This document shows, piece after piece, positions 1 through 64,000 of a stretch of 64,000 bases of DNA. Source of the stretch: Blepharisma stoltei ATCC 30299 (taxonomy: Eukaryota; Protista; Ciliophora). Within the stretch, counting starts at the first letter, position 1; each line of letters starts with the position of its first letter. The stretch lies in NCBI GenBank assembly GCA_965603825.1, contig CBFDEM010000015.1, positions 434,001-498,000 on the forward strand, given 5' to 3'. Made by a program: the position numbers and the translations under genes. The notes under the pieces were generated by a model. It was not told where the DNA came from and did not search any database. It saw only the letters and a list, made by a program, of their open reading frames with translations.

Positions 1-967
1 TTGGCGTATACTAATAGCTGATTACTCACATCTACAGCTCTCATACCGCACCTTTGGCCTTGCATCACATTTTCATTTGCTTTTCTTTCAATTTCAGATT
101 TTATTTGTTCATTTACATAACCATAAAACTCTCTCTTAATGTATTCTTCTGGATACTCTAGCTTTACTAAGGTTTCATTAGAAACTGAGACATTCAAGTT
201 GTTTAGCTCGCCCATACCTGGTAATTCTGCTATTTTGGCTAAGATTTCATTTTTGTAGATTTCAGAGACGATATCTCCATCAATGGCTTGTCTTTCATAA
301 AATTTACAAGGATGAGGGAAATGGATTATTCTATTATTGGCAATGATAATGTTAAAAACTCCATGCAAATTGGATCGAGGTTGATATCTTTTATAGCTAA
401 TGAAAAATCTTGGATATAAATTTTCATAGTAAATATCAAATAACAATTGTTCTTAAGTTCTTCGGTATGATTTTCAAAGAGTCTAAGTAATTGTTTCAAT
501 GAATTACGAAAGCCCACTGCTCTGCTCTGTATCTCATACTCGCTGACTATATATAGCAGAATTTTGCTTCGGCATAAGGAGAATACATTTAAGCAATAAA
601 ATGCATTGGCGAGGTCTTGACCCCATCCGTGAGTATCTTCTTGTCCAGGACAATCAATATATAGAATTCTTGTTCTTTGATTGTAATACAAATTTGGCTC
701 AGAGGTTTCTGAGTTCACACTATGACCAATAATTCCTGGGATTATCGAATTATCACGAATTTTTAGAATAGGGCCTCTATCTCCGTCTTGAACAATTAGT
801 TGATCTTCATTTAAAAGATGCAAAAGAGTCGTTTTCCCACTTCCTGTAGCGCCAAACAAGATATGAGTTTTCTGGATGCTATTTTGGTTGGCTGCATCAA
901 GTTTAACTCTGAAAGCACTGCCTTTAGATTTGACCTCGGAGAATACCTTTGCATCACAGTCGTTCAT
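1..967 (-). pseudogene. P-loop GTPase-like protein (AIG1/MMR_HSR1-like), frameshifted, 3' end degraded or running off the window
   Basis: Walker A GATGSGKTT and G3 DCPG. The ORF stops at 326, but a second frame continues (NNRIIHFPHP...EQIKSEIERKANE), implying a frameshift near 335-350. Likely start is the ATG at 967. Confidence 0.6.
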
Positions 968-1264
968 TTTTATGATTATTATCTTAAAATAAATGTTAAT
1001 CATTAATCTTTGTAACCATTTCTACATTTTTATATAAAATGATTAAAGATGGCATGCAAGAAATTTATTAAAAGGTCCACATTATAAAGAGCCCAACTAA
1101 CTATAAATACAGCCTAAGAATGAAGAATTGCGATTACCAGCAGTGCTTTAGCAAGTTTTAGAGTAAATGGAATCAAATTTCATTAGTTTAAACTTAAATT
1201 GAAATAATTTATAGTGATCAGCACTCTTTAATGACTTTTTATTTATCAAAACATCGATAATTAC

Positions 1265-2050
1265 TTGAAAGTCCTTCGAGTTGATAATTATATCATAAAG
1301 CTTCTAGAAAAGAAAAATTTTTTTATATGCTTGAAATATAAGAAAATAGACGAGACGGGTACGCTCAATACAGAACAGCAACTAGAAGAATTAAAGAATA
1401 GAATCTTACGCGAACGTAACAAAACAATGTTAGATAATATAATAAAAGATATGCAACAACATCCAGAAGGACAACGAATGCTGGTGATAGGGGCAAAACA
1501 TGCTAAAACACGAGCAAGGACATTGGACTCTCGAGGAGCAACTATAACTCTAACGGAACCATATCCCTCAGAGCATCGTTTAGGCAAGAAAGAAAAGGCA
1601 TATTATCTATTATTATCAGAGAATTGAGAAAAAGTGAAGCATCGTTGGAGGACCTATTAAATCAAAATGATCAAAGAAATATCAAGGTGCAGGGCGCAAT
1701 AGCGAATAAACGTACTGGGGTTTATAAACACGAGATTTAATTTTAACTGCAGACCACTCTCGTCTGCGACCAAAACACTGGGTAGAAGCGGGAATTGAAC
1801 AGCAAATGAACATGAGCATAGGAAGCGAAGAGAGCAAGACTCCAGAAATCAGTTTGGTAAAACCAGAAGAGGTGCAGCAACATAGTAATAAACTCTGAAC
1901 AAGCTAAATTAGCAGCTGCATGTAAGCAGGCACCATCGGAGATATTAAACACAGTACGCACATCATTTAGCACTGCATCAAACACAAATGTTGCAGAATG
2001 TGCTAAATATTTTCCACAAACACTAAGAACCCTGAGACTTGTCGCATAAT
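1265..2050 (+). pseudogene. Decayed ORF fragments of unknown, probably bacterial, origin
   Basis: Fragment RERNKTMLDNI...LVIGAKH resembles the C-terminal motif of TraB/GumN-like proteins. There is no proper start, and downstream fragments lie in shifting frames up to the IS. Confidence 0.3.
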
Positions 2051-2088
2051 GTAAATCGATAGATGTCACTTAATCTCTTTCTGTCATT

Positions 2089-3004
2089 TTGCGAATTATA
2101 TCATCTGCATGTAAAGCTATGGAATATAACAGAGATAGCTATTATATATTTAAAGAACTATATGAAGTAGGTGGTGAAGAAGCTTTAAACGAGATTAGTC
2201 GTAGAAAACCGATAATATCTAACAGAGTTGATCCTACTTTAGTAGCATTAGAGACGAAAATGGCTCAAGATGGCATCATTCTTACCGAAGCGTAATTACG
2301 CACTTTAGAAAAATGTAAATCTGAAAAAGAAGCTTACGGTGAGATTGAAACTGAGCATCCAGGTTATCTTGGCTCACAGGATGTATACTATGTAGGCACT
2401 TTCAAAGGCATAGGTAAAGTATATACTCAAACTTATATCGATACTTATTCAAGAGTAGCCGATTTTAAACTCTATAACGAGAAAATAGCTATTACTTCTG
2501 CCGATATGCTAAATGATTGGATATTACCTTTTATGAAAAAGAAGGTATACCTATACTTCGAATATTTACCGATAGGGGTGGTGAATATAAGGGTAATATA
2601 GAATATCATGCATTTGAACTATTTTTAAGTATAGAAAGCATAGAGCATACTACTACAAAAGCTTATTCTCCTCAAACGAACGGCATTTGTGAAAGATTTC
2701 ATAAAACTATGAAGGAAGAGTTTTTTGACGTAGCCAGAGGTCAGAAGATTTATAATTCTATTGATTTGCTACAAAATGATCTTGACGAATGGCTTTTGCA
2801 TTATAATTATGAAAGACCTCATTCAGGTAAATATTGTTATGGTAAAAGCCCTACGCAAACTTTTGAAGATAGTAAAAAACTTGCTCTTGAAAAGAATAAT
2901 GAAATTTATACCTTGAATATAAGCTTGAACAAAATAGTCAGAATTTTAGCGATAATATTGCTTGTTAGATTATGTTGTATATAAGTTAAGTCTTGACTAG
3001 TACA
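2089..3004 (+). mobile_element. IS481-family insertion sequence (Rickettsia ISRpe1-like), 5'-truncated, with a pseudogenised DDE transposase
   Basis: HTH remnant ACKAM.Y.RDSYY.FKELYE.GGEEAL; core ETEHPGYLGSQD.YYVG..KGIGKVY.QT.ID, TDRG.EY, SPQTNGICERFHKT, YN.ERPHSGKYC.GK.P. Premature TAA at 2293, a 1-nt frameshift near 2530 and an apparent internal deletion. Ends in AAGTCTTGACTAGTACA at 3004, a 5'-TGT terminal repeat typical of IS481. Confidence 0.9.
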
Positions 3005-3111
3005 TTTGAGGTTAGAATTTAAGTGCTTATTTTAGAATTTACACACATAAAAAGCCAGAGCCTTTTGCAACTTACACAAATTCTATTACAGACTCTACAG
3101 TTTAATATTTT

Positions 3112-3726
3112 TTATAAATCGATGTGACTGGTATCGCCAACGAGTTCGATTGCACACTGAATTTGCTCTGGTTCCAAGTTGATTAATTCGTTGATTTGCA
3201 GTCTTTGTGCAGCATACTTACTCATTGCAGTATCAGACAGTAGTATTTCCATTACTTTGATACTTATATTCGATGCTGAATGTATAAAATCTGTGTCATT
3301 GTTCAAATGTTCGGCTATATAATGATGTAATAGAGTTTGTAGTTTTATTTCATACGACTTCCTGATAAAGCTTCGTATTTCTTCATTACTGTGTGCATGA
3401 TACCATGCTCGCGCAGCTACTGTCATTAATAAATGCAATTCTTTAGTATGAAAGTCCTTTAATTCATCTGCTTTGATCCCTCGCCCATAAACCTCACTAG
3501 CTTCGTATGACAATAGGAGCTGCACATCTCTGATAGATTTACCTATTACATCAAGTATTGTTATACCTCTGGTCGCATAGCATACTCTTGCTGCAATGGT
3601 TGCTATGTAGAAAACAGCATTCTTATCTAGCGCGGACAATATACTTGGATCTAAACCTTGCTGTATGCACTCAGTTATAGCAGCGTTATCAATGAACTCA
3701 TTATATATAGTTGTATGATTACGCAT
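3112..3726 (-). CDS. Intact 204-aa hypothetical protein of Rickettsiales style
   Basis: Open ATG-TAA frame next to the IS481, with weak internal helical repeats (LLLS..A...Y). The C-terminus ...IELVGDTSHIDL resembles the tails of many Rickettsiales hypothetical proteins (inference). Confidence 0.55.
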   Translation of the reverse strand: MRNHTTIYNEFIDNAAITECIQQGLDPSILSALDKNAVFYIATIAARVCYATRGITILDVIGKSIRDVQLLLSYEASEVYGRGIKADELKDFHTKELHLLMTVAARAWYHAHSNEEIRSFIRKSYEIKLQTLLHHYIAEHLNNDTDFIHSASNISIKVMEILLSDTAMSKYAAQRLQINELINLEPEQIQCAIELVGDTSHIDL

Positions 3727-3982
3727 GTTTCTCGTTATTTTTTACTTATTAAGTCACTCTATTATACAATTTGTTGCATAGATAAAAAGAGTAAGTTTTA
3801 ATATGAGGCTAAGATATAAGTTTTTTTAATAAGACTTTTTGTATCATTTCTAATAGAACCAATTAATTTATATTTCTTAAAATTTATGAAGACCAATATC
3901 ATTAATCTTTTTATCATTTACTAATTCGAATCTAAAAAAATTTGGATAAATTCTCATATTGTCAGATCATATAAGAATTAAA

Positions 3983-4723
3983 ATGGCAACTCGCACACAA
4001 TTCGAAAACTCAAACGAAATCGGAGTATTTTGCAAACTTACCAACGCATACTGCTTAGTCCCAATAGGTAGCAATGAAAACTTTTACAGTGTCTTTGAAA
4101 GTGAGTTAGGTGGGCACATTCCAGTAATTCACTCCACTATAGCAGGAACTCGTATAGTAGGTCGAGTCTCTTGTGGTAATTCTAATGGTCTTTTGCTTCC
4201 AAGCATCACAACTGATGTAGAGCTACAAACCATTCGAAATTCTCTCCCAGATAAAATCAAAGTCGAAAGAATTGATGAAAGACTGTCAGCACTAGGGAAT
4301 TGCATAGCTTGCAATGACTATGTTGCTATAATTCACCCAGATTTAGATAAAGAGACTGAAGAAATAATCGCTGATACCTTAAAAGTCGAAGTTTTCCGTA
4401 CCATGGTAGCAGGAAATGTGCTAGTAGGGAGCTATTGTGTCCTTACAAACTTAGGTGGATTGATACATCCGATGATAGCTGTAGAAGAGCTAGACGAATT
4501 AAGTTCATTATTACAAATTCCATTATGTGCTGGCACTGTTAATAGAGGAAGCGATGTGCTAGCAGCTGGTCTTGTAGCTAATGATTGGAGCGCATTTTGT
4601 GGCCTCGATACAACGTCGACTGAAATTTCTGTGATAGAAAATATTTATCGACTGAACGAAGCAAAAACTTTAGGAGGCCCACAAGGGGTGAGGACAGAAT
4701 TGATGGACACTTATAAGAATTAA
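3983..4723 (+). CDS. EIF6: Eukaryotic translation initiation factor 6
   Basis: [16 protein letters not shown]...AGTVNRGS...[12 protein letters not shown]; ATG at 3983. Confidence 0.97.
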
Positions 4724-4737
4724 TAATGCTTAATTTC

Positions 4738-5676
4738 TTATTTTTTAGTTGGGAAGAAATAATCAAGACCATTGCGAATATGCTCAACGAGAGTGAAGGT
4801 AATCGCCACATCTAAAACTACTCTAGTAAGTCTTGCACCAGCTCCTTTATAGAATCCTCTTATTCCGTCTCTTTTAGCGATTGCAAAGAAGCAATGGAGT
4901 GATCCATTGTATTTCTTAGCTTCCAATCCTTGCATAATAGTTTTTACGACGTCAATAGGGTTGTTACCTAGCACAGATGCTGCTCCAGCTATAGCTCCTG
5001 ACAAAGCAGTTTGTAAAGTCAATGGACTGTTAGGGAAAGTCGTCTCAATAAATTTCTTGCATTCTCCATATACTAAGAATCTAATAGCCTGGTTTGAGCT
5101 TTGTCTAATTAAGGTTGGGACCACTCCTCTGTAGACTCCAGGGAACCCTTCAGCTTTATAAATAGTAGAAATTCCGTGGAAAAGACCTCTGTATTTAGGA
5201 GTAGGGCTCATCCTATCATGGATTAGTTTGACCTTCAAAGTTTCCATAGGAGTAACCACAAAAACTGCTTCAGTAGCTCCAGCACATGCTCCTGACAAGA
5301 AAGTGTTGAGTTTTCCAGGAGTGGTAAAGATGTACTTATCGTACACTTCCTTAGATCCAAACCTGGTGCCTGTCTTTGGGATTGAGAAGAAGAGCAAACA
5401 GGAAAGTCCTCTATATAATCCTCGAAAGCCATGAGCGTTAACTGTATCTTTTCCGACTTGGATTATTCCTGAACGCTTTTCAGGGTAGAGTTGTTGCATT
5501 GTCTTAATGAATTCAGTAGGATAGGTTATGCAAGCTTCAATACCTCCTGTGATGCCACCACTGAGAGTCGCTTTCCAGAAAACCTTGTCTTCACCATGCT
5601 TTGCAGGTGGGCCAGCACAATGAACAGGCTGAGGAACAAATGCACGAGTGAAAAAATCGAATAACCTTCCAACCAT
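4738..5676 (-). CDS. Mitochondrial tricarboxylate/citrate carrier (SLC25A1/CTP1-like)
   Basis: Three PxExxK/PxDxxK carrier motifs, plus TYPTEFIKT, TPMETLKVKLIHD and RQSSNQAIRF. Confidence 0.9.
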   Translation of the reverse strand: MVGRLFDFFTRAFVPQPVHCAGPPAKHGEDKVFWKATLSGGITGGIEACITYPTEFIKTMQQLYPEKRSGIIQVGKDTVNAHGFRGLYRGLSCLLFFSIPKTGTRFGSKEVYDKYIFTTPGKLNTFLSGACAGATEAVFVVTPMETLKVKLIHDRMSPTPKYRGLFHGISTIYKAEGFPGVYRGVVPTLIRQSSNQAIRFLVYGECKKFIETTFPNSPLTLQTALSGAIAGAASVLGNNPIDVVKTIMQGLEAKKYNGSLHCFFAIAKRDGIRGFYKGAGARLTRVVLDVAITFTLVEHIRNGLDYFFPTKK

Positions 5677-5981
5677 TTTTTTGTTGGTTAATGGAAAGAT
5701 TTTCATTTGAGGGAAATTAAGGTAAATGTTAGAAAGAATCTTATGATTAAAATAATTGGAAAATAATGCGGGTTTGTGGTGCTTTTGGGAAATAATTGAT
5801 AAGTAATAATTGATTGGAAGTATTTAATTAATTAGACATTATTTTATAAGAATGCTTTATTATTGATGAATTAAAGTCATTTTTGTGTAGAGTTATTTTA
5901 ATTAAAATATTATTACTTATAATATTAGATATCATAAAAATCTGCTCAAAGCAAAGCAAGTGAAATATTTTTATTTTTAAA

Positions 5982-7217
5982 ATGGATCAGAGTAAACATT
6001 TGTCACATGTCCTAAACGAGCTTCCTGAATGGGAATATGATTCTCAAATGCATGCTTTATTTTGTGAATATGACGGCGATGAGAGTGAAGAATTTATGCT
6101 AGAATTTTGGAAACGGGCAATCGATAAGGTCTTTAACAACTATATCCAATCATTACGATCAACAATAGATGAGCTTAGAGTTCTATTTGACAGAAAAGGC
6201 AGAAAACCATTAGGTCTTAGTGCAATTTGCAAAGCACTTGAGCAGAGAGGAGACTTGATTGATATAGATACCATCAGAGTAAAAGTCCAAGAAAAAAATG
6301 ATAAAGAGCTATCATGGGGTTCTTGGATAGGTAAAAAGCTCCTTGGAGGCTTAGGTGCAAAGCCACAGCCTACGAATATATTTGTGTGCAGAAGCAAAAT
6401 GCAAAAAATATCAAGAGATCTTATCAAATGAGCTAGAAATAGCAAAAGAACAATATATAAGCTCACTGAAATTTCTGATTATCTTCAGGAGTTTTTCCAC
6501 ATTCATGATGAAGAAGATGTAAAATTAATCCTAGACTATCTCTATATAGAAGCCCTAGCTTACAGTACTAAAGTTCCAGTATGTGGGAAAATGAGCGACA
6601 TAGTAAAAGTCAAGATCAATGAAGACGATGAGCTAAAAATAAAAGAAAAGGATACTGCGTGCCTAGCATTATCTGAAATTATCCAAGAGATTGACTCAAA
6701 AGTGTCTAAACTTGAATTGAATAAAGAAAAAATGAACGAAATGGTTTTAGCCAAAATCAGAAAAGGAGATAAGCTTGGAGCTAAGCCTTATTTGATAAGG
6801 AAGAAAATGATAGAGAAGAAAATCGAAGAACTCCATAGCAATAGAAATAACTGTGAGCAGCAATTATTCAGCATAGAAACGAGCCAAGATACAGTTGCAA
6901 TATATCATGCTATGAGAGAAGCTACTATTACTCAAGAAAATCAAAGATTAAATATAAATGAAGTCGAAGATTTAATGGAAAAAAACAAAGATTTATATGA
7001 TGAGCAGAGAGAAGTTTCTAATGCACTATCAGCAACGAATCCTGTAGAGCAACAAGAGTTATTAGATGAACTTGAGAAGCTAGACGCGATAGAATTACAA
7101 ATCGAAACACCACCAACGACCAAGCTTCCTTTGAAAAATATAGTAAGAGAGAGAGTAGAAGAAGAAGAAGAAAAGGTACCTCAAAGAAAGAGCAATATTG
7201 ATATGATTTTAGAATAA
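5982..7217 (+). CDS. CHMP7: CHMP7-like ESCRT-II/III hybrid protein (winged-helix N-terminus plus Snf7 domain), 411 aa
   Basis: ORFs 5982 and 6591 join in frame through TGA(Trp) at 6429. FWK..I and SWGSW motifs in the N-terminal part, Snf7 coiled coil in the C-terminal part. Confidence 0.8.
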
Positions 7218-7334
7218 TTAAATTGAAAACTTGATATCAATGCTTTAATTAAAAATTATGCTTATTTTATTAACTGTATATCAAAAATATTATTTGTCTT
7301 AATAAAATTCAGATTTTACACCTTTTTAATAAAG

Positions 7335-7967
7335 ATGATTTCCAAGCTTTTTGTGATTTTACTTTGCTCATCTCTCATTTCCGCTTCAGAAGACTTTCAA
7401 AATAAATTCTTCAGCCTAACTCCTTCAGAAACCTCATGCACAGATCCTAATTCTATAGAGTGTGCAGTTTCACTGATATCCAATCTTGCTCAATTACTAT
7501 CAGAATCCAATTTCTTCACCATTGAAGATGATGCTCAAATATCAAACCTCAAAAGCTCAGTCAATGATTTCATGTCAGGCTTAATAAAAGGTCTTCAAAA
7601 AGACCCAACTAAAACCTCCACATGTGCCACCTCCATAGCAACTGCAAATACAGCACTCACAACTTGCATTGATAACTTCAGCATCGCATTAACCAAAATT
7701 TGTAACACTATCTACAATCTGAACGACTTCATCAACAAATTTACAGCAAGCTATGACTTATGCGCATTTCAAACGCTAATTGACCTTATCCAAAGTTTGG
7801 ATACTCAAAAAGGATTTTCGCAGCTATTGGTTCACTATGGAGTTAATTATAACACTATAAACTTGACCTTTGAAGATTTCATTATAAGAATGCAATACGG
7901 CGATTTTGAAGCGCAAGGAGAAGATATTGGAAAAATTATCAGACTATTGTCTGGGTGGAGCATTTAA
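7335..7967 (+). CDS. Secreted cysteine-containing alpha-helical protein of unknown function
   Basis: Signal peptide MISKLFVILLCSSLISA and C-terminal motif GDFEAQGEDIGKIIRLL; related to 36131..36691. Confidence 0.75.
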   Translation: MISKLFVILLCSSLISASEDFQNKFFSLTPSETSCTDPNSIECAVSLISNLAQLLSESNFFTIEDDAQISNLKSSVNDFMSGLIKGLQKDPTKTSTCATSIATANTALTTCIDNFSIALTKICNTIYNLNDFINKFTASYDLCAFQTLIDLIQSLDTQKGFSQLLVHYGVNYNTINLTFEDFIIRMQYGDFEAQGEDIGKIIRLLSGWSI

Positions 7968-8013
7968 ATAACTCATATCTTGCATATTAAAAATCAGAGC
8001 TTTCATAATTTAA

Positions 8014-9447
8014 ATGTCGTATCATAGAAATCCACTTGAAAATTATCTAGGATCTGATAATCGTCTAGACTTCAATCAATTTGGAAATCTCCCTGAAGAG
8101 CCTCCAGAGCAGCCAAGTCAATCCTTAACAAATTCTATAAAGCATATCACTTCTACCTTAGTTACCCAAGGATTGCCGCCGCCCGGGAATTTATTTAGTA
8201 CTGATTTTCAAGAAGTCTCAAAAACAGTAAATTCTATCTATGCTCTTATGCAGTCAAGACAGCGCGATGCTGCCTTTCGTAGTGATTTAATTGATAAAAA
8301 TCGCAGCCTTGAAAATGAAAAATCAAAGCTTGCACAGAATAATGAACGATTAAATACTGAAAAATCAAATTTGGAAAGTGAGCTTGCAAAGCTAAAAAAT
8401 CAAATAAAAACTATGACAATTAAAAATAAAGAAGAAAAAGATAAAATTTTATTAGAAAGAGATGAACTTAAAAGAGAAAATAATAAATTGACTCACAAGG
8501 AAACACAAAGTCAGCACGAGTTAAAAAAGAAAGACGCAGCTTATGCAAAACTGCAAGAGCAGCTTAGAAAGTCATTAGGAGAAAAAGACCTTCCTATAAG
8601 AAATCAAGTTGAGTTGACATCTCCTTTGCATACAAATGGAGTATCGCTCTTCGCAAGAAATGGTGACTCGGAGTTCTCGTATTTAATTAGCAGAGGCTAT
8701 GAGGAAAATCAAAATGCCTTACTAGCTGAAAATCAAGAATTAAGGAGCGCCTTTTTATTGTTGCAAAATGAATTGCAAGACATGATGAAACAAAGAAGAG
8801 AAGCTTTCCACAAAAGATATGCGGAAGAACTAGGCGATTTATGCCCTGATTTTGCTGAATTCCAACAGAAGCCAGTAAAGCCTGAAGTCATGAATTTACC
8901 TTTCCAAGGGATAAGTGAAAATGTCATAAAAGCTTTCCAAGAAAACATGAGGGTTTTTAGAGAGTTTATGGACAAAGCTGATGAAGCAGCTCTAAATGTA
9001 GATGGAGAAGGCGATGAAGAGCTGCAAAAAATCAAATGCATTGCAGATTTAAAAGAACTATTGAGTAAAGCATATTTAGAAAATTATAGGATTTTATTGA
9101 AAAATCAAGAAAATATCATGCAAAATGCGATTCTTGGGAGCAGATCAAGAGCTCCTGATAATATTGGCTATACAGCTTCAAGGCTAAAGGTGGCTGCTGA
9201 TACGGAAATTGAAAAAGCAAACCGATTTCTTCAAGAAGAGTTTTCTAAATTAGAATTAAAGCAGCAAGAAATTGAGGAGCAAAGACACTTAGTTTCAGAT
9301 ACTGCTCATAGAATGGACGAAGAAAAATTCATGATTACTGTAAGATTTATTTAGAAACAAAGAGAGCAGCTGATGGAAGAAAGAAATAGATGGGAGCAGG
9401 CCTTGCAAAGTGCCTGCAAACTCAATAGTGAGTTAGTTGATGAATAA
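8014..9447 (+). CDS. Afadin/alpha-actinin-binding (SSX2IP/ADIP/Msd1)-like coiled-coil protein, with two 15-nt introns
   Basis: N-terminal LVTQGLP...NSIYAL..RQRD followed by a long coiled coil. Removing intron 9340-9354 extends the frame to TAA at 9445-9447. Confidence 0.7.
9065..9079 (+). other. 15-nt spliceosomal intron (in frame, no stop codon)
   Basis: GTAAAGCATATTTAG: GTAA...TAG with A at position 10, the heterotrich tiny-intron pattern. Confidence 0.75.
9340..9354 (+). other. 15-nt spliceosomal intron containing the apparent stop
   Basis: GTAAGATTTATTTAG with A at position 10. Removing it restores the coiled-coil reading KQREQLMEERNRWEQ. Confidence 0.88.
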
Positions 9448-9534
9448 TTTATTTTTAACATAAAATTAAAGAAAAAGGAATTTTATAAACAAGTGTGGCT
9501 TTATGGAAAGAGTTTTTAAGCCATATTATAATAA

Positions 9535-9660
9535 ATGCTATACCTGGTGTCTGATCCTAGATACAAACAATACTTAGTCGGCAAAGCCAAACCTAAAGTA
9601 GCTGCAAAACAAGAGCAGAAAGAAACAAAGAAGGAAGAAGAACCACAACCATCTAGCTAA
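9535..9660 (+). CDS. Putative 41-aa microprotein MLYLVSDPRYKQYLVGKAKPKVAAKQEQKETKKEEEPQPSS
   Basis: ATAAATG start context like neighbouring genes, purine-rich coding-like composition, TAA stop. Confidence 0.5.
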   Translation: MLYLVSDPRYKQYLVGKAKPKVAAKQEQKETKKEEEPQPSS

Positions 9661-9934
9661 ATAATGAACTTCTTTTAATATGCATGTATCAATTTTAACT
9701 AATTTACCTAAGAATTGATTATGATAAAAACAAAAAATCACCCCTACATATGAATAGGCTGGATGCTCATCTGAAATCCAAGCTTATTCTTGCAGTTTGG
9801 TCCTTTATTTCTATTCAATAATTTTTCAAATATTTATGTTGTTTCCTCACATCTTGCAACACTAACTTATAAAAATATATCCTAAGTCTAACTGTTTTTT
9901 AATGCTTAGCTGCCTGGCTATGATTATTACAAAT

Positions 9935-10726
9935 ATGAGTATGAAATTTCTTATCATATTAGGGATTTCCTTTATTCCATCATTTGGGCAATCAATATAT
10001 GCTGTTAACTGTGGCGGTGAAGAGTATATTGATAGCTCAGGTGTATTGTGGTTAAAAGACCAAGATTACAAAGGAGGAGTTGCCATAAGTCCAGGCAAAA
10101 ATAAGTATGTAAAATACACAAAAGATCCAACTATTTACCAAACTGAAAGATACTCGACTGACAACTTTAGCTATAGAATTCCTCTCCCAGCCCCTGGAAG
10201 TTACATTATCATTCTTAAATTTGCAGAGTTCTCTGAAGCGAACATTAAGAGGCAATTTAACATTGCTTTGGGCTCAAATGTTGTTATTTATGCTCTTGAT
10301 ATCTATGACAATGTCAAGGATTCAGCTGCTTATGATATTTTTATTCCAATAACAGTTACAGAGGACAAAATATATTGGTATAATACACCTTTATTAAGTG
10401 CAGTTGAAAATGATAAAATTTTAATAAATTTCAATAAAACAAGATCTAACCCAAAGGTCTCAGGGATTATGCTATTTAAAGGAATTCTACAAGACACTGA
10501 CTACTACGAGCAAGACAAAAGAATAAAGCATTACAAGCAGCTTTACCAAAACAAACAAGAAATCGAAGAAAGCAATTCCCCATATCACCAATCAAAAGCC
10601 AAAACAATCAACACAGGTGAGGTTTTTACAGGCCTGTACGTGATCAAGACTTATCCTATGACTCTGATGTTTTCAAGTATTCTTTTCTATATTATTTTCC
10701 AGAAACTTATACCTAAAGCTAAATAA
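9935..10726 (+). CDS. MLEC: Malectin (ER carbohydrate-binding membrane protein)
   Basis: Signal peptide; YAVNCGG, IYQTERY, LKFAE and NPKVSGI motifs; C-terminal TM segment. Confidence 0.88.
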   Translation: MSMKFLIILGISFIPSFGQSIYAVNCGGEEYIDSSGVLWLKDQDYKGGVAISPGKNKYVKYTKDPTIYQTERYSTDNFSYRIPLPAPGSYIIILKFAEFSEANIKRQFNIALGSNVVIYALDIYDNVKDSAAYDIFIPITVTEDKIYWYNTPLLSAVENDKILINFNKTRSNPKVSGIMLFKGILQDTDYYEQDKRIKHYKQLYQNKQEIEESNSPYHQSKAKTINTGEVFTGLYVIKTYPMTLMFSSILFYIIFQKLIPKAK

Positions 10727-10734
10727 TTTTATTT

Positions 10735-13700
10735 TTATTCTTCGTCTCCTGAAAAATGTTCCTCTCTGTTCATTCCTGCTTCATGCTGCTCACTTACAGG
10801 GTTGTCTGCATTCATGCTTTCACAGTCAGTTAATATGGCATATCTGAGTCTTTCTTTTAAGATTTCTTTTGATGAGTAGTCAGGAATTTCTAAGTTGAAG
10901 AAACAAGTGTCAGCTTTTGGCAAAGATCCATCTTTGTGCTCAGCGTTCATAGCTGGCTTGATCATAAGCCTGGTGTTGGTCCTCTCGAAGTCTTCGTCAT
11001 TGCACGGCAGCCTTTCTTGTCCCCAGCTGAATTTGATGAATTTGAGACGCTCTTCAGGTGAAAACTCTTTCATGGACTCCCAAAACCAAATTACTCGAGG
11101 AGAAGTGTCAGTGAGTCCTCCACTGTAGCGAGTATGTCTTTTGAGCAATTCTATATCTACGTGAGGCTTTCCACATACCCATTCTTCTAATTGTCTCCAT
11201 GTTACAAGATTTAGCAGGCCTAATGGGACAAGTTTAGCTAGCCCAGTTCTTATAGCTTGTGATTGCTTGGAGGATTCATTAAATCTTGCATTAAGCACTA
11301 ACGCTATAAACTCATCTTTAGTCTCATAAGTGACTGGAATATTATGTCCGTTTGGCTTGAGATCTATAACAGAGCCATCTGACAGTCTTGTACAGAAATT
11401 TTCAAATGACTCTTCAAATAGCTCTTGGCTTGCATTTTCCATCAGTTTAAGCATCTCATAGACAGGTGTATCAATTAATGCTAAATCTTCAACCCTCAGG
11501 TTTTCGCCTACAAGAGGTTTCCAAAAGAATGAAGGAAGATCTAAAGTCATGCGAGTCCCAGTCCTAGCGCAACAGCCCATAAGCAGTCCTAAAAATTCAT
11601 ACATTTGAAGGTGGGTAGCTGAATTTGATGATGGCCTGATTACATATTTATCTGTTCCTTCACCGAAATGCTCTTTGTTGTTTGGAGATGGGCATAATAG
11701 TTCTGAAATAGGATTTTGGATTTCTTTGGAGACATCAGCGAAAAATTGACGATAAGGTCCAGCTTCTCCTACTACCAGCTCACCTTTAAGGACAACTTCA
11801 AAAGCTATGAAAGGATCGCTTCCTTGAGGCTTTGGAGGTCTAAGAAGTGCTGCATTGATATCTTTAAGCTGGTCTAAAGATTTATAGAAGTTTGAGGCTT
11901 TTTTAGGCTGGTCTATAAGTTTAAGTCTTTCTAGCTGCACTTTTGGAGCTGTTTCTCGCTGTACAGCAGTTTTATCAAATACATTTTGCTGCATTTCGAT
12001 TTTCACGGGAAGCATAATCAAAGATCGAAGTTCTGTAAGAGCGCTTGATAGTGATAAAGTCAAAGAGTTTTTAGGTAATAAAGTATGCTCACTCAAATTG
12101 CTTAGCCTAATAGCTTCAGAAATATATTGGTTGAATACTTTGATGATAGCCCAGTTATAACGAATAACAGCTAATGGCAAGTCACGTATTTCTTTTGAAG
12201 GGTATTCTTGTTGATAGTTGATACTAATGACTTTTTCGATTGGGAATCTAATAAAAGCTGGCGGAATGTAGAGTGCAGCCCTCGTTTCTTGGCAGATTTT
12301 ATACTCAGCAAATTCAACAATAGCTTCAAGCTGCTTTAGTGGAAGAGGAGTTGCTACAACACTTAGCCCATTTTGCAGCCACAAATCAATCCCTTTCTGC
12401 TCAAGGTTCTTATAAAGTTCAAAAGGTGATTTTTTCGCAAGTTCAATAAAGGCAGTCTTGACTACATGCATGTCTTCTCCTAGCCAGCCTTTCAAATAAA
12501 CCCAGATTTCTTCAAAAGCTTTATTAGTTTGCTCATTAAGTGTTCCATCTTCGTTTAGCATTCTTTTGTTAAGAGCAATTTCTATTACTTTTTGGTCATC
12601 TTCAGTACCTTCATAGATTTTGCTTGTACAGTCTGTAGCTCCATTTATTGCTTTGCAAAGTTCATTAATCGATTCACGCTTGTTTGCATTCAATTTTCGT
12701 TCAATTTCTTTGATATTAGTCTGGACTGAATCCACTTGGTCATCACCACTTGTGGCAGCTGGCTTAGGATTTCCACAAATTTCACAGACAGTGTTGCTAA
12801 TAGGATTTTCAAAGGTGCATTGGCTGCACTGATAGGTTTCAGGCTCTTTTGCGTCTTCTTCAGGGACGTCTTTTTTCTCTTCTTCACCAAATTCGGTTTC
12901 TTGATAATATTGTAGATTATATCCATCAGCAAAAATGACGCATTTATTTTCGACAAATTGTACATCAAGGTCTTTATTTATGATTCTAAGCTTATATTGG
13001 CTTAAAATATCATAGACTTTTGATCGCTTTTCTTCAGCCAGATTGTCCAAAATAATTATAGTTTCCCATTGATTGTGAGATAAAAGAGATTTTGCTTCTT
13101 CTTCCAACTCAGAAATGAGGCTTCCTTCATGTCTGAAATAGTGCAGGAAAATCATCGATTTAAACATAGCTTGCATTCAGTCTGGAGTTTCTACAAACAG
13201 CTTATTATGGACTTGCTCTTTTACATCCCATGGGAGCAATGCTGAATTTATAAGCTCGACACCATCTTGGATATATGATGAATAAAGAGCTCCTGAACTG
13301 TTTTCTTTGCTTTTCCACATTTTCATCTCTTCATTCAAACTTATTAGCCAGTCTTCTTTAATTCCAAGGCCTTGTGGGTGTATGCTGTTCATATATCTGA
13401 GCCTTCTCAGGAGTCTTATAAGCATTCTGAAAATGATTTGTCTTAGAGAACTTGGCGATCGTGAATAAGTTAAAAACTCGCACATAGCATCTACCAAAGA
13501 ATGCATTAAAGAAATATTATCTGGATTAGGGCTCTGACAGAGGCTTGCAGAAACTGTTTCAGTTATCCATGACACTGATGTCCATTCGACTGGGATTCCA
13601 TAAACCTTGCATTTTACGATACTTGGCCCCGAGAAGCTGCTTGTAAATGGAGAGCATTTTATATCAATGAAAGTGAAATAAGTGCACCATACCTTTCCTG

Positions 13701-16700
13701 TTTTGAAAACAATAGGAGGAATATTATTCATTCCTTGTCTTCCAGCTCTTATCTCATAAATTAAGTCAGTGCCTTGTGGATCAGAATAAAAGAGAATTGC
13801 AGAGTTAGAGCATAAGAAAGTTTCTTGGCGGAAACACAAAACAAGCCCAGCAAAATTGGTCTCACTAGAATGAAGAGGGAATAATTTCTTCTCTAAACTG
13901 CCTTCTGCAAGAATATTTTCAGGGGTACTTGGAAGTGGCTGCTGATTTCCCATTATTGCAGTTGCAACTTCTACAATATCCACATTTCTAGAGGTTTCTG
14001 AAATAAGTTCTGAGAGTTGATGCCAAGTGATGACAGCCCATTCTACAAGGTCTGGCTCTTTATTTGGGATTAATTTCTCTTCTATATAATAAAGATGAGG
14101 CAAATGCTGTCGTTTATCATACTGGTTAAAATGATGGCTGGATTTTATGGTATTCGGCAATACAAAGTCAGGCCTATACAGTTTCCAGCCTTCAATTCGG
14201 TCTTCACTTAGTTCTTCCCAGACAGCTAATTTTATCATATCAATGATTCCAATCAGTCCTTTTTCAATCCCACTCATACATTTCAATAGGGTTTCTCTAG
14301 CTGCAATTCCAGTTAGTTTTGAGTTATAGTCATTGAAAACATCTTGAAGTTTTTTGGCGCTAGGGATAGGGGATACATTGACTTCAGGTGGATAGATAAC
14401 AGAAACCGGAAGCCAGCACATATGGAGCTCAAGTCTTTCAATATCAATAAATTCTACTAATAGGCAAGCAGCTCTTATATCTACAGCTCGAATAATGACT
14501 GGGAATTGAGTTATTCCTTGCTCGAACATTCTTCTTATAAGAGTATTATCAACTTGTTGTAAGGTTTTCTCTTTGATTTTGGCAATTCCCCATTTTCCAA
14601 CAGAAGTTTCGTCGAACATAAGTGAGCTCCAGTCATGTTTAGGGTCAGGTAGAACAATTCCAGACGGTAAACGCTGATCGCATAGAACATAAGCAATTTC
14701 TGAAGCATGATGTTGATTGCCAAGTCTGAGTGGTTGTCTTAGCTGCTCAAAATAAAATTCCATTTCAAACGCTTTGAATGAAGACCTCACATAATCTTGA
14801 ATCCTTGCAATGATGTATTTTTCCCAATATTTCATCATTTTAAAGTTAGTTTGGTCTGTTGTGTATCCTGCTAGATGTGGCTGGAACATTAAATTAGAAG
14901 AAATTGGTAGGGTGTAGCCAGAGATACCATCATCAGCTTCGTTTTCATTTTTCAACAGAAATGCCTCAGATGAAAGCTCCTCAGTTTCTCTGATTGGGGT
15001 TGTGAATAAAACTGGATCACTTGTAGACAGAACTTCCCAAGCTTGCAAGAATTTCCTTTCCCAGAAATATGAAGGTTTATCTGTTGGGCAGTCTTTGGAT
15101 AATTCACTGATGATTTTCATGAATTCAGGAACTTGTTGGTCATCAGATTGAATCCAGCTGCTTCAGTCAACCTCGCAACAAATCTTCAAAATTTGTCGTT
15201 TGGCTGTCAAATGCCATGCAGAATTGCCTTGAAAGTCAATCAAAGCTTGAGCAAGCATTTTAGGAGTTAAACCAAGCTTTTCTGGCTCTGGAATAAGTCT
15301 TGCTGATTGTATTTCACTCAGCGACAAATAATGAACCTGGAAATGGCTGTCATCTTCGAAAATCACTGCAGAACTCTTAAATCCGCTGTCATATCCTCCT
15401 TGCAGCACAACGCCACGGACTTTAGTATTATTCATATCTGCTAGCACCACAGTTCCTGGTCTAATATAATCGTTCCATCCTCCAGCCACAACTAAGCCAC
15501 CCAATACAAAATCATTTATCATATGAGTGTCTTTTAGCTGCATAACGACTTCTAGCACTTTTGATTTTAAGCTATTTTTCCATGATTTAACTTCTAATAA
15601 TGAATAAAGAAGATCAATGAGCTCTAAAATGCAGAGAGAGTAAGAACCGCCTGGCTTGATTGGTTTTTGCAGTAAAGTATGAGAATAAGCACCAGTTACA
15701 ATCCCAGTCAATTTTTCTGAAGATTTGAGAGCAGGCAATGAAGATCCTGATTCCATCACAAAATCAATTTTTTGAGCAACGTAGGCATCACAGATTGAGG
15801 CTAAAATTTGGCGCTTTGGCTTAAATTCTTCTCTTTCTGGCTTTTCTGTAGGAACTTTGGCATGAGGATTTATAGGAAGGATAGGGAGTTTTGTTTTGGT
15901 ATCGACAAACATGTTTATTTGATGCTCTTGAATAATATTTACTAGCTCTTGAGCTTGTTCTAATGAGATTGGCTCTCCAATTTGGCTTACTCCTTTAGCT
16001 AATAGCCCAGCAGCTACTTGTTGAGCTTCTTTCAAGAAGTACTTGATTTTCTTAATAAATGCTTTTTCTTTTATTTTTCTTTCTCTCTCTTCTGGAGTAT
16101 CATTTTCCTTTACATCTTCAAATGCTTTATTAGCTTCATCAAAAACTTTTTCCATCTTTGATAACGACAGCCCTGACCCAACAGTTCTTTTTCCTGCCGC
16201 CTTTTTTGCAGGTTGATTTTTGCCTCCTCTTTTTCCAGCTTTTCTTCTTGCACCCCTTCCACTATCAGCACTTAAAAATCTGTAATACATTGGCACATCC
16301 TTTCCTTTTTCTATTTCTTGAGGTATTCCAAGATATGATGGATTTACAAATTCTTCAAGCATGCTTGCTTCATTTTCAGCTAAAACTGCGTTTTCGTCAT
16401 CACCTTGTGAATTAAGGTATTTATAAGTTGGGTATTTTTCTTCCCAGTCTAATAAAACCTGGAATAAAAATCCAAGGTCTTCTTCACCTGTAGAGGTATG
16501 CAAAAGGACGGCATATTTGAGATCTTGGTTTTTCTCTTCTTTTAGATGAAGTGATGAATAAGATCCGATTACTCTGAGTAATTCTTCAACAAAGTTACTA
16601 TTAATTTCAGCTGGATCTACATCAAGTCATATCTGTTTTGCTATTCTAGAAGCCATTCTTATAAGAGTTGGTATAGATTGCTTTAGAAGCATCTCAGAAA

Positions 16701-19700
16701 GACACCTTGAAAGCTTGATTTTGTCCTCTGATTTGTGAATCCCACAGGTTGATATAATTTCATAGGTGATTCCTAATAAAATTTCTAGTCTTAAAGAGTT
16801 TTCATTAGAAGGTTCTGATTGGATTTCTTTTTGGAGATATTGAAGAATTATTGATATTAAGTCTTGCTGGAGAGCATGCTTTATCTCATATGACGGAGAG
16901 TCTTTAGAAGCTTTTATTAAACTGAATAATGTTAACTTAGAGCCTGACACAACGACGCGAGCAAACCGATTATGAGAAATACTGCTTGCAACCAGCATAG
17001 ACTCTAGCAAAGAAATCAATAAAACATCATAAGAAGTGCTTTTTAGTATAGTGTCTCGAGAATCATTATATTTCGTCAATAAATAGCAGTCATGCAATAA
17101 TGAAGCCAACAGTCTCATTTGCTGGTTTATGTAGTGTTCACTGTATTGGAATTGCGGGGATATGAATTTTGACTCTTTTTTCAGGTTTGTTGAAAATCGC
17201 TTTGATGGATCTCTAGTAATTTTAACACTTTCTGTGACGTAGCTTAAGGCTTGAGACATTAATCCAAAAACTTTATTTCCTTGTTCATTTAAGTGTCCTG
17301 CTAAAGCTCTTCCGCAGCATTCAGCTCCTATAAAGAGATTTGGTGTGCACATTAGGCCAAGACTCATTCTCAAAAATGGAGTTCTTCTGGTTGCTGATAG
17401 AAATTCTGATAAATATTGCATGCCTATCAATCTTTTCGCAGCTCTTATAAAATGCTGCTTAGCTTGAGATAAGAAATCGTTAGGAATTGATGAGCTTGTG
17501 ATAAACACACAGATTGCTTGGAGAGGAGAACTTTCTGGGGAGTGGAAGTTGCCTTCGGTTTCTCCTGGCTGCTGCCAAAGCTTCCACTTTTTGTAGGAAT
17601 TGACCCATTTTCTCATTTCTTCGATTTTCATTTCATCTTCATGAGAATAAGAAGTCGCAGCTCTCTTCAGATGTGGCATTTCTTCTAAGGCGACTTCAGA
17701 ATCATTTGTTTCGGCTTGGAAGGATGCAAATCTAAGCAATATCAAAAGTCTGATATGAACTTTTTCAGCTAAATCCATATATGGGTTTGGGAAATTTTCT
17801 TGTTTGTCATAAAGCTTATCATAAATTTCTCTTAAACATTTTTGATCTTCTGTAAATTGTATTAAAAGAGATTTGCATAAAGCCTTAATCAGCTCAGCAT
17901 TGCCTAAAAATCTATCAGCAAATGCTTTATAAATTTGCTCTTTGTCGCTTTCATCTAATTTTATTTCTGGCTTAGCAACTGGCTTTATTTCTTTTTTGGT
18001 AACCTTTTGAGGTTTAGATAAAGAAAGTCTTTTCACGTTCGGTTTTTTGCCTTTTTTCTTTTTGGGAGGCGCCTGCACCTTCTTCTCTTCTTCCATCAAT
18101 TCTTGCTGCTGCTGTTTCTGCATTTTTTCCTCTAGCTTTTCTGCTTTTTTAGTTCTAATTTCATCTAAAGCTTGCTGCTTTTCCTTTTCCTGCTGGAGAG
18201 TTTTTAATAGCCAAGTCAAAAATTCATTAAGTCTTTTTCCATAAGCTTTCAGCTGCTCTTGAATGTAGCCTTCATCATGCCTTAGTGAAAAATCTGAAGG
18301 ATTTTCTATCCATTCTTTCATGCTATTTAAATGCTGAGTATGATACAGCATTGTATAAAGAGTAAGAGCTTCAATTTGTTTCCAATAAAATTCTATTTGG
18401 GCTGTAAAAGATTTTCTGTGCTTTTCTGCATTATAAGTAATAGGCCGAGCTTGGAGTTTTCTTACTTTGTCTAGCAAGCTATAAATAAAACTGTTCCCAT
18501 CATTTAAAGCTTTTAGCTCATCAGAATGAGCAGCTGGAAGAGTTTTCATTAGGCTCTCAATATTTAATTCATTCATTTCGTTTTCTTTTACATCTTTTGG
18601 CTCATAAACCCAGATTCCATTTTCTTTTGATAAATATTCATCAATATTAATATCTGCAAGTCCACCTTTGAATATTTGCCATTTTAACAGCTCTGACTCT
18701 TGGATATCTTGTATTTTGGTAAAATAGTCTTCAATGCTTGTTGAAACTGCAGCAGACAATAAATTTAATAACGAAACCCATTGGATTAAAGCAGTTTCTC
18801 CTCCGAATTTTATCGCAATCTTGCTTAATAATGACAAACTGTTGTTATCGTTTACAAAAAGCCATGGCTCTCCATAGATCGGCTTAATTCTTATCCTAAA
18901 TCCCCACCTAGAGCTATTTGATTCTTCTCTATGCTGTCCAGCTGCGTTAAATTCTATATGCACTTGGTCTCCTTGTAAATACAGCTGATGGCTTATATTG
19001 ATTTTTCCTGACAGTTTAAATGAAGTAGAAAAAATTTCACCATTGAAATTGTTAAATCCAGCATAATTTTCAGGGCAGCTGAGCCATAAACAATCATGCA
19101 AGTTATCAGTTTGGCTTCTAGGGTCTAGTTCAATGCAGATTGCTATAGCACCTGGGAAACTGATGGTCTCATTTATTTGTTGTTTTCCTCTTTGATATGG
19201 ATGACTCGTCTCGAAGATTTTTTCTTGGGCAATATCAGCGCCAACATAGAAGCTATTACAGAGGGATGTTAAAAGGTTTGTTTCCTCGACTAAGAAAAGC
19301 TTTTTTACTTTGGCAATTATTTGGATGAGGTTTCTGAGAATATGCTGTGATTGGTTCTTGTAAGCAAGATTGATGCAAGATACTATGAGAATCCGGATCC
19401 AGTTAAGCCATTTAGTGTATAGTGTAGTTATTCTGTCACCAATAATTGAAATGAATTTATCAAGCACAACGTTAATTAATTTTGAAAGCTGCTCAGCGTA
19501 ATTTATATTGTCTGCAGTTGCATCTTTTACAAGATAGAGAAGTATTTCAAATAAAACTTGTGTCTCCACTGAGGAAGGATCTGATATTGAACTCATTAGC
19601 CCTTTTTCAAACAGTCCCCAAATGCTTTCCAGCAAGTGCCCTAAAGTTCCTCTTTTAACTTCTGGAATAATTGCATCTCCAGTCTGGAAAGAAACACAAG

Positions 19701-22700
19701 AAGCAGTTGCCAAATTTGATTCATTTCCTTGTTTATCTACTAGAACAGTGATATTCTCTTTAAATAAAGAATTGTAAGATTTTTCTATGATGAATGACGA
19801 GGGACCATAAACATTTTTCAAGTACCATAAAATCAATGGATCCTCACAGCTGTTATAAAGCATTGAGCTGCTAATTGTTTTTGAGATTTGCTTAACATTG
19901 TATAAGAAAGAATCTTTGCGGAATAAAACAGGAGCAGGAGGTGAAGCAAGCCACGAAGCTTCTAAGATGTTTTTAAACCATTGGATCTCTTTTTCTTTAG
20001 ATGAGCATATAAGCTCCCAACCAATAATTAGAATCTTCCATGCAAGATGCTGGAATTCTTGGTCTCCACGGGATAAAGCACTGATGATAACATTTTCTAG
20101 CCTTGCAACTATTTCAGGTTTTATTAGTGAAGGTCTGGAATGGCTTACCCATAAAAATAATAAATGCAATGCTGCATTTGTAGCTTTTCCTTCAGATTCT
20201 ATAACATTTAGCAAAAATTCAAGAGTAATTGAAGAACTTTCTAGACAAAATAAAGCCTCTTTACTATTATCGATGACAACTGTTGGCTTATCTTTTGCTT
20301 GCTCCAATACACAAGTTTTCATCTTATCATTCAACAAAATCATGAAGGTCTCTCCTTTTTTCCTTTTGGTATTTTCATTGATAGGCTTTAACCCCAAACT
20401 TCTCGCAATTGCCATTTCTTCAACAGCTTTAAGCTTTTCTAGTCTCATTTGCATTTTTTCAATGATTTTTTGGGCAGCAGAAATTTTTTCATTGTCTGTT
20501 AATCCTCTTAAATATTTGGTATATTTACTGATGATTCTCGAATACATAGTCGTCCATCTCAGCCATTTCCACGGTAAAGTAAACCTATTAGCTTCACATT
20601 CTTGAATAATTTGAAGCCCTTCAGCAACAAAAGCTTCATATGGCCTTCCTCCTAAATCGTAGTTTTTCAGCAAAATTCTTTCTTTTAAAGAGGTTTGGTC
20701 TGCATAAGCAATAAAATGCACCCCATTGGCATAGTTAAGAACAGATGTATAGAATTTTTGGTTGATAGTATCATAGCAAGTAGCAGTGTCCATAGCAAAT
20801 GCTTTATCACAGTCTTTATTAATGATATGAGATCCTTTGTGGGTATGCAAAGGTTTTTCTTGGTTCTTGTATCTGTTCCAGAAGTTTTCGTCTTGTTTAA
20901 GTTCAGCTACTTGATTGGTTGTATTAGGCAATATGTGAGCATCAGTTGGGAGAAGTTTTACATCATTAGGAGAAACAGAAAATATACGTGAGGTTGCAGA
21001 ACCACCATCTGGGTTAAGGAAATGAAGGGCGATTTGTTCCTTGCTCATAGTCCAGTTGCCTCTAGACACTAAATCAGGAGTCAAAATTGTATCAGATTTT
21101 AATGAAACTTCAGGTTTTTGCATTTTCCCAATAGTATAAGAAATAACATCAGCTTCACATAAAAGCGTGCTTTGAGTGCTTGTCACGATTTTTTTGCCTC
21201 TTTCGTTATCTCCATTTTCCACAAGCCAATTAGCAGCGCTTTCAATATCATCATTATGGATCGCTAAAGCTCTTTGACATTCATATATAGAAAAATACCC
21301 AGAAAACCCTTCATGCAGTTCTTTAGCAAGTTCACTAGGCTCTTGTTGAGGCTTCGTATAAGATTGCAAATGAGAGACATCAAACTTATAAAGTACAAAT
21401 TTGCATATATTAGGGTCATCTTTTTTCTTGGCATCATCTTTCTTTTCCTCTTCTTCTGGCTTAGCTATAGTCTCAAATTTCATTCCAACTACAAATAAAG
21501 ATTCTCCGTCAGAAAGCAAAGGATAATATTTATTAAAAGCCTGTTTAGAAGCATTTCCAAAAATATCAGTGCAAAATAGCTGCAGCAATCCTTCAATTTT
21601 AAAAGTATTTGGACATATAATTTGCAGCACTCCAGTTTCTTTGAAGCTTGATCTCATATAAAGTTTTCCTTTGCAATAGACCCACAAAGCTTCTTCAGGT
21701 CTTTCAGATGCCTGGTAAAGATAAACTTTTCCACACACAGTTCCATTTTCACCTGTGCCTATTTTGAATTTCCCACCTCCTTGGGTGCCAATAAATAGAT
21801 ATATATATTCTCCATCAGTGGTTATTGACGTATTCCAGCAATTTTGGTTTTTCTGAAACACTGAGTTGTGAGCAGCTGAAAATCTGCCCATCATTGATCC
21901 TGGTTTGACGCCATGAACAGGTTTTTCATAGTTTAAAATTGCTTTAATCATACTTATATGAGGAGCAATTGCTTCTGATAAAGCCCCTACAAATTCCTCA
22001 CTGGTTTCATGGGTCGAGCAATAACTCCAGACCTCAAATAGAGAGCTTGCCAGCCTTGTGCCATTTCCTGATAAAAATCCGAAAATTAATAAGGCCTGCA
22101 GAGCCATATTGACAAGCTTTGCGTCTTCATGGTATTTCTGAATAAATGCTTTAGCTTTTTCGATAAATTTCATGCTAAGATCAAAAGGTTCAAGCCACAA
22201 AGCGAGTGGCGGGAGCTGTTTTAGCTTTTCTAGAAGTTCTGGCAAGCCATATGGCCATGATGAAGGATCAGTACCCGGCAAGCTGCTGGTTTGCCATGGT
22301 TGCATTGCGATACCTTTGGTCAGATCAACAAATTCGTCATCAGTTGGCTTAGAGTGGACATTTCCTCTAATGAGCTGAGATTCATTGCTAATTGTTCCGT
22401 AAAGGTTGAGCAAGCGTGAATAGAATAAGGAAATTTCTGAGTGAGTATCTTGAGTAAGAGAGTCCAGCTGTTTTTGCCATTCGAGTATAGAAAGCTCTTT
22501 AGCGTGGCTGTAAACTTCTGGCTGAAAAGTAACTAAGGAGAAGTACTTGTCTAGAGGACCTCCGGAGCCTTCTTCTTTATTGAATTCCTTAATTGGAATA
22601 GTAATGCTGTCGAACTTAAAAGATGCAAGAGCCGCCCAGTCAGGATCCTCAGTCACATTGCGCTCATTGAAACAGAGCAGATCATCCAATCCAGTCTCAA

Positions 22701-22710
22701 GGATTGACAT
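10735..22710 (-). CDS. Giant HECT E3 ubiquitin ligase (HECTD4/HERC-like), 3991 aa
   Basis: Four track ORFs join in frame via TGA at 16627, 15163 and 13177. N-terminal ITTDGEYIY...KIGTG, UBA-like CQRAL...DIESAANWL, FETSHPY module, RanBP2-type ZnF CSQCTFEN...CEIC and a C-terminal HECT with catalytic ADTCFF. Confidence 0.92.
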
Positions 22711-22914
22711 ATTTTTATATAAAGTAATGTGAATTCATTAGTTAATCTAAATAAATTATTTATCTAATCGGCATCTATATAAAAATGACTATAAAGAAAT
22801 TAAATTAAGAGTTGAATTATAAAATCATTAATATGAACTATTTGAATTAATTTCAAAAAAATGCTTTGGAAGCTTAACTAATTTCGAATTCGGCTCGATT
22901 AAAAGATTCTTTGC

Positions 22915-24720
22915 TTAAGCTCAAACTTTGGTTTTTATATTGACAAGCGAATCTGATAATGTAATCGATATATATTTCCCAATTATTTTCAGGCCTTTTT
23001 GTATCTTATAAAAACTGATTTTTTTTGTGATGTTGGAAAACTTAAACAATGAAGACATAAAATCTTTTCTTTTTCTCAAGATAATTTTATTAAAAGTTTT
23101 TCCTAGTCTATAAGCCCTTGATTTGTTTACAAATTCCTGCATTGAATTATTTTGTTTTTTATATAGAAAAGATTGATTTAAAATAGCTGATTCATATGCT
23201 GATGAAGACAAATCTGCTTCATTGCTTGTTTGAGCTGTGCTCCATAATAAATATTGTTTCCTTTTTAAATAGCTTTTCGCAACCCTTTGAATATTTTTAG
23301 TATGGAGATATTTTTCAAACAATTCAGGCTTGAATTTTACAAGTCTATGATGAGGTGTAGCAGTATTAACATAGAGTACATATTTTAGTATTTCAAAAGC
23401 TTCATTTGAAGGCTTTGTGATGCAAATTCCTATAATTGCTTTAATTCCTTTTTGTATAGAATAATATCTTCTTCTTAAATATTTAGGCATCGTGCTTTGC
23501 AACTTCCAAAAACCCATCTTATTGTGTTTATTTATAAGTTTTTGGAGAGCAGGAATAAGTGCATTTATATTCCTCACATAAGCTTTATTGAACTTGCAAC
23601 GTCTACCTTTTGTGCTTTCAATACTGTGTGTTGATGTTACTGATATTGAAGATATATTGAGGTCTTGGCTTTTTGAGTGTTTAGTTTTAGTTTCAGGGAT
23701 GACTGAATGCCAAAATGTTTCAGTGACAAACAGTTTTGCAATATTTCCATTGAATTTAGGAGTTGATGGTTTTTTATTTAAATATTTATTTGAAGTCTTT
23801 ATTCCTTTCCATCACCTTTGAATAGAAATAACTTTCTGCTCAATTGTTTTTGTATCAAATTTTGAAATGGAGTCTTCTTTGGAGTAAGATTTATCTTGGA
23901 TTTCTATTGAATCGCATTCAGAAAATTGCAATCTTGGAGATGAAGTGAAAGTGGAATTGTCTATACAAAGTTTTGGAACTATGGTCTTCGTTTCTATGTA
24001 ACAAAGCAGTTTCGGCTTAATTTCACAATGATAAATTCTCAAGCTGCATTGAAATATTTGGATTAAAGGCTTTTGTAGAGAAGCATTCTCATAGCGTAAA
24101 ATTTCTATAGGATATGAAAGTGACTTTTGAGAGCAAGAATAGAGTGAAAGTGATAATGAGTAAAATAATTGTGGATTCTTGATTTCTAGAAAGAAAGGCT
24201 GGACTGTGAGTGTTTGGCTATATAAATTAACTTCTGGCTTTGCAATTTGAAAAAATTCTATCACATAGTTTTGCAAAGGCCATTGATTCTTTTTTTTATC
24301 ATGCTTTTCATCAACTAAAATATCAATGCATCTTTCATCTGTTTGAATATAATTTATATCGCAATGCTCAACATTTAAATTATTCTCATTTTTTATCTCT
24401 TCAAAATATAATAAAATCTCAGTCTGCTTCTTTTTCAACACTCTAAAGCTTTGAATTGATATGATTTCTGATGATTTATAATTTTCAAAGCCAAAGCTTT
24501 TTTCTGCGTAAAATAAATTTTCAAGATGCTTACTTTCAATTTCAAATTTTTTATACGACAATAAATACTCACTTGATTTAAAGATTGGAATATGAATATT
24601 CCTTCATTCTATATCCTTCAATTTTTTGTTGGGAATCAGAGACTTGATACAGGAAAATTCTTGTTCGATATAGCTTAGGCTGTACTCACCAACAGAGTTG
24701 AAATAAATCAAATTTTCCAT
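22915..24720 (-). CDS. Hypothetical 601-aa protein with a basic C-terminal half
   Basis: Single frame from ATG 24720 through TGAs at 24604, 23812 and 22921 to TAA at 22915. Confidence 0.6.
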
Positions 24721-24825
24721 TTAATTGAAATAGATATTAAATAATCTTTTTATTGTTTCCAATAGTGCAGCTAAAATTGTGAAATTTATGTAAGGATAAA
24801 AGTCATATAAATAAGATAAACTATT

Positions 24826-25296
24826 TTAAGGATTAAATGCAGGTGGAGGTGGTCTTGAAGGTGGAGCCCTTCCTGGCGCATTTAACATCACTGAAACTGG
24901 AGGTGGTGGAGGTCCTCCCAACACGCTTGGTCCTGCAAGTCCTGGTGGTGCTTTATCAAAAGTTCCTCCCACAATTCCTTTTTCAACTGGCTTGGCTCTT
25001 CCAATTACAAGACCTTCTCCAGGTTTTCTTGCTTGTGGTGGAGGAGGAGCTTCTGCAGTGATGCTTACAATGTTTTCGCCTCTAATCAGTATCATTCCAA
25101 GCATTCTTTTTTGCTCTTTTTCTAATTCCCCAGATCTTTTAGGTTTTACTTTACGAAATTCTTCAGTATCTGATAGCACTGCGTTCATGTGTTTATCAAA
25201 GGCTAGAAAATTGCCTACCATTTGACGACCATCAGTCAGAGTGACTCTGACTCTGTAATTAATCCATTGAATCATCTTGCCTCCTTTCTTGACCAT
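24826..25296 (-). CDS. SNRPB: Small nuclear ribonucleoprotein SmB
   Basis: Sm fold (INYRVRVTLTDGR..AFDKHMN.VL.D.EEFR, LIRGENIVS) and a Pro-rich tail. Confidence 0.95.
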   Translation of the reverse strand: MVKKGGKMIQWINYRVRVTLTDGRQMVGNFLAFDKHMNAVLSDTEEFRKVKPKRSGELEKEQKRMLGMILIRGENIVSITAEAPPPPQARKPGEGLVIGRAKPVEKGIVGGTFDKAPPGLAGPSVLGGPPPPPVSVMLNAPGRAPPSRPPPPAFNP

Positions 25297-25894
25297 TTTA
25301 TGTTTATTATTGATATTCGGGTTTTTACTTTTATAAACTAATTTTTATTTCGAAAAGATTTAATGTTTTTAACTCAATAATACTGAGCTTACTAACTATA
25401 AATAATTTAAAAAAATTAAGGAATAGTTCAGAAATAGAAAGTATATTCATAGAGATAGCATAATTTATAAAACCTTGAACAAATAATAAGCTACTTTTAT
25501 TACCTTCTTTTTAGAACAATTACGTTATAATTAATTCCAAAAGAAAAATGAGAATTTCAGAAACCATAATTATGTCCATTTTCAAGAACTAATTCGATCA
25601 ATGATTTCATACGGTCATATTACTCGATTGCATGCAAATTTAATAAAAAATAAATTGCAATCTTTCTTTTCGAATATATCCTGAAACCAAGTGTAACAAA
25701 ATTTTCGAATTTTTTTAATCTTATTTAGCCACAAGATTAACGTCAACACATAATTGGCGTCCCTATTAGATTTTCATTCTATGTTAATTTTACGCTTTTC
25801 GCTCATCTATTTTACTATTCACTGATTTGCTGACAATTAGTTAAAAGACCATTAAAATTCCCTCATTAGGTTTCATTTATACTTTAACCATAAG

Positions 25895-27319
25895 ATGGAG
25901 ACTGATCGCCCAGATGGTCATCAATCAGAATCACAAAAGAATCCTATGTTCCAAATATTTTTCATCTTGCTGGAGGTCACTATCGTAATTCTTTATGGCA
26001 TTTTCGTTGAGTTTCACTATGATCCAGTGGACCCAAATCTCCCATGGACTGAAGAGCCACAAACCGAATTTGTGACGGGCTATCCTGTTCTGCAAGATAT
26101 ATCAGTCATGATGTTCGTAGGTTTTGGATTTCTCATGACTTTTCTTAGAACCCACAGCTGGTCTGCCGTGGGTTTTAATTTTATTTTGACAGTAGTCGTT
26201 TTTCAGATGTACATTCTTTATTCTGGATTTTGGTCAAGATGTGTTTCTGACGACCACTGGGACCTCAAGATTCAGGTAGGAATCGAAACATTGGTCACAG
26301 CTTTTTATTGCTGCGCATCTATTTTAATCAGCTTTGGAGGAGTCATTGGCAAACTTAATTTATTCCAGCTTTTAGTTATGGCTTTTATTGAGGCTTGTTT
26401 TTACTCATTGAACGAAGCCATCGTGTTTGAGAAAATTCACATAGAGGACATCGGCGGGAGCATCACCATTCACACATTTGGTGCTTACTTTGGACTGTCA
26501 GTAGCATTTATAATTTCGCCAAAGCAGACCAAAGGCCATCCTAAGAATAGCTCAAACTACAACTCAAATTTATTCGCTATGATTGGAACTTTGTTCTTGT
26601 GGATGTATTGGCCATCCTTCAACTGTTTTCTAGCTTTAAACCCAGAGGACAGAATTAGATCTGTCATAAACACACTTTTAGCCCTTACTGGGTCTACTAC
26701 TGCTGTTTTCATAACATCTTCTTTCTTTAAAAAAGGCAAGCTTAACATGGAAGATGTGCTTAACGCGACTTTGGCTGGAGGTGTCTGCGTGGGTTCAAGT
26801 GCTGACCAAATTGTATATCCTTTTGCTGCTTTATTTGTTGGGTATTTTGCAGGATTTATATCTTGTATTGGCTTTGAAAGGCTATCAGGCTTCCTGCAAA
26901 GAAAAGTAGGACTTTATGATACTTGTGGAATTAACAATTTGCATGGGATGCCTGGAGTTTTTGGAGGGATTTTTTCAGCTATATTTATAGGGGCATTAAC
27001 AGAAGATACATTAGGATTTAGAGTAGAAGATAGATTTGAAGGAAGAACTGCTTCAGAGCAAGGAGGACTCCAAATGGCAGGCTTAGGAATTACCTTGGGA
27101 ATTGCCATAGTTACTGGAATAATCACAGGCTGCATTTTAAAGCTGGGGTGCTTTAAAGGACCTACTGATCTTTTTGAAGATCAAGTATTTTGGGAGATGG
27201 AAGAGCATCAAATCTCAAATGGGTACATTCCTGCAACGACTCGTGAAATAATAACTGAGGGAATCGAGCTACCTGAAAAGCGTCATAAGAAACACAGACA
27301 TGACAAGGAAGCCGAATAA
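25895..27319 (+). CDS. Rh50-type ammonium/gas channel
   Basis: MMFVGFGFLMTFL, IHTFGAYFGL, FLWMYWPSFN, NATLAGGV and DTCGINNLHGMPG motifs. Confidence 0.95.
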   Translation: METDRPDGHQSESQKNPMFQIFFILLEVTIVILYGIFVEFHYDPVDPNLPWTEEPQTEFVTGYPVLQDISVMMFVGFGFLMTFLRTHSWSAVGFNFILTVVVFQMYILYSGFWSRCVSDDHWDLKIQVGIETLVTAFYCCASILISFGGVIGKLNLFQLLVMAFIEACFYSLNEAIVFEKIHIEDIGGSITIHTFGAYFGLSVAFIISPKQTKGHPKNSSNYNSNLFAMIGTLFLWMYWPSFNCFLALNPEDRIRSVINTLLALTGSTTAVFITSSFFKKGKLNMEDVLNATLAGGVCVGSSADQIVYPFAALFVGYFAGFISCIGFERLSGFLQRKVGLYDTCGINNLHGMPGVFGGIFSAIFIGALTEDTLGFRVEDRFEGRTASEQGGLQMAGLGITLGIAIVTGIITGCILKLGCFKGPTDLFEDQVFWEMEEHQISNGYIPATTREIITEGIELPEKRHKKHRHDKEAE

Positions 27320-27434
27320 TCCTTAAGATAAGGTATATAATCTATTCAATAAAATAGTTATAAATATTTTCTATTATCCTAAGCTAAGAAAGCTTTATTT
27401 TTCACATTTAATATGCTATTCAATGTTTATTTTA

Positions 27435-28058
27435 TTACCTGATCCCTTCATCTCCCATAGCTTCATCCCACGTCTTATGATCTTTCTTCATTGCCCTGCT
27501 TTCATACACAGAAATAACAGCCTGCCTCTTATAGTTCGAACTTTCCCCTTTAATTCCAATATAAGTAATCTCAGTGTAATTTTCTCCTGTACTTTGTGGG
27601 AAATGCATATACAAAGAGTTTGTATTTGTTCACTTTGAAACCCTTGTCATATACTCTAGTTCCCCAAGTGGGTTTTCTAGCAATTCAAAGGTTTGCACTG
27701 GCGCCATCTGTGCTACGTTTGAGAAATCTAGATGATCGTTGTTCTTAAAAACCCTCACGAGTTGTGGCGACGTTCCTCCTCCACCTCCTATAATACACAT
27801 AGATAACACTTTTACAGGACACACAAAAGGAATATACAAAAGCAGCTCTTGGTCACCTTCATTGCTCTTTAGTGACTCAGTGCGATCAAGCTTATTTTCT
27901 TTTGTTTTGAATACAAGCCTTCCTGAATGAGGGGTTTGCTCATTTAAACAAGTGACTGCTTCTAAATGAATCGAAGAAAGAAGGTCAGAACCAAATGGGT
28001 CTGCGTCTTGAGAAACAGCGTGGCATTGGCAGTATCCAGGTCCGTGCAAGTTTTCCAT
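27435..28058 (-). CDS. PITHD1: PITH domain-containing protein 1-like, 207 aa
   Basis: Reading through TGA at 27630 adds the conserved ITYIGIKGE...VYESR C-terminal part of the PITH domain. Confidence 0.85.
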
Positions 28059-28279
28059 TTATTATAAGGAATATTTGCAATTTCAAGTCAGACTGCCTTA
28101 TCAAAGCCAGATTATCAAGCTATAATTACTATTAAAAATCTTTATATCTCATTATATTAGTTATTCCTTCACATTTTTCTCATATGAACTTACAAATTAT
28201 CAGGACTGAATCAGTGCTAAATATGGTCTTTTGTTCATTTTAAGCCATTTTCCTATGCTTATAATAGAGTGGTTGAAAG

Positions 28280-29020
28280 ATGAAGTTTAACATCTCTTTC
28301 CCTGAAACAGGACAGCAAAAATGTATCGATATCGACGATGAGCGCAAAGTCAGACTCTTTTACGATCGTAGAATGGGACAAGAAATCGATGGAGAAGCCT
28401 TAGGAGAGGAGTTCAAAGGTTACATCTTCCGCATTGCAGGTGGCAACGACAAACAAGGTTTTTCAATGAAACAAGGAGTTCTTGAAAACAAAAGAGTCCG
28501 CTTGCTGCTTTCAGCAGGTCACACTAACTACCGTCCTCGCAAAAAGGGTGAAAGGAAGCGCAAATCAGTCAGAGGCTGCATTGTTGGTCACGATATCGCT
28601 GTTCTCCACTTAGTTGTCACCAAGAAAGGTCCTGGCGAGCTCCCTGGTATCACAGATAGCCCAATTCCTAGAAGACTCGGCCCTAAAAGAGCTTCCAGAA
28701 TCAGAAAATTGTTTGCATTGGACAAAGGAGTAGACAGGAAGTCTGTGAAAGCTGAAGAAAGAGACGATGTAAGGAAATACGTCGTAAAAAGAGAAATCAA
28801 GAGAGAAGGGAAAAAGCCTTATTTCAAAGCTCCTAAAATCCAAAGACTCATCACAGCTGAAAGACTAAGAAGAAAGACAAAAGAAAAGGCTCAGAAGAAG
28901 GAAAGATGGCAGAGAGCTAAAGAGGCTGCAAAGAAATACAACGTTCTTTTGAACAATGTCTTACATGAAAGACATTTGGCTGAGGCTCAAGCTCAAAAGA
29001 CAGAAGAGAAGAAAGCTTAA
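28280..29020 (+). CDS. RPS6: 40S ribosomal protein S6 (eS6)
   Basis: [34 protein letters not shown] and APKIQRL motifs. Confidence 0.98.
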
Positions 29021-29067
29021 ATAACAAAGATTTCTTATGAAAATCACTATTAAATAGCTATAATAAA

Positions 29068-30342
29068 ATGTCTGACGATAAGAAGAATGAAGAAAGTAAA
29101 CCCATTAAGCCTCTAGACGAAGCTGATATCAGTCTCATGATGAGATACGGCTCTGGCCCCTATGCAAAAGTTATCCAAACTATTGAAGCCGATATCAGTA
29201 CCAAGCTTAAAGAAATTGCAGCTACCACTGGTGTAAAAGAATCAGACACCGGACTTTCTCAGCCTTCTTATTGGGATTTAGAAGGAGACAAAATGATCAT
29301 GCAGATGGAGCAGCCTCTTCAAGTCGCGAGATGCACAAAAATCATCAACCCCGGGACAAACGAAGCTAAATATATGATCTCTATTAAGCAGCTCGCCAAG
29401 TTTGTTGTAGGACTCGGCGAAAAAGTTGCTGCCACTGATATAGAAGAAGGTATGCGTGTTGGCGTTGACAGAACCAAATATTTCATTCAAATTCCTCTTC
29501 CTCCCAAAATAGACCCTACTGTCACTATGATGACTTTAGAAGAAAAGCCTGACGTAACTTATAATGACCTTGGAGGCTGCAAAGAACAGATTGAAAGGCT
29601 CAGAGAAGTTGTCGAAATGCCTCTGCTGCATCCTGAAAAATTCATCAACCTCGGCATTGACCCGCCAAAAGGAGTTTTACTATATGGCCCTCCAGGCACT
29701 GGAAAAACCCTTGCTGCGAGAGCGGTTGCGAATAGAACCGATGCTTGCTTTATAAGAGTCATTGGAAGTGAGCTAGTTCAAAGATATGTAGGAGAAGGAG
29801 CAAGAATGGTCAGAGAGATTTTCCAAATGGCTAAAAGTAAGAAGGCTTGCATTGTCTTTATTGATGAAGTTGATGCTGTAGGTGGTGCCAGGTTTGATGA
29901 TGGGCATGGAGGTGACAGCGAAGTGCAAAGGACTATGCTGGAAATTGTCAATCAATTAGATGGATTTGATAATAGAGGAAACGTCAAAGTCCTGATGGCA
30001 ACAAATAGGCCTGATACTCTTGATCCTGCCTTGCTAAGACCTGGCAGACTGGATAGAAAAATTGAGTTTGGCTTGCCAGACTTAGAAGGAAGGGCACAAA
30101 TTTTCAAAATTAATGCAAAAATCATGAACATGGACAAAGGCATCAGGTTTGAGCTACTCTCAAGACTTTGTCCAAACACAACGGGAGCTGACATCAGATC
30201 TGTGTGCACAGAAGCTGGAATGTTTGCTATAAGACAAAGAAGAAAGAGCATTTCAGAAAAAGATTTATTAGATGCGATCGAAAAAGTGATCAAGGGATAT
30301 GCCAAGTTTTCAGCGACGAATAAGTATATGGTCTATAACTAA
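29068..30342 (+). CDS. PSMC2: 26S proteasome AAA ATPase Rpt1
   Basis: [29 protein letters not shown] and [15 protein letters not shown] motifs. Confidence 0.97.
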
Positions 30343-30379
30343 CCCTTGATTAAAATTAGGCTAAAATTTTGTAAAATAT

Positions 30380-31780
30380 TTAGTTTCTCGGGTTATTTCT
30401 CTCACTCAAAGCAATGTATTGATTCACAGCTGAGTTTACCTGCATCTTCATTTCATAATTAAGCTCGCTCCTAATCCATCTCCTATAGAAGAACAAAATC
30501 ACTCCAAGCACTACAGCTGAAAATAAGACGATAAGGATCAAAGTAGAAACCCGTATTCCAGTCCCTTGAGAATTATTATTATCAGTTTTATTTCCCTGTC
30601 TAAAATCTTTACACACCTTGGGTTCATCCTTGAAGCCTTCACAAAGTGTGGTCATTATGAATTCAGGTTTCAAGTCACCTTTATATGTCTGGTTATTTAT
30701 GACTACAGTTGGATAAAAAAAGAACCCTGCTCGTGCAAACTTTTCTTTTTCATTTTTCAGAATTTCATTGTCAAGTGTTTTGTTATTCTTTTCAAAGCTG
30801 TTTTCTACGCATTCGTCGACATCATCTGGGTCGATTTTTGCTATTTTCATGGCTTGCTCTGAGCATCTTTTGGCAAAGTTATTATTTGAGCAAGTTTCAT
30901 TGAAAGCTTTAATATAGTTCCACCAGAGTTTTTGGTTTTTATCTTGTTGAGCTATTTTGTTTATGCATATTTGTCTTAAGTCCTCCATCACGATTTCCCT
31001 TCCGTTCCTTGGGCCATCATAGTCAGGATCAGGTGCACAATATCTACCTCCACTTACACAGTCAGGATTATCATCAGTTCAATTATGAACTTTGCATACG
31101 GAGCAGTGCCAAAGCACATAATGGGGAGTAAATTGCACCATGTCTTCGTCAAATCGCTTTGCGTATGGAGCAAAATCATGTAAAAAGCTTCTTACTACGT
31201 CATTTTCACTTGACATCCAAATCTCATACTCGACTAGATCATCAGGGTTTAGCACTTCAAATGAAATAGTAATAGACACATAGTTGGCATTGCTATTTTT
31301 CCCATGATTTTCAACTATTTTGCGTTTTATTATTTCACCATCTTCTTTGCTGATTAAAAGTGAAGGAATATATATGTTTGCTCCAGTTCCATCATCAATT
31401 ATAGCGTGTTTGGTGACATCCTCATCAACATTATCAAAAACGAGAACGGCTGAGGCTCCAATATTTTGTGCATTTCTGACCTTGGAGATAAAGCTGCATC
31501 CACCTCGTTCGAGTAATAAAATTGGTGTGTGAGAGGGGTCTGGATCTATCCAGCTGATAGGGCTTAGTGGACCACATCCTCTTTTTTCAGAATCGCTTTT
31601 AGGAATAAAAACTCTTCCTGTAATAAGAGATCCAATAGGTGGAAGTCCAAAGTTAGCTCTGGATGATGGGATAGGATCTTTTGGATATTTTTCTTGGAAC
31701 TCTCTACGGAGATCATCAGGACTATTAATCAAGATTTTAGAAGAGACTACAGATATCAAAACGAAAATGATCTCCAGCAT
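30380..31780 (-). CDS. Vacuolar sorting receptor (VSR/BP-80-like): PA domain, TRX-like domain and TM segment, 466 aa
   Basis: ORFs join through TGA at 31079. PA domain RGGCSF..K, CVSGGRYCAPDPD, EDLRQICI and a cytosolic YIAL motif. Confidence 0.88.
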
Positions 31781-31923
31781 TTATTTATGACGTATATACA
31801 CTAATTAAGGCTATTTAATATCAAATTTTATAAGAAATTAGCAGGATTCGTGCTTAATATTTATATTTGCTTTCATTTATATTTATTTCAGTATATTTTA
31901 TAATAAATTGATTATATAAAACA

Positions 31924-33228
31924 CTAGAAGTTATTGCTGAATCTAGTGATAGATTTGCTTGGGGTTGAAAAAATGTAAATCAATATTGCACAGATGAGAA
32001 ACATAATTAAACCTTTTTCCCAGGTGAAACAACCTTCATCTTCTTCAATTTCTTCTTTTTTAGGATTTCTTTCAAACTCTTCCATTGTTTCTTGAATGCT
32101 TTGATATAGAAGGCGTTGGTTGTATTTTCCTTCTTTAAATGATTTTACGATCTCAAGTCTTTTCACACCTTCAAAAGCATTATCAATAGAAATATCAGAA
32201 ATATCAAGCCCAACAGCCTCTGCGTGCTTAGACATCAGAACACTTGGGCTATTTAACGAAAGATTCGATATCCAATTCATTTTGGAGCAAACTTTAACCA
32301 CCTCTCTGTGCTCATCTTCTACTTTTCCTAATATATCAGATTCTCTATAATATATTAGCATATTTTGATATTTGCACTCAAGTTTTTTTATTACTGTATG
32401 CTCAAACTCATAGTCTGTGTTTGGACGAGTCCCTGAGTATTCTTTGACATTTTTGAAAAAATTTTTGTAAAACTGGCACTCTTCTTGGTACTTTTCTCGT
32501 AAAATCTCATTTATATAGTCTATTACAGTTCGGTATTCAGCAAACTTTCCAGCAGCTTTATTTGCATCATCAAGTGCTAACTGTAAAGCGGAAATGTCAG
32601 ATTCTTTATTTGCAGCGCGGCATATAGCTCTCATTCCATTGTTTTTTTGATTTTTAGGGCTGATTAAAATGGCTTCTTTTAAGACATCTAAAGCTTCTTT
32701 AAAATTCCTTAATTTTATAAGTGCAGCAGCCATATTCAATAAAACCTGTGAAATCATGCCAATTCTTGATTTTTCATTTAATTGGTCCTCTTCTGGATTT
32801 TGGATAATTTTCAAATTTTCATCATCTTCTTGACTTTCCATCTCAATCCACGAAAATAGTCCTAAGCAATGGTCATAGCATAAAAATGCTTTAAAATAGT
32901 GGCCTTTGTGGAAGTTTTTATTCCCTGACTCTCGAAGCTCATTAGCGATCATTACTTTGTTTGTAAATTCTGTTTTCCTGTGTCGAGATATAAAGGTGTG
33001 ATGGAATAAAGAATTTTGAAGATAAAAAGGAAGGTTGTAGAAGCAAGGGAATTTTTCTGGTTTGTAACGTGCGAATGCATCAATATACGGAGATATATAA
33101 GGCTTGGAGTAGTCTTGAGTGAATTGAAAACAGCTAGGGTCATCGACTCTATGGGTTTTATTAATTGCGAAAGGAGATTTTATTGTTCCTTTTGAGGGAG
33201 CGAGGGTGAAGAATGGGCATCCGGACAT
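31924..33228 (-). CDS. TPR-containing protein with a C-terminal membrane anchor
   Basis: TPR-like LRESGNKNF..G.YFKA and LLNMAAALIKL; hydrophobic GLIMFLICAILIYIF near the C-terminus; TAG stop. Confidence 0.7.
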   Translation of the reverse strand: MSGCPFFTLAPSKGTIKSPFAINKTHRVDDPSCFQFTQDYSKPYISPYIDAFARYKPEKFPCFYNLPFYLQNSLFHHTFISRHRKTEFTNKVMIANELRESGNKNFHKGHYFKAFLCYDHCLGLFSWIEMESQEDDENLKIIQNPEEDQLNEKSRIGMISQVLLNMAAALIKLRNFKEALDVLKEAILISPKNQKNNGMRAICRAANKESDISALQLALDDANKAAGKFAEYRTVIDYINEILREKYQEECQFYKNFFKNVKEYSGTRPNTDYEFEHTVIKKLECKYQNMLIYYRESDILGKVEDEHREVVKVCSKMNWISNLSLNSPSVLMSKHAEAVGLDISDISIDNAFEGVKRLEIVKSFKEGKYNQRLLYQSIQETMEEFERNPKKEEIEEDEGCFTWEKGLIMFLICAILIYIFSTPSKSITRFSNNF

Positions 33229-34076
33229 GATATAATTTTGCGATTATTTTTTGTGAAATCATTTTTTGGTAGTAAAATTTAATTTTATTATTTAAATTTA
33301 TTGTAATTACTGCCAGAAAATAGGATATTACTGTTTTTTATGATTATTTGGGGATAATAAAAATTTTTATTCATTTTTGATTGTTATAATAAATAATTAA
33401 TGGCGATCAGAATCACTTATTGAATACACCTAATTGTCATTGGCACTTTTCAAGCTCTTTAGGTTGAAAATCTCCAGCTGACAAAAAGTAAAAAGTGAAG
33501 CGATGGCCGCGGTAACCTTTGTCTATCGCTCGTCCAGCTTCAAACAAACCAGAACTAAATAAAGTTAAATTAAAATCAGTTGAATGTATTTACGCTAGCG
33601 TTTAATATGATTAAACTCAAATAGCCTGAGTCTATTCGATTATGAGATGAAAGATCACTTGCCAACACATAAATATGCTAATTATATATATTATCGATGT
33701 TGCCAGTGATTAAGTGCTTTTTAAGTATGAGAACTTGAAAAATATATATTAACTCTCAATTAAATGATACTGCCTTGCATAGCTCTCAAAGTATCAAATA
33801 GCAGAATTTGGTTTGAAATATTCGTGGACCTTTACAATTATATATATATAAAAACCCGTAATCTTTTTGTATTTAAAAAAACTAATTAACTGATTCAAGA
33901 TTCAGAATAATAAAAAATTGCCTCTAAAATTGCTGAAGCTAAATTATTTTAATTCTAAGTTCTTTTAAATATACTCATTATTTTTCTTTTCCTATTATCG
34001 CAGCCTATTCTTTCTTTTGGTTAAATATTTTGTTTCTATTCCTAAATCATTTAAAAAGTTCCATAATATTTATTGG

Positions 34077-35990
34077 ATGTCAAGTTACGGAGCCTCAACT
34101 CCTGATAGAAGAAGATCTCAAGATTCAGATAGACCGATTTTCTTAAACGAGCTCTCATTAAGCAAAATCGAAAACAAACTTTCAGCTCAGGTAGGAAGCT
34201 CATCCTTAAACCTTGGCGATGCGTTTATTGGAGATGAAGGTTGTGGCTTAGTTGCGCAATTTTTAAAAGATAATATTGGAGTTCACAGTGTGGAGCTTCG
34301 CGGCAACAATATAACTGGCGAAGGTCTCAGGCTCTTAGCCTCAGCTCTTAGAGGGCAAACTTTTGTCCGCAACATATCACTAGAGTGGAATAATCTAGGA
34401 AACAGCCTAAAGTCTTTAACTGATGCACTGGCTTATAATGAGTCCGTCCAAACTTTAGATCTAAGAAATAACAGAATTGGACCTGAAGGAGCTGGGTATA
34501 TTGCTGATTTGTTAGAAACCAATAAGTCTATTACAAAAATCGATTTAAGATGGAATGATATTGGTTCAAATGGAGCAAGAGCAATTATATCAGCTTTAAG
34601 AAAGCCACACGCAATCCAAGTGCTCGATTTATCAGGAAATAAGATTCCAGAAGAGCTTTTGCAGCAGGTTGAGCAAGCTATAAAAGGAACTGATCAGCCT
34701 CAAAACAGATCACGATATAGCAGTCCTAAAAGCCTTTCAAGGAGCATGGAAAGGACAGCTTCTAGAGATTTTTCTGATGACATCCATCAAAAACTAGAAG
34801 CTCAAATACTAGCCAATGCAAGAAGTGAATCAAAAATTAATGAATTAGAGCTTCTGTTAGATCAAGAAGCCAGAAGAAGCACTGAAATGAGAAATGACTT
34901 TTTAGGAGAACTGGAAAATGAAAAAGCCAAAAGGACGATGGCTGAAGAAGCAGTTATGATACAAAAAGAGGAATCTTTTAAAAGAGAAATGGAAGATAGA
35001 AGAATTATCCAAGATTTAGAAACCAAACTGAGCAGATCTAACAATGAAAAAGGAATTTTAAGTCAAGAGTTAGAAAATCTCCAAGAGCAGTTCCAAAAAT
35101 TGCAAAGCTCGGCTATGGAAAGATATAGAGCTTATGATGAAAAGATCACTCAGCAGGACAGACTTTATAAACAATTAGAAGAAACCAGCAGAAATAATTT
35201 GGATAGGACTAAAAAAGAGCATTTACAAGAGGTCTTTGAAATTAATAGAGATTACACTAATAAGCTTGAGGAAGCAGAAGAAAATATCAGAAATTTAAGA
35301 GCAGCGAGAGAAGCACTAGATAATGAAACTAAAAATCTTAGAGGACAAATAGCTCAGTTAAAATCTTCCCATCAAGAAGCTTTGACTGATCAAGATTTCA
35401 AAATCAGAGAAGAAGAAACTACTAAATTTAACAGCACATTAAAAGGCCTTGAAATCAGAATGAGATCAATTGAAGATTCAAGAGAAAATTTAAACAAAAG
35501 AAACCAAGATTTGCAGCGTGAAATCATTCAAAACGAAAAAAGAGCTTCTGAGCAAGCTAATGCATTAGAGTCTACAATAGGCCAGCTTAGAGAAGAAAGA
35601 GCGGAACTTCAAAGGCAGCTTACCAAGGCTAATGCTACAATTGAAAGCTTAAGAGGAGACATTTATATGCTGAATACCAATTTAGAGAGATCTAGAGGCG
35701 AAAATGATGAGCTGAGCGAAACATTGAATGAAAGAAAAGAAGCCCATATGAAGCAGCTTGAGACACTTCTACAAGAACAGACTGCTGAAAGAAAGCAAAT
35801 GGAAAACACTAGAGAAAATTTGGCAAGTCAGATTAACGATTTGGAAGTAGATTTAATGAAGACCACAAAAGACCGTGATAGGATTTTGAATGAATATAAT
35901 TATCTCTCAGAAAATCTTAAGCAGAAAACAGTGGCTTTGATTCAAGATACAGTTATTGCGCATTTAAGAAAGTTGGAAGCGGAATCTTAA
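34077..35990 (+). CDS. RNI-like LRR plus coiled-coil protein (LRRC45-like)
   Basis: LRGNNI, LEWNNLG, LDLRNNRIG and IDLRWNDIG repeats followed by a long coiled coil. Confidence 0.8.
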   Translation: MSSYGASTPDRRRSQDSDRPIFLNELSLSKIENKLSAQVGSSSLNLGDAFIGDEGCGLVAQFLKDNIGVHSVELRGNNITGEGLRLLASALRGQTFVRNISLEWNNLGNSLKSLTDALAYNESVQTLDLRNNRIGPEGAGYIADLLETNKSITKIDLRWNDIGSNGARAIISALRKPHAIQVLDLSGNKIPEELLQQVEQAIKGTDQPQNRSRYSSPKSLSRSMERTASRDFSDDIHQKLEAQILANARSESKINELELLLDQEARRSTEMRNDFLGELENEKAKRTMAEEAVMIQKEESFKREMEDRRIIQDLETKLSRSNNEKGILSQELENLQEQFQKLQSSAMERYRAYDEKITQQDRLYKQLEETSRNNLDRTKKEHLQEVFEINRDYTNKLEEAEENIRNLRAAREALDNETKNLRGQIAQLKSSHQEALTDQDFKIREEETTKFNSTLKGLEIRMRSIEDSRENLNKRNQDLQREIIQNEKRASEQANALESTIGQLREERAELQRQLTKANATIESLRGDIYMLNTNLERSRGENDELSETLNERKEAHMKQLETLLQEQTAERKQMENTRENLASQINDLEVDLMKTTKDRDRILNEYNYLSENLKQKTVALIQDTVIAHLRKLEAES

Positions 35991-36130
35991 TTTATTTAAC
36001 TTCAATTTAAAAAAATTCAATAAAGGATAGTAACTTGAATAATATATATTTAAATAATTCATTCTTTCCATTAAAGTTAGCATAATCTTAAGATTTATAG
36101 GCAAATCTATTTTTGTTGAATTTAATAAAT

Positions 36131-36691
36131 ATGAAAGTTGCATTAATATTATGCTTGCTTAGCTTATCACTCGCAAGATTATACTTCCCACGCGACTCCA
36201 CCAATTTCGTAAGGCAAACTCCAAAGCCTCTCTCAGAAGGAGACGAAGTCTTCCTTATAATTGAAGGTGTTTTACAAGGAATTGCTTTAGATTCAGACAT
36301 CAATGACATTCAAGACTGCATCAAAGATACCCTCGCAATCAAAGAAAGTTTCTTAAAAGCTGTTTCTCTTCTCAAGCTCCGCACACTTACTTCAGCTTCC
36401 GAAGCTCTTAAAGAAATAAAAGCAGCCTTGAACACCCTCCCAAAGGTTCTTTCAGACTGTGGTGACTCATTAAGAGACTCCTCCAGGGTTTTCCATGTCC
36501 TAAACATCTTTGAAAATCCTATGACTTTCAGCTTCAATGATGGCCAAATTTTGGTAAATGGGGTTGACCTTCATAAAGACTTTTATGATGCAGTCCAAGC
36601 CTACGAAACTAAACAATGGAAAATGTTTGGGTTCTACATTGGTGCAGCCCTAATGAAGGTTCAAGGAACTGGAATAATCGTTATAGCTTAA
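36131..36691 (+). CDS. Secreted alpha-helical protein, same family as 7335..7967
   Basis: Signal peptide MKVALILCLLSLSLA; IIEGVLQGI, a Cys pair and VNGVDL...W..FGFYIG motif. Confidence 0.78.
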   Translation: MKVALILCLLSLSLARLYFPRDSTNFVRQTPKPLSEGDEVFLIIEGVLQGIALDSDINDIQDCIKDTLAIKESFLKAVSLLKLRTLTSASEALKEIKAALNTLPKVLSDCGDSLRDSSRVFHVLNIFENPMTFSFNDGQILVNGVDLHKDFYDAVQAYETKQWKMFGFYIGAALMKVQGTGIIVIA

Positions 36692-36741
36692 TAATTGGAT
36701 TCTTTCTAATATAAAGGCAAAATTATGATGGAAGAGATTAC

Positions 36742-37788
36742 TTAATGTCCTCTGCGGTTTTTAAGAATTTCAAATCTTTTCTTGAGCTTGAAGAATGGGT
36801 TGAGTTTTTCCATTGCTCTCTTGCTTCTGTAAGGATTTTGTTTCTTAGGGTGGTGCTCGTCTTCATCAATCTTGATTGGTCTTAAGACACCTTGGACAGC
36901 GTCAGACTTAGCAATAGCTGAGACGTCTGCTTGAGTCATCATATGTCTTTGTAAGGTGTATCCTTTCTTTTCAACTCCAGGTGTTGAGTAAGTTCCAAAG
37001 ATGTTGTCAAGAGCTTTGAAAGCTGCTGCTGACCAAATTACGAATCTTCCTAAGGTTCCACCAGGTGCAAGCTTAAGGATGTTTAATTCGTGGACTGAAA
37101 CTGCATCAACTCCAGGGATGTTTCTATAAGCTCTTCTCAAAGCACAGTTCTTATCTTCGTAGATGATCAAAGGCCCTTTCTTTAATGTGTATCTTCTGTT
37201 TCTGTATTTTCCTTTTCCAGCTCTCAAGTGGACGCTCTTCTCAACTCTTTCTAAGTCGTCTTTAGCTCCATATTTTGTGAGGATGTCAAGGAGCTCTTTG
37301 GTCCTTTCAACTTTTTCAATTCCGTCTAAGACCAATGGGACTTCATTGACGTTCTCAATTTGGTGGCCTCTTGCCATAACAAGAGAAGGAACTCCAGTAG
37401 CTGCAATTGCAGAGGCAACAGCGTGTCTCTTTTGCTTGATGTTGACTCTTCTGTGCCATCTTCTCCATATCTTGGTTGGAGCGAACATCCTTCCGGATCT
37501 ACACATGTTGCCGAAAGCACCTTGAGCGGCTCTGCCGGTTCCTGAGCCAGAAACTCTTGGAATTCTGGAAACTGCTCTTCCAGTACCCCAGGACTCGGCT
37601 GAGTGTTGGTGGCCTGCCCAAAGGGAGACTGCGTATGGCTGGCGATGGTTCTTGTTAAGGTTGTCGTGCACAAAACGAACTATATCTAACCTGATTGGGG
37701 CGGTAAAAACTGCTGGGAGGGCAACGCTTTCCTTGACTTCTCCTGAGCTTTGTGCGTCGTAAACTGTGATCACAGGTGTATCAGCCAT
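36742..37788 (-). CDS. RPL4: 60S ribosomal protein L4 (uL4)
   Basis: SAESWGTGRAVSRIPRVSGSGT, GAFGNMCR.GRMFAPTK.WRRWH and LAPGG motifs. Confidence 0.98.
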   Translation of the reverse strand: MADTPVITVYDAQSSGEVKESVALPAVFTAPIRLDIVRFVHDNLNKNHRQPYAVSLWAGHQHSAESWGTGRAVSRIPRVSGSGTGRAAQGAFGNMCRSGRMFAPTKIWRRWHRRVNIKQKRHAVASAIAATGVPSLVMARGHQIENVNEVPLVLDGIEKVERTKELLDILTKYGAKDDLERVEKSVHLRAGKGKYRNRRYTLKKGPLIIYEDKNCALRRAYRNIPGVDAVSVHELNILKLAPGGTLGRFVIWSAAAFKALDNIFGTYSTPGVEKKGYTLQRHMMTQADVSAIAKSDAVQGVLRPIKIDEDEHHPKKQNPYRSKRAMEKLNPFFKLKKRFEILKNRRGH

Positions 37789-38069
37789 TTATTTATGGTT
37801 TAGCAATAAGGTTAAGAAATAGAATGGAAGAAGAGATAGAGAAAAGTAAAAAAATTGGGTGTTTAGACTGTTTTGAGAAGGGTTTTGGTGAAGTTATGAT
37901 TATATAAAGAAATGCGTATATTTGTGATAGGGTATATGTTTTAATTTCAGCGATTTAATTAATAAAGGTGCATTTAGAAGTTTTTATCAAATGATTAAAG
38001 TCTAATTCAAAATTATATATAATTTTTGAAAACATATTTTAGATTTATAATTTAATTCATTTTAATTCT

Positions 38070-39632
38070 TTAATGATGCTTTTTATGCTTATCTTTTTTC
38101 TCTTTCTTATCGTTTTTTGCTTTTGCTGTGCCTTCTTCTTTTTCCTTTTCTTTATATCTAATTAAATTTCCTCTGCGATACTCTACTCTTTCTTCTTTCT
38201 TTTCTTCATTATCTTCATCTTGCTTTTTTAAAGGTATTTTTACATTTTTATTTCTTTTTGGTGGAAGTTCATAGTTGAAAATATCCTCATAGACCTCGTG
38301 ATGGATATATGAATAAAGGTTTAAAATCATTATTCCGAAATGCCCATATCTTGTACCTGAAAGGCATAAAAATGGATGAATATAGAACTGATTAACTATC
38401 TTATTGAATGGAGTTTTGAAAATCAATGGAGCAGCTTCTTTGTAATGGTAAACATTTATTTCATATTTATCATTCTTCGTGAGATAAATACTCTTATAAA
38501 ATGAAATATAAGTCAATAATGCCCAATTTAGAGAATTTCTCATTTCTATTACATCTTGCAAAAAGCACATATTTCTCATATCATATATAGTCAGATGTGA
38601 TGTTTCATCAATGAATAATAAAAATTCTCGATCGACTTTAAAACTTCTAGCGAAGACTGGAAGAGCTTCATGGTTTTTATAGAGATGATTGCTATTGGAT
38701 TGTACTATTAAGGCATGCTCAACGCGATCAAATACTTTATACTGAGTTGAGGATACTACCTTAATTATCTCTTTGTAAGATATTTTTACATGAGTTTGAA
38801 GTGCTGACTTGTAAGCTTTAATCACGTTATCATAATAAACAACAAAATCATTGGTCTTTATACTAGGCACATGATATTCAAGCATTTTTTCTTCAACTGA
38901 AATTTCATGAATTAACTCCAGATCACTTCGATATAGCTGTATTGCCCTTCGAGACTTAGCAATTATCAGATGCCCATTTTCAAACCACTTCAAATCAGTC
39001 AATCTATGGCGTGGAGCAATTTCCACTGCCAATTTTGAGCAATTTATATCTTCGAAATATTCTAAATCTTCACATCTTCCATACACAAATAATCCTAGCC
39101 CTCCTTCATATGAAACAACTATTTTATTCTTAAATCCAGCAGCATCAATGATTTCGTGCTTACAAAACCATGACTCCCTCTTTATAAGTTCATTCTTAAA
39201 TGTTGGAATTTCATAAACGTTGATAAAAGTATCTTTAAAAGCAATAAAATAGTTTTCACCTTTGATATTTACAAAGTGGAAAATCTTTTGTGGAGTATTA
39301 GTTCATTGAAGTCCAATTTTTGGGGAGTTATGGATAGAATAATTTCGTTTTATCATAATTTCAGAAAAGTTTTGACCTCCTATAGTTTCGTCTTGATATA
39401 GAACATATTTTAAAGCAGAGCTTCCAGGGTTTGATCCGTTAATACGAACACATGGGTCTTGGGCAAACCTTCATAACTTCTTGCAAGTCATTGTAAAGTT
39501 GATGAATTCTTCGAGAGTCAAGTATGAAATGATTTCACGGGTAACGTTTTGTCCTAGCAAATGAATTAGGCAGCGACTAGTAGAGCTTTTGTTTTGAAAT
39601 TTGGCGATCCAATAAGCAGGAGGTTTTTCCAT
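38070..39632 (-). CDS. F-box protein with a probable beta-propeller and Lys-rich tail, 520 aa
   Basis: Frame from ATG 39632 through TGAs at 39471 and 39303. In the F-box LLGQNVTREIISYL...TCKKL(W), the TGA falls at the typical Trp position. Confidence 0.7.
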
Positions 39633-39859
39633 TAATTATTAATTTAATGGAGTTCAGGTTTGATCAGTTTCTAGCGTCAGTTGCATAAAACTGAATTTTT
39701 ATTAATAAATAATTTACTTATATCGCAACTTTTCTGGACAATTTTGCTTACTAGCAGAACTTAAACTAGGTATGCAATTAGTTAATAATAGCTCATACAG
39801 TTATGAAGCCTCTTTGAGTATCATTCTGCAAAGATAGTTGATAAAATATGCTATTTTAC

Positions 39860-40663
39860 TTAATAAATTATATTAGACTTCACAGAAGGCCAATCAAAGC
39901 TCGGTATCATACTCTTGTTCATTCCATCACTTGATAAATTTTGCATTTTATCAACTTCTTTTATTTCACCAGTCAGAGGATTGAAAATTGTATTTCTCGG
40001 CACTTTTTTGCCAAATTTTGGCAGCTCGTACCTTATAGATGGTGGAGGAGACTCACAAATTTTCGTCGCCACATTCTCTTGTCTATGCTCTCCAAGTGGC
40101 AAAAGTTTTTCTCTATCAGCCCTGAATTCTTTAACTTCTCCAGTAATAGGGTCATGAATCATTGATTTTAATTGATTTTTCGCAAATCTTATTATTAACT
40201 GATTCGAAATTTTATGAATCCCATCAGTTTCATCCCCAAAAAATGCTGCAGTCGCTCTTTTCCTTTCTGCATCTCCATTATAATTGTTTGTCTGTATCAT
40301 TAAATCAGTTTTTCTTCGATTAAAAGGCTTGTTATCTAACGAAATATTATTTGTCTGCTTTTTGGGAGTTATAATGTGAGATGCCAAAGCACTGAATTTA
40401 CTTTCTGTAGTAAAAATTTCTTTCATTCTGGCGTCTTCATTAGAAATATCAAGAATAATTTTCTGTTTTTTGGTTTTTTCTTTATATCGTTTATAAGGAA
40501 TCTCAAACGAAGAATAATCAAATCGTCCTGGTGATACAGATTTGTTATAAATGTGCCTTTTATCATTGTAATGGTCTGGTGCTGGGCTATTTCGTTGCGA
40601 ATTAGTTTTGCTTACCATATTAGCTGCTTTAACAGGTGTCTGGGCATTTCCTTTATTTAGCAT
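39860..40663 (-). CDS. Hypothetical low-complexity protein with DPITGE/NPLTGE repeats
   Basis: 267-aa open frame with two [DN]P[IL]TGE motifs. Confidence 0.65.
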   Translation of the reverse strand: MLNKGNAQTPVKAANMVSKTNSQRNSPAPDHYNDKRHIYNKSVSPGRFDYSSFEIPYKRYKEKTKKQKIILDISNEDARMKEIFTTESKFSALASHIITPKKQTNNISLDNKPFNRRKTDLMIQTNNYNGDAERKRATAAFFGDETDGIHKISNQLIIRFAKNQLKSMIHDPITGEVKEFRADREKLLPLGEHRQENVATKICESPPPSIRYELPKFGKKVPRNTIFNPLTGEIKEVDKMQNLSSDGMNKSMIPSFDWPSVKSNIIY

Positions 40664-40685
40664 TTATAAATAAAATTTACTTAAT

Positions 40686-41723
40686 TTATGATACTCTAGG
40701 CTGCAAGGCTGGGTAATCAGCTGGCTTTCGGTATGTGGTTCTAGGCATATCACTAGTTAGCTGCACGTTGGTTCCAGTCCTCAATGCAGCTTTTCCTTCA
40801 CTATGCCTTTCAATCATAGAAGATCTTTCTTCTTCAGTGATTTCTTCTTGTCTAATTAATTTGCCATCCATTACTCTTACCACTTTGTGGGCATAGCTTT
40901 TCAAGCTTACATCATGAGTCACCATAATTAGAGTTTTCCCTTCTCTATTTAAATCAAGCAGAATTTTCATCACAATATCAGTGTTTTTTGTATCAAGATC
41001 ACCCGTTGGCTCATCCAATAATAAGATCTCAGGGTCATTTGCAAGAGCTCTGGCTATTGTGACTCTTTGCTGCTCACCTCCTGACAATTGGTTTGGAAAA
41101 TGGTCTGTGCGCTCTTCTAAACCCACTTTTGCCAATAATTCTCTTGCCCTGGTCTTTATTTCGCTTGGAGACAGCTTTCCATAAAGTAGCATTGGAAGCT
41201 CAACGTTTTCTATTGCAGTCATAGACGCAATTAAGTTGAAGGTTTGGAAGACAAAAGCTAAGCGTTTCGTTCTTAAATCAGCAAGAAAACTATCACGAGT
41301 GTTTGCTTTAATTCTTGACCCAAAGATCCAGACATGCCCTTTGGTAGGTTTATCTATAGTTCCCATAATATTCAATAAAGTCGTTTTACCTCCTCCTGAT
41401 GTCCCTAATATACACACAAATTCTCCTTTTTTAACTATAAAAGAGACACCTCTAAGTGCTGCCACCCCTTCAGTTCCTATTAAATATGTCTTGTGGACGT
41501 TTTCTAGTTTGATAGCCACCTCTGAAGGTGGCTCAATACTGCTACGGCCAGACTCATTGAATAAGCCTTGTGAGGGTGATCTTATAATGGTAGAGCCATG
41601 AGATGCTATAGACATAGGAGGAAAAGGAACTACTTGTGCAGGAGATTTGCATTCAATAGATCGTGAGATATCGGCATAAGAATTCTCGCTTTCATCGCCT
41701 GATGAGTTTTTAGGAGCTTCCAT
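40686..41723 (-). CDS. Stand-alone ABC ATPase of the MacB/LolD/FtsE type
   Basis: GTSGGGKTT, FVFQTFNL, HFPNQLSGGEQQRVTIARALAN, DEPTGDLD and VTHD motifs; no TM domain. Confidence 0.92.
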   Translation of the reverse strand: MEAPKNSSGDESENSYADISRSIECKSPAQVVPFPPMSIASHGSTIIRSPSQGLFNESGRSSIEPPSEVAIKLENVHKTYLIGTEGVAALRGVSFIVKKGEFVCILGTSGGGKTTLLNIMGTIDKPTKGHVWIFGSRIKANTRDSFLADLRTKRLAFVFQTFNLIASMTAIENVELPMLLYGKLSPSEIKTRARELLAKVGLEERTDHFPNQLSGGEQQRVTIARALANDPEILLLDEPTGDLDTKNTDIVMKILLDLNREGKTLIMVTHDVSLKSYAHKVVRVMDGKLIRQEEITEEERSSMIERHSEGKAALRTGTNVQLTSDMPRTTYRKPADYPALQPRVS

Positions 41724-42116
41724 TGATAAAAAGGAATAATCAGAAAATTCATGTCAAGTTTATTTTTAAAATGATTGGAGAAAATAATTAGACGTTATTT
41801 ATTAGGAATATTAATCTAGAGTCTCTGACAGACTGCTGAGCAAAAGATCTTTAATTATAAATAATTTCAAGTATTGTATCTTGAGAAAATTTCTTGATGG
41901 TAATTTCCGTTGAAATTTTTCATTATCTCGAATCCACTTCTTACAGTGGGTTGAGAGTGCTGTCTCTTAAATTTGCATTCCAATGGTTTGATGTAGCCCA
42001 TAATTAATTCTATGCCCATTTCTCAATTCTTAGTAAGAAATCACTATAAGATTCATTCAATGAGTTTACTTATAATTAAAAATTAAAAAAATAATTTTTC
42101 CTTAATCGATCATTAA

Positions 42117-43232
42117 TTATGATTTTACTTTGCAAACCAAGGCAGCATTATCAATAATACTTCCAATAAGTATTGTATCATCCAAAATAATTGCTGCACT
42201 CGCAAAAAGTGTATCCTGCATTAGCAGTTCTTTGACTTCCCACTTGCCATTAACCTTACTCATTCTGCTCACTCCACTTCCCATTACACTTTTTGGTTTT
42301 CCAGCCTTTAGATTTTCAGTTAAAATCACAAATTCAACCATTCTTGTAATTCCTACCACCAAAGCTGATCCATTAGGTTCAATGCTAATGTTATCTAAAT
42401 GATGAGGGAATTTCACAGACTCTACATATTTCAAGCTCATATCACTTTGAATATCATAAATATTCACGACGCTTGGATATGTATCTGCTACTAGAAGCTG
42501 GTTTCCTATCAGATTTGCTCCGTTATTTATATAGGCAATGTGCTGAGGTGTGCATTCAGCTTTTCCATCTTTTTCAAAGCAAGAATAAACGTAGGAGTTT
42601 TTATAGAAGAACATTTTGGCAGTTCTGATGAAAGATGTCAAGAAAGAATGATCGCGGCCTTCTGGAGTGTCTGGAATTGGCATCCATTGGGTTGCATAAA
42701 AATGTCCCTCTTTGTAGACGACGACATCATTAATTATCCCATGCCAATTGTCAGGAAACACGGCAGATCTTAAGTAAGTTGCCTTGATGTTCCTGTCTCC
42801 ATCTTCTACTAAAGAAAACACTTCAATTCTTTCTCCATACTGCCCAAGAGCATGATTTACCATATACAAAGTTGAGTTTTTGTATAGGAAAGTCCCATGA
42901 GGGTGAAATGGTAATCCAGATGGGAAATTTGATATAGGGATTTCAGCCCATTTCTTAGTCTTAGGATCAATCCAGACTAGAAGACCTTGCTTAGCGCTTT
43001 TCATGTCTTGGTGCCTAAACATATGAGGAATTCTATCATCTAAAGCTGCTATAATGACGCTTCCGTAGATTTCTATATCTTCAGGAGCTAGCGGCAAGTC
43101 AAGAACTTCACAAGTCTCGTGGTGATGCTTATTGGTCACGACAAAAATATCTAGAAGATTTATCATGAAGTAAACAACCCAGCTGAAAAGCAAAGCTACA
43201 GAGCTAAAGATGATAATCCTTTTAAGATCCAT
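42117..43232 (-). CDS. Paraoxonase/arylesterase (six-bladed beta-propeller)
   Basis: N-terminal anchor; PEDI, FHPHG, VNH, INDVV, FYAT, NG and DNI motifs of the PON family. Confidence 0.88.
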   Translation of the reverse strand: MDLKRIIIFSSVALLFSWVVYFMINLLDIFVVTNKHHHETCEVLDLPLAPEDIEIYGSVIIAALDDRIPHMFRHQDMKSAKQGLLVWIDPKTKKWAEIPISNFPSGLPFHPHGTFLYKNSTLYMVNHALGQYGERIEVFSLVEDGDRNIKATYLRSAVFPDNWHGIINDVVVYKEGHFYATQWMPIPDTPEGRDHSFLTSFIRTAKMFFYKNSYVYSCFEKDGKAECTPQHIAYINNGANLIGNQLLVADTYPSVVNIYDIQSDMSLKYVESVKFPHHLDNISIEPNGSALVVGITRMVEFVILTENLKAGKPKSVMGSGVSRMSKVNGKWEVKELLMQDTLFASAAIILDDTILIGSIIDNAALVCKVKS

Positions 43233-43989
43233 TTATATTCAACAACATTTTTTACAATATATTTTTAAATTGGTGAAAAAATTCAATGATGTCATTAAAC
43301 ATTAAATTTTTCAAATTAAAGCTTTGAGAAGGATTTAAGTATTAAAAACTAGATATATAAAGATCTGGAGATTTTTTAATAAAAGGGGTTTTATTTAGAT
43401 AGATTGAATTTTTATATTATACTAAATTAGTCGACAAATTGGGTTAATAAATTCAATGCTATGCTGAGCTTAAAATTCTACTTAATTTCAAATAATCTGA
43501 TTCTTCTAATATTCAACAGATAAATTAACTATAACTGACAGAAGATAAATCAAATTTAAAGTATGGAAGATAAAGCATTATGTAGCTAAACTATGCTCAT
43601 ACTCTAAGGGTTAAAAAATTTATAATTATTATAACCTTATTATCTCAACAAAAAAGCAGTTTGTTGATTAAAATGAGCTTATATAATTATATTTCTAAGA
43701 TAGAAAAACTTATTATAAATATTTGAAAGCCACTTACATTTTTTACTATCACTAAGCTCTAATGATACAAGGAGCAAAAAAAGATAATATCTTCTATTGT
43801 GCTCAAAAATTCCAGTCTATCTATATACTTAAAGAAAATTCCAAAGATTAAAAGATACCATTCAAGCTAATGTTAATATATAAAACAAATTATTTGATTT
43901 CTGTTTTCTTCATATCACCTTTATCTTCTTAATTTATCATTCAATTGATAATTATCTCTTCAAATGTAACTCTCTATTAAAAAATTTCA

Positions 43990-44610
43990 ATGTGGAACAT
44001 TATGGGTGCGAACAAACGCTGCACAGATCGAGAAATCTTGAGAGAGCATACCCTACATCAAATAAAGATCCGTAACATGAGACCTCGTATAGATAATCTT
44101 CCCCCAAAAGCAATGCCTCATCTCCAAAGTCGAGCCAAGCAAGAACGAATCAAAAATGACAGAGGAGCTGTAATCGATCAACAAAATAAGCTTCTCCTCC
44201 AAAAAATGCTTGAGATTGACATGAAACCTTCTCCTTTGACTCCAAATTCCTTACCACCAAAAGGTGGACTTCAAAACTTTTCCTTGAATAAGAATTCACG
44301 AATTGTCGAGCTTACAAAAATAACTGATGAAAACAAAAAAATATTGAAAAGACTTCAGACAGCAAAATCTGTATATTCAATTAAGAAATGGAAAAGAGAA
44401 TTTGATCATAGCCAATATTTATCGCTTAAGCTTTCGGAAAATGCTGGAAGAATTCCGAGGTCTATTAGCTTTGATTTGATAAATGTGAATACCACTACAC
44501 CTGGCTCAGTGAGGCCTATCACTGCAGCTGGCTCCCAGAAGTTTGAATTTAGTAAAGCAAGGCCGTTTACATCTGAAGGAAAACCCAGAAGTTTAAATCA
44601 GGGATTATAA
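43990..44610 (+). CDS. CFAP97/Hemingway-domain cilia-associated protein
   Basis: IDNLPP, IDQQNKLLLQKMLEI and ITDENKKILKRL...YSIKKW motifs. Confidence 0.75.
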   Translation: MWNIMGANKRCTDREILREHTLHQIKIRNMRPRIDNLPPKAMPHLQSRAKQERIKNDRGAVIDQQNKLLLQKMLEIDMKPSPLTPNSLPPKGGLQNFSLNKNSRIVELTKITDENKKILKRLQTAKSVYSIKKWKREFDHSQYLSLKLSENAGRIPRSISFDLINVNTTTPGSVRPITAAGSQKFEFSKARPFTSEGKPRSLNQGL

Positions 44611-45059
44611 TTCAATTTAAGTGTATGCAGAATATTGTAGGATAAGAAAGTAGATTAAAAACGTTTAGGACAAATCTATAAAACTTAATCGGATTATTTC
44701 TCTTTGCTTCTTTATATATAGTAATAGACCAAATTCTAATGCCAATTGATTAATATTTTTGATTTCTAAAAGCATTTAAAAACTCAAGCTTTCCTGTTGA
44801 TATGATATTATCTATTTTTAAAATTATTATTTAATTTATTTCTAAATTGTTTGAGAATAAGACTTTTCATTTTCAAAAATCATGAAAAATAGCTGAAAAT
44901 TTAGAGCTAATTTTCTCAAAAATGCTAAAGATGTTCAACAATAAATTTATAATTAAAGCGCTGAAACAAGTATTAATAGAAAATGTATTGTTAATTTTTA
45001 GCATTATATTCTATATTCACTTATTCTAGATTGTTGAATTACCAATATTATCAAACCCT

Positions 45060-45968
45060 TTATTTTTTATCATTTACCTTCAGTTGATCTAGCAACTCAT
45101 TAATTGGTGCCATGTCTTCTCCATCTTCTTCCATCCTTGCCAAATTATTGCTCACACGCTTTTCCTCAACCGCCTTTCTTTTTGCCTCTAATTCAGGCAA
45201 ATACGAGTTCATATACTCTCTTTTACTAGTCTCCAGCAAAGGAACAAAAATATCAAACCCGAAGCCTGTAAAAGAGCTTAACCCTACTGCAGGAAGTTCA
45301 TTATAAAACTCATCAAGTACCAATGCAAGTGACCTGTTCATGCTTGCCAAATAACTTTCATTGCTGATTTCATCTATGCTCTGCATAAAGCTTTCAAAGT
45401 CTGTCATCCATTCATGGGCAAATTCCCAAGCTTCTACATCAGTTTTATTGAAAACAATCATGATCGGAAGTTTGGTTTTATAGTAAATTGAAGACGCATA
45501 TAGCATGTTTGACATGAATGAATTGGGATTTGTGCATCGAGGAGTGTCAACAACATATAGCATACTTGTAGGGAAAACTGATGCCAATGAGTCTGTGATT
45601 ATTGTCCCTGATGCTGACCATGAAAATGCTTCAATTTGTCCTGGAGTGTCTATAAGGATGTAGTGAATATCTGTTTTGGTTGAAATCAGGTCAATGACTT
45701 CGTGGAATTTTGTGGCAAAAAGGTTAAGAGCTGTGATAATGGCTCCATTTGGGCCCAAGGAGTACTCTTGCATGAGTTTTTTGAAATTTATTGCGTCACA
45801 TATGTCAAGATTTGCTGGAAATGAAAGCTTGCGGATAGCTGGATCCAGGTTTATTGTGTAGACATTAAAGCCTTTAACTTTGAGAATTGAATACAACTTT
45901 CTTACAAAAGTAGTTTTGCCTGAGCCGGCCATACCCATAGTGATCAAGCAGTGTGGCTTGGATTCCAT
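45060..45968 (-). CDS. GPN1: GPN-loop GTPase 1 (XAB1/Npa3)
   Basis: GMAGSGKTT, NLDPA, LGPNG, DTPGQIE.F.WSASG and FMSNMLYA motifs. Confidence 0.95.
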   Translation of the reverse strand: MESKPHCLITMGMAGSGKTTFVRKLYSILKVKGFNVYTINLDPAIRKLSFPANLDICDAINFKKLMQEYSLGPNGAIITALNLFATKFHEVIDLISTKTDIHYILIDTPGQIEAFSWSASGTIITDSLASVFPTSMLYVVDTPRCTNPNSFMSNMLYASSIYYKTKLPIMIVFNKTDVEAWEFAHEWMTDFESFMQSIDEISNESYLASMNRSLALVLDEFYNELPAVGLSSFTGFGFDIFVPLLETSKREYMNSYLPELEAKRKAVEEKRVSNNLARMEEDGEDMAPINELLDQLKVNDKK

Positions 45969-46165
45969 TTTATAATACTAAATAAGTCATATCTAAAATT
46001 GTATCAGCTTTTTTGTATGCTTTTTTCAAATTCTATCTGATTTTATATATATTTCTATAAAATTTATTTTCAAAAAAATAATACTTTGCTTATTAGGAGA
46101 ATTTCCTACATTCATTTTTCATTATCAGAAAAAAAAGATTGCTCCACTATTATTATAATAAAAAT

Positions 46166-47437
46166 ATGCTCAACAAGCAAAGGACTAGGCCAAGAATGAA
46201 TACATTACAGACTCCTTCATTGTCTTCAAGGACTATTTTCAAAGATCCAATAGATTTTTTGATTTCTAACGATATGTCGTCTGAGCTGAACATTTTCAAC
46301 AAGCCTCCAAAAACTTGTTTACCAGATGTTTTTTCATCAAGATCAACTGCTATTGAGACAAGTAGACGGCGAACACAGTTTAAACGCCGAACTTGTATTC
46401 CTTGCATGAATTTTCCAATTGAAGAAAATTTGGCTTTAACCCTTAAAAGCCCAGAAGCAGCTGCAGACGACGGCCAAATTTTGAGGCTAAAAAGTCAAAG
46501 TGTCCTAAATTTTAAGCATCCTTTATCTGTTCGCAACAAAAAAGCTAGTGTAATTTCATACAATTATAAATCAAAAATAGGAGAATCCAATGGGATATAT
46601 AAAAAATGCAACCAAGATACGTACATTGCTAAGCCATTATTCCACCAAGTCAATGAGTTTTACCTTTTCACAGTTTGTGATGGGCATGGCCCATCAGGTC
46701 ATGAGGTTTCTCATTATATCAGAGAAATGTTTCCACGTCTTGTTGAGGCTAAACTTAAGCATAGATCTTCAACTCTTAATGATTTAGAAGATGCGCTTAA
46801 TAAATCTATAAAAAAGTTAACTGACCAAATTGATGAAAGCAAAATGCCGACTGAAAGCTCAGGGAGTACTATGAATTGTGTACTGATCAATGGAAATAAG
46901 CTAATATGTGCAAATATTGGAGACTCAAGAGCAGTTTTAGGGAGTTTATGTAATAGCTGGAAATCTAAAGATTTGTCAAGAGACCATAAGCCTACAGAAG
47001 AAGACGAGAAAAACCGAATAATACAGTCTAATGGGATTTTAGACCAAGTGCATAGTCCAATTGGAAAAGGAATTGGACCTTTAAGGGTCTGGCAATCCGT
47101 AAATAATCATGGACTTGCTATGTCTCGTTCAATTGGAGACACAATTGCCCATGGATTTGGAGTAAGCTCAGAACCTGAATTTACCAGACACCATTTGACT
47201 GAAAATGATAAATTTTTAATCGTTGCTTCAGATGGAATATGGGATGTCATTTCTAGTGAAGAAGCAGTTAAAATCGTAGGAAAAGTATTAGATAAAGATA
47301 AAAGAGAAGCTTGCTGTGATGCACTAATTAATGAAGCAGCAAGAAGATGAAAGCACGTTCACAATAATTCTGTGGACGACATCACTGTTATTGTAGTTTT
47401 CTTTGGCTTACAGAAGTTGAGTTTGGGGGTACATTAG
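46166..47437 (+). CDS. Protein phosphatase 2C
   Basis: DGHG, NIGDSRA, DHKP, GLAMSRSIGD and ASDGIWD motifs. Reading through TGA at 47348 gives ARR(W)...DDITVIVVF, with the essential final Asp; TAG stop. Confidence 0.93.
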
Positions 47438-47509
47438 TTGTTATAAATTAATACCTAGCTGAAATAATACACCAGCTATTGAAAATTATTAATGAATTAT
47501 AATTAAGAT

Positions 47510-48088
47510 CTATGAGAAATCAACACAATATTTCCCCTCTTTTGATTTCTTCACTTTGAAACAGTCCAGGCTCATCCCAAACTTTTCCAGTACATCATTT
47601 GCAAGCTCTTTCATAGCAGTTGTCATTTCATTTAAATTTTTTTTCTTCTCTTGCTTTTCTTTCTCTCTAGCCTCAGTCTCAAGGTCTGCTTCTCTTTCCA
47701 TTGCTTTTTCATCTTCCAAAATTTTATCATTTTCTTCCTTTTCAGCTTCTTCAACTTTTGCTTTCAAATCATCGCTAACTTCCCCTTTACCCATTTCAAG
47801 TCTTGCTTCAGGTATTCTTTTGGCGTCCAGGAGCAAACCAATTTTTCTTTCTCTTACTTTTTGATAATCTGGCTTCAGACCTAGCGCATAATCGCAATAT
47901 TCTAGAGATTTCGTAGGATTATTTAATCGTAGGTAGCAGAGACTTATATTTCCGTAGCATACAGCTTTTAGCTCCTTCGTCGCGTCTTCGCAATCTGCTG
48001 CTTCTGAGTATAATCTTATTGCATCATCAAATTTGTTTTCTTTAAAAAATGTATTGCCTTGCTCTTTTCGTTTTCCTACCTCTACCAT
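47510..48088 (-). CDS. TPR protein, TTC1-like
   Basis: KEQGNTFFK..KFDDAI..Y TPRs; C-terminal MKELAN.VL..FGMSLD.F....KY.V.F as in TTC1. Confidence 0.75.
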   Translation of the reverse strand: MVEVGKRKEQGNTFFKENKFDDAIRLYSEAADCEDATKELKAVCYGNISLCYLRLNNPTKSLEYCDYALGLKPDYQKVRERKIGLLLDAKRIPEARLEMGKGEVSDDLKAKVEEAEKEENDKILEDEKAMEREADLETEAREKEKQEKKKNLNEMTTAMKELANDVLEKFGMSLDCFKVKKSKEGKYCVDFS

Positions 48089-48113
48089 AAATATAGAATC
48101 CTAATTATTTGTA

Positions 48114-49157
48114 TTATTTTTGGATATTTTTTATTATTTCTCTTGTGAACTCATATGTAGTCGCAGATCCTCCAATATCTTGAGTTAAAACTTTTCCTTC
48201 ACTAATGGTTTGGAAGAGTCCATCTTGAAGCCTTTCTGCGAAATGTGGAAGATTTAAATGTCTTAGCATCATAGCACTTGATAACAAAATCCCAGTCGGG
48301 TTCGCAAGACCTTTTCCTGCAATATCCTTAGCTATATGTCTTGTCCCAGGCTCAAATAGTGCAAAATCATTCCCTATGTTAACCCCTGGGGTGATCCCTG
48401 GACCTCCGACCAGAAACGATACAATATTCCCTATAATTGACCCATACAAATTTGGCAGGACGACCACATCAAATTGCCATGGATTTGATGTCATTTGCAT
48501 TGATGCATTATCAATGATCATTTCTTGATATTGTATCGTTGGGTATTCTTTAGCTACTTGTCTCACAGCTTTTAAGAACTCTCCATCTGCTTTTTTCATG
48601 ATATTCGCTTTATGAATTGCTGTGACTTTTTTGCGGTTATTTAAGTAAGCCAACTCGAAGGCGTATTTTGCGATTTTTAAGGATCCCGCATATGTGATGA
48701 CTTTGATGGATTCTACGACGCCTGGGTATACTTCGTGCTCAAGGCCACTGTATTCTCCTTCTAGGTTTTCTCTGATGACGATGACGTTAATATTGTCATG
48801 TCTAGTTTTGATACCTTTAAGTGAAAATGCATGACATACATGGGCATATACGTCTAGCTTCTTCCTTAAAAGTACATTGGGGGAGCCAGCTCCTTCTCCT
48901 ATTAAGTGACCTATGGTTCCTTTTAAAGCGGCTGGATATGACTTAATCTTCTTGATGACTTCATCATCATTGACATTGAGATTGGAAATTGTGTCAAATA
49001 CTACTGGAGCGTGGATAGCTGATAAGACATCTGTAGCGGCTGAGCAGATCTCAGGGCCTATACCATCACCTGGAATTAAGGCAAGCTTGCGGATTACTGA
49101 GTCCCCTGGCTTTTGAGGAAAGCAAGTAGAAGAGAATCGAATCAGATGTCTAAGCAT
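48114..49157 (-). CDS. NAD-dependent isocitrate dehydrogenase, regulatory (beta/gamma-type) subunit
   Basis: LIPGDGIGPEI, RENLEGEYSGLEH and HKANIMK motifs. PNLYGSIIGN lacks the Asp residues of the catalytic subunit. Confidence 0.92.
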   Translation of the reverse strand: MLRHLIRFSSTCFPQKPGDSVIRKLALIPGDGIGPEICSAATDVLSAIHAPVVFDTISNLNVNDDEVIKKIKSYPAALKGTIGHLIGEGAGSPNVLLRKKLDVYAHVCHAFSLKGIKTRHDNINVIVIRENLEGEYSGLEHEVYPGVVESIKVITYAGSLKIAKYAFELAYLNNRKKVTAIHKANIMKKADGEFLKAVRQVAKEYPTIQYQEMIIDNASMQMTSNPWQFDVVVLPNLYGSIIGNIVSFLVGGPGITPGVNIGNDFALFEPGTRHIAKDIAGKGLANPTGILLSSAMMLRHLNLPHFAERLQDGLFQTISEGKVLTQDIGGSATTYEFTREIIKNIQK

Positions 49158-50032
49158 ATTTAATAGATCTTTAATTAAGTAAATTCTAAAAAAATCAATT
49201 TTACAGCATATTTGAATTAACTTGCATTATTTGATGATAATTAGTTAATTTGAGCTGGAAGAGAATTGCATTTGAATGGTTGGTTTAGTTAATTCTAGAA
49301 TAATATCCATTTGCTTGTATAAATACTGCCATAGATATTTAGAGATACTTATTTTAAAAAGCTATGGATATAAAATGACCATTACTTGCCTATTTGCACA
49401 GGAAATGATTACTTTGATGCCAAGTTGAAATTCAAAAGAAGAAACAGTTTAATTAATAGAAAATCAAAAATTAAAAGAGGAACGGAGTGGAATGTAAATT
49501 TATAACTATTATATGCAAGGCAAATAGTTTAAGAAACTGAACTCAAATTTTATTATAATTGGCATTAAATCAAGAAGGCTTGCTAAAATTTATCATCTAT
49601 TTAGAATTTTTATATTTTGTGGTCTTTAAAACTCAAAAACTTGAATCAGCTTAATTTTCTTCATTTAAAACACAGGATTTTAGTTTCATTGAAAGGGCTT
49701 AGCAATTTCTGACTTTATCTTGAATTCCCTCCATGGCCGACAGCTTGGTAATTTCATAAATATTCCCAAAATTATTCCATGATTACTCCTCTATCAAGAC
49801 GTCATTTTTAAGTTCAAATTTGTCTCAAATATTCTCACTACCTCTTAAATCTTATATTCAAGCTTCATCATCTCTAATTCCCTAAAATCCCAGCTTCGCG
49901 GTTCTTCATGATTTAATCTGTCGTAAACATTGTCTTTATCGTATATGAATATGGCGCACTTTACACATCCTCCACAATTTACAAATCAAACTTAAAAATC
50001 TTAGTTACCTTAAACCAAAATTGTGAACTAAA

Positions 50033-50404
50033 TTATAAAGATTTTTGATTTTTCAAAGAGAAATCACCGAAATTTTCGCTGTCCAGTGAAACCCTCATGT
50101 TTAAATCAAGTATCTTCGGAATTTCTTCAACTTGGTCAGCGTCTAAAGACGGCATGGTAGAGATACTTGATCTAGCATAAGAGTTCCTGAAAGATGAATA
50201 AAACCCACACGAAGGCTTAATTCCTTCCTGGATTTCTTCCCATTGAAAACGCTGTGTTTTTATTTGTGGAAGTTCGTTGGCAAAGTCGAATTCGTAGTCT
50301 GTGGCTTGCTTATTTGTGATATTATCAAGGTTTTCCTTGATTTCTGACATCCAGTTATCGATATCGGCGCTACATTCGTCAAGTGTAAACCCAAAAAGGC
50401 TCAT
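50033..50404 (-). CDS. Putative Cip/Kip/KRP-type cyclin-dependent kinase inhibitor
   Basis: LFG...helix...YEFDFANELP....RFQWEEI matches the CDI-domain pattern (p27: LFG...WNFDFQNHKPLEGKYEWQEV). Possible in-frame extension from ATG 50578. Confidence 0.65.
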   Translation of the reverse strand: MSLFGFTLDECSADIDNWMSEIKENLDNITNKQATDYEFDFANELPQIKTQRFQWEEIQEGIKPSCGFYSSFRNSYARSSISTMPSLDADQVEEIPKILDLNMRVSLDSENFGDFSLKNQKSL

Positions 50405-50704
50405 ATTATTGATTATATTGGGAAATATTTTTGGTAAGTGAAGCAGGTTACGCTTGCAGTCTTCGTAAAAATGGATTCAAAATTTAAGAAAACGACGGAT
50501 CCGCAGTTTGTCCAGATCAGTGGCTAGCTGTGTGTAGGATTTTTTGTGTTTTGAAATTTGCTTTAGAAGCAGTGACATAATTTGAATTTATTTTTTATAT
50601 TTAATTTATGCAGCCATATCTGGTAATAGCTTTAATCACAATTTAAACAGTTTTTGAGTTAACTATTTTAATTTTCCTTTAAATTATATGAATAAAGGAT
50701 TATA

Positions 50705-51223
50705 ATGGAAGAAGATAAATTTATAGCTACTCTAGCTCTTAAAAAATCTGCTATCCATTGCGCAAGACACCCAGGAAGAGATGTCTACGGAGCTCTTGTT
50801 GGTGATAGCAAAGTTAATGATGCAATTCCTTTATTCCATACCAGACCTACGACTGCTGCTACAGAAGTCGCTCTTTTAATGCTCAGTCAATTTAATATCA
50901 TTGGCTTCTATGAAAGCCGAATCAGAGGAGCTAATGAAGAATTAGAGCCAAGCAGATATATTACACAGCTTTGCCAAGCCCTCAAGAATAAAGGGGCAGC
51001 TTCTGTTTTTGTGCTTTGCATTGAAAGCGATTGGAATGAATCAAATATTATGGCATTGTTTAGACTTGATAATAAAGGGACAAATTTTACAAAACAGACA
51101 TTTGACGCGAGTTTTAACAAAATGAGCTTAACAGATTTCTTAATTGGTCATGAAAACATTGTTGATATCGATGATCACTTGGCGAATCCACGATTAGACT
51201 GGAGAAATCAAAATATTCAATAA
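50705..51223 (+). CDS. ER membrane protein complex subunit 8/9 (UPF0172)
   Basis: HCARHP...V.GALVG, DAIPLFH and VDIDDHL..P..DW.N motifs. Confidence 0.85.
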   Translation: MEEDKFIATLALKKSAIHCARHPGRDVYGALVGDSKVNDAIPLFHTRPTTAATEVALLMLSQFNIIGFYESRIRGANEELEPSRYITQLCQALKNKGAASVFVLCIESDWNESNIMALFRLDNKGTNFTKQTFDASFNKMSLTDFLIGHENIVDIDDHLANPRLDWRNQNIQ

Positions 51224-51403
51224 TACTTAATCTCGATAAATAAAAAGCCTCTCAGGATTCTTTATTAACTAGAAATATTAATTTTTTAAGTTAAGATAAA
51301 GTAAGTAAAATATAGTATCGAGAATTTTTAATTAAATTATGTAAATTGTAAGATATAGGGAGTTAAATAAATTCTTGATCATTTGAACGATCATATAACC
51401 GTA

Positions 51404-52723
51404 TTAATTTAAAACTAAGAATTTCGGTTTTCCCCATTTATTTCTTCTTTGGTTATACTTGAGAATAGTCATGCCCTGAAGATCAACTCTTCAGCAAATA
51501 CTCCCATCATTGCCAACAATGTCAAAATTCATTATTCCTTGAGTTCTCGATTCTGCTATTTTGGCACAAGCCCATGGAGGTAACGCTGAGTAGCCTAATC
51601 TTCTTTTTATGCTCCAAGTTTGCTTTGCTCCTTCATTATTTTTTTCAATCGGTCTCTGGTCTACTCTTTCATATTTTTTTCTCTCATGCGGATTTTGTTC
51701 GTTTTGTCTTTGATCCCAATCAAATCTTTCTTCTCGCTTTCTTTCTTCATATTGGTTTTGGTAATTTATATCACTTTGCCTAAAATCTGGAGGATTTTGA
51801 AATCCTCTTCCTCTGCCCCTAAAGGATCCGTCTCCCCTAAAGGATCCGTCGCTTCTAAAGTTTGGAAAGCCTCTCCCTCCTCTTCCTCCTCTCCCTCCTC
51901 TTCCTCTTCTCTGGTAGAAATCTTCTGAATTTGAGCTCTCATAGAGACTAGAATTTCCTCCAGGTGTTGTCATTTGGGAATCAAATTGCTTTGGGGATGA
52001 CAAATTGCCTTTGACAATGCTTCCTCCTAGTCCATGTAGCACATTTACAAAGGCCATATCAGGCTGTGCATCATGTACATAATAAGCTGGATTTACATCG
52101 AATTCAGGCATGTCCACCTGTGAAGCCATCGCAATTTGAGCTGAAGGACCTAATTCTTTTCCAGTTGTATATGCTTCTTGAAAAATCGCTAAAATATTAT
52201 TTTTCTGCTCTATATACTTTGTGAACTGTTCATTTATATGAGCATAATCTGCATTATTTTTCCTTTCAGCTTCATCAATATTTGCAGTCCACTTATTGCT
52301 TAAATTCTGAAGAGCGGTTAATAGCATTTCTATTGCTTGTTTGCAGTCTTCTCTGCATCGTTGGTTTAAGCCTGCAGCTTGTTCGTATTCGTTAGAAATT
52401 TGTTTTAATGAGATATTTGCATTTTGAATCTGCTGTTGAATTTTTTGGATATTTTGGAGATATTCAGGATTTCCTTGTTTTATCGATTCTTGGACCTTGG
52501 ACTTGTTTGAGGAAGATGAAGGAATGAGAGCATAATTTATTGTGAGTTTCTTTATATCTATTCTTTGATGATTAACCCTACATGTGGGACAGGTAATATC
52601 TCCATTCAGTCTAATGTTAGTTAAACATTCTTGGCAAGCACTGTGACCACATGGAAGAATAAGCGGTTTGAACTCTGAAGTGTATTCTTCGAAACAAATA
52701 GGACATTCATAGTTGACTTCCAT
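51404..52723 (-). CDS. RING-finger E3 with coiled coil, RGG box and WWE-like C-terminal domain, 439 aa
   Basis: C3HC4 RING CPIC...LPCGH..C..C...CPTC and RGG repeats; frame continues through TGA at 51491 to TAA at 51404. Confidence 0.8.
51804..51910 (-). repeat. Coding tandem repeats (18-nt duplication plus RGG-encoding repeats)
   Basis: CCCCTAAAGGATCCGTC occurs at 51816 and 51834; CCT/CTC-rich repeats encode RGGRGGRGG. Confidence 0.8.
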
Positions 52724-53259
52724 TTTGTTATATTAGATCAGCTGCGTTGCTTAATAGTTAACAAAATTTTGCTCGAACAAATTATTTATTCATTTAATGA
52801 TATTATTTGAATATTCTAAAATTAAACTTTTCGAGTAAGACTTCTTGCTATTTATTGTGCGATCTTGCTGAGCTTCGCAATTAATTTGGCAAAGATATCT
52901 TTGAAAAATAAATATTTATTTTATTTTATGCAAGAAAAGAATAAAGATATGGGATTTATTTTCTAAAATAATTTTCAATAATTTTATCATGACCATTTTG
53001 TTTATTTGTTACTGTTATGTTATTGTAAATATACCAAATAACTGCCTTATTTTCCTATAGCTTTGAATGCAAAATAAAAAATTAATATATGTTAAAAAAT
53101 TTATATTCTAGAATTTTATCTTTTGTTTTATTTTCTTAAAATAAATGTATGTTAAAATAAATAAATATCTTTGATATTCATAATGCAGCCAGTACAAAAG
53201 TATCTGCCGAATTCAACGACTTCTTAAAGGCATAGTTAAGCGCATAAATAATTTAAATT

Positions 53260-54390
53260 TTAATTAAGAGGAACTAATTTTCTTGCTTTTCCAAATTCTT
53301 GAGTTTTGAAATTATATCTAAAACACTCCATCTGATTGAAATCTATTTTAAATTGCAGTCTCTTCTTGAAATCATATATAAAAGCTGTTTTATTTCCTTT
53401 TGAATACTCTTCATTTATTTTAGAGTTTGCCCAATCAGGCAGTGCTTCATGCGCTCCAAAATCAGCTTGAGTAAACCATCTGAACCGATTTTTTATTGTA
53501 ATTGGTTTTCCTTGTTCTTTACGGTGATAATCTTCTTCCATTCAAGGATTAAATTTCGGAGGATTGCGAAGATCTGACCACTTAATTGGGGATTCAGCAG
53601 GTGAAGCTTTGCTATTTAAGTTCCCAGGAGAGCTCTGATCTTTAGGCTCTTTTTCATAGCTTTTAGAAATGTTAGCATTCTCATATACAAGTGAACCTCC
53701 TATCTCATGCAAAATATGAGAAAACGCCGTATCAAGATTTGCTTCATTATTAAAATGTCCAAATGAAACATCAAATATCAAGGCCTCCTTATCAGAAGCT
53801 AAAACAATTTCAGAGTTTGCATCAATGGCTGCATTATTTTTATATGCTTCATTCAGGACTTCCAAAAGCTGATCATTTTTGGTTGAAGTTTTATTAATTT
53901 GCTCTTTTATTTCATTATAATTGTCCATATTTTTCTTTTCAGCTTCATCAATGCTCTTATTTCATTTATTTTGGAGATTTTGAAGTGAATTGATTAGGAA
54001 ATCAATAGAGCCATTATATGAATCTCTACAATTTTTATTTAGCCCTTGAGATCTTTCATATTCACTTTTAATTTCTTTAGAAATCTGAGTGAGGAAAGCT
54101 TGGTATTGATAATAGTACTGAATGTCTTTTAACACGTTAGGATTTCCTCTATTATTATTCCGGTTTGGGGAATTTGAATTTGGAGATTGGATTAAGGCAT
54201 AATTAATTGTAAGATTACTTGGATTAATTCTAAAGTGACTTTTTCTACATGTGGGACATTTGCATAGAGATTCTTTAGATAATCTTGATAAGCAATTAAT
54301 GCAAACATTATGACCACATGGTAGAATAAGAGGCTTGAGCTCAGAAGTATAGGTGTCAAAACAAATGGGACAATCAAAACTTGATTCCAT
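53260..54390 (-). CDS. RING-finger E3 with WWE-like domain, tandem paralog of 51404..52723, 376 aa
   Basis: Three track ORFs join via TGA at 53962 and 53542. LQNLQNK(TGA)NKSIDEAERK aligns with LQNLSNKWTANIDEAERK in the paralog. Confidence 0.85.
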
Positions 54391-55147
54391 ATTTTATCCC
54401 TATTTAGCTTCTACTTTTTTAAAGTATGATTATGTCTTGTTTTATTGATAAAACTTAAGAATTAATGTAATTAAGATTGAGTTGTTAAAAAACCTCGAAT
54501 ATAATTTTATTTTCAATTATTTTATTTAATTTTGGTTATAAGATTTAAGTGTGCTTTGTTTTTTAGTCGATAGTTAAGGAGAAACTCTTTTTAAGGGCCT
54601 ATTTTTGCTGTTTGAAATATTAGTTCTTAAAATATTTTATTTTAAAGTAGCGATTTGGCTTTATAACATATTAAATAAGTAATAATTTTATAAAAATTCT
54701 AATCATCATAATTATCTAAATTGATTTTGGATTTTGCTGTCTTCTATGTTGGCCACTCGGCATCTACTTAGGGACATTCACAGAATTATTAGTAGGCTTA
54801 GTAATTAAAATAAATTCTTTAATATAATAATTCAGATGATAATTAATTTTTAAGATTAAAAAGCTGATATTTTTTATTTTGTGAATTTACAAAAATCTAG
54901 TCTAGTGAATTCATATTAAATTCTAAATTAAAATGTTTTTTTAGAAATCCACACATAAATATTTAATAATTCCTTATTAATAAATAATTATTTATCAATT
55001 TTTGGCATTTGCATTTTAGCCTCTCATTTTAGCTATTATAAATGCCTTTTATTTGGCATAACAAAACTGCTTTTATCTCATAACTATTATAAATCAGAAT
55101 TTCTCTCAAAATTTATACCTAGCATATAGAATAATAATTGCTTATAA

Positions 55148-58100
55148 ATGTCAAAGGTTGACCAAGCTTCTTTTATTTCTCAAAGCTTCATGCTTTGGGC
55201 TTACTCTCTCATAAGAAAATCTTCAAAGACCAACCCTACGTTTGAAACTTTAGACGAAATCCCAAATGTTATTAGTTTCACAAAGCTCTTTAAAAAGTTG
55301 GAGAACTTATGAGATCAAGAACTAAAAACTCAAAAGTCTCCCAGTCTGCTAAAAGTCATGCTTAAAGCTAACGGGATGGATATGATTAAGGCTATTGTCC
55401 CAATTTGCATAAGTACTCTCGGATATTTACTTCAAGCAGTTCTTATAAAATGGATGCTCGAATTTTTACAAGACTCAAGTATCGAACTATGAAAAGGCGT
55501 TGTCTATGCAATTGTTTTCGGCGTCATAAGCATTATTATGTCAACCCAGCTTGCAAGAGGACTGTTTTTTCTATCACTATTTGCAGGTCGCACCAAAGGT
55601 GCTTGTTCATTAATGATTTATAATCATACTCTCAAACTTGCTCAAAGCTCTATTAATTCAGGATTAGCAGCTGGCAAGCTGCTAAATAATGTTGGATCAG
55701 ATCTGGAGCTTTTAGAAAGTCTAGCAGTTTTTGGGTTTTTATCAACAGGCCCTTTATTTATAATAGGATCAATAATTTTGATATATTTTTTATTAGGAAT
55801 TGCAGGAATATTTGGAATTCTTGTATCACTTCTGTATATACCATTGAATTTCTGGGTAGGAGCTTTTGTGACGAAATATAGAATGACAATCGGCAAGTTC
55901 TCAGATTCAAGAATAAAGCTGATCTCAAATCTGATTGAAGGGATCAGAGTAATTAAACTTTATGGCTGAGAATTCCCTTTTATTGATATCACTAAAGGAT
56001 ACAGAGCTAAAGAAATCCAACAGTATAGGATTAAAGCACGATTTCAGACTTTAACTAAAAGCAGCACAGTTTGTGGCCAAGGACTTGTGCTATTAGTCAC
56101 TTTTTCTGTTCATGTTGCGCTTGGTAATGATATTCATCTGAGCAGTGCTTTTGCTGCCATTAGTTTACTGCTGGTGACTCATAATATAATTACTCAAAAT
56201 TTGTCTCTTGCGATTGAATATATTTATTTACTACTAGCAGTCTGCCGCAGACTAACTCAATCACTAAAGCTAAAAACCATAAACACCCAAATTTATCCAG
56301 CCCCTGAAAATTTAGCCATAAAATTCGAAGATGCTTCATTTTCTTGGCAAGACAACCCAATCCCTATACCGCTAGAAACTCAGAGCTGCTTACTGGAAAC
56401 TGATACAAGCTCTGTTCTGAGAAATATCACCATAGGCATTAATTATGGAGAACTTGTTATTGTTGCTGGAAAAGTGGGAGCCAGTAAAACCTCTTTTCTT
56501 ATGAGCATTTTAAATGAGCTTAACAAGACTAACGGATTTATAGGGATCAATGGAACTCTTGCATATACAGACCAAGAATCTTGGGTAATTTCAGAAACAA
56601 TAAAAGAAAATATATTAATGGGAAAAGATTATGATGAAGAACTGTATAATTCTGTGCTAAAATCATGTTGCCTTGATGAAGATATTAAGACTTTTAAACA
56701 TGGGAGTGAAACTATGGTCGGAGAAAAAGGAGTTACGCTAAGCGGAGGACAAACAGCAAGAATTACATTGGCAAGAGCTGTGTATTCTCAAAGAGATGTT
56801 TATTTGCTTGACGATCCGCTCTCAGCTGTAGATAGTGAAGTTTCGCAAAAATTATTTAAAAATTGTATAAAAGGAATTTTGGAAGGAAAAACAAGGATAT
56901 TGGTGACTCACCAAATTTATGTGCTTCCTGAGGCTGATAAAATACTTATACTTGATGAAGGTAATGTATTATTTTATGGGACATATAGTGAACTTCTCAC
57001 AAGAGAAGACATGAAAGAAGCCTATGGAGAACTTTTTGAATCAAAAAAGAAAAAAAGTAAGCCTCAGGAGTCTGATTCTGAAGAAGAAAATACTGAGAAG
57101 AAAGAAACAAAGGATACTCAAACTATTCAGGAAGAAGAAAAAGCTGAAGGATCAGTACCAATTTCATTTTACTGGAAGTATTTGCAGACTGGGTTCAGAA
57201 ATTCTTCAGCCTTATTCTTTCTTTTCTTACTGAGTTTTGCAGCGATACAAGTAATTTTGCTAATCATTACTTATTGAATCGCATATTGATCTAACCAGAA
57301 TGACCAATCAAGCTGCTTTTATCCAGTAATAATGGCAATAATGGTGGTAGTTTTCTATTTTTTTGGTGTTGGCAGAATTTTTGTGTTATATGAATGTATA
57401 TATAATTCTAACGAAATCTACCACAATAATTCATTGAAGACTTTACTACAGACAAATTCTCATTATTTCGATTCAAATCCATCTGGGAGGATAATCAACA
57501 GGTTTTCGAAAGACATAGCAGTTATGGATGAGCCTCAAACTTTCTATTTCCCGTATGTATTTCAATACTCTTGTGTTATCTTTGCCAATCTTATAGTTAT
57601 CATGATTGTAAACCCTGTAAACATAGCTTTTGTTTTCGTTTTAGCAATTCTGTTGATATTTTTATTCAAAAAAGTAGTACCATCTGCAAGAAACTTTAAA
57701 AGGCTTGAACTAATTAGCAGAAGTCCTGTTTTTAATTTTTTTACCAATGCAATTAGTGGGCTTGCAAGCATCAGGGCATATGATTTGCAGAAACATTTGA
57801 GAAGCCAACTTAGCAAAGCTATTGACACAAATATAAGAGCTCTTTTTCAATTCCAAACTCATGTAAGATTTTTCCAGCTATATTCTGATATTGTCTCCTC
57901 ATTCATGCTCTCTATGAATGCACTAGTCATCGTTTTGCTGAGAGGATGGGTTAGTTCAGAAGGGGCTGCGGTCAGTTTAGCGTTGAATATTAGTTTGCTA
58001 ACTGTTATAACTGTCCTTTGCAGAATGATCGTTGACCTTGATAATTATATGGCAAGCACTCAAAGAGTTTATGAATACGATTTATTACCAGCTGAAGGAG

Positions 58101-58894
58101 CCTATGAATCAGATAATGCATTTGTAATTAGTAGAGGGAAAATGGAGTTTAAAAATGTTGTAATGAAGTATAGAGAATTTTTGGAGCCGTCTTTAAGAGA
58201 TGTAAGCTTCATAATCCCCCCTTCATCAAAAGTTGGAATAGTTGGAAGGACAGGAGCAGGAAAATCTTCTTTAATGCAAGCAATATTCAGACTTAGCAAT
58301 TTGTATTCTGGAGAAATTTTAATTGATGACCAAAATATTGCTTATACTGGTCTACATCAGCTTCGCAAACAAATTTCGGTTATCCCTCAATCCCCATTTT
58401 TATTCTCCGCCACAATTAGAGATAATTTAGATCCTTTGCATAATCATTCTGATGAAGAAGTTTTTGATGCTTTGACCCAAGTTAATCTTCAAGGAATTCT
58501 GGCAAATTTGCCAAATGGTTTATATACAGAGCTGAAAACAGCCAATTTTACTTTATCAGTTGGGCAAAAGCAGCTGTTATGTATGGCAAGGGCAATTATT
58601 AGAAATAATAAAGTTATTATGATGGATGAAGCTACCGCAAATGTAGATCCTGATACCGATCAATTTATACAGAGTACTATAAGAGAAAAATTCATTGACT
58701 GCACACTGCTAATCGTAGCTCATAGGCTGAGGACAGTAATTGATTCAGATTTAATTATATTGATGGATAATGGTAGGGTAGGAGAGTTTGGAAATCCAGC
58801 AGAGCTGGCAGAAGACGAAAGCTCAAAGTTTAGAAAAATGATCAATTGCACTGGAAAAAATGAGGCTGAATACCTGTTAAGTAAAATTAAATAA
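55148..58894 (+). CDS. ABCC/MRP-family full-length transporter, 1248 aa
   Basis: One frame through TGAs at 55310, 55490, 55967, 57275 and 57287, giving KLYG(W)E and Y(W)IAY(W)S. Two NBDs (LSGGQ, LSVGQ) and NPSGRIINRFSKD. Confidence 0.93.
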
Positions 58895-59152
58895 TTTTTA
58901 TCCAATTTTTCATTAATACTAGCTAACTGTTTACCTTTAATTGAAACAATCTGAGATATTAAATCTTTAAATTAATCGGTTTATCCGAAATTTTATTATC
59001 TACAATCTATATTAAAAAACTATTAAAAATATCTTAATGGAATATTTAACACTAATTTTTGTGAATATCAAAAATAGTATGAATATATTTACGAAACTGT
59101 TGTTCCATTTTATTACTAATGAGAAAATGGTTACCTGGTAAATTAGAATAAT

Positions 59153-60022
59153 ATGTCAAATCCGATCAGAACATATAGTGAATTGCCTAGAAATGTACAG
59201 AATGGACTGAAAAACTTGGAAATCGAACTGCAGTTTGGCTGTTTAGGCCACTATGAACATGACACAATAAAAAATATTGACCAATCCTCTATCCAAATTA
59301 ATTTTTCGGGTGAGCTATTGCTTTATCCTATATTAAAATATTTAAGAGACCTCGGGTACCCTGTCGCAAACTCTATGATATCATATTTATCTCGCGAAAG
59401 AAACCTTTACATCTACTTAGGGCATGATCCTTTACCCTCGGATTTGGCCATTCCTATAGCAGACGTGCACGATTTCCCTATTTTACAACTAAAATCGCGC
59501 CTCACTAACCAAACTGAAGTAATAATTTCAGCCAATATAATTGAAGAAGACAATAATTCTGAAAAAGGCCAAGGCTCTAGACGAACAAAAGAAAGAAAAA
59601 TCGGCTTCATTATTGACAAAGTGGCAAAATGGCGAAATTTATACAATGGAGCTCCAAATTCAAATGGAGAGATCGTTAGACACACCCTTGAAGAAGCTGC
59701 TTTACAAGTAGGAATTTCAAAGAAATCATTAGATGACTATTTACTTCAGCTCAGATTTGGGAGAAAATTTGGCTTTAATTTCGAAGAACATAAAAACGAT
59801 AAGGTAGGGTTATTAAGAGCTTATGTAAAAAAGTTTAAATTTATCCAAAGCGAAATAGCCAAACTTCAGACAGGGGAGGTGCTTTCTAAAGAAATTTTAG
59901 AAATGCTCAACCAAAAAGGAACGCCTTCTTGCAAAAGCAAAAAATGCTGCGTACCACCTTCAGGCATGCTTAAGCTTCCGGTTCAGTTTGTGAGCTCATC
60001 AGTGGATTTTGGGTTCAAATAA
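59153..60022 (+). CDS. Ciliate-type putative HTH DNA-binding protein (SKKSLDDY family)
   Basis: RTKERKIG...KV..WR.LY.G...TLEEAA..VGISKKSLDDYLLQLR.G...GFNF...K.G.LR motif block. Confidence 0.7.
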   Translation: MSNPIRTYSELPRNVQNGLKNLEIELQFGCLGHYEHDTIKNIDQSSIQINFSGELLLYPILKYLRDLGYPVANSMISYLSRERNLYIYLGHDPLPSDLAIPIADVHDFPILQLKSRLTNQTEVIISANIIEEDNNSEKGQGSRRTKERKIGFIIDKVAKWRNLYNGAPNSNGEIVRHTLEEAALQVGISKKSLDDYLLQLRFGRKFGFNFEEHKNDKVGLLRAYVKKFKFIQSEIAKLQTGEVLSKEILEMLNQKGTPSCKSKKCCVPPSGMLKLPVQFVSSSVDFGFK

Positions 60023-60295
60023 TTAAGAGATAATTTGTAAAATAAGTAAGTTATAATCGAAAAACAGACTCGAAAATATTTAACTGGGAAGTACTTTTAG
60101 AAGTCAGACTGGATTCATTTTTCTTTCACAGTCTATATCCAATACTAACTAGTTAGCCATTAAAATAAGCAAGACAAGCACGTGAGATAAAAATTATGAT
60201 TTTCTAGGAGGAGGTAAGGAAATTATATAATAGAACAATTTTTTAAAGATTATTGTATTATTAAAATTTTCTAAATAGAGATCATTGTTCATTAA

Positions 60296-60751
60296 ATGCA
60301 ATCTGGCCCATCACCAAACATAGATTTAACTCTTTTATCATCGATGCTTTCAGACATGAATTCCAAATCCTTTCCAGACCTGTTTCCAACATCTTTGACA
60401 CTGCCTCCTATCAAGAGCCTTATTGATACAAAACCTGAAGAAGATATAGAAATGCCTCCACAATCTCCTGTACAGTCTCTGAAAGCTAAAAGACGCCGAA
60501 AGACTCAAAAAATAACAGCCTGTCAACATCAAGATAAAAAACACTATGCAAGAGGTATGTGTAATTCCTGCTATCATAGATATGGCAGGGAGACATATGC
60601 GTGACTTTGTGAGCACACTAAAAGAAAGCTATATGCAAAAGGTATGTGCGAGCCATGCTACAACAAGCAGCATGCGGAAACCGGTACCAAAATTAGGATC
60701 TCCAAAACGTTAATGGATTCCTATCAAACGACAGAAATTGATTCAATATAA
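60296..60751 (+). CDS. Small protein with two CxH...YA[KR]GMCxxCY zinc-finger-like repeats, 151 aa
   Basis: Reading through TGA at 60602 yields a second repeat (CEHTKRKLYAKGMCEPCY) matching the first (CQHQDKKHYARGMCNSCY). Confidence 0.8.
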
Positions 60752-61001
60752 ATAATTTCCTAAACTCATTAATTAGTTTAACGCATAATTTAGGACGGCT
60801 ACATACATTTGATCAGAATTTTTGACAGTGCGGAAATTACTCTAAAAAGTTTAGTCGAAATTTTATGAAAATATCACAGTTTCTTGAAAATTAGCGTTAA
60901 AATTCCAGAGATAATATCCTACTATTAAATATTTGAACAAATTTTCTCTTGAACTAATTCAGAAATAGCGAATATTTTCTTCATTATAACCTTTATTGAA
61001 A

Positions 61002-62015
61002 ATGAAGCCAAATTCAAGATCTCAATACAAGCTGTCTCAAACAAACGAACTAGCGCAGCTCTGAATGCCTACTCTTGCTAGCAAAAGTTTTAGATCTGGA
61101 AGAAGATTATTTAACGTTAATAAAAACCAGCAAACTTATGGCCTTGCGTATGAGTCGATGAGTCCTCATCTAAGCTATGATTTTTCAGCCAAATCTTTAC
61201 CAAAATCTACAGTTCATAGAGAAATTGAAGATAGTGATAAAAATAGCATTGAAGCAGCCCCACAAAAAATAAATCCAGAGATTAAAAAAGAAAACGACAC
61301 TATTTTAGCACCAATTAAATTTTCTCAGAGCCAAAGTTTGAGTCCTGTTCCAATAGAGAAAAAAGCAGCATATGCACTTCAAATATATAATAATATCAAT
61401 AAAGACCTAGCAGAAAAATTCGAAATAAACGAAAAGATAAAGCAAAGAGAAGAAGCTCTGAAAAATCAAGCATTTCAATATGAAAGAGTAAGGCAAGAAC
61501 TTATAGAGAAAGAATCTAGAATTGCAAGAAAAATTGAAGAGCTCAAACGAAAAAAAGAGTATGAAAAAAATGCTTATAAAGAACTTCATCAATTTGATGA
61601 AGATAGTCCATATAATGCAAAGCAAAATCGCAGCTATGAAAACCCTCAAAAAGCTATAACTGATTCTGCAATTATGGAGGGTTCGCCTTTAAGTGCCAAG
61701 GAAAAATTTGCAATGGATAGTTCACTATCAGAATCTCTTAGAGATACTTATAACTTGATTCAAAATAAATCCAAAACAAATATTATACCTTCAAAGGCAA
61801 ACACGATTAATTATGATATTAATACTAGATATACCAAGCAAAGCCCTAAGCCTCAAATCAGTTACCCAATTGCTGGCTTTCCAGGAGCAATGATTTCACC
61901 ATTTAGAGAGGATTCCAAAAATATTTTTCATTCAGATGAAAAACTCAACCGCTTCCAGGGCGAAAAATCTTTAGCTGGATATGGAAATCTAATAATTCAA
62001 AGTAAACAATCATAA
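61002..62015 (+). CDS. Hypothetical coiled-coil protein
   Basis: Open frame 61065-62015, extended in frame from ATG 61002 via TGA at 61062; true start uncertain. Confidence 0.65.
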
Positions 62016-62049
62016 ATCACTAATGTATATTTATAGCTCTCAAATAAAA

Positions 62050-63147
62050 ATGAAGATAATACCTATTGTGCTTATTATAGTAGTAAGCTGACTTGTTTAT
62101 TTCGTAATAAATTGCTTAGATTTATTTGTCAATGTAAAGCTCCATCATGATGAAGATTGCGAAAAAATTATGCTTCCTCTAGAAGCTGAAGATTTAGCAT
62201 GATATGGAAATGTTATAATTTCAGGGATGAGCGACCTTAAAGCAAGCTTTTACAAGCATTTAGCAGCAAAACAAATCCAGAAAGGATCTCTAATCTATAT
62301 CGACCCTATTTCTAAATCTTGGGGTTATATCTCTATGATAAATTATCCTGAAAATTTGCCATTTAATCCAATTGGATTCGATATTTATAACAACAAAACT
62401 CTTTATGCAATTAATACAGCATTTGGGGACTTTGGAGAAAGAATTGAAGTCTTTTCTCTATCTGACTCAAAAGAAGGAATACAAGCCCACTACTTGAGAT
62501 CAATAATTTTTGGAAATAATTGGCTTGGCAAGCTAAATGATATCGCTGTCCTTAAAGAAGGCCATTTTTATGTTTCAGAAGAAATTTTTTACCCAGATAC
62601 GCCTGAAGGTAGAGATCATTCATTTTGGCCTTCAATAAAAAATATGATATGGAGTATCATAGGAAATATTCAAGTGTTATGTATTGCAAAGAAGCTACAG
62701 ACAAAGCTCCTGAATGCACTCGCCAAGATTATAGTTATATGGAGTTACTATTTTAAATAACCAGCTTTTTGCTTCAGATACTCTGGGGGATGTTGTAAAT
62801 ATTTATAATATCCAAAACGATTATAGTCTCATGAAGGTCGAAACTATTAAATTCCAGCATCATATGGATAATATTATAAAACAGAATAATGGATCATTAT
62901 TAGTGAGTGGGATCAAAAAAAATTTTCAGTTTATGGACTCAACTGAAAAAATTAAATCAGGGAAAGAAAGTGAGCCAATTACATCTGCTGTGAGCAGGAT
63001 AACAAAAAATGACGGGAAATGTCTGTGGAAGAGATCATTATGCAAGATAAAATTGGAGCGTCATCAGCTATTCTTGTAGATAGGAAAACTTTAATTATCA
63101 GCTCAATGGTTGATACATTTCTCTTAGTCTGCTCATTAAAGGAATAA
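62050..63147 (+). pseudogene. Paraoxonase/arylesterase paralog with three frameshifts
   Basis: Aligns with the PON genes at 42117 and 63220, but needs frame changes near 62665, 62740 and 63020. TGA(Trp) at 62089 and 62200. Confidence 0.75.
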
Positions 63148-63219
63148 TTCAGCTTGATATTTTAGCATCTTAATTAATCTAAATATTTTCACTATGGAAT
63201 AATTTGCTTAGAAATTATA

Positions 63220-64000
63220 ATGATTACTAAGATCATTTTTAGCATTTTTGTGATTGTTATAAGCTGGCTTTCCTACTATTTTATTGACGTTCTTGATATT
63301 TTTGTTGTTACACAATTGCATGACCATGAAAATTGTAAAGCATTCGCTATTCCTCTAGCAGCTGAAGACTTCGAGATATATGGAAATCTTTTAATATCAG
63401 GGATAGCTGATCGAAAACATTTTGATGTAAAAGATCAGATTAAAGGCTCGCTACTTTATTTTGACTCCGAAGCCAAAACATATGGATTTATTAAGCTTTC
63501 TAAGTTCCCTGCTGATCTCCCTTTTCATCCTCATGGAATTTATTTATTCGATAATTCTACTCTATATGTCCTGAACCATGCTTATGGCGATTATGGAGAA
63601 AGAATTGAAATTTTTTACCTAATGGAATCCAAACCAGAAAGAATCAGGGCAAAATACGTAAGATCTATTGTATTTCCCAATGAGTTTCTAGGAAAGCTAA
63701 ATGATATAGCTGTTATAAAGGATGGGCATTTCTATGTGACTGAGTGGATTCCTACTCCAGACACACCTGAAGGAAGAGATGTTTCTGTATGGACAACTCT
63801 TAAAAGAAACTTTTATATGATGGGGAAAAATACAAATCTTTATTACTGCAAAGAAATTAAAGGGCAAAGTCCATATTGTGTAATTCAAGACACTGAGAGA
63901 AGCTTCAACGGAGTTTACATATCAAACAACCAACTTTTTGCTGTTGAATCTATTGAAAGAAAGATAAAAATTTATGACATAAAAGAAAATTTCAGTCTTT
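63220..64000 (+). CDS. Paraoxonase/arylesterase, 3'-truncated by the window edge
   Basis: MITKIIF...SWLSYY...AEDFEIYG...PFHPHG...LNDI...PDTPEGRD; open to the end of the window. Confidence 0.85.
   Translation, partial: MITKIIFSIFVIVISWLSYYFIDVLDIFVVTQLHDHENCKAFAIPLAAEDFEIYGNLLISGIADRKHFDVKDQIKGSLLYFDSEAKTYGFIKLSKFPADLPFHPHGIYLFDNSTLYVLNHAYGDYGERIEIFYLMESKPERIRAKYVRSIVFPNEFLGKLNDIAVIKDGHFYVTEWIPTPDTPEGRDVSVWTTLKRNFYMMGKNTNLYYCKEIKGQSPYCVIQDTERSFNGVYISNNQLFAVESIERKIKIYDIKENFSL

Follow-up and report, generated by a model that had tools for sequence, protein, structure and literature searches.

Organization of the locus

The window, a 64,000-nucleotide part of contig 15 of the somatic (MAC) genome of Blepharisma stoltei ATCC 30299, contains a decayed stretch of at least 1.6 kb between two ordinary ciliate genes, and its closest relatives identify this stretch as sequence of a Rickettsia/Megaira-type intracellular bacterium (Table 1). 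The matches described below demonstrate the bacterial identity of positions 2089-3726, the nested structure within them and the host genes on either side. An initial annotation had proposed a bacterial island joined to nuclear genes at 1200-3800, and the sequence features it listed are all present where it placed them, save the decayed bacterial fragments of 1200-2088. Its central claim, that bacterial DNA lies in a ciliate nuclear genome, was borne out, with host genes either side and the stretch present in the somatic assembly.

Both host flanks are eukaryotic genes within one long contig. On the left, the P-loop NTPase-like gene was recognized from the open reading frame list, weak P-loop Pfam matches and the gene call for it in the MAC+IES record; on the right, the spacer leading into eIF6, previously put at about 250 bp, measures 256 bp from ORF204. 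The island is continuous with host DNA in the MAC assembly (PacBio HiFi/Flye; 64 telomere-to-telomere contigs) and also in the MAC+IES (germline-like) assembly, GCA_914767885. ORF204 and two small island ORFs are annotated as genes in the public record.

Table 1 Features of the locus, in window coordinates.
Feature	Position	Strand	Remarks
Host P-loop NTPase-like gene, last part	326..1003	-	Start codon 1003; left host flank
Single-copy DNA including ORF120 (1265-1627, +)	1200..2088		Foreign or host; unique in genome
Junction of 134-bp palindromic IES	1287..1293		Direct repeat ATTATAT; MAC+IES record only
Junction of 589-bp IES	1338..1340		Holds nested BogoMITE-like copy
Junction of 446-bp germline-only segment	2052..2079		50% GC; long imperfect direct repeat at bounds
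IS481-family (ISRpe1-group) insertion sequence relic	2089..3004	+	5'-truncated; right inverted repeat intact
Element B, terminal 58-60 nt of bacterial repeat	3005..3062	-	Insertion site of IS481
Element C, outer 35 nt of IS256-family insertion sequence	3063..3097	-	Broken by element B
ORF204, 204-aa protein	3112..3726	-	Intact; of Rickettsiales-type bacterial origin
Junction (TTA) of 384-bp BogoMITE IES	3746..3748		20 bp upstream of ORF204 start codon
Host eIF6 gene	3983..4723	+	Pfam eIF-6 E 2e-79; right host flank

The left 0.9 kb of the range could be of foreign or host origin. The bacterial fragments reported there (1200-2088) were not recovered: the sole bacterial sign is a sub-threshold TraB/GumN match (E 1.6e-4), and no match was found in 401 Rickettsiales genomes (protein and DNA), in protein databases or in the Atlas. 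Local tblastx against the fetched loci and a PF01963 search of five genomes likewise returned nothing beyond self, and Rfam gave no match across the island.

A broken insertion sequence nested in bacterial repeats

The element at the left of the bacterial block is an IS481 relic. Three collinear pieces (2089-2292, 2296-2526 and 2517-2981) match the NCBIfam IS481 family transposase model NF033577 at profile positions 16-65, 109-180 and 182-284, with E-values of 2e-6, 2e-13 and 1e-34, respectively; no single piece reaches the model's 224-bit cut-off, because the transposase gene is broken. The architecture, an N-terminal HTH_29 domain (Pfam, E 3.6e-6) followed by an rve_3 integrase core (E 3.5e-15), and a nearest cluster named ISRpe1 / IS481 family agree with the Rickettsia-type IS481 transposase named in the initial annotation.

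An intact 364-aa Rickettsiales copy (L071:1133-2227) served as the reference for scoring lesions. Relative to this copy the relic lacks residues 1-22, a start and 153 nt after 2242, carries TAA at 2293-2295 where bacterial copies encode Gln, and has a 1-nt deletion after 2528 and another after 2905. These are five disabling lesions, and the transposase frame is not open. The nonsense codon, a 1-nt frameshift and the internal deletion had all been described before; the deletion after 2905 had not. Substitutions seen in the window copy alone fall about equally on the three codon positions (9:7:8).

The right end of the relic, ...GACTAGTACA (2995-3004), aligns with the end of the insertion sequence in the Holosporaceae bacterium 'Namur' (...TTAACTTCTACA) and with the inverted repeat of a Niabella copy, in keeping with the intact right end noted earlier. 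No left inverted repeat was found in the window, so no target-site duplication can be read for this element, which is a truncated remnant and not a whole insertion sequence.

Its closest named relatives are Rickettsia peacockii ISRpe1, the copies of R. felis pRF and an R. bellii plasmid, and those of Ca. Tisiphia, Ca. Lariskella and the 'Namur' bacterium. With the ISRpe1/IS481 elements of Rickettsia, Ca. Tisiphia and Ca. Lariskella the relic shares its N-terminal HTH plus rve DDE core architecture, about 73-77% amino acid and ~75% nucleotide identity, and a right terminal inverted repeat ending ...TACA. Unlike them, it is dead (left end and start lost, 153-nt deletion, stop, two frameshifts) and lies in a eukaryotic chromosome. 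Known bacterial genomes hold no close copy, the maxima being 77% amino acid identity ('Namur') and ~75% nucleotide identity (Ca. Lariskella). The nearest relative of all is another relic in B. stoltei itself, on contig 51, at about 86% nucleotide identity.

To the right, the relic sits inside element B, which in turn breaks the end of an IS256 element. Element B (window 3004-3063) is 90-93% identical to at least seven copies in Ca. Megaira polyxenophila (G132), with one further copy in genome G040 and matches down to E 1e-18. Element C has at least 15 matching copies in the Ca. Tisiphia endosymbiont of Sialis lutaria (G232) and at least 16 in genome G366, at 88-94% identity, and the complete element is 1383 bp long, encoding a 423-aa IS256 transposase. 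Insertion sequences stacked inside one another in this way are a Rickettsiaceae genome signature.

The block ends in ORF204, whose predicted protein is all-helical with ~30-residue repeats (AF2 model pLDDT 86.8). Relatives surfaced only with exhaustive phmmer against 1.8 billion representatives. One is a 202-aa protein (34% identity, E 3e-20) from a contig with overlapping bacterial-style genes; Ca. Jidaibacter, Rickettsia endosymbionts and alphaproteobacterial MAGs also encode giant proteins that contain the repeat units. All relatives with a name or context are from Rickettsiales, alphaproteobacterial MAGs or bacterial-style contigs, and by this similarity the protein is judged to be bacterial and of Rickettsiales type. 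ORF204 had no match in Pfam, NCBIfam or a word-indexed search of 5.8 billion proteins, in 151 plus 10 Rickettsiales genomes, or among PDB sequences and in Foldseek PDB; the Atlas structure search gave only hits with TM below 0.5. The earlier description of an intact bacterial-style frame at 3112-3726 stands, and the similarity searches then proposed as a check, gave Rickettsiales matches for the transposase, and matches in Rickettsiales, alphaproteobacterial MAGs and bacterial-style contigs for this frame.

The named best matches (ISRpe1-group transposases, the Ca. Megaira polyxenophila repeat and the Ca. Tisiphia IS256) support a donor among the Rickettsiales, as first suggested, and within the Rickettsia/Tisiphia/Megaira group. 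A Holosporales donor, raised by 'Namur' being the first genome match, was dropped: 'Namur' is grouped in the order of Rickettsia felis, Tisiphia and Megaira, and the other named matches are all Rickettsiales.

Somatic retention and probable germline residence

IES junctions were read by blastn of the MAC+IES locus (L070) against the window. Across the island the two sequences are 99.5-100% identical in aligned blocks, except for four inserted IESs. The 384-bp IES has TTA flanks, and each of its ends bears a repeat made of a C-run plus TCCGTGAGCGAACAAA; we assign it to the BogoMITEs, which are described as having a C-rich ~30-bp inverted repeat, a TAA/TTA duplication and a length of about 389 bp (PMC9942856). 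The copy nested in the 589-bp IES is 88.8% identical to it. Searches of Rfam, of plasmids and of 401 Rickettsiales genomes returned nothing for the GC-rich 446-bp IES, whose junction is 10 bp left of the IS481 relic. Two of the four IESs flank the block 2089-3726 and none lies strictly inside it; the block itself is present in the MAC assembly and hence is not an IES, which is germline-only.

Since IES calling relied on MIC-enriched long reads that aligned to both flanks of each site (at least 10 supporting reads), IES-carrying reads should also contain island sequence. We infer that the IESs in and beside the island tie it physically to germline-only DNA. Because the MAC+IES assembly matches the window save for four eliminated sequences, the island is most likely germline-resident and not an assembly chimera.

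Rickettsiales are frequent in ciliate cultures, and the assembler might have built into the ciliate contig a stretch that belongs to a co-sequenced living symbiont. We consider this very improbable. The stretch is just 1.6-2.9 kb long, with host genes on both sides in one long contig, and HiFi reads in the library extend to about 12 kb, so that an artefact would need two independent false joins. Also against contamination are the IESs at 2052-2079 and 3746-3748, which come from a separate MIC-enriched long-read library and adjoin the bacterial block, the heavily broken state of the IS481 copy, and the second, diverged relic on contig 51, which neighbours a host LINE and a cathepsin-like gene.

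The position of those two IES junctions, 10-20 bp from both ends of the proven block, would also suit bacterial DNA ligated into an IES-excision break in the developing macronucleus and persisting only in the MAC of this strain, a scenario that presumes long vegetative growth. However, germline reads carrying these IESs should also carry island sequence, and the amount of decay points to an old event that is hard to reconcile with one clonal MAC lineage; such purely somatic capture is extremely improbable.

The explanation we favour, with a probability of roughly 85%, is that a piece of Rickettsiaceae symbiont DNA was joined into the B. stoltei germline, where it is decaying and most likely has no function. 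A genome fragment (chromosome or plasmid) from an endosymbiont of the Megaira/Tisiphia/Rickettsia group would have entered the germline of B. stoltei or an ancestor, landing by end-joining in the divergent promoter region between the P-loop NTPase gene and eIF6. The arriving fragment would have comprised the insertion-sequence pile, 15 bp downstream of the small repeat-protein gene ORF204. After arrival it would have behaved as ordinary nuclear DNA and decayed neutrally; host IESs border the proven block on either side, and the bacterial stretch itself would pass into the somatic nucleus for lack of anything to direct its excision. Germline residence, end-joining integration, neutrality and absence of function are what we infer from the comparisons above.

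Insertions of Wolbachia and other Rickettsiales are present in the nuclear genomes of arthropods and nematodes. The island resembles these, which are mostly non-functional, decaying and rich in mobile elements, in consisting of obligate intracellular alphaproteobacterium fragments joined to host DNA, most likely in the germline. The difference lies in the host, a ciliate whose germline and soma occupy separate nuclei, so that the insert must also pass developmental DNA elimination, and in the IESs that flank it.

That the block survives this process had been called unusual. Its presence in the MAC is confirmed, but the retention is less odd than proposed earlier, because the B. stoltei MAC already contains retrotransposon sequence and the genome authors have conjectured that foreign DNA without excisase sites escapes excision (PMC9942856). 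Like those retrotransposons, the island is mobile-element-derived DNA kept in macronuclear development with IESs cut from or beside it; unlike them, it is bacterial in source, single-copy and unable to transpose in the host. The initial interpretation thus holds for Rickettsiales DNA in a ciliate genome, and gives way on the left third of its range and on the oddness of retention. It is also conceivable, if rather doubtful, that the bacterial DNA entered a germline-limited (IES/transposon-rich) spot that later turned into soma-destined sequence, with the IESs at 2052-2079 and 3746-3748 as old IES remains. If so, the locus would be a naturally occurring example in which the ciliate's DNA-elimination system treats foreign DNA as 'self', possibly because excisase sites are absent, in line with the genome authors' conjecture.

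ORF204 and the biological meaning of the relics

An open frame beside a wrecked insertion sequence could be a sign of selection, and ORF204 might be a working ciliate gene in a partly domesticated island, perhaps driven from the bidirectional eIF6 promoter region. It is intact, is taken to be of the same length as its bacterial homologue, stands head to head with eIF6 across the short spacer, has a confidently predicted fold and figures as a gene in the public annotation. At the lesion rate of the insertion sequence, its rough neutral chance of staying open comes to about 0.04 (0.3 for escaping a new stop at 5.7% divergence x 0.13 for escaping an indel), a figure that assumes every lesion to be post-transfer. 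The lesions may, however, predate the transfer, and most of the force of the argument from an improbably intact frame is then gone. ORF204 also has no paralogue or orthologue that we could find for a selection test, lacks host-type features (a tiny intron, an in-frame UGA), and has a germline BogoMITE 20 bp from its start codon. In exact-protein look-ups ORF204 and the eIF6 control were each found in the two B. stoltei assemblies only; since the control is equally confined, the index is uninformative on the presence of ORF204 in other sequencing runs or species. We regard domestication as improbable: nothing points to use of ORF204 as a gene though its frame is open, and a function is most likely absent.

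The island is previously undescribed: neither bacterial islands nor IS481 came up when the text of the two B. stoltei genome papers was searched. It records that a Blepharisma lineage was once host to a Megaira/Tisiphia-like Rickettsiaceae bacterium, or fed on organisms that carried one. No association of Blepharisma with such a bacterium was found in the literature searched on this genus; a Megaira assembly does exist from the heterotrich Stentor roeselii (PMC10132079). ORF204 and the two small island ORFs deserve a flag in the public record, since their origin is foreign or uncertain.

The island is one of several such sequences: besides the contig-51 relic, an IS256 relic lies on contig 17. 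The ORFs of the contig-51 island were not on record when its germline version was sought. Together the three loci suggest that symbiont DNA has repeatedly reached B. stoltei chromosomes. Relics of this kind may serve as datable, non-mobile and plainly foreign markers of how the DNA-elimination machinery treats new DNA, which at this island was kept while IESs adjoin it.

Composition of the bacterial block

The Blepharisma stoltei genome contains a real and old piece of Rickettsiaceae DNA, which is most likely functionless and most likely germline-resident, and is present in the soma too. In the somatic (MAC) assembly of strain ATCC 30299 (41.46 Mb in 64 contigs), the window is G000:C15:434001-498000, and its proteins were found by exact match on CAJZBQ010000015.1 of GCA_914767885.1. 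The somatic assembly is a HiFi/Flye one (41 Mb, 64 contigs); the genome reads UGA as Trp, its introns are tiny and its intergenic regions short (PMC9942806). The genes flanking the island are ordinary eukaryotic ones, and base composition did not distinguish the island from its surroundings.

Bacterial origin is best supported by the stretch to the right of the IS481 relic (3004-3097). Positions 3004-3063 share 90–93% identity with the terminal 60 nt of a repeat ~170–670 nt long, found in at least seven copies in Ca. Megaera (Megaira) polyxenophila and once in another genome (G040). Positions 3063-3097 match the outermost part of an IS256-family element (1383 bp), of which the Ca. Tisiphia endosymbiont of Sialis lutaria has at least 15 copies and a further genome (G366) at least 16, frequently at contig ends. 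The order of the joints shows a nesting sequence in which IS481 entered the repeat, after the repeat had itself gone into the IS256 element 35 nt from its end. Stacks of nested insertion sequences are a typical feature of the genomes of such symbionts (Rickettsiaceae).

The relic matched the IS481 family model NF033577 in three collinear pieces, along with HTH_29 and rve_3. Aligned with an intact Rickettsiales copy of 364 aa, it is missing codons 1-22 and the left inverted repeat (absent from the whole window), has lost 153 nt after 2242, carries TAA for a Gln codon at 2293 and has 1-nt deletions after 2528 and after 2905; its right end (...GACTAGTACA, to 3004) lines up with the termini of bacterial copies. 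These matches bear out the nonsense codon, frameshift, internal deletion and right end described in the initial annotation. Its label of "Rickettsia-type" is also correct, since the named relatives, obtained by exact look-ups and plasmid BLAST, are Rickettsia peacockii ISRpe1, R. felis pRF, an R. bellii plasmid, Rickettsia endosymbionts of insects, Ca. Tisiphia and Ca. Lariskella. The first genome match was "Holosporaceae bacterium Namur" (77% aa identity), and a wider search found ~75% nucleotide identity in many genomes of Namur's order. The Namur record (JACGYV010000003.1), with fragmentary IS481 copies, is classed in the order of Rickettsia felis, Ca. Tisiphia and Ca. Megaira; its name may mislead as to affiliation.

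ORF204, whose stop codon is followed 15 nt further on by the IS256 end, had no Pfam or NCBIfam match, and no relative by word-indexed protein search or among the Rickettsiales genomes tried. Exhaustive phmmer recovered a homologue of 202 aa (34% identity, E 3e-20), encoded on a short contig with a 4-nt overlap with its upstream gene in a bacterial-style arrangement. It also gave weaker matches to units repeated within giant proteins, of which those with a name are from Ca. Jidaibacter, Rickettsia endosymbionts of beetles and alphaproteobacterial MAGs. Alignment resolves ORF204 into about six units of a ~30-residue repeat (L..L....I..L.S..A...Y..G). Its AlphaFold model is confident and all-helical (pLDDT 86.8), with no significant PDB neighbour (best rows designed helical repeats and TAL effectors, E > 0.1). 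We read ORF204 as a small helical-repeat protein, a kind frequent among symbiont effector-like proteins. The same repeat forms long arrays in 600–1900-aa proteins of Ca. Jidaibacter, Rickettsia endosymbionts and alphaproteobacterial MAGs (P0003, P0004, P0007-P0010, P0013); none of six proteins scanned (P0002-P0007) had a Pfam family covering it, and it seems to represent a hitherto undescribed family of repeats from intracellular alphaproteobacteria.

The left part (1200-2088), which had been taken for decayed bacterial fragments, did not hold up as such: no search of Rickettsiales genomes or protein databases linked it to bacteria. It is single-copy, and its one ORF (1265-1627) matched the TraB/GumN C-terminal domain below threshold. 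Because the divergent start codons flanking the island lie ~3 kb apart, long for this gene-dense genome, foreign origin of this part is plausible but unproven.

Features of the island, its surroundings and the related contig-51 locus (window positions unless a contig is named)
Feature	Position	Strand	Length	Basis or remark
P-loop NTPase-like gene	326-1003	minus		ORF + Pfam
Germline-only segment	1287-1293 (L070:758-891)		134 bp	L070 alignment
Germline-only segment	1338-1340		589 bp	L070 alignment
Germline-only segment	2052-2079 (L070:2268-2713)		446 bp	L070 alignment
IS481 relic	2089-3004	plus		
ORF204	3112-3726	minus	204 aa	
Germline-only segment	3746-3748		384 bp	L070 alignment
eIF6	3983-4723			Pfam E 2e-79
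Mitochondrial carrier	4738-5706			ORF + Pfam
Germline-only segment	6168-6177		353 bp	L070 alignment
Germline-only segment	6569-6571		1539 bp	L070 alignment
Contig-51 bacterial island	G000:C51:676109-681999			between cathepsin-like gene and non-LTR retrotransposon

Germline record of the island

The public record bearing the window genes is 913,618 bp long, versus 694,643 bp for the MAC contig, and belongs to the annotated MAC+IES assembly (GCA_914767885, preprint of the germline paper). Its version of the region (L070) aligned to the window in blocks 98–100% identical (100% in all but three short blocks), separated by germline-only segments (IESs). The IESs had been identified by aligning MIC-enriched CLR reads to the MAC assembly, with support from at least 10 reads. 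By the logic of this method, molecules with the 446-bp and 384-bp IESs should also carry the IS481 relic and ORF204, which renders both an assembly chimera and a soma-only capture unlikely. Between 2079 and 3746 there is no IES, and the IS481 lesions would therefore be germline lesions too.

The 384-bp IES has the published BogoMITE inverted repeat and a TTA duplication, and a further copy of this element is nested inside the 589-bp IES. The 134-bp IES, a near-perfect hairpin palindrome with only spurious miRNA-like matches in Rfam, probably belongs to the small palindromic MITE-IESs that PMC9942856 mentions. The 446-bp IES (50% GC versus 33% for the genome) is bounded by a direct repeat (16 bp exact, about 28 bp imperfect) and has no ORF; searches of Rfam, plasmids and 401 Rickettsiales genomes gave no match. 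Since it borders the IS481 relic on the truncated 5' side, it could be a further foreign fragment, here eliminated. Of the 353-bp and 1539-bp IESs, the latter has C-run inverted repeats and lies in or beside host genes downstream of the island.

Decay and related relics

Only two IS481 loci occur in the genome, the window copy and C51:677571-678229. Each is the other's nearest relative, with 85.6% identity over 418 sites, and in a comparison with five bacterial copies the two have derived changes in common. Because their 60 differences depart from an even spread over codon positions (14:12:34; chi-square about 14.8, 2 d.f.), part of the divergence arose under transposase selection, i.e. in bacteria, which favours two inserted copies rather than duplication within the ciliate. 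Changes private to the window copy (9:7:8, small numbers; 5.7% of sites) are evenly spread, as expected of neutral decay.

The contig-51 relic adjoins a cathepsin-like gene, an orphan ORF (133 aa) and a non-LTR retrotransposon, whose RT has a YADD motif; its N-terminal ORF of 154 aa is intact and is followed by a stop and truncation. On contig 17 (G000:C17:195638-196101), a frameshifted fragment 39–41% identical to a Tisiphia IS256 transposase (E 1e-15) is a third bacterial IS relic.

Retention in the soma

Survival of the island in the MAC, initially considered unusual, is less exceptional than claimed: the Blepharisma MAC contains retrotransposon sequence, and the genome authors conjectured that foreign sequence may be marked but escape excision where excisase target sites are lacking (PMC9942856). 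About 40,000 IESs in 41 Mb amount to roughly one per kb (PMC9942856), and the local density (four in about 3 kb) is near this average. One IES junction falls 10 bp beyond one end of the proven bacterial block and another 20 bp beyond the other, and such hugging of both ends may be more than chance, which we offer as a lead only.

Neither bacterial islands nor IS481 came up in text searches of the two B. stoltei genome papers. The relic is a new example of a known phenomenon, of some added use for studying how ciliates sort foreign DNA.
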